Part shown: piece by piece, positions 1 through 64,000 of the stretch | How the letters are laid out: every line of letters begins with the position of its first letter | How positions within the stretch are numbered: the first letter of the stretch is position 1 | Source: Chiloscyllium plagiosum | Taxonomy: Eukaryota | Assembly (NCBI RefSeq): GCF_004010195.1 | Contig: NC_057718.1 | Coordinates: 98,841,794-98,905,793, forward strand | Direction of reading: 5' to 3' | DNA: 64,000 nt | Made by a program: the position numbers and the translations under genes | The notes under the pieces: generated by a model | The model's database searches: none | Told to the model about the DNA's origin: nothing | The model's input: the letters and a program-made list of their open reading frames with translations, nothing else

Positions 1-851
1 ATAAATTTAAAGAGAGTAAAGATTGGCACTAGTTTCACCCTTCACCAATTGGTAATCAGGAAAATATCAACGATACTTCAAATAGTCAAAGCTGGAGCTG
101 GGATTTAAACGTTTGTGTTGGAAATTTATTTGTAACTTAGCCTTTTAATTTTTGTTCACTGAAATGCACACTCAGACCTCATGATAATACAATCCTTGGG
201 TTCCATATTGTGACACTCCACAGAGGTGAGACCATGTTATTCCATAAGCAATAATCTGCATGTTACTACTGAACCACAATGAAATTGGCATAGAGGAAGT
301 AAGATCAGAGAGTTGGATGTGTGGCTCAAAGATTGGCATGGAAGAGATGGGTTTTGATTCATGGGACACTGGCACCAATAGTGAGGGAGTATGGAACTGT
401 ACCATCTGTATCGCGCTAGGACCGGTGTACTGGAAAACTGTGTAACAAAGGTTAAACCATGGACTTTTAGCAAAGTAGTAGGTAAGAGTACAGTGGAAGG
501 TTCAAGTGAGGGATGATTTGTTAAGTTTAGAAGAAAGGCATTAGTCTATTGTAGTGATGCAGGCAAAGATAACCAGAGTACAACAGGAAGGAGGTACTTG
601 TGGCCCAGTAGTAATATCCCTCCCTTTGGGCCATGTGTTCAAGTCCCACCAGCACCAGAGGCATACAATAACACCTCTGAGCAGGCGAATTAGAAAATAT
701 CTACAACGGTACAGAGTATAGAAACATGAATGCACCAGCAAATAAGGTCAGAGTAGGGAGCATTTGGAAAAAGATAAAATTAGAGTCTTTTTTAATATCT
801 GAATGCACTTATAACAAGGGAGATGACTTGATAGTACAAATAGTTATATAG

Positions 852-1195
852 GAGGCCCAGTGGTTAGCACTGCTGCCTCACAGTGCCAGGGACCTGGGTT
901 TGATTCCTCCCTCGGGCGATTGTCTGTGTGGAGTTTGCACATTCTCCCCGTGTCTGCGTGGGTTTCCTCCGGGAGCTCCAGTTTCCTCCCACAGTCCAAA
1001 GATGTGCAGGTTAGGTGAATTGGCCATGCTAAATTGCCCATAGTGTTCTGGGATGTGTAGGTTAGGTGCACTAATCAGAGGAAATGTAAAGTAATAGGGT
1101 TGGGGAATGGGTCTGGGGGGATACTCTTCGGAGGGTCAGTGAGGACTTGTTGAGCCAAATGGCCTCTTTCCACACTGTAGCGATTCTATGATTCT
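852..1195 (+). mobile_element. HE1/V-SINE-type tRNA-derived SINE nested in old CR1
   Basis: A-box/B-box head (cagtggttagcactgctgcctcacag...gggtttgattcc), V-domain core (gtggagtttgcacattctccccgtgtctgcgtgggtttcctcc), CR1-like tail. Confidence 0.9.
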
Positions 1196-1532
1196 GAGTG
1201 TGATAAGATAACCATGATAGAGACATGGTTGCAAGGTGATTAAGAAAATATCTAGAAGGCATTGGTTTGGTTGCTACTTAAGCACATATAAAGAGCTGCT
1301 TGTCTCTTTATATGTTGGGATCTAAATATCCAAAGGTATTTTACACTTTGGAAGGACACAAAGAGCTGAAAAGGAGGGCTGGGTCACTCTGTTAATAAAG
1401 GATGAATTAGTTCAGTCATAAGAAATGGCGTTGGATTGGAGGAACATGTACAGAACCAGTTTGGATACAGATAAGAAACAGCAAATGAAATAATGATGCA
1501 AGTGGTTTCTAGCAGCCCCCCTGCCCCACTCA

Positions 1533-1872
1533 TGAGAGGCATAGATAGAGTGAATGCCACTCAGTCTTTTTCCCAGGATTGGAGAATTAAAGACTAGCGG
1601 GCATCAGTTTGAGGTAAGGGGGAAAGAATAAAAGGGAACCTGAGGGGCAACATTTTCACACAGAGGGTGGTACGCATGGAATGAGCTGCCAGCGGCAGTG
1701 GTTGGGGCGGGTACATTAATAACAGTTAAAAGGCATTTGGACAAATACGTGGATAGGAAAGGTTTAGAAGGAAATGGGCCAAGTGCAGGGACATGGGGTT
1801 AGTGTGGACGGACATTTTGGTCAGCATGTACCAGTTTGAGCTAAAGGGGCAGTCTCTACTGTTGGACTCTAG
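1533..1872 (+). mobile_element. CR1 3' fragment nested in older CR1
   Basis: TRGH..RGNIFTQRVV..WNELP-type C-terminal text and CR1 3' tail. Confidence 0.8.
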
Positions 1873-4011
1873 ACTTAATGACACTATGATTATTCAAATT
1901 GACAAAATTAGTCTGGAGGATGAGTTCACAGACTATATTTGGGATAGTTTCTTAGAACAACACATTCTAAAACCAATCAGAAATGGAGTATTATAGACCT
2001 GGTTATGTATAATGAGACAGGATTAAGTAATGATCTCGTAGTAAATGGTACACATGGTAAGAGTGATCACAACATGTAAGAATTCACATTCTCTTTGAGG
2101 GTGAGACATTTGGATCTGTCTGCTTGAACTTAATAAAAGCAATTACAGAAGTATGAAGACAAAGTTGACTAAAGTAGAAAGAGAAAATAGTGAAAATGTA
2201 AGACAATGCAGAAACAATGTAGACATTTGAGGAGATCGTAAGTAACTCTTAATAAAGATGTTTTCCACTGAAAAAGTTAGCTGCTATGGAAAGGATCAAT
2301 AGGTAATGAAGGAATGTAAGGAAATGGATAGAAAAGACATACACTGCTGCAAAACATATTAGTACCAGCTCAGGAGATTGTGAAAATGTTAAAAACTAGC
2401 AAAGCATAGGAGCAAGAAATATAAAATTAGACAGTAAAAGCTTCTGTAAGTTTAAGAAAATGGAAAGAGTAACTAAAGTAAGTGTTCATTCCTCAGAAAT
2501 GTGAAGGTGAGTGTGGAATTAATTGTGGGAAACAAGGAAATGGCAAAAAATGTGAACAAGTATTTTGTATCTGTCATCATACTAGAAGACACCAAAACAT
2601 TTCAAGAATAATAGAATTCAGGGCACAAAAGGGAAGGAAGAATGTGCAACAATCTAGATCACGAGAGAAACAGTACGAATGAAGCTAAGACTGGCAGCTC
2701 CCCAGAACCCGGTGCCCTTCATCCTAAACTTTTTAAAACAAAGTTTGCAGGGAGTGTATGCTTTGATTGGAATCTTTCAACATTCCCAGGATTTTCTAAC
2801 AGCCTTGGCAGATTCAAAAACCTCAAATGGTAATTGTCAAGAATGGAGGGAGACAGTGCAAGAAATTATAGGCCTGTTCGCCTAACATCCGTTGTTGGGA
2901 GAATGCTGGATCTCATTATTAAGGAAGAAGTAGCAGGACAATTAGAAAATCATAATACAATCAGGCAGTGACAACATGGTTTGTGAAAGGGAAGTCATGC
3001 TTATTAAGTTTCTTGAGATCTGACAGAGTGAACAAAGGGAAAGCAGCAGATATATTTTCAAAAGGCATTTCACATGGTACCAAATAAAATGTTACTGACT
3101 TCATGATGTTGAGGACGATATTATAACATGGTTAGAGGATTGGCTAACAAACAGAAAATACAGAGTCAGGATGAATGGGTCATCCTTGTGTTTCAAACTA
3201 ACTAGTGGAGTGCTGCAGGGATCAGTGCTGGGGAACTGATCCCAGCATTGTTTAATGTTTTTAATTATTGATTTGAATAAAAAGAGAAACGATACTGTAG
3301 CCAAATTTGCAGGTGATGCAGGAACAGGTAGGAAAGCAAGTTTTGAGGAAGTCATGAAGATTCTTTCAAGGGAGATGGATAGTTTAAATGAGTTGGCAAA
3401 AAAGGAGTAGATGCAGAATAATGGGCGAAAATGTGATCTTGTCCACTTTGGCCAGAACAATAGAAAATTAAATGAAGGGTGACTGTAGAATGCTACAGTA
3501 TAGAGGGATCTGGGTGTCTGTACGTGAATCACAAAAGGACAGCACGCAGTTTCAGCAAGTAATTAGGACACTAAATGGAATGCTAATCTTTATTGCAAGG
3601 GGGACAGTGTTTAAAAATTGGGAGGTCTTGCTGCAACTGTTCAAGCAATTAATGAGACTGCAGCCTGAGTAAAGTGTATAGGCTAAGACTCTTAACTTAA
3701 AAAGAGATGTACTTATTTTAGAAATTATTCAGTGCAATTTCATTGGCTTATTCTTTAGATGAAAGGATTGTCTTATGAAGAAAGATTGAGCAGGTTTGGC
3801 CTATACCCATTGGAGTTTAGGAGGTTCAGATGTGATCTTATTGAAACGTACTAAACCCTGAGAGGGGGCTTAACAGGGTGGATGCCCTGAGGATGTTTCC
3901 TTTTCGATTCTCCTGCTCCCTGGATGCAGCCTGACCTGCAGTGCTTTTTCCAGCGCCACACTTTTCAACTCTGATCTCTGTGGGGATGCAGTTTAAAAGT
4001 ATCAGTCATTT

Positions 4012-4235
4012 AAGTTAAAAATCATACAACACCAGGTTATAGTCCAACAGGTTTATTTGGAATCACTAGCTTTTGGTGCTTCCAAATAAACCTGTTGGAC
4101 TATAACCTGGTGTTGTGTGATTTGTATGACAGGACGGCGCAACATTGAGGGCCGAAGGGCCTGTACTGCGCTGTAATGTTCTATGTTCTATGTTCTATGT
4201 TGTACACCCCAGTCCAACACCGGCACTTCCAAATC
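4012..4235. mobile_element. Family B PLE-derived palindromic element with a CR1 tail fragment inserted
   Basis: Inverted arms acaacaccaggttatagtccaacaggtttatttgga / tccaaataaacctgttggactataacctggtgttgt; tail tgtacaccccagtccaacaccggcac. Confidence 0.75.
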
Positions 4236-4526
4236 AGGTCTGTCATTTAAATTGGAGATCAGGACACTTTCCAATGGTCTGCTCCTATATCTATTTCTTA
4301 AAGCCAGATGATCATAGTTGGAACCTGGAACACCAGAGCCTGGACTAATACTGTGTGCACAGTTCTCAGGCTTCAAAACACAGGTATAAAGCAGTGTTGT
4401 GTAAAATCAACCATTTAATTATTTGGTTGCTTTGATTTTTGCAAATGGCTGTGTTTTAATGCGAGACTTGTGGCCAGATTTGCAAAATTAAATCTTTAGG
4501 ATACAGGATGTCCCTCAGTTATACTG

Positions 4527-5525
4527 ATCGATGCTGGGTCTACAACTTTTCAGCTATTATATAAATGACTTGGATGTGAGCATAAGAGGTATAATGAGTA
4601 AATTTACAGATGACACCAAAATTGAAGGTGAGGCGGACAGCGAAGAAGGTTACCTCAGATTACAACGGGATCTTGATCAGATGGGCCAATGTGCTGAGAA
4701 GTGGCAGATGGAGTTTAATTCAGATAAATGCAAATCGCTGCATTTTGGGAAAGCAAATCTTAGGACTTATACACTTAATGATAAGGTCCTAGGGAGTGTT
4801 GCTGAACAAAGAGACCTTGGAGTACAGTTTCATAGCTCCTTGAAAGTGAAATCGCAGGTCGATAGGATAGTGAAGAAGGCGTTTGATATGCTTTCCTTTA
4901 TTGGTCAGAGTATTGAGTACAGGAGTTGGGACGTCATGTTGCGGCTGTACAGGACATTGGTTAGGCCACTGTTGGAATATTGCGTGCAATTCTGGTCTCC
5001 TTCCTATTGGAAAGATGTTGTGAAACTTGAAAGGGTTCAGAAAAGATTGACAGGGATGTTGCCAGGGTTGGAGGATTTGAGCTATAGAGAGAGGCTGAAC
5101 AGGCTGCGGCTGTTTTCTTTGAAATGTCTGAGGCTGAGGGGTGACCTTATAGAGGTTTATAAAATCATGAGGGGCATGGATAGCATAAATAGACAAAGTC
5201 TTTTCCCTGAAGTGGGGAAGCCCACAATGAGAGGGCATAGATTTAGGGTGAGAGGGGAAAGACATAAAAGAGACCTAAGGGGCAACTTTTTCACGCAGAG
5301 GGTGATACCTGTATGGAATGAGCTGCCAGAGGAAGTGGCTGAGCCTACTACAATTGCAACATTTAAAAGGTATCTGGATGGGTATATGAATAGAAGGGTT
5401 TGGAGGGATAGGGGCTGGGTGCTGGCAGGTAGGACTAGATTGGGTTGGGATATTTGGTCGGCATGGACGGGTTGGACCAAAGGGTCTGTTTCCATGCTGT
5501 ACATCTCTATGACTCTATAACTATG
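4527..5525 (+). mobile_element. CR1 (HER1-like) LINE, 5'-truncated; RT C-terminal ORF 4531..5520
   Basis: YINDLD...KFTDDTK, LVRPLLEYCVQFWSP, RGNFFTQRV motifs; ctctatga-type tail. Confidence 0.95.
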
Positions 5526-6013
5526 ATATGGATTGTGTTGCAGTGTAATAGCCTTGTATACGACCAATGTCATATTATAAGTATAGATCAGTGCTGCACT
5601 CCATGAACATAAATTGCTTAGCTTTTCTTCGGCTTATCTTTCAAAATCAAATCCGTCTTATTATCCATAAGATTGATTCTCGTGGAGGTTTTTATAATAG
5701 ATATGAGCAGAAATTGTTGCTTAGTCATTTCTTCATACTGTGTAAGTTTGATAAAACAATTATGAAGTCATAATCAGAGCAACTTCTCCACAAATCTCTT
5801 TCAGCCTCCACAAGACAATTTCCTGTTGTTAAATAACAAAGCAGTGAGATTAAATACCAAATAACATCATTAATTTCAGTGCTTACATCAGACTCTGGTT
5901 TTAACCTTTTAGTTCTTCTGAACCTTTAGAATTCTGAAACTTTTTTGTTAACTTGCTGATTTTCTTTTTCGTTCTTCCCTTTTCCTCCATATGTCTATTT
6001 TAAAAAAAAACAG

Positions 6014-6062
6014 AGCAAGGATGCTGGCATCAGAACTTTGGTCATGCTGGATGAACAAGGAG
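6014..6062 (+). CDS. SNAP25: SNAP-25 coding exon 4 (49 nt; SKDAGIRTLVMLDEQG)
   Basis: cag acceptor and gtatgg donor; translation matches vertebrate SNAP-25 residues ~39-54; ends in phase 1, matching both exon 5 copies. Confidence 0.97.
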
Positions 6063-6217
6063 GTATGGTTTGAAACATTTCAATGTTTAAATGTGTGTTG
6101 GTATGAAATGGACAATTTGAAATGTTTTGTTTTGAACTCTATTGAAATTAGTAAAGCATACTTTTTCTCACCATGATGAGCTACTTGAGAGTGTACTACA
6201 GAATACTACAGATGTTT

Positions 6218-6402
6218 TGAAAAGTGTGGCGCTGGATAAGCACAGCAGGTCAGGCAGCATCTGAGGAGCAGGAATGTCGACGTTTCATCAGGCTTATAAC
6301 GTCGACTCTCCTGCTCCTCGGATCCTGCCTGACCTGCTGCGGTTTTCCAGTGCCATACTTTTCAAACTCTGATCTCCAGCATCTGCAGTCCTCACTTTCT
6401 CC
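6218..6402. mobile_element. Family A PLE-derived palindromic mini-element (centre deleted)
   Basis: Inverted arms plus tail ctccagcatctgcagtcctcactttctcc; ~14-bp TSD tactacagatgttt / tactgcagatgttt (from 6204 and 6403). Confidence 0.8.
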
Positions 6403-6532
6403 TACTGCAGATGTTTGTGAGATGGAGCAGTTTAAAAAAAAGGATGTAAAATGGTATAAATGTAATTGTCCGTTATACATGATCACAGAGTTAGTACCTG
6501 AAAGGATTAATTGACATCACAAGATAATTTTA

Positions 6533-6870
6533 GGGTTGGCATAGTAGCTCAGTGGTTAGCACTGCTGCCTCACAGTGCCAGGGACACAGGTTCAATTCTA
6601 GCCTTGGGCAACTGTCGTTATGCAGTTTGCACATTCTCCCTGTGTCAGTGAGGGTTTTCTCCATGTGCTCCAGTTTCCTCCCACAGTCCAAAGATGTGCA
6701 GGTTAGCTGGGTTGCCCCTGTTAAATTGCCCATTGTGTCCATGAATGTGTGGGTTAGCCATGGGAAATGCAGGGTTACAGGGATAGAGTAGGGGGGGTGA
6801 GTCTGGGTGGGGTGCTCTTTGGAGAGTTGATGTTGACTTGATGGGCCTGTTCCACTCTGTAGGGATGCTA
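6533..6870 (+). mobile_element. HE1/V-SINE-type SINE
   Basis: Same head and core as 852-1195. Confidence 0.9.
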
Positions 6871-6970
6871 TGAAATAATTTCCATTCATCTGTATATTAG
6901 GGGGTCCTCCTGGGAGGAGCTAACCAGCTGTCCGTGTACTCATCAGAGTGTGCTCAAATAATTGTTATTA

Positions 6971-8022
6971 GTCATAGAGTCATAGAGAAGTAAAGTGTGG
7001 AAACAGACCCTTCAGTGCAACCCATCCTTGCGGACCAGATATCCCAACCCAATCTAGTCACACCTGCCAGCACCCAGCCCATATCACTCCAAACCCTTCC
7101 TATTCATATACCCATCCAAATGCCTTTTAAATGCTGCAATTGTATCAGCCTCCACCACTTCCTCTGGCAGCTCGTTCCATACACATACCGTGAAAATGTT
7201 GCCCCTTAGGTCTCTTTTGTATCTTTCCCCTCTCACCCTAAACCTATGCCCTCTAGTTCTGGACTCCCTCACTCCAGGGAAAAGACTTTATTTATCCTTT
7301 CCATGCCCCCCATAATTTTGTAAACCTCTATAAGGTCACCCCTCAGCCTCCGACGCTCCAGGGAAAACAGCCCCAGCCTGTTCAGCCTCTCCCTGTAGCT
7401 CAAATCCTCCAACCCTGGCAACATCCTTGTAAATCTTTTCTAAACCCTTTCAAGTTTCACAACATCTTTCCGATAGGAAGGAGACCAGAATTGCACGCAA
7501 TATTCCAACAGTGGCCGAACCAATGTCCTGTATAGCCGCAGCATGACCTCCCAACTCCTGTACTCAATACTCTGACCAATTAAGGAAAGCATATCAATCA
7601 CCTTCTTCACTATCCTATCTACCTGCGACTCCACTTTCAAGGAGCTATGAACCTGCACTCCAAGGTCTCTTTGTTCAGCAACACTCCCTAGGACCTTACC
7701 ATTAAGTGTATAAGTCCTGCTAAGATTTGCTTTCCCAAAATTTATCTGAATTCAACTCCATCTGCCACTTCTCTGCCCATTGGCCCATCTGATGTAATCT
7801 GAGGTAATCTCCTTCGCTGTCCACTACACCTCCAATTTTGGTGTCATCTGCAAACTTACTAACTATACCTCTTATGCTCACATCCAAATAATTTATATAA
7901 ATGATGAAAAGTAGAGGACCCAGCACCGATCCTTGTGGCACTCCACTGGTCTCAGGCTCCAGTCTGAAAAACAACCCTCCACCACCACCCTCTGTCTTCT
8001 ACCTTTAAACCAGTTCTGTACC
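6971..8022 (-). mobile_element. CR1 (HER1-like) LINE, 5'-truncated
   Basis: Minus-strand ORFs with [27 protein letters not shown] and LVRPLLEYCVQFWSP. Confidence 0.95.
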
Positions 8023-9142
8023 AGTGTAAACAGTTAAAGTCATAATGTGAATTTAAGTTGAGTCTGATGTCTTGGAAGAGGTCATAACGTATCTTAGAAA
8101 GAAAGTAATTAGTTATTAAATAATATGTAATAAACATACTAAGACTGAACCTGGTTTTACTTAAGATTTCAAGTGGGCATCACACCCCAACTGTCCTGAC
8201 TAATTCCATCAGGAATGATTGATGACAATGAATTTACCCAAGATATCCCAAATGGTTCCAGCAGACGTAAAACGTATACCAGAAAACATACTCCTTTGAA
8301 TTCTAAACTGTACACAAGAGGACCCGATTTTAACTCTGCATTTTGTTTGAGTTAAAATCAGGCCCTGTCTATAGATATTACTTTTGGGTGTTCTTTCTAT
8401 TGCTATTGTTAGGCTGTGTTTCCAACTTTATTGACACCAAGGGGGATTCTGAAATAGCTTTGGCAGACAACCTGCAGAAATGTGTTGTTTTAATATTGGC
8501 AGAACTTCAACCCCTAACTCTCAGAACATATAGGATAAGGGGTGAGTGCCACATTTTTCAGGATATTTCTAAAGGAACCTTAAGAATCCACAGCCAAAAA
8601 GACATCAGAGGTGAAAGCCAACACTTTTGATCAGTCAGCTCATTCTCAGGAAATGCCACAAACTATTGGAGCCCCGAAAATATGAAATTCACTGAGGTTT
8701 GAGAGTCTACATCCTGCAGGTTCACTAACATGAGGGACTACAAATATATTCAGAAACTGACTTGAATTGGGTTCTGATTAACACAGTGCAGTTTGTGGAG
8801 TAGACAGCATAGATGTGTTCAAAATTATGTAAAGGTAGGGGAGGAGAGAGAGAGAGAAGTAGAAGTAAAAACAGGGAATGCTGGAAACAGTCGGTAGATA
8901 AGGCAGTATCTGTGGAGACACAAGAGAGAGAGAGAGACAGAGAGAGAGAAGCAGGGCTAATGTTTCAGGTCCGTGACATTTCAACAGAATAAATGTTGTC
9001 TGACCAGTTATGTGTTTCCAATATTTTCCAATTTATTTCAGATTTCCAGAAATCACTGCACTTTCCTTTTGTAGATAGAAGCAGGACACTATTAGCAGCA
9101 GAGGTGTATCGAAGGATGGGTCATCAACCCAAGCACAAAGGG

Positions 9143-9293
9143 CTGAAAATGTGTTGCTGGAAAAGCGCAGCAGGTCAGGCAGCATCCAAGGAACAGGAGA
9201 ATCGACGTTTCGGGCATGAGCCCTTCTTCAGCTGCGCTTTTCCAGCAACACATTTTCAGCTCTGATCTCCAGCATCTGCAGCCCTCACTTTCT
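9143..9293. mobile_element. Family A PLE-derived mini-element
   Basis: 15-bp TSD cccaagcacaaaggg (9128-9142, 9294-9308); minus-strand HHR-like core at ~9203-9231. Confidence 0.85.
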
Positions 9294-9699
9294 CCCAAGC
9301 ACAAAGGGGCCAGGTTAATTTTAACAAACATCTGTGGGTTTAGAAAAGCAATGATTACTTACCTGTTCAGATCCTCACCCATTTATATCACTTTGGATTT
9401 TAACTTGCATCTTTCCACAATTCTGGGGGAGCGAGGTTTATTGGCAGAGGTAGGGGAAAAGTGAAAGGTGGTCAAACAAAGAGTCTATAAATTTAAAATG
9501 ATCCATGAGATCCTGATTGCACTTTAAGTCGGGAAATCAAATTGTCTTTCCTGCTTAAAGCCAGAAGTCATGATGTCTATCTCAACTCTCCCTGATCTCT
9601 AGTAAGTTAACTTCTGCATTGACTGCATTGTTCACTTCCTATAACCTTGGTTTGATGCTTGCATCTGTAACAGCACTCATGAGGCTCACATCGTCCAGG

Positions 9700-10070
9700 G
9701 CAAAGCAGCTTACTTCATCTGCATCTCAACCACCACTTTGAGAATTCACTTCCTTTTCCTTCCATCCACAGGTTGGCAGCAGTATGTAATTTACGCAGCA
9801 CATTACCAAGGCTCCTTCTATAGCATCTTTCAAACTCATGACTTTGACTGCCGAGAAGGGCAAACGTAGCAGATTCTTGGGACCAAAATTCCCCGCAACC
9901 ATGCTCCATCCTGATTACAAAGCTTCTCTGGATCAAATTCCCTCCTAAACAGCATTGCGGGTACACCTGAAAACCCTCATGGATCACAATGGTTCAAGAT
10001 GCCAGCTTACCAGCACCTTTTCAAGAGCAATAAAGGATGTGCAAAAAGTGCCAATGATACCACATACCAT
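9700..10070 (+). mobile_element. Degenerate L2-like LINE 3' end / DeuSINE-type tail
   Basis: Similar to 28070-28800, ending in cagcttaccagcacctttt...gcaataaaggatg. Confidence 0.6.
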
Positions 10071-10887
10071 GAAAATATTTGGAAAATAAATTCCTTTCTC
10101 ATGTTCATTGCCACCGACTCAACCTCCCCATCTCTCATGGCCTCTTCACTCTGCATCTAATGATCATGGATGATACCATCAGCAACCACTTGCTTGTATC
10201 TCCCATACCACACACCCTACCCTCTTTCAATATCAGTTCCTTCTGCATTTCTCCCTGAGCTACACATTGAAAACCTACCTCTTTCATGATTGTGCATTGT
10301 CCCCCAGTCCCCTTGCAAAATGGCACAAAATTACATCCAAACATTCAAGCTTTAAAAGTTATTTCTGTACTTTCATAGGCTTTTTCAAAACGGTGCTTTC
10401 CCTCCCTGTGCTGTCCCTTCTGGTTTTGGGGATGTGGTATAAAGGTTCTGAGAGGGTTGAAGATGAGGCAAGTGTGAGTTATCTCTGGGGTCAGTTTAAT
10501 AGTTATTCAGGAGGTAAGCAAGGTAATGAGTAGTCTAAAAAATTCCTCGGTAACTATTTCACCTACTTTAGTTTGAACATTCAAAGTCTCCAAATTAAAT
10601 GGAGACTTTCAGAGGTTCCCAGGCATAGGAGAATTTTTCAGTAGAATCTTCAATTTCCTTCTTTGGTGTATTCAACAATGGCAATACTGCAGGATATCCA
10701 TGCAGCACTTCTATCTACACTGGATTAATGATATCTGCCCAGTGGAAACTCTGGTCCATTACAAGTTATAAAATAAACATTATAGTAGAGCAACTGGTTA
10801 CAGGGTGTCCCTGTACCCTCAGCAACTCAGCTCCACAAAACTAAAGTCTCTTAAAGGTAAAAATATACATAGAACATATAGCAACGT

Positions 10888-11209
10888 ATACATAGAATCC
10901 CTACAATGTGGAAGCAGGTCATTCAATGCATCAAGTCCACACCAACCATCTGAAGAGCAATCCACCCAGATCCCACCCCCACATTCTATCCCAGTAACCC
11001 TTCATTTCCCACAGTTGATCCATCTAGCCTGCACATCCCTGGATTCTATGGGCAATAAGATGCGCATCTTTGGAGTGTGGGAGGAATCCAGTGCAGACAC
11101 AGGGAGAATGTGCAAACTCTACACAGCCACTCGCCCAAGGGTGGAATCAAACCCAGGTCCCTGGTGCTATGAAGCAGCAATGCTAACCACTGAGCCACCA
11201 TACTGCCCC
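10888..11209 (-). mobile_element. HE1/V-SINE-type SINE
   Basis: Reverse complement of HE1 head and core. Confidence 0.85.
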
Positions 11210-12185
11210 ACGAGGATAAGCATATTTTCACTTACTGTGGAAATCAAATGATGCTGGCCAAAAATTGCATGACAAATGGGTTGCTGATGTTTCAATGGAA
11301 TAGGTGTCCCATTTCAGTGATCAGGGAATACAAAATGCCACTGATCTCCAGCGCTTCCCCTTTTGAAGTTGTTTGCTAGGAAATCATGGAGGACCATCTC
11401 CTTGTTCTCCCTCTTCTTTGCTTTGCTCCCCTTCATGTCTTCTGCTTTCTTCTCCTTCAAATGTACCGGGGCATAAACAAACTGATAACTGACTGTGATG
11501 ACATGTGGTCTCCCACTGGATGTCATGTAGGTGGTGAGGGTGAAGGAGTGGGACTCACCAACATTTAAATGGAAAGAGTACCAATTATAACAGCAAATCT
11601 AGTCAGGCACCTACAACAATGACACCAAATGTCAAGTGCGTCTATGAAGCTATAACACGTCATCACTCAGCAATGCAAATAGGATTCTAAGCCAAGTGGT
11701 GTCATTGACACCCAGTGAGCAAGCCATGTGGCAGTAAGGCAAAATATACCAACTCGATTGTAATGCTGTGTGCAAGCTTGGAACAATTTAAGGCAGAAAC
11801 TCTGATCTACAGCCATTGAACATTTTGTTGAAACTGCATTTGACATGAACCTAACTCAAAGAAGATGTGAAAATCTCAAAACGTACATCGTGTTCTTCAA
11901 AATGCTGAAGGCCGAGTTAATTTTTTCGAACAAATTAATTGTATATTACATTTGAGCTGCACTTTACCCATATTTCAAAACTGATAAAACTGGAAAACTT
12001 ATTTTCCATTGCAATTTACATTTCAGTAAAAATGGTCCAATTGATAGAGAAACAGAGAGAGAGAGAGCAGGAAAGAAAGGAAGTGAGTATTTATTGATCA
12101 CTTTGCATGTCCTCAAGACACCATACAGTGATTCGCAGGCAATTAAATGAATCCTGAAGTGTAGCAAGAATACAAGCCAACTGCT

Positions 12186-12313
12186 GCCTATGGCTGTACT
12201 AGTCTGAAAACAATCTCATTTTGGAATTTGGATTTTGGAAGTGAAGCAGACTCAGTTCTGGTTGGCACTTGGATGGGAGACTGCCTGGGAATGCCAGATA
12301 TTATGGAAAAAAA
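12186..12313 (+). pseudogene. Degenerate 5S rRNA pseudogene or 5S-derived SINE3 head with short A tail
   Basis: gcctatggctgtactagtctgaaaac...gaagcag...ctggttggcacttggatgggagactgcctgggaatgccag aligns colinearly with vertebrate 5S rRNA, including the C box. Confidence 0.7.
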
Positions 12314-12499
12314 GGCACTAGTGGGACATTGTCCCTATCTCTGTTCTAGATGATCTGGGCTCAAGTCTCACCTGCTCCAGAGATGTGTCATTATGTGTCT
12401 AAAGAGATTCATTTTCAACAATACCAGTAGCAAAATAGAATCATGAAATGTTGGAAACCCAGGTAGTAACAGAAAGAGAGAAATACAGTTAAATCTTAA

Positions 12500-13428
12500 A
12501 ATGTAAGACATAGGAGCAGGAGTAGACTATTTGAACTTCTAGCTTGCTCTGCCATTCAATAACCTTAAGACCATAAAAAAAAGACCAAGCGTAGGCCATT
12601 CAGCCCCTTGAGCCTCCTCTGTCATTCAGTAGGATCATTGCTGATCCAACATTCCTCACGTCTACTTACCTCTCTTTCTCCATAACCCTTGATTCTACTA
12701 CTAATCAAAAATCTATTTATCTCAGCCTTAAATATACTCAAGGACTCTGCCCCCACAGCTCTCTGTGTCAAGGAATTCCAAAAACTCACAACCTTCTGAG
12801 AGAAGAAATTCCTTCTCATCTGATCTGATTGTAGTCTTAACTTAGAGCATAGAACATTACAGTGCAGTACAGGCCCTTCAGCCCTCGATATTGTGCTGAC
12901 CTGTGGAACCAATCTGAAGCCCATCTATCCTACACTATTTCATTCTTGTCCATATGCCTATCCAATGACTATTTACATGCCCTTAAAGTTGGTGAGTCTA
13001 CTACTATTGCAGGGCATTCCATGCCCTTACTACTCTTTGATTAAAGAAGCTACCTCTGACATCTGTCCTATATCTATCACCCCTCAATTTAAAGCTATGT
13101 CCCCTCATGCTAGCCATCACCATCCGAGGGAAAAGGCTCTCCCTGTCCACCCTATCTAACCCTCTGATTATCTTGTATGTCTCTATTAAGTCACCTCTTA
13201 ACCTTCTTCTTTCTAACAAAAACAGACTCAAATCCCTCAGCTTCTCCTCATAAGACTTTCCCTCCATTCCAGGCAACATCCTGGTAAATCTCCTCTGCAC
13301 CCTTTACAATGTTTCCACATCCTTCCTATAATGCGGCCATCAGAACTGTACACAATATTCCAAGTGCGGCCACACCAGAGTTTTGTACAGTTGCAACATG
13401 ACCTCATGGCTCCGAAACTCAATCCCTC
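12500..13428 (-). mobile_element. Two adjacent CR1 3' fragments
   Basis: ORFs MRRNFFSQKVV..WNSL and QRRFTRMLPG..RLRGDLIETYKII. Confidence 0.85.
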
Positions 13429-14547
13429 CACCTCTCTACTTCACTTTCTTAACAGCATAACATGTGAATCCCTTGAGGAGTCTGGCCATTGCCTGGCCAT
13501 TGAACATTCATTTATGGGATTGAAGAGACCAGGAAATTAAAGGGAAGAAAGGAAAAAAGAAAAAGAAAGTGATAATGTAGTAAACTGAAGAGATTAAATG
13601 ACAAAACGTGGGTGGTATTGGGATGGATGAAGGACAAAACATAAGCACAGTTGCTGTTTATAATGAGTTTATGTGTTTACTCAAAGCGTCATGATTTAAA
13701 AGTTTTGCGTTTTCGGCAGGAATGATATCTGCAAAATTAATTGCCGCTCGTAACAGAAACTGAGTTAAGTAAACCTTAAACCTGGATCACATAAAATTCT
13801 ATATCTTGGTCTCAAAGACAGTCATGTTTTTTTTGAGCCAAATAAGTAAAACTTGTGCATTGCAATCCTGAAATTTTTTTTATAATGACTGCAAAAATTA
13901 TTAAGTGCAAAATTTGTCATAGTCCACTTGGCTCATAGGCATGTCTCTCCATCACAGAGAGACAGTTAGTTATACATAGGTTGAGAGGCACGACTCCCCA
14001 AGCGTGGGATAAAAATAATTAACTCCACATGTTCGGGTGCAGCTGGCACTATTGTACTTTGCGTGATAAAAATGGAACTTGTTCAAAAACCCTTTGATGG
14101 CATTTTGATTCTGGTAGAGGTAGTATGCATTTATATTTACTGGAAATTCAATTTACAGCTTTTGGAAAATAATCTGATAAAATGAGGTAAGTATGCATTC
14201 AGTTTGAAATATGTTTGGATACTACACATAACATTGTGTTCTTTAGACGAATTCTACAAGAATAATAGATTTTGAGGAAGGATTATGTTGGAAGATTTAA
14301 TCTTGTTCCCATCCAACTATCCCATTTTACCCTCTCTGATTTGAATGCAAGGGATGCTGCTGGATTTAAAGTACTCAGGATTAGTGATTATAATCTTCTT
14401 ATTCTGCACATTACTCACACTGGCTGTTACGACTTTTAAATACATGTATCAGGTCATTGTCTCAGCAGTTGCAACTCATTAAGGTGCAGACCCAAGACAA
14501 GCTCTGGCTGGTCAATCAATATAGCCAATGGGCTATCCAGCATTCTT

Positions 14548-14732
14548 GGGGATGACTGGTTAGCTCAGCTGGGTGGATGGCTGGTTTGCCACACAGAGTG
14601 CTACAACAGTGTGGGTTCAATTCCTGCACTGGCTGAGGTTACCTTGAAGGACACTGCTTGCCTGAGTGCTGTGCCCCTCGTGTTAACCCACCACCAGACA
14701 TCCCTAACTAACTAGGACTATGGTGACTTTAT
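14548..14732 (+). mobile_element. Second tRNA-derived SINE family
   Basis: ggttagctcag A-box and gggttcaattcc B-box; related copies on the minus strand at ~31815-32010 and ~36310-36760. Confidence 0.7.
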
Positions 14733-15349
14733 CTCTACTCCCTTGTGCTTCAATGAACTGTCAATGCTTAACACTGACAGAAAGAGGCACTTTTGAAAAT
14801 TCTTCTCAACTCTGCTTTGGTTTGAATGGTTTATGATCACAGTGGCTGCAGGGCCTTTTGCCTACTTGCTTCTGTGTTCACCTTTCACATTAATGCTATT
14901 GTGAAATACTTTTTTGAGAACCGTGATGAAAAATATCAAACTGAAGCAGTATATTTTTCCTTTGGATCTCTGAGATGGTTGGTCTTGTCTTGGGACTTGT
15001 GTGACTTTTCAGTAAAGTTTCCATACCTACTGTCATAGGTTTCAACTGCAAGATGCCACTAAGTGATCCTGGAGACACCAGCTTATTTCCCTGGATTAGT
15101 TGACTTTGTAGAATGTGATTTTTATTACTGTAAAATTAAAAAGGATTCTTTGTCATTGCAGCACTTTTTTTTTTGTCTAACAGACTCTGTATTTTAGATA
15201 TTAGCAAAGTTCAATTCCAGGTGCGTATTTACACAGCGACTGTGAGACAATTACATTTAATTTCATTGTATTTATTTTTGAGAAATAAATTTCCTTTATA
15301 TAAGTAAACTTGGGATGTCCCTCAGTGCTTAATAACCAATACGACCACA

Positions 15350-15990
15350 CGATCACACAAATTAAGAGAGGGAGGAAGGCATTTGAAACATTGAGCTTGC
15401 TCCATCATTCAGTAAAAGCATGACTAATCTGATTGTAACCTTAATTCCACTTTCTTGCCCGTCCCCTAAACTACTTGATTCCATTGTCAATCTAAAATTA
15501 TTCTACACAAACAGAAATTCCTGTCAAAGCTCAGAAGGTCTGATAGCATCCATGGAGTGAAATCAGAGTTAACATTTTGGGTCCAGTGATCCTTCCCCAG
15601 AACTCTGACTTCCCTGCACAGATGCTGCCAGACCTGCTGAGCTTTTCCAGCAATTTCTACTTTTCTTTCTGATTGCCAACATCCACAGTTCTTTGGCTTT
15701 TAAAGCTCTGTCTACCTTCACTTGAATGATCTTCCTTCATTGATCTCTGTGCAAGAGAATGCCAAACACTAGTAGCCCTCTGAGACAAGAAATTCCTCCT
15801 CATCTCCATTTTAGATTGAATACCTCGGATGCAGAAAGTATGTCTCTCAGTTCTAGACTTCCTCACAAGATGGAACATTCAGCATCGACCCTATCAAACC
15901 CTTTCAGAACCTAATATGTTTCAATAAAATCACCTAACATTTTTCTATATCCTAATACGTTTAGGTCTAATCTACTCAACTTTTTTTCAT
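15350..15990 (-). mobile_element. Degenerate CR1 interrupted by a family E PLE-derived palindromic element (~15507-15700)
   Basis: MRRNFLSQR text; insert with inverted arms acagaaattc..gcatc / gatgctgccagacctgctgagcttttccagcaatttct. Confidence 0.7.
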
Positions 15991-16689
15991 AAGTTTATTA
16001 AAACATTTAAAATGTAATAACTGTTGTAATATAGGGATCACAACAACTAATTTGCACACAGTATGGTCCCATGAGTAATCTGCTAATCAGATTGTGTTGG
16101 TTTTTCAGAGAAATATTGGCCCAGAAACTAGACATAAACTTCTCCCTGCTCCCTTCTTCAAACAAATGTAACATTTACATCCACCCGAAAGGCCAAACAG
16201 GGCTTCAGCATAGCGACCCACCTGCAACATGGCATTTCCGACAGTGCAGTATCTCTGAGTACTCAAGTCTCTGGAGTGAAAATGGTACCCAAGACACATG
16301 TGACACAGAGGCAAGAGTGCTACCCCCTTAGCTTGACAGGAGGAGAGGCTATATGGAGAGAAACTATGAATCCATAATCAAAGAGTAACAAATTTCTCTT
16401 TGAAGGTCTGGCTTCTATTTTTCTTTCTTCTACATTACATTTAGATTGCAGAATATGCTCATCAAATGGCCCAATACCATCATTACTTGAAACAATGAGA
16501 TAATTATTTTCCTTTCTAGGTCTATCAACAAGAAATAATTTGGTCCACATTTAATGTGCATACAGCAGTAACAATGCATCAAGCTAGTGAACTTGCCTCT
16601 GGCTTCATAACTTAGTCAACATGGTCATTATTCATGGTCAATGCAAACCGAAATTCATTCCACTGCTATAATCCCTTTATCCTGACCAG

Positions 16690-16807
16690 AACAACTTGAT
16701 CGTGTGGAAGATGGCATGAACCATATCAACCAGGACATGAAGGAAGCTGAGAAAACTTTAAAAGATTTAGGGAAATGCTGTGGCCTTTTCATATGCCCTT
16801 GTAACAA
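16690..16807 (+). CDS. SNAP25: SNAP-25 mutually exclusive exon 5a (118 nt; [40 protein letters not shown])
   Basis: ccag acceptor, gtaggt donor; carries the a-type residues D58 V60 N65 H66 Q69 K79 C84 F88 I89. Confidence 0.97.
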
Positions 16808-16967
16808 GTAGGTACTGGGTGCCGGCTCTGATGTGTGGTGTCCAGCTGTCAAAGTGAATGTCTGAAGTGTTCCTTTTTTGAATTGTCTTTTTTTTCTTTT
16901 TGTCCTTTCTTTCTCATCTGCTTCATTGTGTGGGGATTTAAAAACAAAAAAAAAATCTTGTGTTTAA

Positions 16968-17090
<123 letters not shown>

Positions 17091-18014
17091 TAGGTGGTGT
17101 CCGTCTGCCTGCCTGCCTGCCTAAGCATCTGGGCATCCAAGGCTCAAAGTCAAGCCTTGCACAGCTCATCCACGCTTGGCATTAGTGGCAGGATGAGCAA
17201 TTGGCATGCAGAGAAATGATATAGTTTAAAGGCATCCATTTCATAGTGTAGACTATCCGGTCGGTATAATGCATAGAGAAATCAGGCATGCTGCAACAGA
17301 AACCCTCCACTCTCGATGTCAACTATGTAAGCAATGCCCTCGCATGCTCATTGTACAGATATCGAGCTATTAGCTTGGAGATGCTCAAACATAAATAATA
17401 GAACATTATCAGAACACACTCAGCGTGTTATCAGTTGACAGATCTATTCAAGAATGACTTATTTTATTGTGCCATGTGATGTGGGTAATAGTGTGTAATG
17501 TTTAAATGTTCAGTTGAGCAGCAATGAATGAACTGTGTTATCGCCTTTCAATTTTTAATTGAAAGTGGTCCATTCAGATTCTTAACACAACTGGATTCAT
17601 TATTGCTATGAAGTGTCATTTGTTGCTTCATGGGGAAAACAAGCAAAAATAAGAAGAATTTGGTTAATTCTACCTCCCTGAAAAGCAAAGTGCAACAAGA
17701 CACAGCCCTGAGCATAATTTCAAATCAAGTAATTTTGATGTAAATCAGTCAACAGATGCTCTTTAGTAGTCTCTATTTCGCATCATTTTGTGAAATGACA
17801 ACCTTGTTTCTCGAGCATGTTTATTATGACAGATTTATTTCATGCCTGAGTGTGTTCTTGTATGTAATGTAACAGTCTATTATTTCAGCATGCAAATTTA
17901 ACAGCAGGTAGTGATTCAGGAGCTGAGCATGTGCAGTATGCTGTAGTTAAATCAGAACGGTTTGTAACTTTCAAATGTGAATGCCTGTCATACATATGCA
18001 ACGATTGCAGCAAC

Positions 18015-18290
18015 AGAGTAAAGGGAAGATCTTTCAGAATAGAGATAAGGAGAAGCGTCTTCAGCCAGAGAGTGGTGAATCTATGGAGTTCACTGCCACA
18101 GAAGACTGTGGAGGCCAGGTCATTGAGTATATTTAAGACTGAGATAGATAGGTTCTTGAATATCATAGGAATCAAGGGTTACGGGAAGAAAGCGGGAGAA
18201 TGGAGTTGAGAAACTTATCAGCCCTGATTGAATGGCAGGGCAGACTTGATGGGCTGAATGGCCTAGTTTCTGCTCCTGTGTCTTATAGTC
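18015..18290 (+). mobile_element. CR1 3' fragment
   Basis: RRSVFSQRVVNLWSSLP..FKTEIDRFL. Confidence 0.85.
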
Positions 18291-18759
18291 TAACAAGTCA
18301 GATTTTCTCATTTTTATTTTCAAAGTTTAATCAACGCCAGTTGAAATTTGTTTTCTCTTTGTTCTACTCGCCCGTCCACACTCCCTTCGGAAATGTAGGC
18401 TCCTATTGCGATTCTGACACAGATGGGGCCCAGAGTCAAGGAAATCTGCACAGTCTGATCAAACTGGCAGTGGCGCCAGGTCCCTTCTGTGCTCAGATGC
18501 GAATCTGTGCTTCTCCCAGGCTGAGGATTAAAAACCGTCACAACCTGCTCAGTGGGAACTGAGAGAGAGCAGGCCACAAGAGAGGTAAGAACTGTGAGAG
18601 CAGAGGGGGGGGCATGAGGCACTCAACTCTGTTGCAGCCTTTGCTACCTTGGAGAGCACAACCCCAAACTCTCAGCTCTCCACCCCAATTTGTCCACCTG
18701 ACCCCACTCCCCGCCTCCCCATTTTTGACAAGCCATGACTTCAATACCCTTGAACGAAG

Positions 18760-18930
18760 ACAGAACCTCTGCAGGTCTGGCAGCATCCTCAGGAACCAGT
18801 TCTGAGCAAGGGTCACTGGACCCAGAATGTTAGTTCTGATTTCTCTCCACAATTGCTGCCAGACCTGCTGAGCTTCTCCACCAATTTCTGTTTTTGTTTC
18901 TGATTTCCAATATCCGCAGTTCTCTTGGCT
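18760..18930. mobile_element. Family E PLE-derived element with degenerate HHR
   Basis: gttctgagcaagggtcactggacccagaatgtt followed by the family E tail. Confidence 0.65.
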
Positions 18931-19145
18931 TCGACTTTTATTCAATGCTCTCAACCTGAAGGGAGAGGAGTCTCTGCTCCATAACCCTCCAGGGCTTGTG
19001 GACGTGTTGGCAGGTGTATCCTGGAAGGGTTCAGGCACATTTGGTTATAGGCCTTGTTTGCGGTCATTGCAGTTCCCTCTTGGAAGCATGAGAAATTAGT
19101 GGTGTCAGATGATTCAAAAGCACTATTTCAGCTCTGCTTGGTGAT

Positions 19146-19463
19146 GGGGTGGCACAGTGGCTAGCACTGTTGCCTCACAGTGCTAGGGACCCGGGTTCAA
19201 TTCCTGCCTTGGGTGACTGTGTGGAGTTTGCACGTTCTCCCTGTGTCTGCATGGGTTTCCTCTGGGTGTTCCGGTTTTGTCACACAAACCAAAGGTGTGC
19301 AGGTCAGGTGAGTTGGCCATGCTAAATTGCCCATAGTGTTAGATGCATTAGTCAGGGGCAAATGTAGGGTAGAGTAATGGGTCTGGGTGGGTTACTCTTT
19401 GGAGGGTCGGTGTGGACTTGTTGGGCTGAAGGGCCTGTTTCCATACTGTAGGGAATCTAATCT
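19146..19463 (+). mobile_element. HE1/V-SINE-type SINE
   Basis: Head, core and aatct tail. Confidence 0.9.
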
Positions 19464-20384
19464 GACAGGAACACTCCCCCTGACCAATGAAGAAAGGGGC
19501 CCATTTTCAAGATGTTTGTACTTCATGAACCAGTCTATTGCTGGTGGTTTATGTTTAAACAAAGCTTGTCTATTTTCGTATAAAAGCAGAGGAGGCTGCA
19601 AACACTCAGCAGGTCGGGCTCTGCCTACCGAGAGAGAAAAGCTTCAGATCTGAAGTGAAAGAAGTTACAGATATAGAGTTATAGAGGTATTAGCACGGAA
19701 ACAGACCCTTCGGTCCAACTCGTCCACGCTGACCAGATATGTCAACCCAATCTAGTCCCACCTGCCAGCACCTGGCCCATATCCCTCCAAACCCTTCATG
19801 ATGGATTTTAAACAATTCCAAAGGCAGGGAAAATGAGTGACGGGGGTGATAGAACCCAGCGGTTGGAATCTGTGAAAAGGTGGGGGGGAGATTAAACCAA
19901 AGGGAAAGAAAAGGTGAAATATGATAAACAGACAAATGGAAACTCTATTGGATTGTACAGCAGACATTCTTTGAGGTGGACATTTCTGGAAGAGAATAGC
20001 AGTGAATTGCAAAGGCTGCTATGAAAATATAGGAAGGAGGTTTTGAGAAATGCAGAGCAGGTCTGTCACTACCTATGGAGTGTATGTTTCAATGGTATGT
20101 CAGCCTCTGCACTAGTTTTAAACTTGTTGCTGAGATAAGGTTTAGTGAACATGCAGACACACCTCTGAAGCATGCTGTAACTGTGGCCTTAGCCAACGGG
20201 GACCGTTGTAGAATGTTGGACTGAGAGCTATTGTGACTGACAGCCACCCTATTGAAAGCAACGCTCCCCCCGCCCCCACCCGATTTTCTTTCTTCCTCCG
20301 TGGACATCTGAATACTGTGCATCGTATATTTAAATGGAAGTGGAAATCGTCATGGTACCCAGCCTTACAGATTGTAAGATCAGA

Positions 20385-21180
20385 GAAACATAGAAACAAA
20401 GGGGATAGGAGCAGAAGTAGGCCATACAGCCCCTTTAGCCTGCTCCACCATTCATTAAGATCATAGCTGTTCATTGGGCTCAATGTCCCAAACAGGCCCT
20501 CTCCCCATATCCCTTCATCACTTTAGCCACAACAGCCATATCTACCTCCCTCTTGAAAACATAAAATGTTTTGGCCTCAACCGCTTTCTGTGGCAGTGAA
20601 TTCCACTGACTCACCACTCTGTGGGTGAATAGATTTCTCCTCATCTCAGTCCTAAAAGTTTTACCCCTTATCCCTAAACAATTACCTCTTGTTCTGGACT
20701 CCCTCGCCATCAGGACCATCCTTCCTGCGTCTAACCTCTCCTGTCCTGTTATAGGCTTCCATGAGATAGCCCCCTTATTCTTCTAAACCCCAGGGAATAT
20801 AATTGGAACAGACACATGAATGGGCAGGGAGCAGAGGGCAGTGTCCAAGGGACACATCCTTGGAAAATAGGCGCCAGGTATAGATAAAGGATCTGGATCA
20901 GCGCAGGCTTGGAGGGCCGAAAGGCCTGTTCCTGTGCTTTAATTTTCTTTGTTCTTTGGTCTAACTGACTCAATCTCTCCTCATACATCAGCCCTGCCAT
21001 CCCAGAAATCAACTTGGTAAACTTTCGCTATGCTCCCTCTATAGATAGAATATCCTTCATCCGATAAAGGAGACCAAAACTGCACATAATATTTCATGTG
21101 TGGTCTCACCAATGCCTTGTATAATTGCAGCAAGAAATTGTTGTTCCTGTTCTTGAAACCTTTTGGTTTGCAAGCCAACA
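20385..21180 (-). mobile_element. CR1 3' portion
   Basis: LYKALVRPH..YYVQFWSP and MRRNLFTHRVV text. Confidence 0.85.
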
Positions 21181-22782
21181 AGATCTTTATTTTCTTTACT
21201 GCCAGCTCAAGAAAACCTTAAGGTCTGGCCTGATCTCATCTGAAGGGCAAAAATGCCCAGACTAAAACACCCATCACATCTCTAACATTTTCCTGTTCTG
21301 AGGGAAGGTGAAAAGCCTGAAAGTGTTAACAGTGTTTCTCCCTCCACAGATGGTGCCTGACCTGCTAAGTGTTGCCAGGATTTTGTGTAAAGACAGTCCA
21401 TTAGTTCTGAGCCGGCTCACGTATTTGATTTGATCTATTTATTTGTGTATCATGTGCCCAACAGAAGTTATCGGAACCGAGTGCTGGGTGAAGCATATAA
21501 ATAGACACCAATGTTTCACCTGGCCACTCAAGTCTACCAATGGTCAAGAACAGATAGTCACTTTGCTGTTAGATTCTACAGGGTTAAGCAGCTGGGAAAA
21601 ATCAGAAATGGCTTTAACAATGGAATGATTGGGCTGTTGTGGCACAGTGGTAGTGTCCCTGCCTCTGGCATAGGAGGCCTGCTCCAGATGTGTGACATAA
21701 TAGGTTGATGTTATAAATACCGAGATAGAATATACTTTGCTATACAATTAACACAGTACATACTGCACATCCCAGAGACCTGACACTGCAGCACTGTTAT
21801 TGTAGCTGCACGGATGAGAATGGGCCTATATATAGAGAGAAAACGTGCACTAGCTTTGCGAATCGCAATTTTTTTCAGCTTGCTATTGACTCATTTCTTT
21901 TGTTTTGCAACCCCCCAACCCCTTCCCCTTCCAATATTAGTTGATGATCAGAGATCTATTCTAATTGTGTGCTGAACAAGTCATTGGTATCCTTCCATTG
22001 ATGTTGCTTTTTCTGCTAGTGACCCGTCGGTTCATGGGCCTGCCTGAGTATGCTTTGTGCTTTCCCTTTTGTGCCTAGGGTCCAGACACAAACAAGACAC
22101 AAGGATGTGTTCAATGCTTTCCTTTCTAATCCTAATAGTTCACTGATTGCGTTACCTTTCACTCTTGCATTTGTTCCACTGTATGTGCTTCTTCAGTTTG
22201 CGTGTTCATTGGCAAAGGGGTGTACATTAGACAACGACTTATGGTTAATAAATTACAAGTACCGATATATTATTCTGAAATGTGGCCAACATTTCCAATA
22301 ACAATACAAAACTTTCAACATAACATTGGTAGATTGGGTTGGGAAAAAGTGTAAGTAAAATGGTGCTTCTGATCATACAGCTTGTGCAAGCTACTTTGAT
22401 AGCTATTGGCTACTTGCTTCATGATATTAAATACTTGTGTTATCTTTAAAGGGGAGGGAGATACTTGAAAAGAAAACTTCAAGCTCATCCTAAACTTCAC
22501 TCCAACACGACAGTCTGATTTCTGTCATGTGTTGTCCATGCTGAATTTGACAGTCTTTTATTTCTGTCTGCTAATGTTAGTGTTGTATGTCTTGTTCTGT
22601 GTAACAACCCAAAGTTTCATTAATTTCCATGTGAATAATATCGGAAACAATTATGTGGACGTTTGTGCACTGAAAAGTGTAATATGTGTTTGGTGCAATC
22701 ATGGCTACAATTTTTTTCTCAATCATATGATATATCGGTATGCTATTACTTCCTAAAATTTCCACCTGCCTGGTGCAGTTAG

Positions 22783-22989
<207 letters not shown>

Positions 22990-23284
22990 TGAGGTCAAAC
23001 TCAGAACGCATCAGACTAAAAGACATACTGTTATCTGGGGCTTTACCATGGTCCCAAGTTGAACGATGCAAAAATTTCAGTCATCAAGAGCCAAGCTTGC
23101 GAGTGAAAAAAAGCCATGGTATCGACCAATGGGGAAGACCCACCAGCTCTCCACAGGTGGATAAGATGGTTTAGAATCCATTTTGGGTGGAGTTTAATAT
23201 TACTGACCCAGGTCCAGCTCATTGCCGGAATGAAACGCACTCTCAACGGAGGTCTGGCTGATTTATGTATCTGATAGGCACTTA

Positions 23285-23662
23285 GGGGGTGACATTATAG
23301 AGGTTTATATAATCATTAAGGGCATGCATAGGATGAATAGCCAGGGATTCATTTCCCAGGGTAGAGGAGTCCAAAGTTAGAGTGAATATGTTTAAAGTGA
23401 GAGTGGAAAGGTTTAAAAGGGACCTAAGGGGCAATCGTTTCACACAGAGGGTGGTGCATGTATGGAATGAGCTGCCAGAGGAAGTGGTGGAGGCTGGTAC
23501 AATTACAACATTTAAAAGTCATCTGGATGGGTAATTGAATAGGAAGGGTTTAGAGGGACATAGTCAAATGCTGAGAAATGGGACTAGATTAATTTAGGAT
23601 ATATGGTCAGCATGGATGAGTTGGACTGACATTTCTGTGTTATACATCTCCATGAGTCTATG
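23285..23662 (+). mobile_element. CR1 (HER1-like) 3' fragment
   Basis: Colinear with ~5138-5520. Confidence 0.9.
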
Positions 23663-25176
23663 ATGGGCCTTTCCTAGAATTCAGAACTCAAGGAAGGAAA
23701 TCCTGCTTGGCCCATGCTGCCATTCACTAAACAACATTAACTAATGTTCTTCAAGGAAGGAAATGTGCCATCCTTACCTGTTCTGGCCTACATGTGACTC
23801 CCAACCCATGACATTGTGGTTGACTGTTAACTGCCCTCTGAAATGGCCTGAGCAAGTCGGTCAGTTTTAGTGGCATTTGGGGATAAACAATATATGGCGA
23901 ACTAGGCATGCCTACATCCCACAAATGACAGAAAAAAAAAAAAATAAGAGGGACCAACATAGCTGGTTTGCCTCCATCAGACATCATCGTAGGATCTCTG
24001 GAGACGTGACAGAGAGGGCAAGATGCAAGGATGGGTACCAGTTTCCTCAGTCGAGCACTAAGTGCCTTTGAAAGATGGATTTTGTCTTAAAAGCTGTGGG
24101 TGAATCCCACAGGGACTTTCTGGTTAACCTTTTGAAGACTTACACTCGCATCCTTGAGCACCACTCATTTCTGCTGAACTTCAAAATAATTAATGTCAAT
24201 TGGCTCATTAATGAGCCTGATTCCTTGTTTTGCACCACATGAAAATTTTTGAATATGTGTCCTGTTCACCAGTGTTTAAGTCATTCATATATAACAGGGA
24301 AAGCAGCGGCAAGAGCAAATCCAGCTCATTGTTACATAGCCATTTGCCTTCTTGTAGCATATTAAGTTTCATATGTTTTTACTGACTATTTTATGCTACT
24401 GTGGCTCTGTAAAATAATACCTACAATATTCACAAGAACAGCAAACTGTATAATGAAATTGGAGACCACAATCACCAAAGTGGAATTGTTCCACTTATAA
24501 AAATATTCAAATCTCTGTCACTAAATACAAAAAGTTTATATTGATTTTAGGATTGGCAAGGAGAAAATGTATGGTTCACACCAACAGGTTAAGGTGAACT
24601 GTTTTGTAACTGTGATTTGGAGATACTGGTGTTGGACTGGGGTGTACAAAGTTAAAAATTAGCATTTAGGCTGATTACTTTGGACGATGAAACGGAAAAG
24701 TCACATCAGTCTAGGAGTAAAGCTCAGATGTTTCTGTTCTTTCAAGAGTGAATCTTTTGTTCTTTATCTTGAACATAGTAACTGATAGAGTATGGTTCAT
24801 TGAGCTGTGGTAGCTCCTCCAATGTCTGACGTGGGGAACTGAGGGTGAAAATAAGGTGTACTGGCTGCAAAACAGAGCTCTCCCCTAAGGCTGGAGCTCA
24901 AGGAATTGTTAATTTTCCATGCTGGAAGAGGTGGCAGAGGCAGGGAGGGACCAGACAATGGCAGAGATTTGCTGTGAAAAGTGGGAATATTGCCTTCAAT
25001 GCATTGACAATAAGATGGTGAGGAACAGGAAAACAGGAAGCGCTGATAATGGAAGAATTAGACCCAACCTAATTCAGATGGGTCAGAGAGCTGCAAGACC
25101 CCTGGAGTATTCATGAAAGATTATTTATTTATACTGTGAGGTTCATGAGAAGTGAAGTGAAAATTGACGGGCATTA

Positions 25177-25477
25177 GAGAGTGTGTGGTGTTGGAAAAGC
25201 ACAGCAGGTCAGGCAGCATCCAAGGAGCAGGCGAATCAACATTTCAGGTATGACCCCTTCATCAGGAATATGCCTAAAGCTTATGCCTGAAATGTTGACT
25301 CTCCCTCATTCCTGATGAAGGGCTTATGCCCAAAATGTCGATTCTCCATTCCTGATGATTGGCTTATGCCAGAAATGTTGATTCTCCTGCTCCTCGGATG
25401 CTGCCTGACATGTTGTGCTTTTCCAGCACCACACTCTCGACTCTGATCACCAGCATCTGCAGTCCTCACTTTCTTCT
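25177..25477. mobile_element. Family A PLE-derived palindromic element with tandem HHR repeats
   Basis: Inverted arms; ctgatga cores at 25312 and 25352 (40-nt period) plus a minus-strand core at ~25240-25266. Confidence 0.85.
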
Positions 25478-26472
25478 GGTTTAGAATAGTCAAGGAATGA
25501 TTTTAGCTTAGAAAACATGGAGAATAAAAGCTTTTAGAAAAGATTTTAGAGGAGAATTGACTGATTTTGATTTGACTTGATTTCTTGTAGTCACATGTAC
25601 CGAAGTACAGTGAAAAGGTTTGTTTTATGAGCTATACAGGCAAATCATAACAAACAAGGACATACAGATCACAGGGTGCTTAGACAGAGCAGGACATATA
25701 AGGTTATGGCCACACAGGAGGTGTGTAAAGCAAGATCAATATTAGATTTGAAGTTATTAGAGCTCCCTTCAGCAGTCTGATAACAGCAGGGAACAAGCTG
25801 TTCTTGAACCTGTTGGTGTGTGTGTTCAAGCGACTGTATCTTCTGCCTGATGGAAGATGTTGGAAGAGAACATTACTGGGGTGGGAGAGGTCTTTGATGA
25901 TGTTGATAGCCTTTCCGTGGTAAGGAGAAGTATAAATGAAGTCCATGGATGGGAGGTTGCCTTTCGTGATGGACTGAGCTGTGCATGCAACTTTCTGTCA
26001 TTTCTTACACTCCTGGGCAGTGTATTTGCAGCAGGGGTCAGAAGCAAATATAGTTACTCTCCTGAAAAAGTGGATAGGACAGTTTAGGGAAAATACAGTT
26101 ACCTTGAGGTAAAGGTTGATCCTCTGAAATTGCCAGACCAGAGTGTTTGGTTAGAAAGCTGCAGACTATGGTAAAACTGATAAAGTTTAAGCTCTCAATT
26201 CTGTGAGTATTCATTTATAAAGCCTTCACAGTTCACAAAACAGAACTGAACAGAATCAATTAAGTTGAACCTAAAGATTTAATAAAGAAAAGTAATTTCT
26301 TTGGATTTGACTTGCTGTAAACTAATAATATTGTGGAACAAATGAAACTGTGTTTAATATCTTTCAAACTGTGCTCTACATTTCATTTACTTGTGAATTA
26401 AATATTTGCTTTGTTGTTAAAGAAAGTCTCCATTCTTGTGTACCTATCCTGCAGTGAATGACCAATATGTTA

Positions 26473-26682
26473 AAAATCACACAACACCTGGTTATAGTCC
26501 AACAGGTTTAATTGGAAGCATGCTAGCTTTCGGAGCAACGCTCCTTCATCAGGTGGTTCATCCGGGTTTCATCAGCGGCGTTCCGAAAGCTAGTGCTTCC
26601 AATTAAACCTGTTGGACTATAACCTGGTGTTGTGTGATTTTTAACTTTGTACACCCCAGTCCAACACCGGCACCTCCGAATC
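26473..26682. mobile_element. Family B PLE-derived palindromic element 250 bp upstream of exon 7
   Basis: 15-bp TSD atgaccaatatgtta / atgaccgatatgtta (26458-26472, 26683-26697); minus-strand HHR core cacCTGATGAaggagcgttgctccGAAAgcta at 26524-26555. Confidence 0.85.
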
Positions 26683-26927
26683 ATGACCGATATGTTACAT
26701 TACAAAAAAATGCATGATCTACCAAACCAGATTGCATTCTGTGATCTGATCTGTCCAGTCGTAACATGAGTTGAGACCATAATAAAGTAGAAACCACTAT
26801 TGCTGATGAGTTGAAAATTCGCCTATTCCATTCCTCTAACCAAATTTAAGAGATAAAATTGTTTTTCTGTATAGTCAGACTCAAGGAAATGATTCAAATA
26901 ATATATTTTAAAGACACTTTCTTCTGA

Positions 26928-27101
<174 letters not shown>

Positions 27102-27261
27102 TAAAGGTACTTGGCGGGGGGGGGAATATGAATTCACTTTGTAACTGGCCCTAAACTAATTCTGAACTATCAGTGTTTGTGTGTTTAAAATGCACTTTGG
27201 CTCACTCATTAAACTGTCTACTGATCTATGTTGTTTGCAATTCTGTTCCCCCTCCCATCAG

Positions 27262-27770
27262 AAGAATGCTGTGAAATTTAATAGGGTTCAGAAAAGATTA
27301 ACAAGGATGTTGTCAGGGTTGGAGGGTTTGAGGTACAGGGAGAGGCTGCATAGGCTGTGACTGTTTTCACTGGAGCATCGGAGGCTGAGGGGTGACCTTA
27401 TAGAGGTTTATAAAATAATGAGGGGCATGGATAGGGTAAATAGACAAAGCCTTTTCCCTGGGGTGGGGGAGTCCAGAACTAGATGGCATAGGTTTAGGGT
27501 GAGAGGGGAAAAATGTAAAGGTCAGCTATGGGGCAATGTTTTCATGCAGAGGGTGGTGCGTGTATGGAATGCGCTGCAAGGGGAAGTGATGGAGTCTAGT
27601 ACAATTACGACCTTTAAAGGCATCTGGATGGGTATATGAATAGGAAAGGTTTAGAGGGATATGGGCCAAGTGCTGGCAAATGGGACTGGATTAGTTTAGG
27701 GTATCTGCTCGGCATGGATGAGTTGGACCGAAGGGTCTGTTTCCGTGCTGTACATCTCTACGACTCTTTG
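27262..27770 (+). mobile_element. CR1 (HER1-like) 3' fragment
   Basis: Colinear with ~5015-5520. Confidence 0.9.
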
Positions 27771-28069
27771 ACGCTATTTGAAGTTTGAAAACACACACTG
27801 TACTATCATTATGCAGTGTATAGCCATGTGCCCACATTAACAATGTAAATGCAGTAGAAAAATGTCACATGTTGAGGGTCATGTTGCTGATCACTATAAG
27901 CAAATGTTCTGCCGAGCCAGTAAATGGTGCCCCATTCTGAGGCCAATTACCAAGATTGGAGGGAGGGATTGATGTGTTGACAAAAGGATATTGGCTAATT
28001 TTAACCCTTTTTTATTTAAATTCAATGCACTGTGTTCACAGTAACATTCACACCAGTTATGCCAGGTAA

Positions 28070-28800
28070 TGGCCATCCCCAGTAAAAGACAATCTAACCA
28101 CTGTCCCTTGACATTCAGTGGGATCGCCATCACTGAATTCCCTCTGTGTCAACATCTTGGGGGTTACCATTGACCAGAAACTCACCTGGACTCACCACAT
28201 AAAAACTGTGGCTACAAGAGCAGATTAGAGGCAAGGAATATTGCAGCAGGTAAATCACCTCCTGACGCCTCAAAGCCTGTCCATCATCTAAAAGGTACAA
28301 GCCAGGAGTGTGATGGAATACTCTCCACCTGCCTGGATTAGTGTAGCTCCAACAACACTCAAGAAACTTGGCACCAGCCAGGACAAAGCAGCCCGCTTGA
28401 CTGGCACCACATCCGCAAGCATCCACTCCCTCCACCACCGACACTGAGTAGCAGCAGTGTGTCCTGCCTACAATATGTACTGCAGAAAATTGCCAAAGAT
28501 CCTTAGACTGCACCTCCCAAACCAACGACCATTTCCGTCTAAAATAGAGGAAAGCAGATACATGGAAACATCACCACCTGCACATTCCCCTCCAAGTCAC
28601 TGAGCATCCTGACTTAGAAATATATCACCATTCCTTCATAGTCATTGGGTCAACATTCTGCAATTCTTTCCATTAAGCACATTGTGGATCAACCTACAGC
28701 ATGTGGATTGCAGCGGTTTAAGAAGGCAGCTCACCACCACCTTCTCAAGAGTAACTAGGGATGGGCAATAAATGCTGGCCAGGCTGCAACACCCAAGTCC
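28070..28800 (+). mobile_element. L2/CR1-group LINE 3' end (RT C-terminus and tail)
   Basis: Frameshifted text LGVTIDQKLTWTHHI...RSVMEYSPPAW...QDKAARL; tail ggcagctcaccaccaccttctcaag...gggcaataaatgctggcc. Confidence 0.75.
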
Positions 28801-29221
28801 TACAAGTTAATTTTTTTAAAAACTGTGAGCAATGGCATCTTGTTTATGAACATTTCCCATCCAAAGGAAGGGTTGTAGTGACATATAATTTCTGCAAGAA
28901 ACACTGTTGAAAATAGACAAAAGTCTTTTGAACTTATTTCATTTGCAACATGTACTAATATGTGTTTTGTATGAATTTTCAACTGGGGTAATGTACCTAA
29001 TTTCCTCAAGTGAAAAACAAATTATCAACCCCTGCCTTGGATGTACTCAATGACTATTCTAAATTGCATTTTTGTCTGAATGTTGCTGTGTATATTGCCA
29101 GCTGATGTGCAGAACTTACAATAATCTAACTCCAATAAAGATAGGAATATCATGACCCATGAGACAAACTTTGGGATAAACGCATCATTCACACTCCATA
29201 AATAGCTGTACTGACACAATT

Positions 29222-29310
29222 CCTGAAGAAGGGCTCATGCCTGAAACGTCGATTCTCCTGCTCCTTGGATGCTGCCTGACCTGCTGCGCTTTTCCAGCAA
29301 CACATTTTCA
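29222..29310. mobile_element. 89-bp family A mini-element consisting of an HHR plus one arm
   Basis: Perfect 14-bp TSD gtactgacacaatt (29208-29221, 29311-29324); + strand CTGAAGA 29223-29229, GAAA 29243-29246, GTC 29248-29250. Confidence 0.85.
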
Positions 29311-30364
29311 GTACTGACACAATTGTTATCCTTGAGTTTGTTCTGAGTTTGACCTCCTGATTTGAATCTTCTGGATGCTTCAATATGATGTGTGAGCACA
29401 TCATCAATGGAGTAACAGAGAAGTGAAACTTTCCCTGTTGATGGCTTTAATGAAAGATTTACATTAGCGTGGGACAGTAACTTCACACAAATATACTTTC
29501 TATAAAGAAAGAATGATTAGGAGGTGATGGTGGGACAAGCTGAATTACACATTTGCAGAGCTGGTGCAGATGATGGGCCAAATGGCCTTCCACTGCAATG
29601 CAACAATTCTGTGAGTATCTCATTGACATAGTCACAGGGTGACTAACATTCCTAATGTTTGTTAACATGTTCATCAAGCAATGTTTGATCATTGTCATGT
29701 TCGGAAATCATTTTATGGTTAGTTCCTCCCTTCACCTCTCTTAAATCTGAAGTTACATGACACCAGGTTATAGGTGAACACGTTTATTTAAAATCACAAG
29801 CTTTCGGAGCGCAGTTCCCTGTCAGGTGAAGCCACTTCACCTGAAGATTCTTGTTGCTCACGTCTTCAGTGCTTAGTGAACAAGCGACACAGGCTGATCT
29901 CTGAATTGAAAGGGAACTGAAAACTCTATGGGTAAAGTACGGGCAGCTACCTGTGGAATATCAGGGTACTTCAATTATTATTGTATGAGGGAATAATGAT
30001 CAGTAACACAACTAAGTAAGTAATTAGAATATTCCTGTCATCATTTTTGCTGCTGCTAAGTTCCAGACTACCTCTGGAGGAGATAATATTTTGGATACAT
30101 GCCTATGAGTTTCATCATATTAACAAGCTTCCCTACTGAGTCAATTCGTCTAAATTCTCTCCTCCACTAGCTTCAATATTCCTGAAAAGAGAGACATTTG
30201 TCAATGCTTTTTAACCTTCCAATCAGCAGAACAAACTCAAGCATAACAAATTTTAAACAATCACAAAGATTTATATGACAATAAAAAAGTGTGCTCATTG
30301 GTAGGGAAACCAGGAGGGAACTATCGGTTCCCCAAGTTTTTGGGTAATTGGGCAACAACCAACC

Positions 30365-30458
30365 GGATTCCTGATGAAGGACTTATGCCCGAAACGTCAA
30401 CCGTCCTGCACCTTAGATGCTGCTTGGCCTGCTGTGCTTTTTCAGTGCCACACTTCTC
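30365..30458 (+). mobile_element. Family A mini-element with HHR core
   Basis: CTGATGA 30371-30377, GAAACGTC 30391-30398. Confidence 0.75.
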
Positions 30459-30695
30459 AATAACAACTAACAACCAGTTTAAGATAATCAGTCAAATTCA
30501 TAATATATTTATACTTGCATAAAGTGACATTCATTCAGATACAAAAACCTGTTATTTGTAAACAGAAGGATTACGTTCACCCATGGGTTTTGGGGTGCCT
30601 TTTGTTCCTCATTCCATCCTCCATGCCCATGCCTCAGCCAATCAGCACCCTTTATCCCTGTACCTTAAACTGTTGTGAGAGCTGAAATTTGGCAT

Positions 30696-30740
30696 TCTTG
30701 CGTGTGTCCTGATGAGTGCAAGACGAAAAGCTTAAGCAAT
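30696..30740 (+). ncRNA. Candidate minimal hammerhead ribozyme (family D) with predicted loop II pseudoknot; stem I degenerate
   Basis: CTGATGA 30709-30715, stem II GT-gcaag-AC, GAAA 30725-30728, palindromic AAGCTT; upstream CTTGC complementary to loop GCAAG. Confidence 0.55.
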
Positions 30741-31166
30741 GTGTCTCTCTTTTCAGCAATATTCAAGTTTGGTATTACCAAACATTCCCAATATGTTTGT
30801 GACTAATAACCAAAAAGGGAATATCAAAAAAAGCTTCCCATTTGTTATTGCCCCGGTGATTTATTTTATTTCCATCATTGTTCGTGGCATTGTCCAGAAG
30901 ATTAATCTTTATTTCCTGGAGACTCCGGGACACTGCTGTCAGAATGCTAATCCCATATCTGCAGATGTTTCACTGCCTTTTAGCCTCTAGCACTGAGCAG
31001 TGAAACATCTGCACATATTTGCAAAGGGACAGTGGCAATGCACCACTGATCAGTAGAGCTATAAGCGGTGTTCTCCAGTGTGCTGTACCTCTGTGATTTA
31101 CTATTTCGTCAGCATTAGAAACACCTATATCCAATTAACTGAATGTTTCCTATCTAGTGCTTACTT

Positions 31167-31463
31167 GGGGGTGACATTATAGAGGTTTATAAAATCATGA
31201 GGGGCATGGATAGGATAAATAGACAAGTTCTTTTCCTTGGGGTGGGGGAGCCCAGAACTATAGGGCATAGGTTTAGGGTGAGAGGGGAAAGATATAAAGG
31301 GGACCTAAGGGGTAATTTTTTCACACAAAGGGTGGTGCATCTACGGAATGTGCTGCCAGAGGAAGTGGTGGCAAATGGGACTAGATTAGGTTAGGATATC
31401 CAGTTGGCATGGACAAGCTGGACTGAAGGGCCTGTTTCCGTTCTGAACATCTCTATGCCTCTA
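31167..31463 (+). mobile_element. CR1 3' fragment
   Basis: GHRFRVRGERYKGDLRGNFFTQRVV. Confidence 0.9.
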
Positions 31464-32058
31464 TTTGCACAACGCATTTGTTTAGGTATTGACGTTATCT
31501 ACATATCCTCTGCATTGTTGGTCAATGGAAAAGATTTTATAAATGACATGCCTTCCTTCTGTGAACATGATTTCTTTTAACAGTGAGTGTACAGTACATG
31601 TTGAGAACGTGTTCTCCCTGGCTGGCGAATCTAGAAATAATCAGTCTCAGAGGAAGGTGTCAGTCATTTCAGTTGCAGATTTGGGATAAACGTTTTCACT
31701 TAGTGGGTTGTGAAGCTTTGGAATTCTTCACTCTGGGGAGCTGAGGGTATTGCCACTGAGTACCTAATATCCAAAAGTTGACAAGTTTTTTTTTCACTTG
31801 AGGAATTAAGTAAGTAAAGTCATCGTAGTCCCAGAGGACTGCTCTGTCATTGGTGAGAGATGAGTAGTGGTGGTTTAACCTGAGGGTCACCATAAGTCAG
31901 GCAAGGGGAGAGGTTGAGAAGACCAGTTGTTCATGGTAACCTCGGTCGATATGGGATTTGAACCACGCCGTTGGTGTCACTCTGTACTATAAACCAACCA
32001 GCTGAGCTAAAGGAATGGAGACAGATGGGGGAAGTGGAGTTGAGGTAGATAATGGTCA

Positions 32059-32355
32059 GAGTTGAGAGTGTGGTGCTGGAAAAGCACAGCAGGTCAAGTA
32101 GCATCCGAGCAGCAGGAGAATTGACATTTCAGGCAAAAGCCCTTCATCAGGAATGAGGCTTGTGGGCCAAGGAGGCTGAGAGATAAATGGGAGTGGGGTG
32201 GAGCTGAGGGGAAGGTAACTGAGAATGCAATAGGTAGATGAAGGTGGGACAGAAGGTGATAGATTGGAGAAGAGGGTGGGTCACATAGGTAGGAAAGACA
32301 ATGGACAGGTCCAGAGGGTGGTGCCCTCCAGCATCTACAATCCTCACTTTCTCCT
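32059..32355. mobile_element. Family A PLE terminal-repeat fragment with inversion, inserted into a CR1 tail
   Basis: Near-TSD tagataatggtcag / tagatagtggtcag; minus-strand HHR-like core at ~32122-32152. Confidence 0.75.
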
Positions 32356-32557
32356 ATTAGATAGTGGTCAGCCAAGATTTTATTGAATGGTAGAATAGGC
32401 CTGAAGGGCCAAATGGCCTCCTTCAATTCTTATTTTTGATCCAGTTGTTTGTGGTGCTTGCCATTCAATTATTCTTCATTCTTTGGGTAATGTACAATTA
32501 ATTTGCTCTTCCTTCAACACAAAATAATGTGCGTGCAATTTTTTTTTTAAATTTTAG

Positions 32558-32626
32558 GCTGAATCCAATAAAACCAGGATTGACGAAGCTAACCAACGTG
32601 CAACAAAGATGCTGGGAAGTGGCTAA
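32558..32626 (+). CDS. SNAP25: SNAP-25 exon 8 coding part (AESNKTRIDEANQRATKMLGSG-stop)
   Basis: tttag acceptor; canonical SNAP-25 C-terminus ending in TAA. Confidence 0.98.
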   Translation, partial: AESNKTRIDEANQRATKMLGSG

Positions 32627-33800
32627 GCCTGCAGGAAAGTGCACTACTCCCTGGCACTCTTCAGAAAGCAGCGTATACATTGATTTTATTGTGGTATTTA
32701 CTGACTAGGTTTGCACACATGCACATGACAGACCCAGTGTAAAAGTTGCCCTGTGTAGCTTGTCATATTTTTAACCAGAGTACTTGTAATTATTTATTTC
32801 TAGATAAATCTCTTTCCAAAGGATGTATATAGGGCTGGATTGATGGCTTTAGCTCACTCGTGATTTTTCATTTTGTTTTCCCATTACAAAGTTTGCTCGG
32901 TAAAATAGGAGCTTGAGAAAAGCTGTTTTTCTTTTGAAATGCAGGGTGTACAGTATTGTCCTTGTGAACTGTGTCATTACACAAAGCTACTGCCATGTTC
33001 CTAAGGGTAATGTGATGATAAAAATGCATAGTTAAAAACAAAACTGTTGTCTTATGTTCATTTCACAGAACCTTTCTAACTTAACGTCAAGGAAGTGTGG
33101 TGTGTGTAACTGTAACCGTCCTTGCACTGAGGTGATGTACTCATACAATTATGCATGATATTAATTGTAAGACCTTCTGCTAAAATGATCTTCACATGGC
33201 AGTAGCGCCTTGGCAAAGCATGCTCAGTATTGAGACACAGTTGATAATAGGTTATATCTGCAAGTCTACAGTAGTGCCACATTTCATGTTCGAGAAACAA
33301 AACTGTGAACATGGTGTAAAATAAGGATAAAGCATTTAATAAATGAACAATTTCTGCAATGAGTATTCTCAAAATGAGAAAACTTAAGGCAGAAGCAAAA
33401 CATATTGGTAGCGGTTAGACATTTTATCCACAAGGTTTAGATGCTGCTAATGGTAACGATATCTGATGGAAAGATTGCACTAACAGGGAAAACGTAGTTG
33501 TATACATAGGCCTGAATATTTATGAAAGATATGTAGATTTTATAAAGAAATTGTATTTTGTTTGTTATTACCCTGTGTTTTGTAAAGTTTCTTGTCGCTT
33601 TATGCATTTAGAGCTATGCACAGCAAATGGCTGGACTGTGTAGTTAAAGAAATAACTAAACAAAAATAGCAAAATCTGTTGAGATAAATGTTATTATAGC
33701 ATGTAATGTGGAATTCCTACTGCCTCTGTCAGTCTGTGAAGTGGTTAAACATTTTGTAGCTAGTTAAAATGATTAAATATTACGAACCTTAAGCGATGTG
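32627..33800 (+). other. SNAP25: SNAP25 3'UTR (end approximate)
   Basis: Repeat-free AT-rich block after the stop codon; AATAAA at 33338-33343 and ATTAAA at 33772-33777 followed by a GT-rich tract. Confidence 0.65.
33772..33777 (+). promoter_or_regulatory. Candidate distal polyadenylation signal (ATTAAA); proximal AATAAA at 33338-33343
   Basis: Hexamer followed downstream by gatgtgcagtttagtttgttg. Confidence 0.5.
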
Positions 33801-34085
33801 CAGTTTAGTTTGTTGCCTACAAACCTTCTAAAAAACCTGTAACATGCATTGAGGCAGGTTAATGTCTTTGATGCAAAAGGGAGAAGAGCTCCATTGTACA
33901 TTATTTATACCCACAGCTGAGATCTCTTTATCAAGGCATATCTACTATTTTGCTACACTTAGCACATAAAGGAAGTCTCATGTGATCTAAACTAGTTATT
34001 AAATCCAATGATTGAGCATTTTCCAATTCTTTTAAAGATTACCTGATGTGTTGTATAGAGATCCTTTGATCTGCTTCTCAAAGAG

Positions 34086-34383
34086 TGGGCGGCACGGTGG
34101 CACAGTGGTTAGCACTGCTGCCTCACAGCGCCAATTCCCGCCTCAGGCGACTGACTGTGTGGAGTTTGCACGTTCTCCCCCGTGTCTGCGTGGGTTTCCT
34201 CCGGGTGCTCCGGTTTCCTCCCACAGTCCAAAGATGTGCAGCTCAGGTGAATTGGCCATGCTAAATTGCCCGTAGTGTTAGGTAAGGGGTAAATGTAGGG
34301 GTATGGGTGGGTTGCGCTTCGGCGGGGCGGTGTGGACTTGTTGGGCCGAAGGGCCTGTTTCCACACTGTAAGTAATCTAATCA
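34086..34383 (+). mobile_element. HE1/V-SINE-type SINE (young, CpG-rich)
   Basis: gggcggcacggtggcacagtggttagcac head to aatctaatc tail. Confidence 0.93.
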
Positions 34384-35178
34384 AATGCTTATTTCTGACA
34401 CACTGAAATTTTTCTTAGAAATATCCAAATCCTGATATGCTACTTATGTTAATGTTCATGTAACTGTGTTGACAGCTAACAGAAGGGACATCATTTTTGT
34501 TTTATATTCCACATACTGATAGCTGCCACTTAAAATCTCATCTCAAATCGATGGCTTGCTGATGAATATGCAAATGACAGCAATTCTTAATCAGTGCTTT
34601 GAAGTTATTGATTAACATTCATTGTTAATAATAACACTAATATAATAAGCTCCTTTTTGGAGATTAGTATATTACTGGCCTAGTCCTTATCATTAAGCAT
34701 GTTTTAAATTGTTTACCTTCTGATAGACTTGGAAGGAGAATGAAAATACAAGATAATTAACGGTGAGAAAAATTACACATATGCATTGAAAGAAGCAACA
34801 AAAATACGAGCAAAAGCGAAACATTATTGGAGCCCTTAATTTAACAGGTTTCACGTTACATGCACTTACCCAAAGCTGAAGCCACATTTGGGAATGAAAT
34901 TACATTATTATCGTATCTGGTGGAATTCGTATGCTTGTACATGTTATGGAGATAAAGACAAAAAAATTGATTTCAGAATGAGAAAGTCAGAAAAACAGAA
35001 GAGATGTTATACGTCAGAATGTGCCATGGACTGTTGCTGGAACAATGACCCAGAACTTGCTGAAGTCAGGCATTTGTTGGGGCTGTTTCATCCTTCAGCT
35101 CCAAATGGTGTGCCCTGCAAGTTGTTGGATGTGCAAGCTGTTTAATGAGGCTGCTGGGACATTGTTGAATGAGGGGAT

Positions 35179-35306
35179 GAGCTGAAGAAGGGCTCATGCC
35201 CGAAACGTCGATTCCCCTGCTCCTTGGATGCTGCCTGACCTGCTGCACTTTTCCAGCAACACATTTTCAGCTCTGATCTCCAGCACCTGCAGTCCTCACT
35301 TTCTCC
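35179..35306 (+). mobile_element. Family A mini-element with intact HHR core
   Basis: Perfect 14-bp TSD ttgaatgaggggat (35165-35178, 35307-35320); CTGAAGA-a-GGGCtcatGCCC-GAAACGTC at 35182-35209. Confidence 0.88.
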
Positions 35307-36501
35307 TTGAATGAGGGGATATCTCCTTAACCGGTGATATATTTAAGGATTGAGACAGAAGCAAAGGAAGAATGAAAATAAAATCCAGTCTGAATTAGAC
35401 TTGGAGAAAGGAAAAAATAAAGAGAAATGAAAATAGATTCGATTAAGAGGCCAAAAAAAAAGAAGCTAAGAGAAAAATAAATTGAAACTCTCCAGGGAAA
35501 ATTGCTACCTGCAAGAATGAGTCTCCAAAGTTTTAATTGTTCTTTTTCTGGGCCAGATAGGTTGAATAGTATTACAGGAAGATAAATCTTAACTTTACAA
35601 ATGTACTTACTTTATTAAGTGCCAGCCTAACCTTCTAACTTAAATTTAGTTAGAAATTAATGTGCAACTGCAAAAATGCATTCGTACTCATGAGAAGGCA
35701 TGGATTGAGTTGCCATTTTGGCATACATTTGACAGGGTGGCATGAGTTGTCCAGCCACAATTATCACAGTCACAGAATATCTCTTCCTTGCCAATTCACA
35801 TATTTATAGAGCCAAGCACTGTTAAATTAGCCACTACTCTGTCAGCAAATTTTGGTCAATTGTCAAAAACCTGGTTACCTTCCTCCAAATGTTTCTTCAG
35901 CTTCTGGGAATGTTAGGATTTTTTTCTGTCCCTTCTTTTTGTGCGCATTTCTTAACCTTAATGTGGACTACGGGTTTGCAGCTCATGGTCAACATGCAAC
36001 GTTCACAATTCATTACTTTCTTGGCATTCCTAGTTAGGCCATTGGGGCAATGAATATCCATTTTATCAGGGCAGATAGAGAAAAACAAGTGTCCTGTTCC
36101 TTATAGTTCTCCAATACAGATGACCAAGGATGCACAGTAGTGATATTAGATGGAAAAATTGGATAGCAATCCCCTTCCTGGTACTGATACGTCCCTTGAA
36201 TAGTACAAGAAAAATGGCTTATAAGAACAGGCTTTCTGAGGAATTCCTCTCCTGTTGTTCTGCTGAGATTATCCATGCCATATGGAAGTTATTTTAAGGG
36301 TCATGCCAAGTCTCAATGATCTTACCAGATCATAGGGATGCTCTCTCATTAGAGAGAGATAACTGATGGTAATTTAATCTGAGCACCACCATAACTCAGA
36401 TGAGGGGACAGGTTGAGAAGGAGAGTCCTTCATGGTAAACTCAGCGAGCGTGGGGATTAAACCCTTGCTGTTGGCATCATGCTGCTTTGAAAACCAACTG
36501 T

Positions 36502-36724
36502 CTAGAGTTGAAAAGTGTGAATCTGGAAAAGTACAGCAGGAGAGGCAGCGTCCGAGGAGCAGGAGACTGGATAGTTCAGACAGAAGTGGCATTATTCCTG
36601 ATGAAGGGCTTATGCCCAAAACGTCGACTTTCCTGTTCCTCAGATGCTGCCTGACCTGCTGTGTTTTTCCAGTGCCACACTTTTTGACTCTGACTCTCCA
36701 GCATCTGCAGTCCTCACTTTCTCC
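36502..36724. mobile_element. Family A palindromic element nested in a tRNA SINE
   Basis: Inverted arms, ctgatgaagggcttatgccc core and tail; near-TSD aaccaactgtctag / aatcaactgtccag. Confidence 0.8.
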
Positions 36725-39569
36725 TAAATCAACTGTCCAGCCAACTAAGCTAAACCTACCTTCATCTTAAGGGTGAAAAGCAACACAATCAATGGTGACT
36801 AATCAAGTTGTGTCTATGAAACAAATTTACCTGTTCCTCCAGAATTGTTCAGAAGGTCATAGTTTCTACCTTGTGTGCTATTGTATTTTGAGGCGGAGTG
36901 GTATATTTCTATTGTCAGTGGGAGAAGCCTCCAGCATAACTAAAATGTCATAATTTGTGTATTAAACTGGAGGGGATCTCAGGTTTATACATGTCATTGC
37001 ATTAGTTTGGCCATCTGAAGCTATTCAACCATTACAAATGTGTACCCAAATCAGATTAAACACCCAGGACAAGAAGACAATGAATAGCAAAAGACAACAC
37101 CAGTGCAGAAAACATGAAGATGACCAACATAGAACGGTGCACTCAATTATATTTGCAGGTAATATGATAGGAAATGAAGACATGGTTGGTGCACTGAAAA
37201 TGATAAAGAACTACCACTGTTTGGAAAACGAGAAGATTTTAAACATTTTCAATAACACTTTTTAGTTGACAAGAATTTGGTGTGAAGGGTAAAGAGAACA
37301 AAGCAAGGAACAAAAGTTAAAGTGAGAAATAAAGCAAGCAAGTCAACAGCAGAAGAAAATCCTCCATATTCTCACTTCAATTTTTAACCAATCGCTTGAG
37401 GGATTTAATGATGCACCTCTAGAGAAGATGAAATTGACCTGGGAATTTTAGCTCAAACGTTGGGACAATACCACTACATCACAAGAGCCCCAATAGGCAC
37501 ATACTGCTTGTTTTAGTAAATGAAATGGCAATGTAGACATTTTCTAAGCAACCTGTTTGGAGATGTTATTCCACATCTGTAGAGCAGGTAGGCCATCACC
37601 TTGGGTCTCCTGTCTCAGAGGTAGAAGGACTACCACAAAAGTTTCTTAGGTAATGTATGCTGACTACAATGGCTCAGTGAGATCTGAAAATTAACAAATT
37701 ATCGGTGTTAGATTAAGGATTACGAACTGGGATCAGGAGGGGTGTAAAATAACCAAAGCAGTGGTTTCCCAAATATGACTGAAGAAGTATTGATGAGGCT
37801 CAGACATGGTCTACCTGGGTATCCAATGGAAACATGCAAGGTAAGAAAATATTCATTGAATATTTGAAAATCAACCAAATTTGGCACTGCAGAGGCAGTT
37901 AAGTCTTTCAATAAATAATGTAAAATTAAATTGGGATTGTTCAAAGTATTTACAAATAAGATTTTATGAAGTTTATTAGCAGCAGATAATGGTTGATGAA
38001 CTATCCATTGCCCAGATTGCCAAACTGCCCATGAGGGAAATATAAGCTGTACAAGTGACCCAACAATAAACCTAAGCTAATAAACATAAAATATTGCAAA
38101 GGTAATACATTAGTGAACCATTATATTGAGAACTAATAATGTGCTTATTAAATTTATATTGTTTCCTTTGTTATTTGTTTAAGAAGCATTTTTAAATGTT
38201 ACTAATTACAAAACCAATATCCCTGAACAGCTACATGCAAAATAATGATTTTCAAAATATGTTAGGTTGAGCTACAGGGAAAAGCTGAATAGGCTGGGGC
38301 TGTTTTCCCTGGAGCTCAGAGGATCATTCCACATGGAAAGAAACCAGTTGGGCATTTGTGTCCGTGCTGGTTCCATGTGACAGCTCTCTGGCTTGTCCCA
38401 GTCCTCGCAAGTTGTTTCTTTCAAGTATATGTCCTCACACATACCTCCATTCATATGTGTTTAAGCTCAACTTCAAGCAATTTAATTTGTGTAGACTCAA
38501 AGGAATGTACAAAAGTTGAAAGAACAAAAAAGAACAAACAAGGAGGTGAGGGGTATGTTGGTGTTGGGCGATCACCGTGTTCATCAAGTTACCATATGCT
38601 TACTGTTTGAAGGGAAGCTCAACAGCACTGTTGGCCTTTGATGAATTGTGGCTGTGGTCAAGACACAATTCACCAGCCCAGGCTCCAGGTGGCCCAAGTG
38701 AATGATATGGATGTAGTAGAGCATGAACAAACTGCTTGCAGACTGGGCAAGTTCCAACACTCTTCCAGCTCGGAATCTCGAATGAGCATGTTAGCGTTGA
38801 TGAGATGGGATGATCAAGCATGTCCAGTTGACTATACGCTACGCAAGCTCAACTTTGCATGCTGAGCCTGATTTAGATTGATATAAGTAAAGCAATACTG
38901 ATTATTATGTTAAGAATTCTTCCTGGCTGCACAGTGTGAGATTATCCAGGATTCTCATCCATTGCTGTCACCGTAGATCATCAGCAGCCTGTCAGGCTGC
39001 TATGGGAAAGCCAAGCTGTGCTTTTTGTTCAGACACCTACAGGTAAGAAATCATCTACATTATTGTGCGTGTGGTAACCTGGATCATTAAATGTTATGTC
39101 ATAGAACTGTACATGCTCGATCCAACTCGCCCGTGCTGACTAGATAACCTAAATTAATCTAGACCCATTTGCCTGCATTTGGCTCATATTTATCTAAGCC
39201 CTTCCTATCATGTACCCATCCAGATATCTTTTAAATGTTACAATTGTACCGGCCTCCACCACTTCCCCTGGCAGCTCGTTCTATACCTGGATGACCCTCT
39301 GTGTGAAAAAGTTGCCCCTTCGGTCCCTTTCAAACCTTTCTCCTCTCACCTTAAACGTATGCTCTTTAGATTTGGATTCCCTTACCCTGGGAAAAAGCCC
39401 TTGGCTATTCACCCTAGCCATGCCTTCATGATTTTATAAACCTCTATAAGGTCACCCACTAATCTTCGATGCTCCAGGGAAAACAGCCCCAGCCTATCCA
39501 GCCTCTCCCTGTAGCTCAAAATCTTCAACCCTGGCTACATCCCTGTAAATCTTTTGTCTCCTTTCAAGT

Positions 39570-40628
39570 ATCGGTGGGTTTGTAAAAATCGGTGGGTACC
39601 TAGATTACACCTCTTCCCACCCTACCTCTTGCAAAAATGCCATCCCGTATTCCCAATTCCTCCGCCTCCGCCGTATCTGCTCCCAGGAGGACCAGTTCCA
39701 CCACAGAACACACCAGATGGCCTCCTTTTTTAGAGACCGCAATTTCCCTTCCCACGTTGTTAAAGATGCCCTCCAACGCATCTCGTCCACATCCCACACC
39801 TCCGCCCTCAGACCCAACCCCTCCAACCGCAACAAGGACAGAACGCCCCTGGTGCACACCTTCCACCCTACCAACCTTCGCATAAACCAAACCATCCGCC
39901 GACATTTCCGCCACCTCCAAACAGACCCCACCACCAGGGATATATTTCCCTCCCCACACCTTTCCGNNNNNNNNNNNNNNNNNNNNNNNNNNNNNNNNNN
40001 NNNNNNNNNNNNNNNNNNNNNNNNNNNNNNNNNNNNNNNNNNNNNNNNNNNNNNNNNNNNNNNNNNNNNNNNNNNNNNNNNNNNNNNNNNNNNNNNNNNN
40101 NNNNNNNNNNNNNNNNNNNNNNNNNNNNNNNNNNNNNNNNNNNNNNNNNNNNNNNNNNNNNNNNNNNNNNNNNNNNNNNNNNNNNNNNNNNNNNNNNNNN
40201 NNNNNNNNNNNNNNNNNNNNNNNNNNNNNNNNNNNNNNNNNNNNNNNNNNNNNNNNNNNNNNNNNNNNNNNNNNNNNNNNNNNNNNNNNNNNNNNNNNNN
40301 NNNNNNNNNNNNNNNNNNNNNNNNNNNNNNNNNNNNNNNNNNNNNNNNNNNNNNNNNNNNNNNNNNNNNNNNNNNNNNNNNNNNNNNNNNNNNNNNNNNN
40401 NNNNNNNNNNNNNNNNNNNNNNNNNNCCTATCACCTTCATCCCCTCCCCCACTCACCTATTGTACTCTATGCTACTTTCTCCCCACCCCCACCCTCCTCT
40501 AGTTCATCTCTCCATGCTTTAGGCTCTCTGCCTTTATTCCTGATGAAGGGCTTTTGCCTGAAATGTCAATTTCGCTGCTCCTTGGATGCTGCCTGAACTG
40601 CTGTGCTCTTCCAGCACCACTAATCCAG
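39570..40628 (+). mobile_element. Penelope-like element (tentatively Neptune-type), 5'-truncated, spanning the assembly gap; ends in the family A HHR-bearing terminal repeat
   Basis: Open frame from 39597: YLDYTSSHPTSCKNAIPYSQFLRLRRICS...RTPLVHTFHP; after the gap CTGATGA at 40540-40546 and GAAATGTC at 40560-40567. Confidence 0.85.
39967..40426. other. Assembly gap (460 N)
   Basis: Run of N. Confidence 1.
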
Positions 40629-41511
40629 TATTCCAAAAGTGGTCTATCCAATGACCCGTACAGCTGTAACACGACCTCCCAGCTCCTATACTTAATGCAA
40701 TGACTAAAACGTGGTGAAGATTAGTCCTTGAGATTCCACAACAGTGGTCCCATGTGCTTCTTCAATCCTATATCCAAGAATTATTCGCTCATGTGATCCT
40801 TCAGTAAAACATCCTTTAATGGTTTTGAAGTGCAATTTTAAAAAATATTATGTGAAACTTGTTTTAAAGAAAGTGATGAGATTGCTAGGTGTATTGGTTC
40901 TGTAGTGACAGTTTCATCCTCAGTTTGAATCTAGGATGAAGAAAACATGCCAGTGGAAACTACACCACCAGGGAGTTTTTTTAATCCTAAAACTGCCTGT
41001 TGCAGAGTTTTGGCTTAATTCAGTAAAGCCTCATTTCAACTTTCCAGTGTCTTTACAATTCAAAAGCAAACCTCAACAGTTGAATTAACTCCTTGACTAC
41101 AAGCTGTTGTGCATGTGTTGTGTTGCCACGTGTTTAACAGAATGATACTCATATGTTGAATTAAGATTTTCAAAGATTTACGGGGGATTTAGTGTAAACC
41201 TATAGGTTAATGTAAACACCAGCTTTCACTTTTTGCGCTTGGCCTTTTTCCCTTTCCAGAAGCCAACCGCCACAGGGAAGAATTCAGCTCTTTCCCTTTA
41301 TAAATTAATTTCCAAGCGATGATACTTGACTATGAGGGGCACTATAACATTTACCAAGACCCACTGGCAAAACTGAGAAATAAGACAGATGGGGAGTGCT
41401 ATTCAAAATCTTATGACCAGGGATAGTACACCCCTCGCCGCAGCTACGTGCCCTGCTATCCTGAACTGCTGCAAGGGTACCAGAGGGCACTGCGTGCTTT
41501 CTCTCCAAAGA

Positions 41512-41730
41512 TAGGTGAAAGTGAGGATTGCAGATGCCGGTGATTTGAGTCGAGAGTGTGGTGCTCGAAAAGCAACAGCAGGTCAGGCAGCATCCAAGGA
41601 GCAGGAGAATCAACGTTTCGGGCAAAAGCCTAAATTCCTGATGAAGGGCTTTTGCCCGAAATGTCGATTTTCCTACTCCTCGGATGCTGCCTGACCTGCT
41701 GTTGCTTTTCGAGCACCACACTCTCAACTC
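41512..41730 (-). mobile_element. Family A palindromic mini-element
   Basis: Perfect 11-bp TSD ctctccaaaga (41501-41511, 41731-41741); ctgatgaagggcttttgcccgaaatgtc core. Confidence 0.88.
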
Positions 41731-42357
41731 CTCTCCAAAGACACCTGAGCGAGCACATAACTGTGAAAGATAAGCAGGGATAATGGACTCACGCTAAGAT
41801 ATGTTGCTGCCTACTTAGGACAGGCCCAGTAGTAGGCCTATGAGAGCCTCCTCAAAAACAGCCCAGTTTATTTTCTTTAGTAAGCAAGTACATTTTATGA
41901 ACTACTGTTACCAGAAATACTGTTACCATCTCTGGAGCAGGTGAACCTTGGCCTCCATGTCCAAAGGCAAGGAGATTACCACTACACTTCAAGAGTATTT
42001 TGTTGTATTTAAAGAAACCCACCATCAATCATCCAGCAGACAAATTATGAGGACTGTCTACTGGGTAAATAAAAATTGAAAATGGAAGGAAACAGGAAGA
42101 AATAGAACCCAGCTCTCATGTTCAACAAACCTGCTATGATACACATTTGGGACAGGTGAGATTTAAACCTGGCTGTAAGATAGGGACACTACCACTGGGC
42201 CATGAGAGACCCACTAAATCACATTTTTTTTTGAAAACCAACACTGAATAATCAATTATCCAATCAGGAATGAGCATGCACAGCCTACTAGGGGCCGTGT
42301 GACAATAAGGAAATACAAAAAGGGGAGGACACTAGGGAGGGAATCAATCAAAATGGT

Positions 42358-42571
42358 GTTAGAAGGAGGAGATAAGGGACTCCAGCCCCCACCTCTCTCT
42401 AAAGGCCTCAAGGACACCACATGCTCCTTCTGCAAGGACTCCTGGGTATGAACATAGCCATGGAAGTGGGGTGAGCAGTTAGAAGGAGGAGATAAGGGAC
42501 TCCAGCCCCCACCTCTCTCTAAAGGCCTCAAGGACACCACATGCTCCTTCTGCAAGGAAGTGGGGTGAGCA
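42358..42571. repeat. Local tandem duplication, 120-bp period, ~81 bp identical
   Basis: gttagaaggaggagataagggactcc...ccttctgcaagga at 42358 and 42478. Confidence 0.9.
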
Positions 42572-43159
42572 TTCGGAAGTTATGACCCTGCCCCCCCGCC
42601 CACATCATAACCCACTGCCTGCACTTATTGATGGTTACTTTAGATAGGAACAGGAACAGACCCAGAAGGGAATCCTCCTAAAGGAGCCTTACTCTTTTTT
42701 TATATATAAACAAAGAAACCCACCACCAAATTCACCGGTCACCTTGTGAACAAATTACATGGACTGCCTACAAGGACAATGACAATAAACAGTAATGGGA
42801 GGAAGTAAGTGAAGAGAGAAATCAGCTCTTTCTTTTTGACAAGAGATACAGAAGAGACCCGAAATGTTGACTTCTCCACCTCCTGATGCTGCTTGGCTTG
42901 CTGTGTTCTTCCGGCCTCCAGTTTGTCTACTTTCTTTTTGAAAACCCACCATCAAATCCCACCCATTTCACTTATCAAAGTGCCAATTAAAAAGCACTGT
43001 CCACCAGGGGCAGTACAACAACAAAAAAAAGGGCAAGAAGAGAGGGAGGGACTTAAATTAAAATGGATTTGGAGAGGGACATAATGCCAACCCCCACAGA
43101 GCCTACTTCTGTCTAAATGCCTCAAGGTGGAAACCAAGTGCTCCCACTCCAAGGATACG

Positions 43160-43505
43160 TGAATTTTTTCTTTATTAATTTCACGGGATGAGGGTGTCAT
43201 TGACTAGGCAGCATTTATTGCCAATTGCTAATTGCCCAGAGGGCAACTAAGAGTCAACCACATTGTTGTGGGTCTGGAGTCACATGTAGGCCAGACCAAG
43301 TAAGGATGGCAGCTTCCTTCCCTGAATGACATTAATGATCCAGATGGGTTTTTCCAACAATTGACAATGGGTTCATGGTCATCATAAGAGTCTTAGTTCC
43401 AGATTTTTAGTGAATTCAAATTCTACTGTCTGCCATGGCAGGATTCATTACCTGGGTCTCTGGATTAATAGACCAACGATAATACCACTAGAACATTGCC
43501 TCCCC
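43160..43505 (-). mobile_element. DeuSINE/SacSINE1-like SINE with L2-like tail
   Basis: Reverse complement of gggcaataaatgc tail and tctggcctacatgtgactccagaccc core; related copies at ~23740-23925 and ~54280-54490. Confidence 0.65.
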
Positions 43506-45849
43506 CTACAGAATGCATGAATACATGCTTTTCTTTTGTGAAAATGTGCAGTTCTGTTCTTATTGTAATAATTTTCTGCAATGTTTCTTTCTTCGCTGTT
43601 GGATTGTCCGCTCAATGGCTGATTGTGTACTTTGTTCTTCATGGGATGCAGACACTACCAGCATGTATTGCCCACTCCCACATCCACTTCAGAAGGTTGT
43701 GGTGAGCCACCTTATTGAACCCGCTGCCTGCCCATATGGTGAACAGACATCCAGAGTGTCGTTAGGTCAAGCTTTCTGGGATTTTGACCCAGGGAACAGT
43801 GAAGAAATGACAATGTGTTTGCAAGGTGGGATAGTGTGTGACCTAGGGAGAACTTCCAAATGATGGTGATCCCTTATGCCTGATGCCTTTATCTTTTCCA
43901 AAGGGTGGAAGGCGTTCCATGATGAATGTGGGCATTATGTTGCTTGTTTCTTATCTTGTCTTAAGAACGATGTTTTATAATAACCTTAGAGCTTTTTTCT
44001 GTTTTGAGGTTCTTCTGTATTTGTGAACAGTTTTGATTTCTTTTACACCGATTTGCAAAGCCACATTTTTTATATGCTCTTCAGCATATACCTTACTGTG
44101 CTCTCTCAGTTATTCTGCTTTTCTTTCTCTCTCTGTATATGCTAATGATTTTCAACTTGCCCCGGCTTAAAACCGATATTTCAGATCCATGTCCCAACTA
44201 GAGTCATAGAGTTGTACAGCATGGGAATGCACTTGACCAGATATCCTAAATTAATCTAGTCCCATTTGCCAGCACTTGGCCCATATCACTCTGAACCCTT
44301 CCTAGTCATATACTCATCCAGATGCCTTTTAAATGTTTTAATTGTACCAGCTTCCACCAATAATCTGTTTTCATTCATCTTAACCTTCCCCATGTTCCTG
44401 TATGAACTTCTAGAGATTTATAAAATCATGAGAGCATGAATAGGATGAATAGCCAAGGTCTTTTTCCCCAGGGTAGGGAAGTCCAAAACTAGATGGCATA
44501 GGTTTAAGGTGAGAGGGGCAGTGTTTTCACACAGAGGGTGGTGCATGTATGGATGGAACCGCCAGAGGAAGTGGTGGAGGCTGGTACAGTTACAACATTT
44601 AAAAGATATCTGGATGTTATATGAATAGGAAAGGTTTAGAGAGATAGGTGCCAAAAGGGACTGAATAAATGTAGAATTTCTGTTTGGCATGGACGGGTTG
44701 GTCTGAAGGGTCTGTTTCCTGCCGTGTATAATTCTATGATTCGATGACTATGTTGGTTTATTCAATAAAAATTGTACTGCCCATGTGCTGCATGTAAAAA
44801 AAATACAAATAATCCAGATAAAAAGCAAGTCACTGCAGATGCCACAGAACTGAAATGAAAACAGAAAATGCTGGAGAAACTTATCAGGTCTGACAGCATC
44901 TGTGGAGGGAGAAACAGAGTCCTTAGAGTTGGATATTGCATGTCAACATTTAACACTGAATGTCCCAATGTAAGAATTTGAGATGGAAATGCTTATGTAA
45001 AGATTTAAATATTTTCCGAACATGTCACACTGTAATCCCAAGTATAGGCATTTGGTGGTTCTGTGGAACAGTTGCTGAAATCTCTTCCTTTCATTTTCCT
45101 CTTCAGATAGGTGAATTGTTCATCACCTTATGGACATTTCTAAATAATTCTTCTACTCTTCTGTTTTAAGTCTACAGCGTTTGACAATCCCTGCTTCTCT
45201 TTTCCCCATTGCCAATCCAAAGTAACATCCTGTGACTTCCCCTGCACCATACCCATAATTCCTTTCTGTTCAAATATCTATCTATCTTTGTCTTAAAAGT
45301 ATTCAATGAGGTAGCCTCAACTACTTCCCTGGGCAGGGAGTTCCATAGGTTCACAACCCTTTGGGTTAAGAAGTTCTTCCTCAGCTCAGTCCTAAATCTG
45401 ACTCACTCTCTCTTTCTCTCTATACATCCCTCTCACTTCTTCTCAGTCTGATTTACTGCTTTCCTCCGTCCTTGCTGCCTCTGACTACACCTTCAGACAT
45501 ATGATTTCCCCTTGACCCAACCCCAACACAATACCTACACTAACTGCAAGATGCAGTGCAGAAATTCACCAAAGATCCTTAGACAACACCTAGCCATTTC
45601 CAACTAGAAGGACGAGGGCAGCAGAAACATGGGAACACCAACACCTGAGCCACTCACCATCCTGACTTGGAAATATATCACCATTCCTTCAGTGTCACTG
45701 GGTCAAAATCCTGGAATTTCCTCCCTAAGGGCATTGTACGTCTACCTACAGCACATGGACTGCAGTGATTCAAGAAGGCAGCTCACCATCACCTTGTCAC
45801 AGGCCACTAGGAATAGACAATAAATACTGGCCAGCCAGTGATGGCCAAG

Positions 45850-46362
45850 TACTGAGAAAGGATGTACTGCCATTGGAGGGGGTGCAAAGGAGGTTCACTT
45901 GGTTGATTCTGGAATTAAGAGGGTTGGCTTATGAGGAGCGATTGAGTAGACTGGGACTATACTCACAGGAATTTACAAGAATAAGGGGGATCTTATAGAA
46001 ACATGCCAAATTATATAGGGAATAGATTAAAAGCAGGGAGATTGTTTCCACTTGAGGGTGAAACTAGAACGAGGGGGCACAGCCTCAAAGTAAGGGGGAG
46101 AAGATTTAGGACTGAGCTGAGGAGGAACTTCTTCACCCAAAGGGTTGTGAATCTGTGTAACTCCCTGCCCAGGGAAGCAGTTGAGGCTACCTCATTGAAT
46201 GTTTTTAAGGCAAAGATAGATAGATATTTGAACAGTAAAGGAATTATGGGTATGGTGCAAGGGTGGGTAAGTGGAGCTATGTCCATGATCTTATTGAATG
46301 GCAAAGCAGGCTCAATGGGCCAGATGGCCTACCCCTCCTCCTAGTTCTTATGCTCTTATGTT
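45850..46362 (+). mobile_element. CR1 3' fragment
   Basis: TRGHSLKVRGRRFRTELRRNFFTQRVVNL. Confidence 0.9.
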
Positions 46363-46564
46363 CTCCCATCCCAATAAAAAAAATTCTGCCCCCCAATCTC
46401 CACGCTCTACAGTTCAACCCATCATTTTGTCAAGTGTCTTGACGTCTATCCCCAAATAGTATTGTAAAGTTTTCCCAAAGTGTTCCCTCACAATATTTCA
46501 TGAAGTCAAATAATTTGATACTTTTCGTAAGTTTTGCATGGAGGATTGGGCTTTCTGAAAATCT

Positions 46565-46861
46565 GGGCGGCACGGTGGCACAGTGGTTAGCACTGCTGCC
46601 TCACAGTGCCAGAGACCCGGGTTCAATTCCCGCCTCAGGCGACTGACTGTGTGGAGCTTGCACGTTCTCCCCGTGTCTGCATGGGTTTCCTCTGGGTGAT
46701 CCGGTTTCCTCCCACAGGTGAATTGGCCATGCTAAATTGCCCGTAGTGGTAGGTAAGGGGTAAATGTAGGGGCATGGGTGGGTTGCACTTCGGTGGGTCG
46801 GTGTGGACTTGTTGGGATGAAGGGCCTGTTTCCACGCTGTAATGTAATCTAATCTAATCTA
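46565..46861 (+). mobile_element. HE1/V-SINE-type SINE
   Basis: Head, core and (aatct)n tail. Confidence 0.92.
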
Positions 46862-47855
46862 AAAGCCACTGAACAACATAGGCAAGGAATGGTTCTTGAA
46901 TGACAAACAGAACTTTCCAAAGAGTTTTTCCATTTAAACTACAGAAAGATACATATTAGACTTCCTGAAATCTGCATCTGTATGATTAAGTTAATCTCTA
47001 ATCACACAACAGTATATTTTTCTGCTTCTCTCCCGTACGGCACATCTCCTCAAAAATTTGCTTTTTCTCCTCAATCCTCAACTTTTTCCTGGTGTCTTTC
47101 CAATGGCAGCTTTGGCATCCAAAGTTTCCTTAATTCCCTGAATTCTGTTCTTAGTTCTTTTTTTTGGCTCTGATCATATCCCTCACTTGACTGTACAATC
47201 TCTTCAATTGATATCCTGCACTCATTACCGACTCCCTACAAGTTTATGATTACGATGCACTGAAACCTGTCCCACAGTCCCACTCTTCCCCACTGACACC
47301 ACCTCCCCTCCAAGGCACTTCCCTCTCCTCCTACTGATTTCTACTAAATATCTATTCATAGAACAGAGAACATAGAAGAATACAGCGCAGTACAGGCCCT
47401 TTGCCCCTCGATGTTGCGCCGATCCAAGCCCACCTAACCTACACTAGCCCACTATCCTCCATATGCCTATCCAATGCCCGCTTAAATGCCCATAAAGAGG
47501 GAGAGTCCAATCCTCCATGCAAAACTTATGAAAAGTATTCCTTTCCATTTCATCCATCACACCCACCTCACCCCATCATTGCCATTGGAAAGGCCAGTCT
47601 GCGGACCGGCTCCCTAGCCTGGTCATCTAACAAACACCTCCATAATCTTGACTCCCTGCCCCCAGTCATAAAGTGCTGCTTTCTCCAACCTATCACCAAA
47701 CAACCTCTCACCTCAACTGGGATGGAGAAAAGAGGAAAGCTGATGAAAGGACACTGCATGGTAAAGAATAAGGAATGTTGCAGGGGAGAGAGAATCAGAC
47801 AAAGAAGAGAGTGAATGAAGCCTCCTTCTTGCTAAGATGGACATTCCAGGAGCGT

Positions 47856-48119
47856 AAGTACAACCTCGGTTATCCAAACATCAATTATCCAAATTTCGGA
47901 ATATCCAAACAAGATCTCAAGGTCCTGTAAAAACGGCATTAGGCAGCTCAGCATTCCGTTATCAGTTAAACAACATTACAGTGTGCATTGCCGGGTAACC
48001 GAGAATAACCAGCACTCATAAATTACCACATGTTTACAATCAGATCGATTATCTGAATGATTAATTATCCGAACAAGATACTCCACGCCCATCTCATTCG
48101 GATAATCGAGGTTCTACTG
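47856..48119. mobile_element. Tc1/mariner (Tigger/pogo-like) MITE
   Basis: Terminal inverted repeats agtacaacctcggttatccaaa / ttcggataatcgaggttctactg, with internal attatccgaa-like subterminal repeats. Confidence 0.65.
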
Positions 48120-50408
48120 AAAATTAAAAATAATAATAAGCATCTACTTCTACTTTATAAGGGTAGGGAGGGAAACAGGTGGAGGAAGTCTAGCACTGGG
48201 GCAGGAGTTGAAATCAGGCCATTCAGGAGAAAACTCAGAAAATACTTCTTTACAAAAAGAGAAGTGTGGAGAAGTCTCTCCATCAAAAGAAAAGCAGGTG
48301 CTAATGCAATTAATGATTTTAAATCTAATATCAAGAAATTCATTTGCAAGGTGAGAGGAAAAAGAGCCAAGGGGTGCAGATGGAGTTAAGATACAAATTA
48401 GACATGACCTTATTGAATGGTGGAACGGATTCATAATCATGTATTGTTCAACTCTTATTCATGTTTCTTATCTTCATGTATTAACTCACATTGTCACAGC
48501 TTGTCTTGAGGAAGCAGTAAGGAAACTGGGGAGAAGGGAATGTGAATGGATTGCCCAAGGATCAATCAAGAGAATCGATTCCATTTTCATTGTCTCTACC
48601 TTGCTGAGGCACGGTTGAGGAAAAATCTAGATTATTCGCTGCCTTATTTAAATCCTCATAGGTCTTCCTCATAGGTCTAGAGACAGTGAAGCTGAAAAAG
48701 ACACTTGGTTGGGGATTTAGTCTGATTGCTTCCTATCCTACTGGCTGTGGCCTCGATGGAGAATACCAGTAAAATTCTGCTCATTCAATTAACCAAAAAG
48801 AACACAAAAAAACCTAGCTGGATTCTACTTGCAAAGGGTGAAATGGGGTTTAAATTAAATATATGGAAATCAGACAAGCATGGTATTTGACCTATGGTAA
48901 CCCCTACAGCTGCTAAAAATCGTACATTTCTCATTCAGACCTGGCAATTTCCTTTCAAGATTACGTTGTCATCTGCTCGTACATAGTAAGTGGGAGGAAA
49001 TAAAGCAAAATGCAAGCAATAAGAAATAATTGCATTCATCTTTGTGCCTCCAGCTGTGCTTTATATAATCTATCAAATAAAATCGCTTCTATTTCTGCTT
49101 TACTCCTTTCTCCTTTTATTGTCTTCCCTACAGAGTTTACATGGGGTCCAATTTAAACTGTGTTAGTGAGTGGGTGTTGAATGAGTTTAAAATCCGGCCC
49201 TTACAGTTCAAGTCAGTACACACCATACCCCAACATCTCCTTCATGTCAGAGCAGGACATCCTGAGGTCTGAGGTACCTTTACAAAGACTGAACAACAAA
49301 TATGGGTCTTCTTATGTATCAGCAGCAGGCTGTGAACCTGCCCCCATGAGGTTGTCCAAGATAATGATGTTGCTTGGTTCGGCCACTGTTGGAATATTGC
49401 ATGCAATTCTGGTCTCCTTTCTATCGGAAAGATGTTGTGAAACTTGAAAGGGTTCAGAAAAGATTTACAAGGATGGGCTGGTACAATTACAACATTTAAG
49501 AGGCATTTGGATGGGTATATGAATAGGAAGGGTTTGGAGGGATATGGGCCGAGTGCTGGCAGGGGGGACTAGATTGGGTTGGGATATCTGGTCAGCATGG
49601 ACGAGTTGGACCAAAGGATCTGTTTCCATGCTGTACATCTCTATAACTCTATGTTTCACAAATGGATTCCTTGATCCTGGTTTATTTTCCAGGACCTGGT
49701 TGAGGTGCACAAGATTAAGGGTGGCATGGACAGGGTGCAAGGAAACAGCAATTCCTTTCAGTTGAAGGGTCAATAACAAAGGAGGACAATTTTAAAGTGG
49801 ACGGCAGGAGTTTAGAGGGGATTTGATGAAAAGTATTTTCACCCAGAGGGTGGTGGAGTCCAGAATGCACTGCCTGGGAGGGTATCTGAGGCAAGAAACC
49901 TCACAGTCTATAAGAAATGCTTGGGTGAGCACTTGAAATGTCATAACATTCAAGGCTATCGGCCAAGAGCTGGAAAGTGGGACTAGTGTAGGTAGTAGCA
50001 TTTCTTTGGCAGTACTTGGTGGGCTGTAAGGCCTCTCCTGTACTATATGATTCTATCATTCAATGATTCTACACCATTTGATAGCATCTTTTATCTTATG
50101 TAGCGAAACATCTGTCCTTGACGAATGTGTTGATGAAGCAAATTGAAATGCTGACGAAATTCTCTCCAATACGGTTTCCTATGTATATATAATTCGCAAG
50201 CTTTTGTTTTCAAAATGAATTGACTAATCGGGTATTGCTACATTTTAAAAACTAAATAAATGGAATTTCTCTGAGAATTCATGTGTCAGGAACATCTTGC
50301 TCCAATTGGAATGTCTCAATAATGAATCAAAATAGTACAAAATACTGTCACATGGGGAAGACCTTCTAGCTATATCGCTTGTCCCACACAGTTGCAATAC
50401 TTTGTGTA

Positions 50409-50684
50409 GGGTGTAGGTTTGCTCGCTGAGCTGTAGGCTTGATATCCAGACGTTTCATTACCTGGCTAGGTAACATCATCAGTGGCGACCTCCAAGTGAA
50501 GCGAAGCTGTCTATTTATATCTTTCTCCTGGAAGCAGGAGACAACAGCTTCGCTTCACTTGGAGGTCGCCACTGATGATGTTACCTAGCCAGGTAATGAA
50601 ACGTCTGGATATCAAACCTACAGCTCAGCGAGCAAACCTACACCCTAAACCTCAACCTGAGCTACAAACTTCACAAACCTTGCG
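50409..50684. mobile_element. Family C PLE-derived 276-bp hairpin element with an HHR on each strand
   Basis: Perfect 13-bp TSD aatactttgtgta (50396-50408, 50685-50697); ~104-bp inverted arms 50407-50510 / 50544-50647 with one mismatch. Confidence 0.92.
50569..50608 (+). ncRNA. Minimal type I hammerhead ribozyme motif (mirror copy on minus strand at 50446-50485)
   Basis: cca-CTGATGA-t-GTTACCT-agcc-AGGTAAT-GAAA-C-GTC-tgg: stem I cca/tgg, 7-bp stem II, palindromic ACGT stem III, GUC cleavage triplet ending at 50605. Confidence 0.8.
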
Positions 50685-51127
50685 AATACTTTGTGTACCC
50701 CACTATAAAAATTCTCCATTTCACCAAAACCCATGCGATCTTTTGGAAGAGGCGAGAAAAGCAGATTAAAAAGCCAGGTAAGAATTCGGGGAAATTAAAT
50801 GCAGGAAATTATTTCTGACCCTCAAAGCAATTGAAACTCATCAGGGAGATTTGGATGGTGGTGGTGGCACACTGTTGATGTTCAACGATATTCAGAATGC
50901 CAAGTCTATTTTCCTGGGAATGTAAGTTCAAATCCCATCAATAGAATCAGGGGTCAAATTTTCTAATCCCCCAAGGATTCTTTGTGAGAGATTCTCATGG
51001 ACTTCATTTTGATTTTTGGGGATCATTTTTAGTTTTTAGGGGCTCCTTTCTCATTCTCACTAACCTCTGTGCTGGATAACCACCCAGGGACGGAGTGCTT
51101 GCTGTTCTCACTCCTACCACTTTTTTA

Positions 51128-51433
51128 TGGGTGACACGGTGAGTCAGTGGTTAGCACTGCTGCCTCATAGCACCAGGGTACCAGGCTTAATTCTAGCCTT
51201 GGTCCAACTGTCTATGTGGAGTTTGCACATTCTACCTGTGTCTGTGTGGGTTTTCTCCGGTTTCCTCCCACAGTCCAAAGATGTGCAGGTCAGGTGAATT
51301 GGCCATGGGAAATTGCCCATTGTGTTAGATGCATTAGTCAGAGGGAAATGGGTCTGGGTGGATTACTCTTCAGAGGGTCGGTGTGGACTAGTTGGGCCGA
51401 ATGGCCTATTTCCACACTGTAGAGAATCTAATC
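51128..51433 (+). mobile_element. HE1/V-SINE-type SINE
   Basis: Head, core and tail. Confidence 0.88.
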
Positions 51434-51549
51434 ATAATGCAGTCCCATGGGAACATCTTCTTTTGTATTTATGTTGAATATGTTTTTGCAGCTTTGTTCC
51501 TTGGAAAGATAAGCTATACAAATACAAAGACTGTATTCAATATTTGCTT

Positions 51550-52035
51550 AAAGTTTTGTAGTTTGGGTGCTGGTTGCTTGGGTGGTTGTGGGTATGTTGG
51601 TCGAGTTGGGAAGTTGATTTGCAGACATTTCGGCCCCTGTCTGGGTGACATCTTCAGTGCTTTGGAGCCTATAGATGAGTGCCATGCTTCTACAAAATTC
51701 TCTGGCCACACACACAGATGACAAGGACCACAAATTCAACTGGGACAACACAATCATCATAGCTAAACAGAGGACAGCCAGAGAATTTCTAGAAGCATGG
51801 CACTCATCCACAGACTCCATCAACAGACACATAGACCTAGACCCAATATATCGGCAACTACAATGAACAACGGGAACCAGCAACCGGAAGCAACAGGATC
51901 AGAACCAGATAAATTCCAGGAGATACAGTACAGCAGCGCTTCACAGGAGGCTCCAAAGCCCTGAAGATGCCACCTAGACACGGGGAGGAAATGTCTGCAA
52001 ATCAACTTCCCAGCTCAGCGAACATACCCACAATT
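51550..52035. mobile_element. Penelope/Poseidon-type PLE 3' fragment with inverted terminal repeat; HHR-like motifs on both strands
   Basis: HKFNWDNTIIIAKQRTAREFLEAWHS..INRHIDLDPIY; HHR cores at 51621-51660 (-) and from 51961 (+). Confidence 0.85.
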
Positions 52036-53951
52036 CCGACAAGGTCTGTGTACACACATTCTTAGATCTTTTAAAATGGAATCTATCAATAGGACGTTTT
52101 ATTAACTTATGATATATATCCCCCCACATTCTTTTTGTGAAAAATGGGTTCATGCATATATTGTTGTCAGTCCTTCTTTCCGCACTTTCACCATGCCCAT
52201 TCCTTGATACGAGACAGACAGTTAATCTTTTGCAGAAATGCCACCAATAATGAAAAACTCCCTTGGTTTAGTGTCAACAGTATTTTTGTTGAAACAAAAA
52301 CAGAAATTTCTGGAGAAACTTAGCAGGTCTAGCAGCATCTGTGGAGAGAGAAACAAAGTTGAATGCAGTGACCCTTCTTATTGAGTCATACAGCACAGAA
52401 ACAGACCCTTCGGTCCAACCCATCCATGCCGACCATAATCCCAAACTTAAACTCGTCCCACCTGCCTACGCTTGGCCCGTGTATTTCCAAACATTTCTTA
52501 TTCATGCACTTACCTAAACATCTTTTAAATCTTCTAAATCCTGCATCCATTGCTTCCTCTGGAAGTTCATTTTACACATGAACCACTCACTGTGTAAAAA
52601 AAAAAATCCCTCTCATGTCTTTTTGAAATCTTTCTCCTCTCATCTTAAAAATATGTCCCCTAGTCTTGAAATATCCCACCCTAGAGAAAAGGCACCTGCC
52701 ATTTACCTAATCTATGCCCCTCATGATTTTATAAACTCCTATAAAGTCACCTCTCAACCACATATGCTCCAGTGAAGAAAAATGTCCTGGCCTATCCAGC
52801 CTCTCCTCAGAACTGATAGCAGCCAGGACAAGGTGATATATGAATTGAAGGAGGTGGGTAGGGATGGAGCAAGTGATTGGATAGACCGAGATGGAAATAG
52901 AGAAAATAGTTGGATGGAAAAGAAATGAATGATAGAATGCCAGGGAGAGAAAAAAGCTGATAATAGACACCATGAGTAGGCGAAAATGGCTTCGCTGTGC
53001 TGAAAGCTGCCCTGTCATGACAGAACCAGAAGTGTGTGGGGAATGGGTCAAGAACATGGGAAAAGAGGTACCGTTTCTAAAGTTATTGAATTTTATATTG
53101 ATATTTTTATTTATATTTTATTGGGTTTGATATTGATATTTTCCTTGAACTGCTTGATTCTATTGAAGGTTTGTTCAGCCAGTTCCCTAGTTGGTTAAAT
53201 TAGAAGTGCTTTTGAAGCTTTTAGTTAAATTTCAGTGTGTGCAGTTTGTCGCAACTTTACAATATGACAATCAATAGCCCTGTTTAGTTCTGTAAAGCCA
53301 TCTTTAGCAGTGAATTTGAATGTTTCTTCACCAAAGTTAAATTTGAGTTCAGCATGCTTTCGAACACAAAAGGTATGGGTGGATCGGTTCGTTACACATG
53401 GATGAATAATAAAGGCATATGCCCACGTTTTCTCCTATTGGTTGGAAATTTTCTACTTGCAATCAGACCCTCTTGCGCCATTGGGCACCGGTTCCCGTCC
53501 AGCTGACATCCTGCTCCTGTGCCACATCTGTCCAGAACTTGGGCCTGGTCATGATGGGTCCTCACTGCTGACTTCTTTCAATCTTTGTGACATGGTGGGC
53601 TCAAGACTGACCACCACGCACCCTCCAATTCATCCAATTACAGGTTTCTACCCTCCCAACGCTGCTCCTCCAATGACAGGAGCAGCAAGTAAGGGAGTGA
53701 GGCAAACTGTGATTGGATTCCTGGAGCAACTTAGGTGGGAGAGAAAGGTATCCCTTCAGAGATCCAATGTCTCTCATAAACTGTAGGGACCCTTGTCTGG
53801 TCCCATGGTTGAATTTTCAGGCATCAGTTTGAGATTTCAGGGCAAATTCATCCATTGCAACCGGCTATTTTGAGTTCTGGATGGAATTTAAATTAAACAA
53901 AATTAATTAATCTGGAATTGAAAGCTGATTTTACACATAAACTACTGTTAA

Positions 53952-54273
53952 ATTAGATTAGATTAGACTCCATACAGTGTGGAAACAGGCCCTTCGGCCC
54001 AACTAGTCCACACCGACCCTCCAAAGAGTAACCCACCAAGACCTGTTTCCCTCTGACTAATGCACCTAACACCATGGGCAATTTAAAATGGCCAATTCAC
54101 CTGACCTGCACATCTTTGGATTGTGGGAGGAAACCGGAGCACCCAGAGAAATCCCACCCAGACACGGTGAGAACATGCAAACTCCACATAGACAGTCACC
54201 CAAGGCTGGAATCGAACCTGGGACCCTGGTGCTGTGAGGCAGCAGTGCTAACCACTGATCCACCGTGCCACCC
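53952..54273 (-). mobile_element. HE1/V-SINE-type SINE
   Basis: Reverse-complement head, core and tail. Confidence 0.9.
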
Positions 54274-56314
54274 CCACTGTTGATTGTTGCAAAAACCCAT
54301 TGGGTTCACTAATGCTCTCTGAAGAAGGAAACCTTCTGCTCCTATCTGCTCTCAATACTCGTGATGTTAGGCTCTTGTGATTGGTGCTTAACTGCCCTCT
54401 GAAATAGAATATCAAGTGATTCAGTTCAAGGGCATTTAGGGATGAGCAATAAATGCTGGCTTTGTCAGCGATGGCCACATCCCATGGAAGAATAAACTTG
54501 AGTTTCTGGAAATACCTTTTCTTAAGAATTGGTTCTACCCCAATCTCAAGTCCAAGTCTCAGAAGGAATTCAGCACACAGACATCCACCACATGAGATAG
54601 CAGCACTCCACTTTTTCTCAGAGATTATCAATTATTAAGAGATTAAGATATATGAGCCAAAGGCAGGTACATGACCACAGACCAGCCATGATCTCCTTGA
54701 ACGGAGGAACCAATTGAGGGGCTGAATGGCCTACTTTTGCTGTACAGTTCCTATTTAATTTATATCTCAATAAAATCTAGCTTCTCACTACTGAGATATG
54801 GGTATATGAGTAGGAAGGGTTTGGAGGGATATGGGCCAAATGCTGGCAAATGGGACTAGATTGGATTGGGATATCTGGTCAGCATGGACAAGTTGGACCG
54901 AAGGGTCTGTTTCCAAGTTGTACATCTCTATGCTCTATATCTGCGATCCGGGTGTAGTCTGTCTTCAAATTTTACTAAAGGGAGCAACCTGAAAGAAGTA
55001 TCAAGAAATTATGAGAGGGATTGATAGTGTGCTTAGTCAAAGTTTATTTCCCAGGGTGGAAATGTCAAATTCTACAGCTACAGGTTTAAGGTCAGAGGGG
55101 ATAAGTTTAAGAGAAATGTGCAAGAAACGTTTTATGTTCAGAGGATGGTAGGTGCCTGGAATGTGTTGCCAGGGGGAGATGGTGGAAACAGATATGATAG
55201 CAACATTTAAGAGGCATTTAGACAGACACATGAGCAGTCAGGAAATAGAGGGATGTGGATCATTTACAGGCAGACAGTATTCGTTTAGAATGGCATCATG
55301 GTCATCACAGACATGGGGGGGGGAGGGGCGAAGGGCCTGTTCCTCTGTTGTACTGTTCTATGTTCTAAGACCCCCAACCTCTTGCTCCCTTGATTTTATT
55401 CTCACTAAACAGTTGACTGCTTTTCTTCCTGTTAGATTACATTGTCAGTGATTACCTTCACTGAGAAACCCAACTGCTGAATTATGGCATAGATTCCAGA
55501 CCAGACCTTTAAGACAGCAACATGGCATCACAAGATGTGCTATTCTAGTATAAAACCATTTTAGTCACTCTCTCTCTAATGGAGTCAGTTTAGTCAGCTG
55601 GCTGTATCTTTATAATGTACAACACCACCAGAGAGTACAGAACACAAGACCAAGTGTGTAGGCCTGCGTAGGCATATGGGTCAGTGCAATGATGGGAGTG
55701 AAGGTATACCTTATTAGAATAAGATGTCAGCATCTGTTGTTACTCATGGTCTCACTGACTTCAGCTTTGACCCTTTTGTGATCCTGGATCATATGGAGAG
55801 ATACTTCTAGCATTATTTCAGCATTTATAGGGACACTCATGTCTTTAAGCACCTTAGTCCATCTGGTGAGGTCAATAAAACGTGTCTAGCATGAAAGTCT
55901 GGGGTGGTAGATTTGACACTGACCACCACCAGCTACGACCTCATCCCAGATTATGTGCACAGAACCATTTTACAGGAACATCATTCTCTGAGTCTCAATT
56001 TTCTTGCCTCACACAATCTCCTTGCACCACTTCTGAAAACCTTGTGGCCTTTCTCATTACAAACTCTCTGGGTGATACTGCTGGTTCTGCCACTGTAATT
56101 TTGTTTCTAGGTTTAAATCTCTTTCTATGTCACTCTCATCTTGCTGTATTCTCTAGCTGGGGAATTCTTTTATCTACTGCAGTTAAATGTAATCCTGTCC
56201 TCACTAGGTTAAAAACTCTTTTGTCGAACTTGAATGCCCAATCTGTGTCAATGGAGCAAAGAGTAAGCTGTTCAGCCTCCCTATTTTACTCCATTAGCTT
56301 CCATTTCCTCTTCA

Positions 56315-56728
56315 AAGTTTGGGAGAAGATTTGTAGCTAGGGTGCTCGTTGTTGTGGTTCTGTTCGCCGAGCTGGGAATTTGTGTTGCAGACATTTCGTC
56401 CCCTGTCTAGGTGACATCCTCAGTGCTTGGGAGCCTCCTGTGAAGCGCTTCTGTAATCTTTCCTCTGGCATTTGTAGTGGTTTGAATCTGCTGCTTCCGG
56501 TTGTCAGTTCCAGCTGTCCGTTGCAGTGGTCGGTATATTGGGTCCAGGTCGACGTGTTTGTTGATTGAATCTGTGGATGAGTGCCATGCCTCTAGGAATT
56601 CCCTGGCTGTTCTCTGTTTGGCTTGTCCTATAATAATAGTGTTGTCCCAGTCGAATTCATGTTGCTTGTCATCTGCGTGTGTGGCTACTAAGGATAGCTG
56701 GTCGTGTGGTTTCGTGGCTAGTTGGTGC
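56315..56728 (-). mobile_element. Penelope/Poseidon-type PLE 3' end (GIY-YIG C-terminal region and terminal repeat with HHR)
   Basis: HQLATKPHDQLSLVATHADDKQHEFDWDN...REFLEAWHS; gca-CTGAGGA-t-gtcacct..aggggac-GAAAT-GTC-tgc at 56387-56426 (-). Confidence 0.88.
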
Positions 56729-56943
56729 AGATTTCCTCTGCATCTCAACACCATCTGCTGACCTTCATTCACATTCTTATTTTTATTTATCAAATATCTA
56801 TCAAACTCAGTCTTTAAATTTTAATTGACCCAAATTTTGAGGGACGATAGTTATGAATGTGCATATGTACATCAATGAGTTGCTGCAGGAGTGCTGCACT
56901 GTCAAAAGTATAAAACATTAAATCAAGGTGTTTATGAAACAAT

Positions 56944-57042
56944 AGTAAAGTACTCCCAACTCCCTTCCCCTAACTAAGTAAAGTACTCCCAACTCCCTTC
57001 CCCTAACTAAGTAAAGTACTCCCAACTCTCTTCCCCTAACTA
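56944..57042. repeat. Minisatellite, 3 x 33 bp
   Basis: Unit agtaaagtactcccaactcccttcccctaacta. Confidence 0.92.
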
Positions 57043-57914
57043 AATCCCCATATCACAGACTATAACGTCGATTGATTTTTCACAGGACCACTCTTTGTGC
57101 ATACGTTGTTGTGTTGCTTTATAGAACAATAATCATTCTGCTCCAGTAAACAATTCTCCATTCATTTCACACATTATCCTTTAGGATTCATAACAAACTA
57201 ATGCCAATCTTGTCTTCTGAAGGATAGGATATTTAAAAAGTGAAAACTTAGGATGTTTCTCAACAACAATTGAAAAATGCCAGAGCTTAGATTTTAACAT
57301 TTCTGGCTACTTTTTCCATTATGTTGGTTAAGGATCTGGATGTCACAATGCAGCAAAATCAAGGCGTCTGACAATGTCTATTGAAAATGTTACTGACAGT
57401 AGTAAGCAGGCATTCGAATGTTAGTGATGCCCTCTGCTGTATATTATCGTACATGACGACTGAAATGTGGAAATGACAAGGAATCTCTTCAGAGCAGATT
57501 CTGGATGGAGGACAAGAGTACATTTTGCATTGTGAATAAACAGCAATGTTGTAATTAATAACATTTACATTAGCAAAGGTAACAAAGCCATGCTGAAAAT
57601 AACATGACGTCTGTATTAGCACTCCATGGGGTCAACTGACATATTGAAAAAGAGAATCAGTGCGGGGGGGGGGAGTTTTAAAATTTCAATTTGGAGGCAA
57701 GCATTTTCATGAAAACTGTCAGCGTAAGGCATAATCCACAATGGTGACCAGATTTACAGAAGAACTCTACTTTGCTTATTTTTAATCAGGTGAACAGCAT
57801 TTGTCTATTGCTTATGGTTTTAGTTGACGAGTATCATCATAGTTCACCATGTCATCAAGGTTCCTCAGTTTACTTATCCCCTTGCACCACCCTGCAGCTT
57901 TTCATTCTATGCAA

Positions 57915-58678
57915 TACCATCCTGAGAATCCCCTAACCCTAACCCAAACAAGCAGACAAAACACGTCCAGAAACCCTAGCCATTCTCCCCTACATCAAAG
58001 GCATCTCGAAAATGACTGCCAGACTCCCTTGGCATCACGGAAGCCCCCAAACCCACCAACACACTTAAACAGCAGCTAATGAACTTGAAAGACCCTGTAT
58101 AGACAATGAGCAAAACATGTGTCATTGTAATGTCATTTACAAAATATCGTAACAAACAAATATTGCAAGAACTGTAACAAACACCACACTGGACAAACAG
58201 GCAGAAAGCTAGCCACCAGGATACATGAACACCAACTAGCCACAAAAAGACATGACTGTCTCTCACTAGTATCCTTACACACAAATGAGGAAGGACACCA
58301 CTTCGACTGGGATAACACATCCATCCTAGGACAAACCAAACAAAGACACACATGAAAATTCCTAGAAGCATGGCATTCCAACCAGAACTCTCTCAACAAA
58401 CACATCAAGTTAGACCCCATCTACCACCCCCTGAGAAAATGAACAGGAAGTGAATTCACCACTGGAAATGACATCACCACAAGAAATGACATCACCAACC
58501 CAAAGAAACCCAAACATATAAATAGAAAGCAGGAATTATCAGCAGTACTTCGCTTGAGGCTCACTGAAGATGTTACCTAGTAGGGTGATGAAATGTCTGG
58601 AAATGAACCTTCCAGCTTAGCGAGCAAACCTACATCCAAAATCTCAACCCGAGCTACAAATCTTCTCAAAACTCGCTA
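57915..58678 (+). mobile_element. Penelope/Poseidon-type PLE 3' portion (decayed GIY-YIG endonuclease and HHR-bearing terminal repeat)
   Basis: Frameshifted LAILPYIKGIS...TGQTGRKLATRIHEH...HFDWDN..FLEAWHS; CTGAAGA 58564-58570, GAAATGTC 58590-58597. Confidence 0.85.
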
Positions 58679-58784
58679 AGCCCCTATCTGTAAAAGCAAA
58701 TTCTTTCATTGGCAGCTAATGTGACAATGGAAAATGGCTGTGGTTGTGGGGATCTCAGAATATCTCTGAGCAGAAACAGAAAGC

Positions 58785-59428
58785 TAGCACCGGGCGCAGC
58801 AGGTAACCAGGAAGGCCAATGGAATGTTGGCCCTTATTTCAAGGGAATTACAGGATAAGAGGAGGGAAGTCTTACTGCAACTATTCCAGGTGCTGGTGAG
58901 GCCACACATGGAGTACTGAAAGCAGTTTTGGTCTCCTTAGGTTCACTAGAATAAGCCCTGGGATGGAGGGATTGTCTTATAAGCAAAGTTTAAACAGGTT
59001 GGGACTGTATTTACTGAGTTCAGAAGATTGAGAGACGATCTTAGTGAGACATATAGGATTCTGAAGGGGCTTGACAGGGTCAATACTGAGAGGATGTTTC
59101 CCCTCATGGGACAGTCTGGGACCAGAGGGTATAGACTCAGAATAAAGGGATGCCAATTTAAGACTGAGATGAGGAGGAATTTATTTTCTCAGAGAGTGGT
59201 GAGTCTTTAGAACTCCTTGCCATAGAGAGCTGTGGGGGCAGAGTCCTTGGGCATACTTAAGGCTGAGATAGATAGATTCGTGATCAGTTGGGGAATCAAG
59301 TGTTAAAGGGAAAAGCCAGAAAAGTGGATGTGAGGAATGTCGAGTCAGCCATGATCCTCTTGAGTGGTGGGGCAGGCTCAAGGGGCTGAACAGCCTGCTC
59401 CTGTTACTATTTCCTGTGGTCTTATGGT
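58785..59428 (+). mobile_element. CR1 3' portion
   Basis: LRDDLSETYRILKGLDRV..MRRNLFSQRVV. Confidence 0.85.
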
Positions 59429-60179
59429 CTGCAGGTGTGCCCTAGGCCCAACAATCTTCAGCTGCTTTATCAATGACCTTCTATCAGAAAGAGAGCTGTT
59501 TGTAAATGATCATGCACTACTCAACTTGCTTCACAGGATCTCATATAATGAAGCAGCCTGCATGCAGCAATGTTATAGAGGAGCTGGTGGGACTGGGGTG
59601 GACAAAGTTAAAAATCACACAACACCAGGTTACAGTCCAACAGGTTTATTTGGAATTACTCTGAAAGCCAGTACTTCCAAATAAATCTGTTGGACTATAA
59701 CTGATGTTATGTGATTTTGAACTGAATGAAGCAAGACATACTAAAAATCTTGCCTGATTTGTGAGAATTTACTCAAATTAAGTACCAGATCTTGAACATG
59801 ACCAAAAGTGAAAGCCTAGTCAACTCCCAACTATTGAAATTCCACATCAATATCTTGAGGTGTGGGTATGGTTCACCATTGATAAGAAACTCAACTGGCC
59901 CGGCCATATAAATGTCACAGCAGGTCAAAGGCTAGGTATCCACAGCAAATGGCACATCTCCAGCTTTCTCAGTGCCTCTTCAAGATCTGCATGTCACTTT
60001 GTGAAGCACGGTGCAGATGCAACAACACTCAGGATGCCTGGTATAATCCAGTCCATTTGGTTGATATTTCACACACTTGACCAAATGTCCAGCCCCTTCA
60101 TGATGGATATACAATGGCTGCAGTGCATTCTGTCCATGGGGCGTGCTTTTGGAATACCGTGTTTATTTCTGGTCACCCT

Positions 60180-60763
60180 GCTACAGGAAGGTTGGATAGG
60201 CTGGGACATTTTCACAGGAGGTTGAGGGGTTACCTTATTGAGGTTTATAAAATCATGAGGGGCATAGATAAGGTGAATAGCAGGGGTATTTTATCCAGGG
60301 TGCACAAGCTTAAAACAAGAGGCCAAACTTTTAAGGTAAGAGGAGAAAGATTTTAAAAGAACGTGAGGGACAGCGTTTTTACACAGAGGTCAGGTAGCAT
60401 CCGAGGAGCAGGGGAGTCGATGTTTTGGGCATAAGCCCTTCATCCGGACACATTCCTAATGAAGGGCTTATGCCCGAAACGTCAACTCTCCTGCTTGTCA
60501 GATGGTACCTGACCTGCTGTGCTTTTCCAATGCTACACTTTTCGACTCTGATCTCCAGCAGTCCTCACTTTCTCCTTCCAGAGGAAGTGATTGATGCAGG
60601 TACAGTTGTTACATTTAGAAGACATTTGGACAGGTGCATGGAAAGGAAAGGTTTAGAGGGATATGGGCCAAATGCAGGCAAATGGGACTAGTTTAATTTG
60701 GCAAACCTGGTCAGCATGGACCAGTTGGACCGAAGGGTATGTTTCCATGCTCTATGACTCTAT
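60180..60763 (+). mobile_element. CR1 3' fragment interrupted by a family A palindromic element (~60388-60577)
   Basis: RLRGYLIEVYKIMRG text; insert with inverted arms and gcccgaaacgtc. Confidence 0.8.
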
Positions 60764-61599
60764 ATACAATATCCACACCATTTCCAAATGCGTGTCCACA
60801 TACCAAGTCACATACCATCCTGCCTTCCTTACTAGAGAGACTTGCATTTATATAGCACTTTTCAGATATCTCAAAGTGCTTTTCAGCTAACAAAATGTAG
60901 AAAGTATTGTACTATATGAAATGCAGTTTACTGCTAGCTCCCACAAGTAATAATAAGGACCAGCCAGTCTTTTTTATGATGTTGATGGAAGGATAATTAC
61001 GACACCTCCAACAGTGCAGCACAGAGGGAGCAATGGAGCATTATCCTTGGGTTTTCAGCTTATGTCCAAATGTAGGAATTGAATTTAGAACCTTGCAATT
61101 CTGAGACAAGCATGGTAACCAACTGAGCCAGGGCTACAACCCCAACCTGATAGAAATGTTGAAGCACTTTTACCACACAATCTGCAAAATTTCAAGCAGA
61201 AGGCTTACAATCCCCTTTTGACAAGGTCAGAAATCACACACAACACCAGATTATTTGAAATCACAAGCTTTTGGAGTACTGCTCCTTTGTCAGGTGAACC
61301 CCATTTTAAGTTCAACAAGGAATGTGGGATCAACTATAACACTAACCAAGAGTATAAAATATAGACATACGGATGTTTTCCTCTCAATCTCTATCTCTAC
61401 TGCACCAGTATGAATGCTCATAATTCTCCAATGCTGAGAGAGTGTGTCAACTTAGTGTCACATTGCACCAAATCTAGAACTATCCCCATTGAGAGTGGGT
61501 AAACTCCCTATTTCCTTCATAGCACTTTCCTTGCTGTCAAATCAATAGATTCATTGCATCACTCTCAATTTTACTTATGATTAATAAAAGTTTTTTGAA

Positions 61600-62420
61600 C
61601 GTGAGTTCCTTGAAAATGGAGTTGCAAATAGACAGGACAGTGAAGAAGGCTTTTGGCATCCTTGCCTTTATTAATCAGTGCACTGAGTATAGGAGTTGGG
61701 AGGTCATGTTGCAGCTGTACAGAACATTGGTGAGGTCACTTCGAGAAAACCTTATTTATTTCCATCTCCCTTCTATAGGAAAGATGTTGTTAAACTTGCA
61801 AGTATTTAGAAAAGATTTACAAGGATGTTGCCAGGTTTGGAGGATTTTGACTATAGGGAAAGGCTGAAAAATGTGTTGCTGGAAAAGCGCAGCAGCTTAG
61901 GCAGCATCCAAGGAGCAGGAGAACCGACATTTCGGGCATAAGCCCTTCTTCAGGATTCCTGAAGAAGGGCTTATCTGCAGTATCTGCAGTCTGCAGTCCT
62001 TACTTTCTCCTATAGGGAAAGGCTGAATAGGATGGGGCTATTTTCCCTGGAGCATTGGAGGCTGATGGGTGACCAAACAGGCATGGAGAGGGTGAATAGC
62101 CAACATGAATTCCCCAGGGTTGGGGGAGTCCAAAACTAAAGGGCATTGGTTTAAGGTGAGAGTGGAAAGAATTAAAAAGGACATGTGGGGTGACTAGAGG
62201 GTGGTGGGTGTATCGAATAAGCTGCCAGAGGAAGTGGTGGAGGTTAGTACAATTACAACATTTAAAAGGTGCCTGGATGGGTATATGAATAGGAAGGGTT
62301 TAGAGGTCTGTGGGCCAAGTGCTGGCAAATGGGATTAGATTAATTTCAGATATCTGATCAATGTGGGCAAGTTGGTCCAAAGGGTCTGTTTCCATGCTGT
62401 ACGTCTCTTATGACTCTATG
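61600..62420 (+). mobile_element. CR1 3' portion interrupted by a family A element (61869-62009)
   Basis: Duplication ctatagggaaaggctgaa at 61851-61868 and 62010-62027 flanks the insert. Confidence 0.85.
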
Positions 62421-62584
62421 ATGTGCTTTGGGATGGTCTGAGGTTGTGAAAGGGACTACAGTGATGGAAATTTCAGAGAATTACAGCATGGAAAGAAATC
62501 CTTTCACCCATTATTCCCACATTGGTCATCAATCATTAGGGGAGAAAGGTTTCTTCCTAGTTACTTTGTCTACATCCCTTGTGA

Positions 62585-62992
62585 TGTGGAGATGCTGGTG
62601 TTGGACTGGGGTGGACAAAGTTAAAAATCACACAACACCAGGTTATAGTCCAACAGGTTTATTTGGAAGCACTAGCTTTCGGAGCACTGCTCCTTCATCA
62701 GGTAGCTGTGGAGCAGCATCATAAGACAAAGAATGTATAGCAAAAGATCACAATATCATGCGTGCAACTGATATGATATATTGAACAAACCTTAATACCT
62801 TAAAAACTAAACAACAATTGAGGCTTGTTCAACATATCGTATCAGTTGCATGCATGACGGTGATCTTTTGCGATAAATTCAGTGTTATAATCCTGCTCCA
62901 AAGCTACCTGATGAAGGAGCAGCTCTCCGAAAGCTAGTGTTTCCAAATAAACCTATTGGACTATAACCTGGTGTTATGTGATTTTTAACTTT
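62585..62992. mobile_element. Family B PLE-derived long hairpin element with HHRs on both arms
   Basis: ~175-bp imperfect inverted arms 62617-62793 / 62819-62992; + core CTGATGA 62908-62914, GAAA 62929-62932; flanking tacatccct repeats. Confidence 0.85.
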
Positions 62993-63599
62993 TATACATC
63001 CCTCATAACTTTGTTTATCTCAATCAAGTCCCCTCTCAGCCTTCTCTCCGCTAAGGAAAACAATTCCGGTCTATCTAGTCTCTCTCCATAGCTGAAATGT
63101 TCCAGCCCAGGCAACAGCCTGATGAATATCTTCAGCAATCTCTCCAGTGCAATCACATCCTTCCTAGGTGGTTTTGCAAAGTATATTGGGTTGGTACAAG
63201 ACATTGGAAAGACCAAAACCATGGTCTTCAGACTTTAATCTTGTCACCAATTCCATCCTTCTCCCCAGCTGCTAAGTTGCATGTACATCCATTGTGAAAC
63301 CATCTACCTCCACCTGATGTTAAACACACTGGCCTATATATCCTTGGTTTATTACTACCACTCTTCTTGAATAATAGTACCACATTAGCTGTCCTCCAGT
63401 CCTCTGGCACCTCTTTTGTAACCAGAGTGAATATGAAAATTAATGTCAGAGCCTCTGCAACTTTCCTTCTATGCCTATTACAGCAGCTCCTCAGCCACTC
63501 AGTTGCAAACTTCCTTTCTCCAGCGACTGTAAGCTTCAGCTATTCCAAAACTGTACTCCATACAATTGATCTCGCACCATGACCCATTCATTCATCATT

Positions 63600-64000
63600 C
63601 TGATGTTGAGGAGTCGGTGTTGGACTGGGGTGGACAAAGTTAAAAATTACACATCACCAGGTTATAGTCCAACAGGTTTATATGGAAACACTACTTTTCG
63701 GAACACTGCTCCTTCATCAGTTGGTGGTGGAGTATAAGATCATAAGACACAGGGTTTATAGCAAAAGATTACAGTGTCATGCAACTAAAATGATATATTG
63801 AACACACCTGGATTATTGTTAAGTCTTTCATCTTTTAGAATGGGTTGCAGGTTTTGGTTCAGTAATATGTAAATCCCAGAACTTCTTTTAAGTCACATTC
63901 TCAAGATAACTTTTAGAACAAAAGGTGACATTTCAACTCAGACAATGCATTAAAGATATGAAGTCAGAGTTTGTCTGTATCCTAATCTTGAGTCAGACTG
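63600..64000 (-). mobile_element. Family B PLE terminal region running off the window edge
   Basis: Same head as 62585; minus-strand HHR-like core at ~63690-63722. Confidence 0.7.

Follow-up and report, generated by a model that had tools for sequence, protein, structure and literature searches.

The insert at positions 50396-50697 of the window (the whole stretch of 64,000 nt that was analysed) looks like a miniature mobile element, with inverted arms, flanking repeats and a candidate hammerhead ribozyme (HHR) in each arm. The question is whether such hairpins are copied as units. The first-pass annotation suggested that they may be a non-autonomous, retrozyme- or MITE-like family amplifying as a hairpin, which is contradicted by variable junctions, a coding parent and a longer RNA template. 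With a probability of about 0.87, the insert arose in a single dead-on-arrival event that integrated the 3' end of an autonomous Penelope-like element (PLE), likely by two-strand cutting and reverse transcription from both DNA ends. It likely did not spread as its own hairpin. Another part of the same proposal, that these are retro-inserts of PLE machinery rather than DNA MITEs, agrees with the data, as the arms are the 3' end of an element with a reverse transcriptase (RT) and a GIY-YIG endonuclease.

Structure of the insert

The features of the insert are given below. Element positions of family C, to which the insert belongs, are counted from the C of CTGATGA, which is 0.

50396..50408, no strand: left TSD copy AATACTTTGTGTA, AT-rich, 100% identical to the right copy
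50409..50510, minus strand: left (inverted) arm, reverse complement of element positions about -28 to +76; its outer end is the no-tail 3' site (...ACACCCTA)
50446..50485, minus strand: mirror HHR motif of the left arm, core 50482-50452
50511..50531, minus strand: continuation of the left arm, reverse complement of parent positions -62 to -42 (CCAGGAGAAAGATATAAATAG, endonuclease-coding)
50532..50650, plus strand: right (direct) arm, element positions about -40 to +78
50569-50608, plus strand: minimal type I HHR motif, predicted cut after C50605
50651..50684, plus strand: AC-rich "tail" of 34 nt, on the right arm only
50685..50697, no strand: right TSD copy AATACTTTGTGTA

The 13-bp TSD is perfect, as originally described (50396-50408 and 50685-50697, 100% identical). 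The near-perfect inverted arms, initially put at about 104 bp, were recovered as inverted repeats of 107 nt with 98% complementarity (50404-50510 and 50544-50650). Alignment with L046 and L041, both of them long copies, shows that 13 nt of the parent (-41 to -29) are absent between the left arm and its continuation. The right arm contains the last 18 codons of an endonuclease ORF (tblastn with its C-terminal 18 residues, 100% identity at 50532-50585) and its stop codon TAG, which lies in the stem II loop of the HHR motif. It also contains this motif and the start of an open frame at the ATGs 50575/50578 in the HHR core. Hence the statement that the insert has no ORF is correct for complete ORFs only. 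The tail ends 110 nt past the first of these ATGs.

Just 5' of position 50532, 47 contigs of run X15 and 37 contigs of run X19 diverge into the upstream sequence of the parent. Many genomic copies in the contigs of the runs stop at 50649 or at about 50683 and have AT-rich flanks. One contig of run X19 covers 50642-51050 with zero differences. In run X15, which carries another organism label, a single contig has a depth of 7.44 over 50685-51050, and the same depth is seen again at 50322-50389. This pattern fits an empty site and thus a real and recent insert, the basis being the matching contig depths, since the row joining the two parts is not among the rows shown.

For a transcript of the full insert, folding prediction gives a perfect hairpin (-219.6 kcal/mol) with each ribozyme core paired to its own antisense. 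Such folding would yield about 100 bp of double-stranded RNA and bury both cores.

Candidate hammerhead ribozymes

The motif of the plus strand reads cca-CTGATGA-t-GTTACCT-agcc-AGGTAAT-GAAAC-GTC-tgg, with a 7-bp stem II and the loop AGCC. One complete minimal HHR motif per arm had been claimed, and motifs were indeed found on both the plus and the minus strand of the insert. The core positions C3-A9, G12-A14 and U16.1-H17 and helices I and II in type I order are all present. A scripted scan of the window, in which stem II had to have 4 bp or more, produced 16 HHR-like motifs, as compared to a mean of 0.38 and a maximum of 3 in 200 dinucleotide shuffles of the window (approximately 40 times more frequent). 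Half of these motifs (8 of 16) additionally have a palindromic helix III and UH, compared to 0.015 in the shuffles. Three unrelated stem II sequences, GGGC/GCCC, GGAGC/GCUCC and GUUACCU/AGGUAAU, all pair.

The families A, B and C of the first-pass annotation are unrelated in sequence, as it stated, the HHR core being their only common part. They all have one extra base after A9 and a helix III of ACGU or AGCU. The core, the helices and the extra base agree with the view that the inserts carry minimal hammerhead motifs of the PLE type.

None of the Rfam hammerhead models (types I, II, III, HH9, HH10) matched the window at the gathering score, and there was no match in the 501-nt region 50300-50800 with E-values up to 10. 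This is expected, because helix III consists of one base pair and a two-nucleotide loop. The ribozyme assignment therefore relies on the motif and on published descriptors, and the family A, B and C hammerheads are candidate ribozymes by motif. RNA reads (run X21) showed no accumulation of ends at the predicted cut, which is weak evidence given the poly(A) single-cell library; from a second RNA run (X22), no reads mapped.

Family C copies and their coding parent

The genome (3.56 Gb) is CpG-depleted, with a CpG observed/expected ratio of 0.25. Most of the 83 matches listed for the 276-bp query cover only positions 124-276, that is, the right arm and the tail, with 97-99% identity. This segment is the constant 3' terminus of family C, whereas the 5' starts of direct arms at 25 loci range from -39 to beyond -847. 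Copies stop at either of two fixed 3' sites situated 34 nt apart.

About half of the copies carry an inverted second copy, whose outer end is fixed at the no-tail site. An adjoining inverted arm is present in 9 of the 25 loci (L001-L005, L018, L020, L022, L030), with the outer end of the inverted arm at +72..+80 and the end of its partner at +111..+115. L046 is the tenth head-to-head pair. In this locus, flanked by CCCTACTAC, the inverted arm has the tail, and the copy with a 764-aa frame ends at the no-tail site. In all ten pairs one arm has the tail and the other does not. Atypical inverted pieces, ending at +40 and -76, occur in L011 and L017.

The inner breakpoints of the ten pairs lie anywhere from +31 to -764. 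The junction fillers are 7, 3, 2 and 34 nt in L002-L005, and there is none in the window copy. A comparison of breakpoints had been suggested as a check on hairpin amplification; breakpoints and fillers differ from locus to locus, which argues against an amplifying family. In the window insert, the left arm extends into endonuclease-coding sequence, 11 nt beyond the usual 5' stop, and thus its template was a longer PLE RNA.

The family C arms of L002, L004, L005, L016 and L021 all stop at ATATAAATAG (-51). This cluster of arm ends, and the one just before ATTCCTGATGA in family A, are not explained by random truncation. The incidental family C copies in the pooled DNA are too few (n=7) for an unbiased measure of a 5' hot spot.

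Longer copies of family C in the 3.56-Gb genome extend upstream into sequence coding for a GIY-YIG endonuclease and a reverse transcriptase. A 309-aa ORF of L039 matches RVT_1 with 44.6 bits (cut-off 29.6). The ORFs of L041 and L044 score 20 and 18 bits against GIY-YIG (E-values 8.5e-4 and 2.9e-3), just under the Pfam cut-off of 22.6, and end in ...LHLEVATDDVT and the stop codon inside the HHR. In L039 the RT frame (1935-2861, minus strand) is directly upstream of a 219-aa frame (1309-1965, minus strand) that has the motif NVIYKIPCKDC...GQTGRKLATRIHEH, the same as in the L041 ORF; here the motifs were compared, with no Pfam score. More than 150 endonuclease-like places were found in the genome, one of them within the uninterrupted 764-aa frame of L046. 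In the long copies L032-L034, the element breaks off at about 1.1 kb. The stop codon of the endonuclease ORF falls within the loop of HHR stem II, and an ATG in the HHR core opens a further frame, which is likely the start of the next ORF. Motifs of the RT frame that we take by eye to be specific for PLE reverse transcriptases are present.

Other protein searches were less informative. A Pfam GIY-YIG search of the same genome gave one weak match only, and Pfam yielded no useful match for the short, degenerate ORF pieces of L015. The RT ORF had no match in a PDB sequence search, and in a protein atlas search it matched only generic animal RT clusters (RVT_1, HTH_animal).

Other families in the window

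Of the 18 inserts tested, 9 have exact flanking repeats of 8-15 bp. The idea that HHRs on both arms recur across the window holds for three (25179, 50404, 62617) of the ten inverted pairs that families A, B and C form at the positions listed, with 51550 excluded. It fails for the other seven: only one arm has an HHR motif in the pairs at 9146, 26469 and 41513, and those at 4012, 6216, 36504 and 60387 have none passing the scan. Several individual assignments had to be revised. Only a single arm was found at 61869, listed previously as a paired insert. The supposed family C hairpin at 51550 is a longer truncated copy that still has endonuclease-coding sequence. The "E" inserts (15513, 18762), described as a degenerate HHR family, have no HHR motif.

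Families A and B behave like family C. The 3' ends of 59 incidental family A arms are bimodal, falling at unit positions 85-91 in 26 arms and 121-132 in 27. One tail arm is combined with one no-tail arm in 22 of 23 family A pairs, which have 20 different breakpoint combinations. The tail is 44 nt long in family A and, in many copies, about 33 nt in family B. In family B, the truncation points of the copies are scattered from 12 to 716 nt upstream. About 0.9-1.1 kb upstream in this family there is a YIGETKQTL-like stretch that resembles an endonuclease by eye; Pfam found nothing in it, and BLASTP against the family C endonuclease gave E-values of 0.36-0.41. Tblastn likewise found nothing within 1450 nt upstream in family B.

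Two further regularities were considered in family A. The no-tail arm could always be the longer one if its polymerase were leading, but it is longer or shorter than the tail arm in roughly equal numbers of pairs, and this explanation was rejected. Nor is there a clear peak of 5' ends at the HHR cut site, with only 5 of 59 arms at unit positions 31-35.

Comparison with known systems

The insertion signature, consisting of an inverted truncated copy, a one-sided tail and opposite-strand minimal HHRs, is already published for PLEs. An inverted 5'-truncated copy, a one-sided tail of 30-40 bp and HHRs in pLTRs are described in the available part of PMC8557442, and inverted pLTR pairs with TSDs and a 31-bp tail in that of PMC3846280. 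In PMC11167929, both strands are cut and extended, there are two internal RT start sites, the ORF starts in the HHR, and the targets are AT-rich; in the anole element studied there, the two start sites are set apart by the tail, 111-118 nt into the ORF. The tail of the window insert ends 110 nt into the frame started in the HHR. With endonuclease-bearing PLEs (Penelope/Poseidon, Neptune) the inserts share head-to-head arms, a one-sided tail (34 nt here), the TSD and an AT-rich target, as well as strong and variable 5' truncation and a frame start in the HHR core. Judged as PLE insertions, they show variable 5' truncation with an inverted copy, a tail at one end with two 3' termini, and a TSD in an AT-rich target. 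However, the case considered here is extreme, as it consists of two end pieces of about 140-150 nt and nothing else. Besides, a single HHR holds both the end of the endonuclease ORF and the beginning of the next open frame, and thus there is almost no non-coding repeat. Finally, the tail asymmetry is strict (10 of 10 pairs in family C, 22 of 23 in family A), whereas the accessible portions of the papers say "often" or "optionally".

The HHR motifs are not different in kind from minimal HHRs of metazoan PLEs, although the family A, B and C sequences are specific to the studied genome. According to the part of PMC4209133 available, the latter have an unpaired base before stem II and occur as dual opposite-strand motifs 100-700 bp apart. 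Shared features, within the same part of that paper, are the CUGAUGA/GAAA/UH core, the short helix I, the long helix II (7 bp in family C), the unpaired 5' base of stem II and a palindromic helix III, which is tiny and would suit dimers. Also shared, on the same basis, is the mass dispersal of single motifs or opposite-strand pairs, which is attributed there to truncated PLEs. These published ribozymes cleave poorly without a protein or dimer context (PMC4209133, same part).

A 5' inverted segment also arises in LINE-1 elements by twin priming, in which both DNA ends serve in target-primed reverse transcription. The parts joined in an L1 inversion are distinct neighbouring stretches of a single RNA. 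In contrast, both arms of the present inserts copy the same part, from two fixed internal sites.

Animal non-LTR retrozymes, reportedly treated by Cervera and de la Pena in 2020, are the other natural comparison. The inserts resemble them in being HHR-bearing, ORF-less, pLTR-related and likely moved by PLEs, as far as the text seen of bioRxiv 10.64898/2026.07.22.740005 goes. However, retrozymes as presented in that text form head-to-tail tandems giving circular RNAs, whereas the inserts are head-to-head or single and have a coding template. No full-unit tandem was found among 108 family A hits, and endonuclease-coding sequence is present both in the window copy and in the family. The symmetric terminal inverted repeats, fixed TSD length and lack of relation to RT that characterise MITEs are likewise not seen in the inserts.

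Origin of the inserts

The following scheme, built by analogy with in vitro data on the anole Poseidon element, would account for the structure of the insert. The element enzyme may cut both strands of an AT-rich target. One DNA end would prime reverse transcription at the outer start site, producing the right arm (-40 to +112), and the other end would prime at the inner site, producing the left arm (-62 to +76). Both cDNAs would stop after about 150 nt and be joined head to head, and the staggered cuts would give rise to the 13-bp duplication. The hammerhead motifs in the inserts are passengers: an HHR is found in every short insertion because it adjoins the start of reverse transcription. 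Two-sided priming is known from in vitro work on another species, where both start sites are used on both strands, and thus the strict rule of one tail per pair is not predicted by it alone.

A non-autonomous retrozyme- or MITE-like hairpin, transcribed, perhaps self-cleaving and copied as a unit by PLE enzymes, is very improbable as a source of the insert. L002-L005 do match the whole 276-bp query at 82-90%, with both arms ending near -50..-54, and non-autonomous PLE derivatives, the non-LTR retrozymes, are described in the part of bioRxiv 10.64898/2026.07.22.740005 available. However, the junctions of these four loci and of the window insert all differ, by which this reading is largely refuted, and the breakpoints elsewhere in families C and A vary widely. 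Six of the eight arms of L002-L005 are 94-98% identical to long copies (the other two 86% and 88.6%), whereas the identity between whole hairpins is only 82-90%. The endonuclease-coding sequence beyond the usual stop in the left arm of the window insert and the predicted burial of both ribozyme cores in a hairpin RNA point the same way. Nor do 108 family A hits contain full-unit head-to-tail arrays: there are two same-strand adjacent pairs only, both of them partial internal duplications. A DNA-transposon MITE with terminal inverted repeats is still less probable and is already contradicted. It would explain the inverted arms, the TSD and the lack of a complete ORF, but not the asymmetry of the arms with their one-sided 34-nt tail or the flanking repeats varying from 8 to 15 bp. 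Moreover, the supposed terminal repeat is the 3' end of an RT/endonuclease element, found mostly in single, non-inverted, 5'-truncated copies.

Short units, above all the 132-bp units of family A, may have been copied from a dedicated short RNA rather than arisen by random 5' truncation. This RNA could be a pLTR-only transcript, or else the 5' end of the PLE mRNA, on which RT would start at a 5'-proximal copy of the start site and run off. This is possible, though the odds are against it. Indeed, 21 of 59 incidental family A arms start at -4..+5 of ATTCCTGATGA, as do 26 of 50 solo arms at -7..+5, several family A units are flanked directly by TSDs, and the five family C loci named above share their stop. 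Fixed-length pLTRs with a palindrome or a TATA-like 5' end appear in the available part of PMC3846280. On the other hand, the window insert misses the hot spot, its left arm reaching -62 and its right arm starting at -40, and raw RNA reads from the poly(A) single-cell library show no accumulation of molecule starts or ends at any position. A favoured microhomology joint would account equally well for the AT-rich, partly palindromic boundary. The run-off reading was not found in the literature on PLE RNA starts and solo pLTRs, as represented by the available text of these papers, supplements aside.

A tentative and on the whole unlikely extension combines concerted head-to-head insertion (a single RNA, a dimeric enzyme, outer plus inner priming) with many run-off inserts at the 5' end of the RNA. 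It is proposed that one DNA end would always use the outer site and the other always the inner one, which would leave exactly one tail per pair. If so, scars alone would reveal, for every PLE family, both RT start sites and the position at which the RNA begins, and host read-through of perfect hairpins could feed small-RNA silencing of the element start region.

Under the dead-on-arrival reading, MITE-looking hairpin repeats with TSDs in this genome should be annotated as truncated PLE ends. The abundant hammerhead motifs would not constitute a ribozyme-based mobile system of their own but would be a by-product of the start position of PLE reverse transcription. The two 3' start sites that one lizard element was reported to use in vitro are cleanly recorded in these natural copies, which also suggest an obligatory pairing of the sites in vivo, a modest addition to the poorly understood mechanism of PLE transposition. 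Two oddities stand apart, the strictly one-sided tail and the 5'-end hot spot.

Structure of the insert

The hairpin-shaped insert of 276 bp at 50409-50684 is bracketed by two perfect copies of AATACTTTGTGTA, within 50396-50697. Each of its inverted arms (50404-50510 and 50544-50650) measures 107 nt and they are 98% complementary, so that the perfect target-site duplication (TSD) and the near-perfect arms noted in the first-pass annotation are borne out. The insert belongs to family C, one of three sequence-unrelated sets of arms bearing hammerhead ribozyme (HHR) motifs. In the list below, element positions are counted from the C of CTGATGA (0) and derive from alignment with long family C copies.

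Features of the insert
50409-50531, left arm: reverse complement of element -62 to +76, without the tail
50532-50684, right arm and tail: element -40 to +78, then a 34-nt AC-rich tail to +112
50572-50602, + strand: HHR motif core, predicted cut after C50605
50482-50452, - strand: HHR motif core

The two arms abut with no filler; the 33 nt seemingly between them are the left-arm part absent from the right arm. The left arm lacks parent positions -41 to -29 (13 nt). The endonuclease tail matches 50532-50585 at 100% in tblastn, and the insert's tail ends 110 nt after the first ATG. Given the coding layout of the parent, the insert thus brings together the final 18 ORF codons, the hammerhead, and the opening 36 codons of the frame that starts in the hammerhead.

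The parent element

Among the 83 insert matches listed in the 3.56-Gb genome, most cover query positions 124-276 alone, that is, the right arm with the tail, at 97-99% identity. BLAST among 30 loci gives one constant 3' end and widely differing 5' extents. We mapped 25 non-redundant family C loci on a long genomic copy, L044, where copies with the tail end at +112 and copies without it at +72 to +80. The direct arms start at -39, -42, -49, -50, -53, -53, -54, -54, -71, -100, -106, -124, -197, -204, -227, -257, -262, -296, -395, -451, -484, -517, -522, -639 and beyond -847.

In the longer copies the HHR motif is preceded by coding sequence. Locus L039 has a 309-aa frame with a Pfam RVT_1 match of 44.6 bits (cut-off 29.6). 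Five copies (L037, L038, L040, L041, L044) contain a frame with NVIYKIPCKDC...GQTGRKLATRIHEH, whose GIY-YIG match is slightly below the cut-off of 22.6 bits (20 in L041, 18 in L044). This endonuclease-like frame terminates with ...LHLEVATDDVT* at a TAG in the stem II loop, and a second open frame begins at ATGs within CUGAUGAUG (MMLPSQVMKRLDIKPTAQRANLHPKPQPELQT...) and continues through the tail. A protein search lists more than 150 endonuclease-like places in the genome, one of them in an uninterrupted 764-aa frame (L046). Three older relatives of family C, 66-72% identical, occur in the window at 56325-56748 (-), 57915-58676 (+) and 51702-52033 (+). They keep endonuclease-coding sequence, and degenerate HHR motifs are seen at 56423 and 58564.

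Hammerhead motifs

Both strands of the insert bear CCA-CUGAUGA-U-GUUACCU-AGCC-AGGUAAU-GAAA-CG-UC-UGG. The window was scanned for CUGANGA, 0 or 1 extra base, a stem II of 4 bp or more, followed by GAAA. Such sites number 16, whereas 200 dinucleotide shuffles average 0.38, with 3 at most; a palindromic helix III and UH are present in eight of the 16, against 0.015 in the shuffles. The sites sort into three sequence families that have only the core in common.

Hammerhead families in the window
Family A: stem II GGGC/GCCC, helix III ACGU
Family B: stem II GGAGC/GCUCC, helix III AGCU
Family C: stem II GUUACCU/AGGUAAU, helix III ACGU

No Rfam hammerhead match reaches the gathering score, and on 50300-50800 none appears even with E allowed to rise to 10, the only matches there being generic long hairpins (miRNA-like). 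Minimal hammerheads of Penelope-like element (PLE) repeats are described by Cervera and de la Pena (2014, PMC4209133): helix II is long and helix I short, one base ahead of stem II is unpaired, helix III has variants that are tiny and palindromic, and self-cleavage is low; they are mostly single and dispersed, or form opposite-strand pairs 100-700 bp apart ascribed to truncated PLEs. By sequence, the motifs in the window are genuine PLE-type motifs and putative ribozymes. In many copies throughout the window the helix III CG has decayed to TG or CA (GAAAtgtc); the CpG observed/expected ratio of the whole window is 0.25 at 41.8% G+C.

A hammerhead on both arms had been proposed as a recurring design. 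This holds for the insert, but only three of the ten inverted pairs of the window have the motif on both arms. At 61869 there is one arm only, the copy at 51550 is longer and includes endonuclease-coding sequence, and the degenerate set "E" turned out to be an HHR-less relative of the 3' part of family A. Exact flanking repeats of 8-15 bp occur at nine of 18 inserts tested.

Families A and B

These families were surveyed in the window pooled with 95 other loci of the genome (373 kb of non-N sequence). The family A unit is 132 bp, ATTCCTGATGA...CTCCT. Most of the 59 incidental arms end at unit positions 85-91 (26 arms) or 121-132 (27 arms), hence a tail of 44 nt. Solo arms use either end (34 with the tail, 14 without). 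All 23 head-to-head pairs consist of a tail arm and a shorter arm, the one exception to the tail plus no-tail combination being 132 plus 79; tail/tail, no-tail/no-tail and tail-to-tail pairs do not occur. The inner breakpoints of the 23 form 20 different combinations. Two long copies have weak endonuclease-like tblastn matches 250-520 nt upstream. In family B the truncation points range from 12 to 716 nt upstream, and many copies extend beyond ...TTTTTAACTTTG to include a tail, tccaccccagtccaacaccggcacctccacatc, some 33 nt long; searches for a coding parent of this family established none.

A 460-base N run (39967-40426) lies just upstream of a family A copy with the HHR motif at 40540 and homology that continues in the upstream direction, and a longer PLE copy may be partly hidden by the run. 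Same-strand partial internal duplications at 25301-25477 and at 1949-2083 of locus L084 (unit -6..40 then 1..132; 14..68 then 50..131) resemble products of template switching by the reverse transcriptase.

Origin of the hairpins

The first-pass annotation suggested an amplifying hairpin family, with unique inversion breakpoints as the sign of independent insertion. An adjacent inverted arm with its outer end at +72 to +80 is found in nine of the 25 family C loci, and L046 provides a tenth head-to-head pair. The inner ends of the inverted arms are at -27, -54, -54, -53 and -50 (L001-L005), -189 (L018), -764 (L020), -146 (L022) and +31 (L030). Four hairpins similar to the insert in size, L002-L005, have junction fillers of 7, 3, 2 and 34 nt, whereas the insert has none. 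Six of their eight arms are 94-98% identical to long copies (86% and 88.6% for the other two), while the whole hairpins are mutually only 82-90% identical. Such differences in inner breakpoints, fillers and arm identities indicate that the hairpins arose independently, and amplification as a hairpin is not upheld: by the annotation's own criterion they are abortive PLE insertions. L046 has the same design at full size, namely an inverted arm with the tail, then the 764-aa-frame copy, whose end is the no-tail one; the flanks are CCCTACTAC.

Craig et al. (2021, PMC8557442) describe PLE insertions as highly 5'-truncated. Often the 5' end bears an inverted copy, itself 5'-truncated, and one end has a tail of 30-40 bp; HHRs lie in the terminal repeats (pLTRs). 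Arkhipova et al. (2013, PMC3846280) report inverted pLTR pairs with TSD and a 31-bp tail, solo pLTRs, pLTRs containing the first ORF codons, and palindromic or TATA-like pLTR 5' ends. The anole Poseidon protein cuts and extends both DNA strands and prefers AT-rich targets; it has two internal reverse transcription start sites 111-118 nt into the ORF, with the tail between them, the ORF begins within the HHR, and the HHR is protein-dependent and dispensable for in vitro insertion (Frangieh et al. 2024, PMC11167929). Taking these descriptions together with PMC4209133, all features listed in the first-pass annotation are already published. What was proposed as a system of hairpin retro-insert families amounts to ordinary PLE debris, left by several families.

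Tandem non-LTR retrozymes derived from PLE pLTRs are described by Li et al. (2026, bioRxiv 10.64898/2026.07.22.740005). The insert lacks the defining features of retrozymes: its template is coding, and no full-unit tandems occur among 108 family A hits. It lacks those of MITEs as well.

One tail per pair

One tail arm and one no-tail arm make up all ten family C pairs, these loci having been chosen with a tail-bearing query, and 22 of the 23 family A pairs, about half of which are incidental. Independent choice at the family A solo ratio of 34:14 predicts about 42% mixed pairs. The rule is far stricter, which points to concerted use of two start sites.

The 5' ends are also clustered. They lie within a few bases of ATTCCTGATGA in 21 of the 59 incidental family A arms and in 26 of the 50 solo ones; in family C, the stop is at ATATAAATAG (-51) for five arms. 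Solo family A arms that start near ATTCCTGATGA, roughly half of them (copies at 29219, 35182 and 40536 and in L048-L075), in some cases right after the TSD, define a discrete unit of 132 bp (88 bp without the tail). One possible reading of the clustering is run-off synthesis, in which reverse transcription would stop at the 5' end of the element's RNA.

Public runs and transcripts

Contigs of public runs were compared over 50050-51050. In run X19 one contig spans 50642-51050 with zero differences. In X15, a run with a different organism label, one contig (depth 7.44) covers 50685-51050 and 88 further letters, and the same depth recurs at 50322-50389; from the matching depths, X15 is read as probably carrying the empty site. 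Immediately ahead of 50532, 47 contigs in X15 and 37 in X19 depart into the upstream sequence of the parent. Many contigs end at 50649 or about 50683, followed by AT-rich non-matching sequence, which confirms two genomic 3' ends. In runs under four organism codes, 0.89-1.00 of the words sampled from the end of family C (50544-50684) are present; thus family C is young and common to related species, or has spread between them.

The predicted fold of a whole-insert transcript is a near-perfect hairpin (-219.6 kcal/mol, z = -29.9) in which each ribozyme core pairs with its own antisense. Thus, although encoded on both strands, both ribozymes would be inactive within such a transcript. In X21, a poly(A) single-cell library and hence a weak test, 244 raw RNA reads in both orientations fall on a family C copy with no pile-up of starts or ends, the predicted cut included. 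At positions 1818, 1966, 2011 and 2360 of L044, poly(A) RNA reads run on into A runs, one site being about 12 nt before the tail end; they may reflect internal priming, or else polyadenylated ends.

A 5S rRNA match at 12186-12309 (+), 41.7 bits and slightly above the gathering score of 38, has several broken pairs and 18 inserted nt. Candidate identities are a 5S pseudogene and the head of a 5S-derived SINE.
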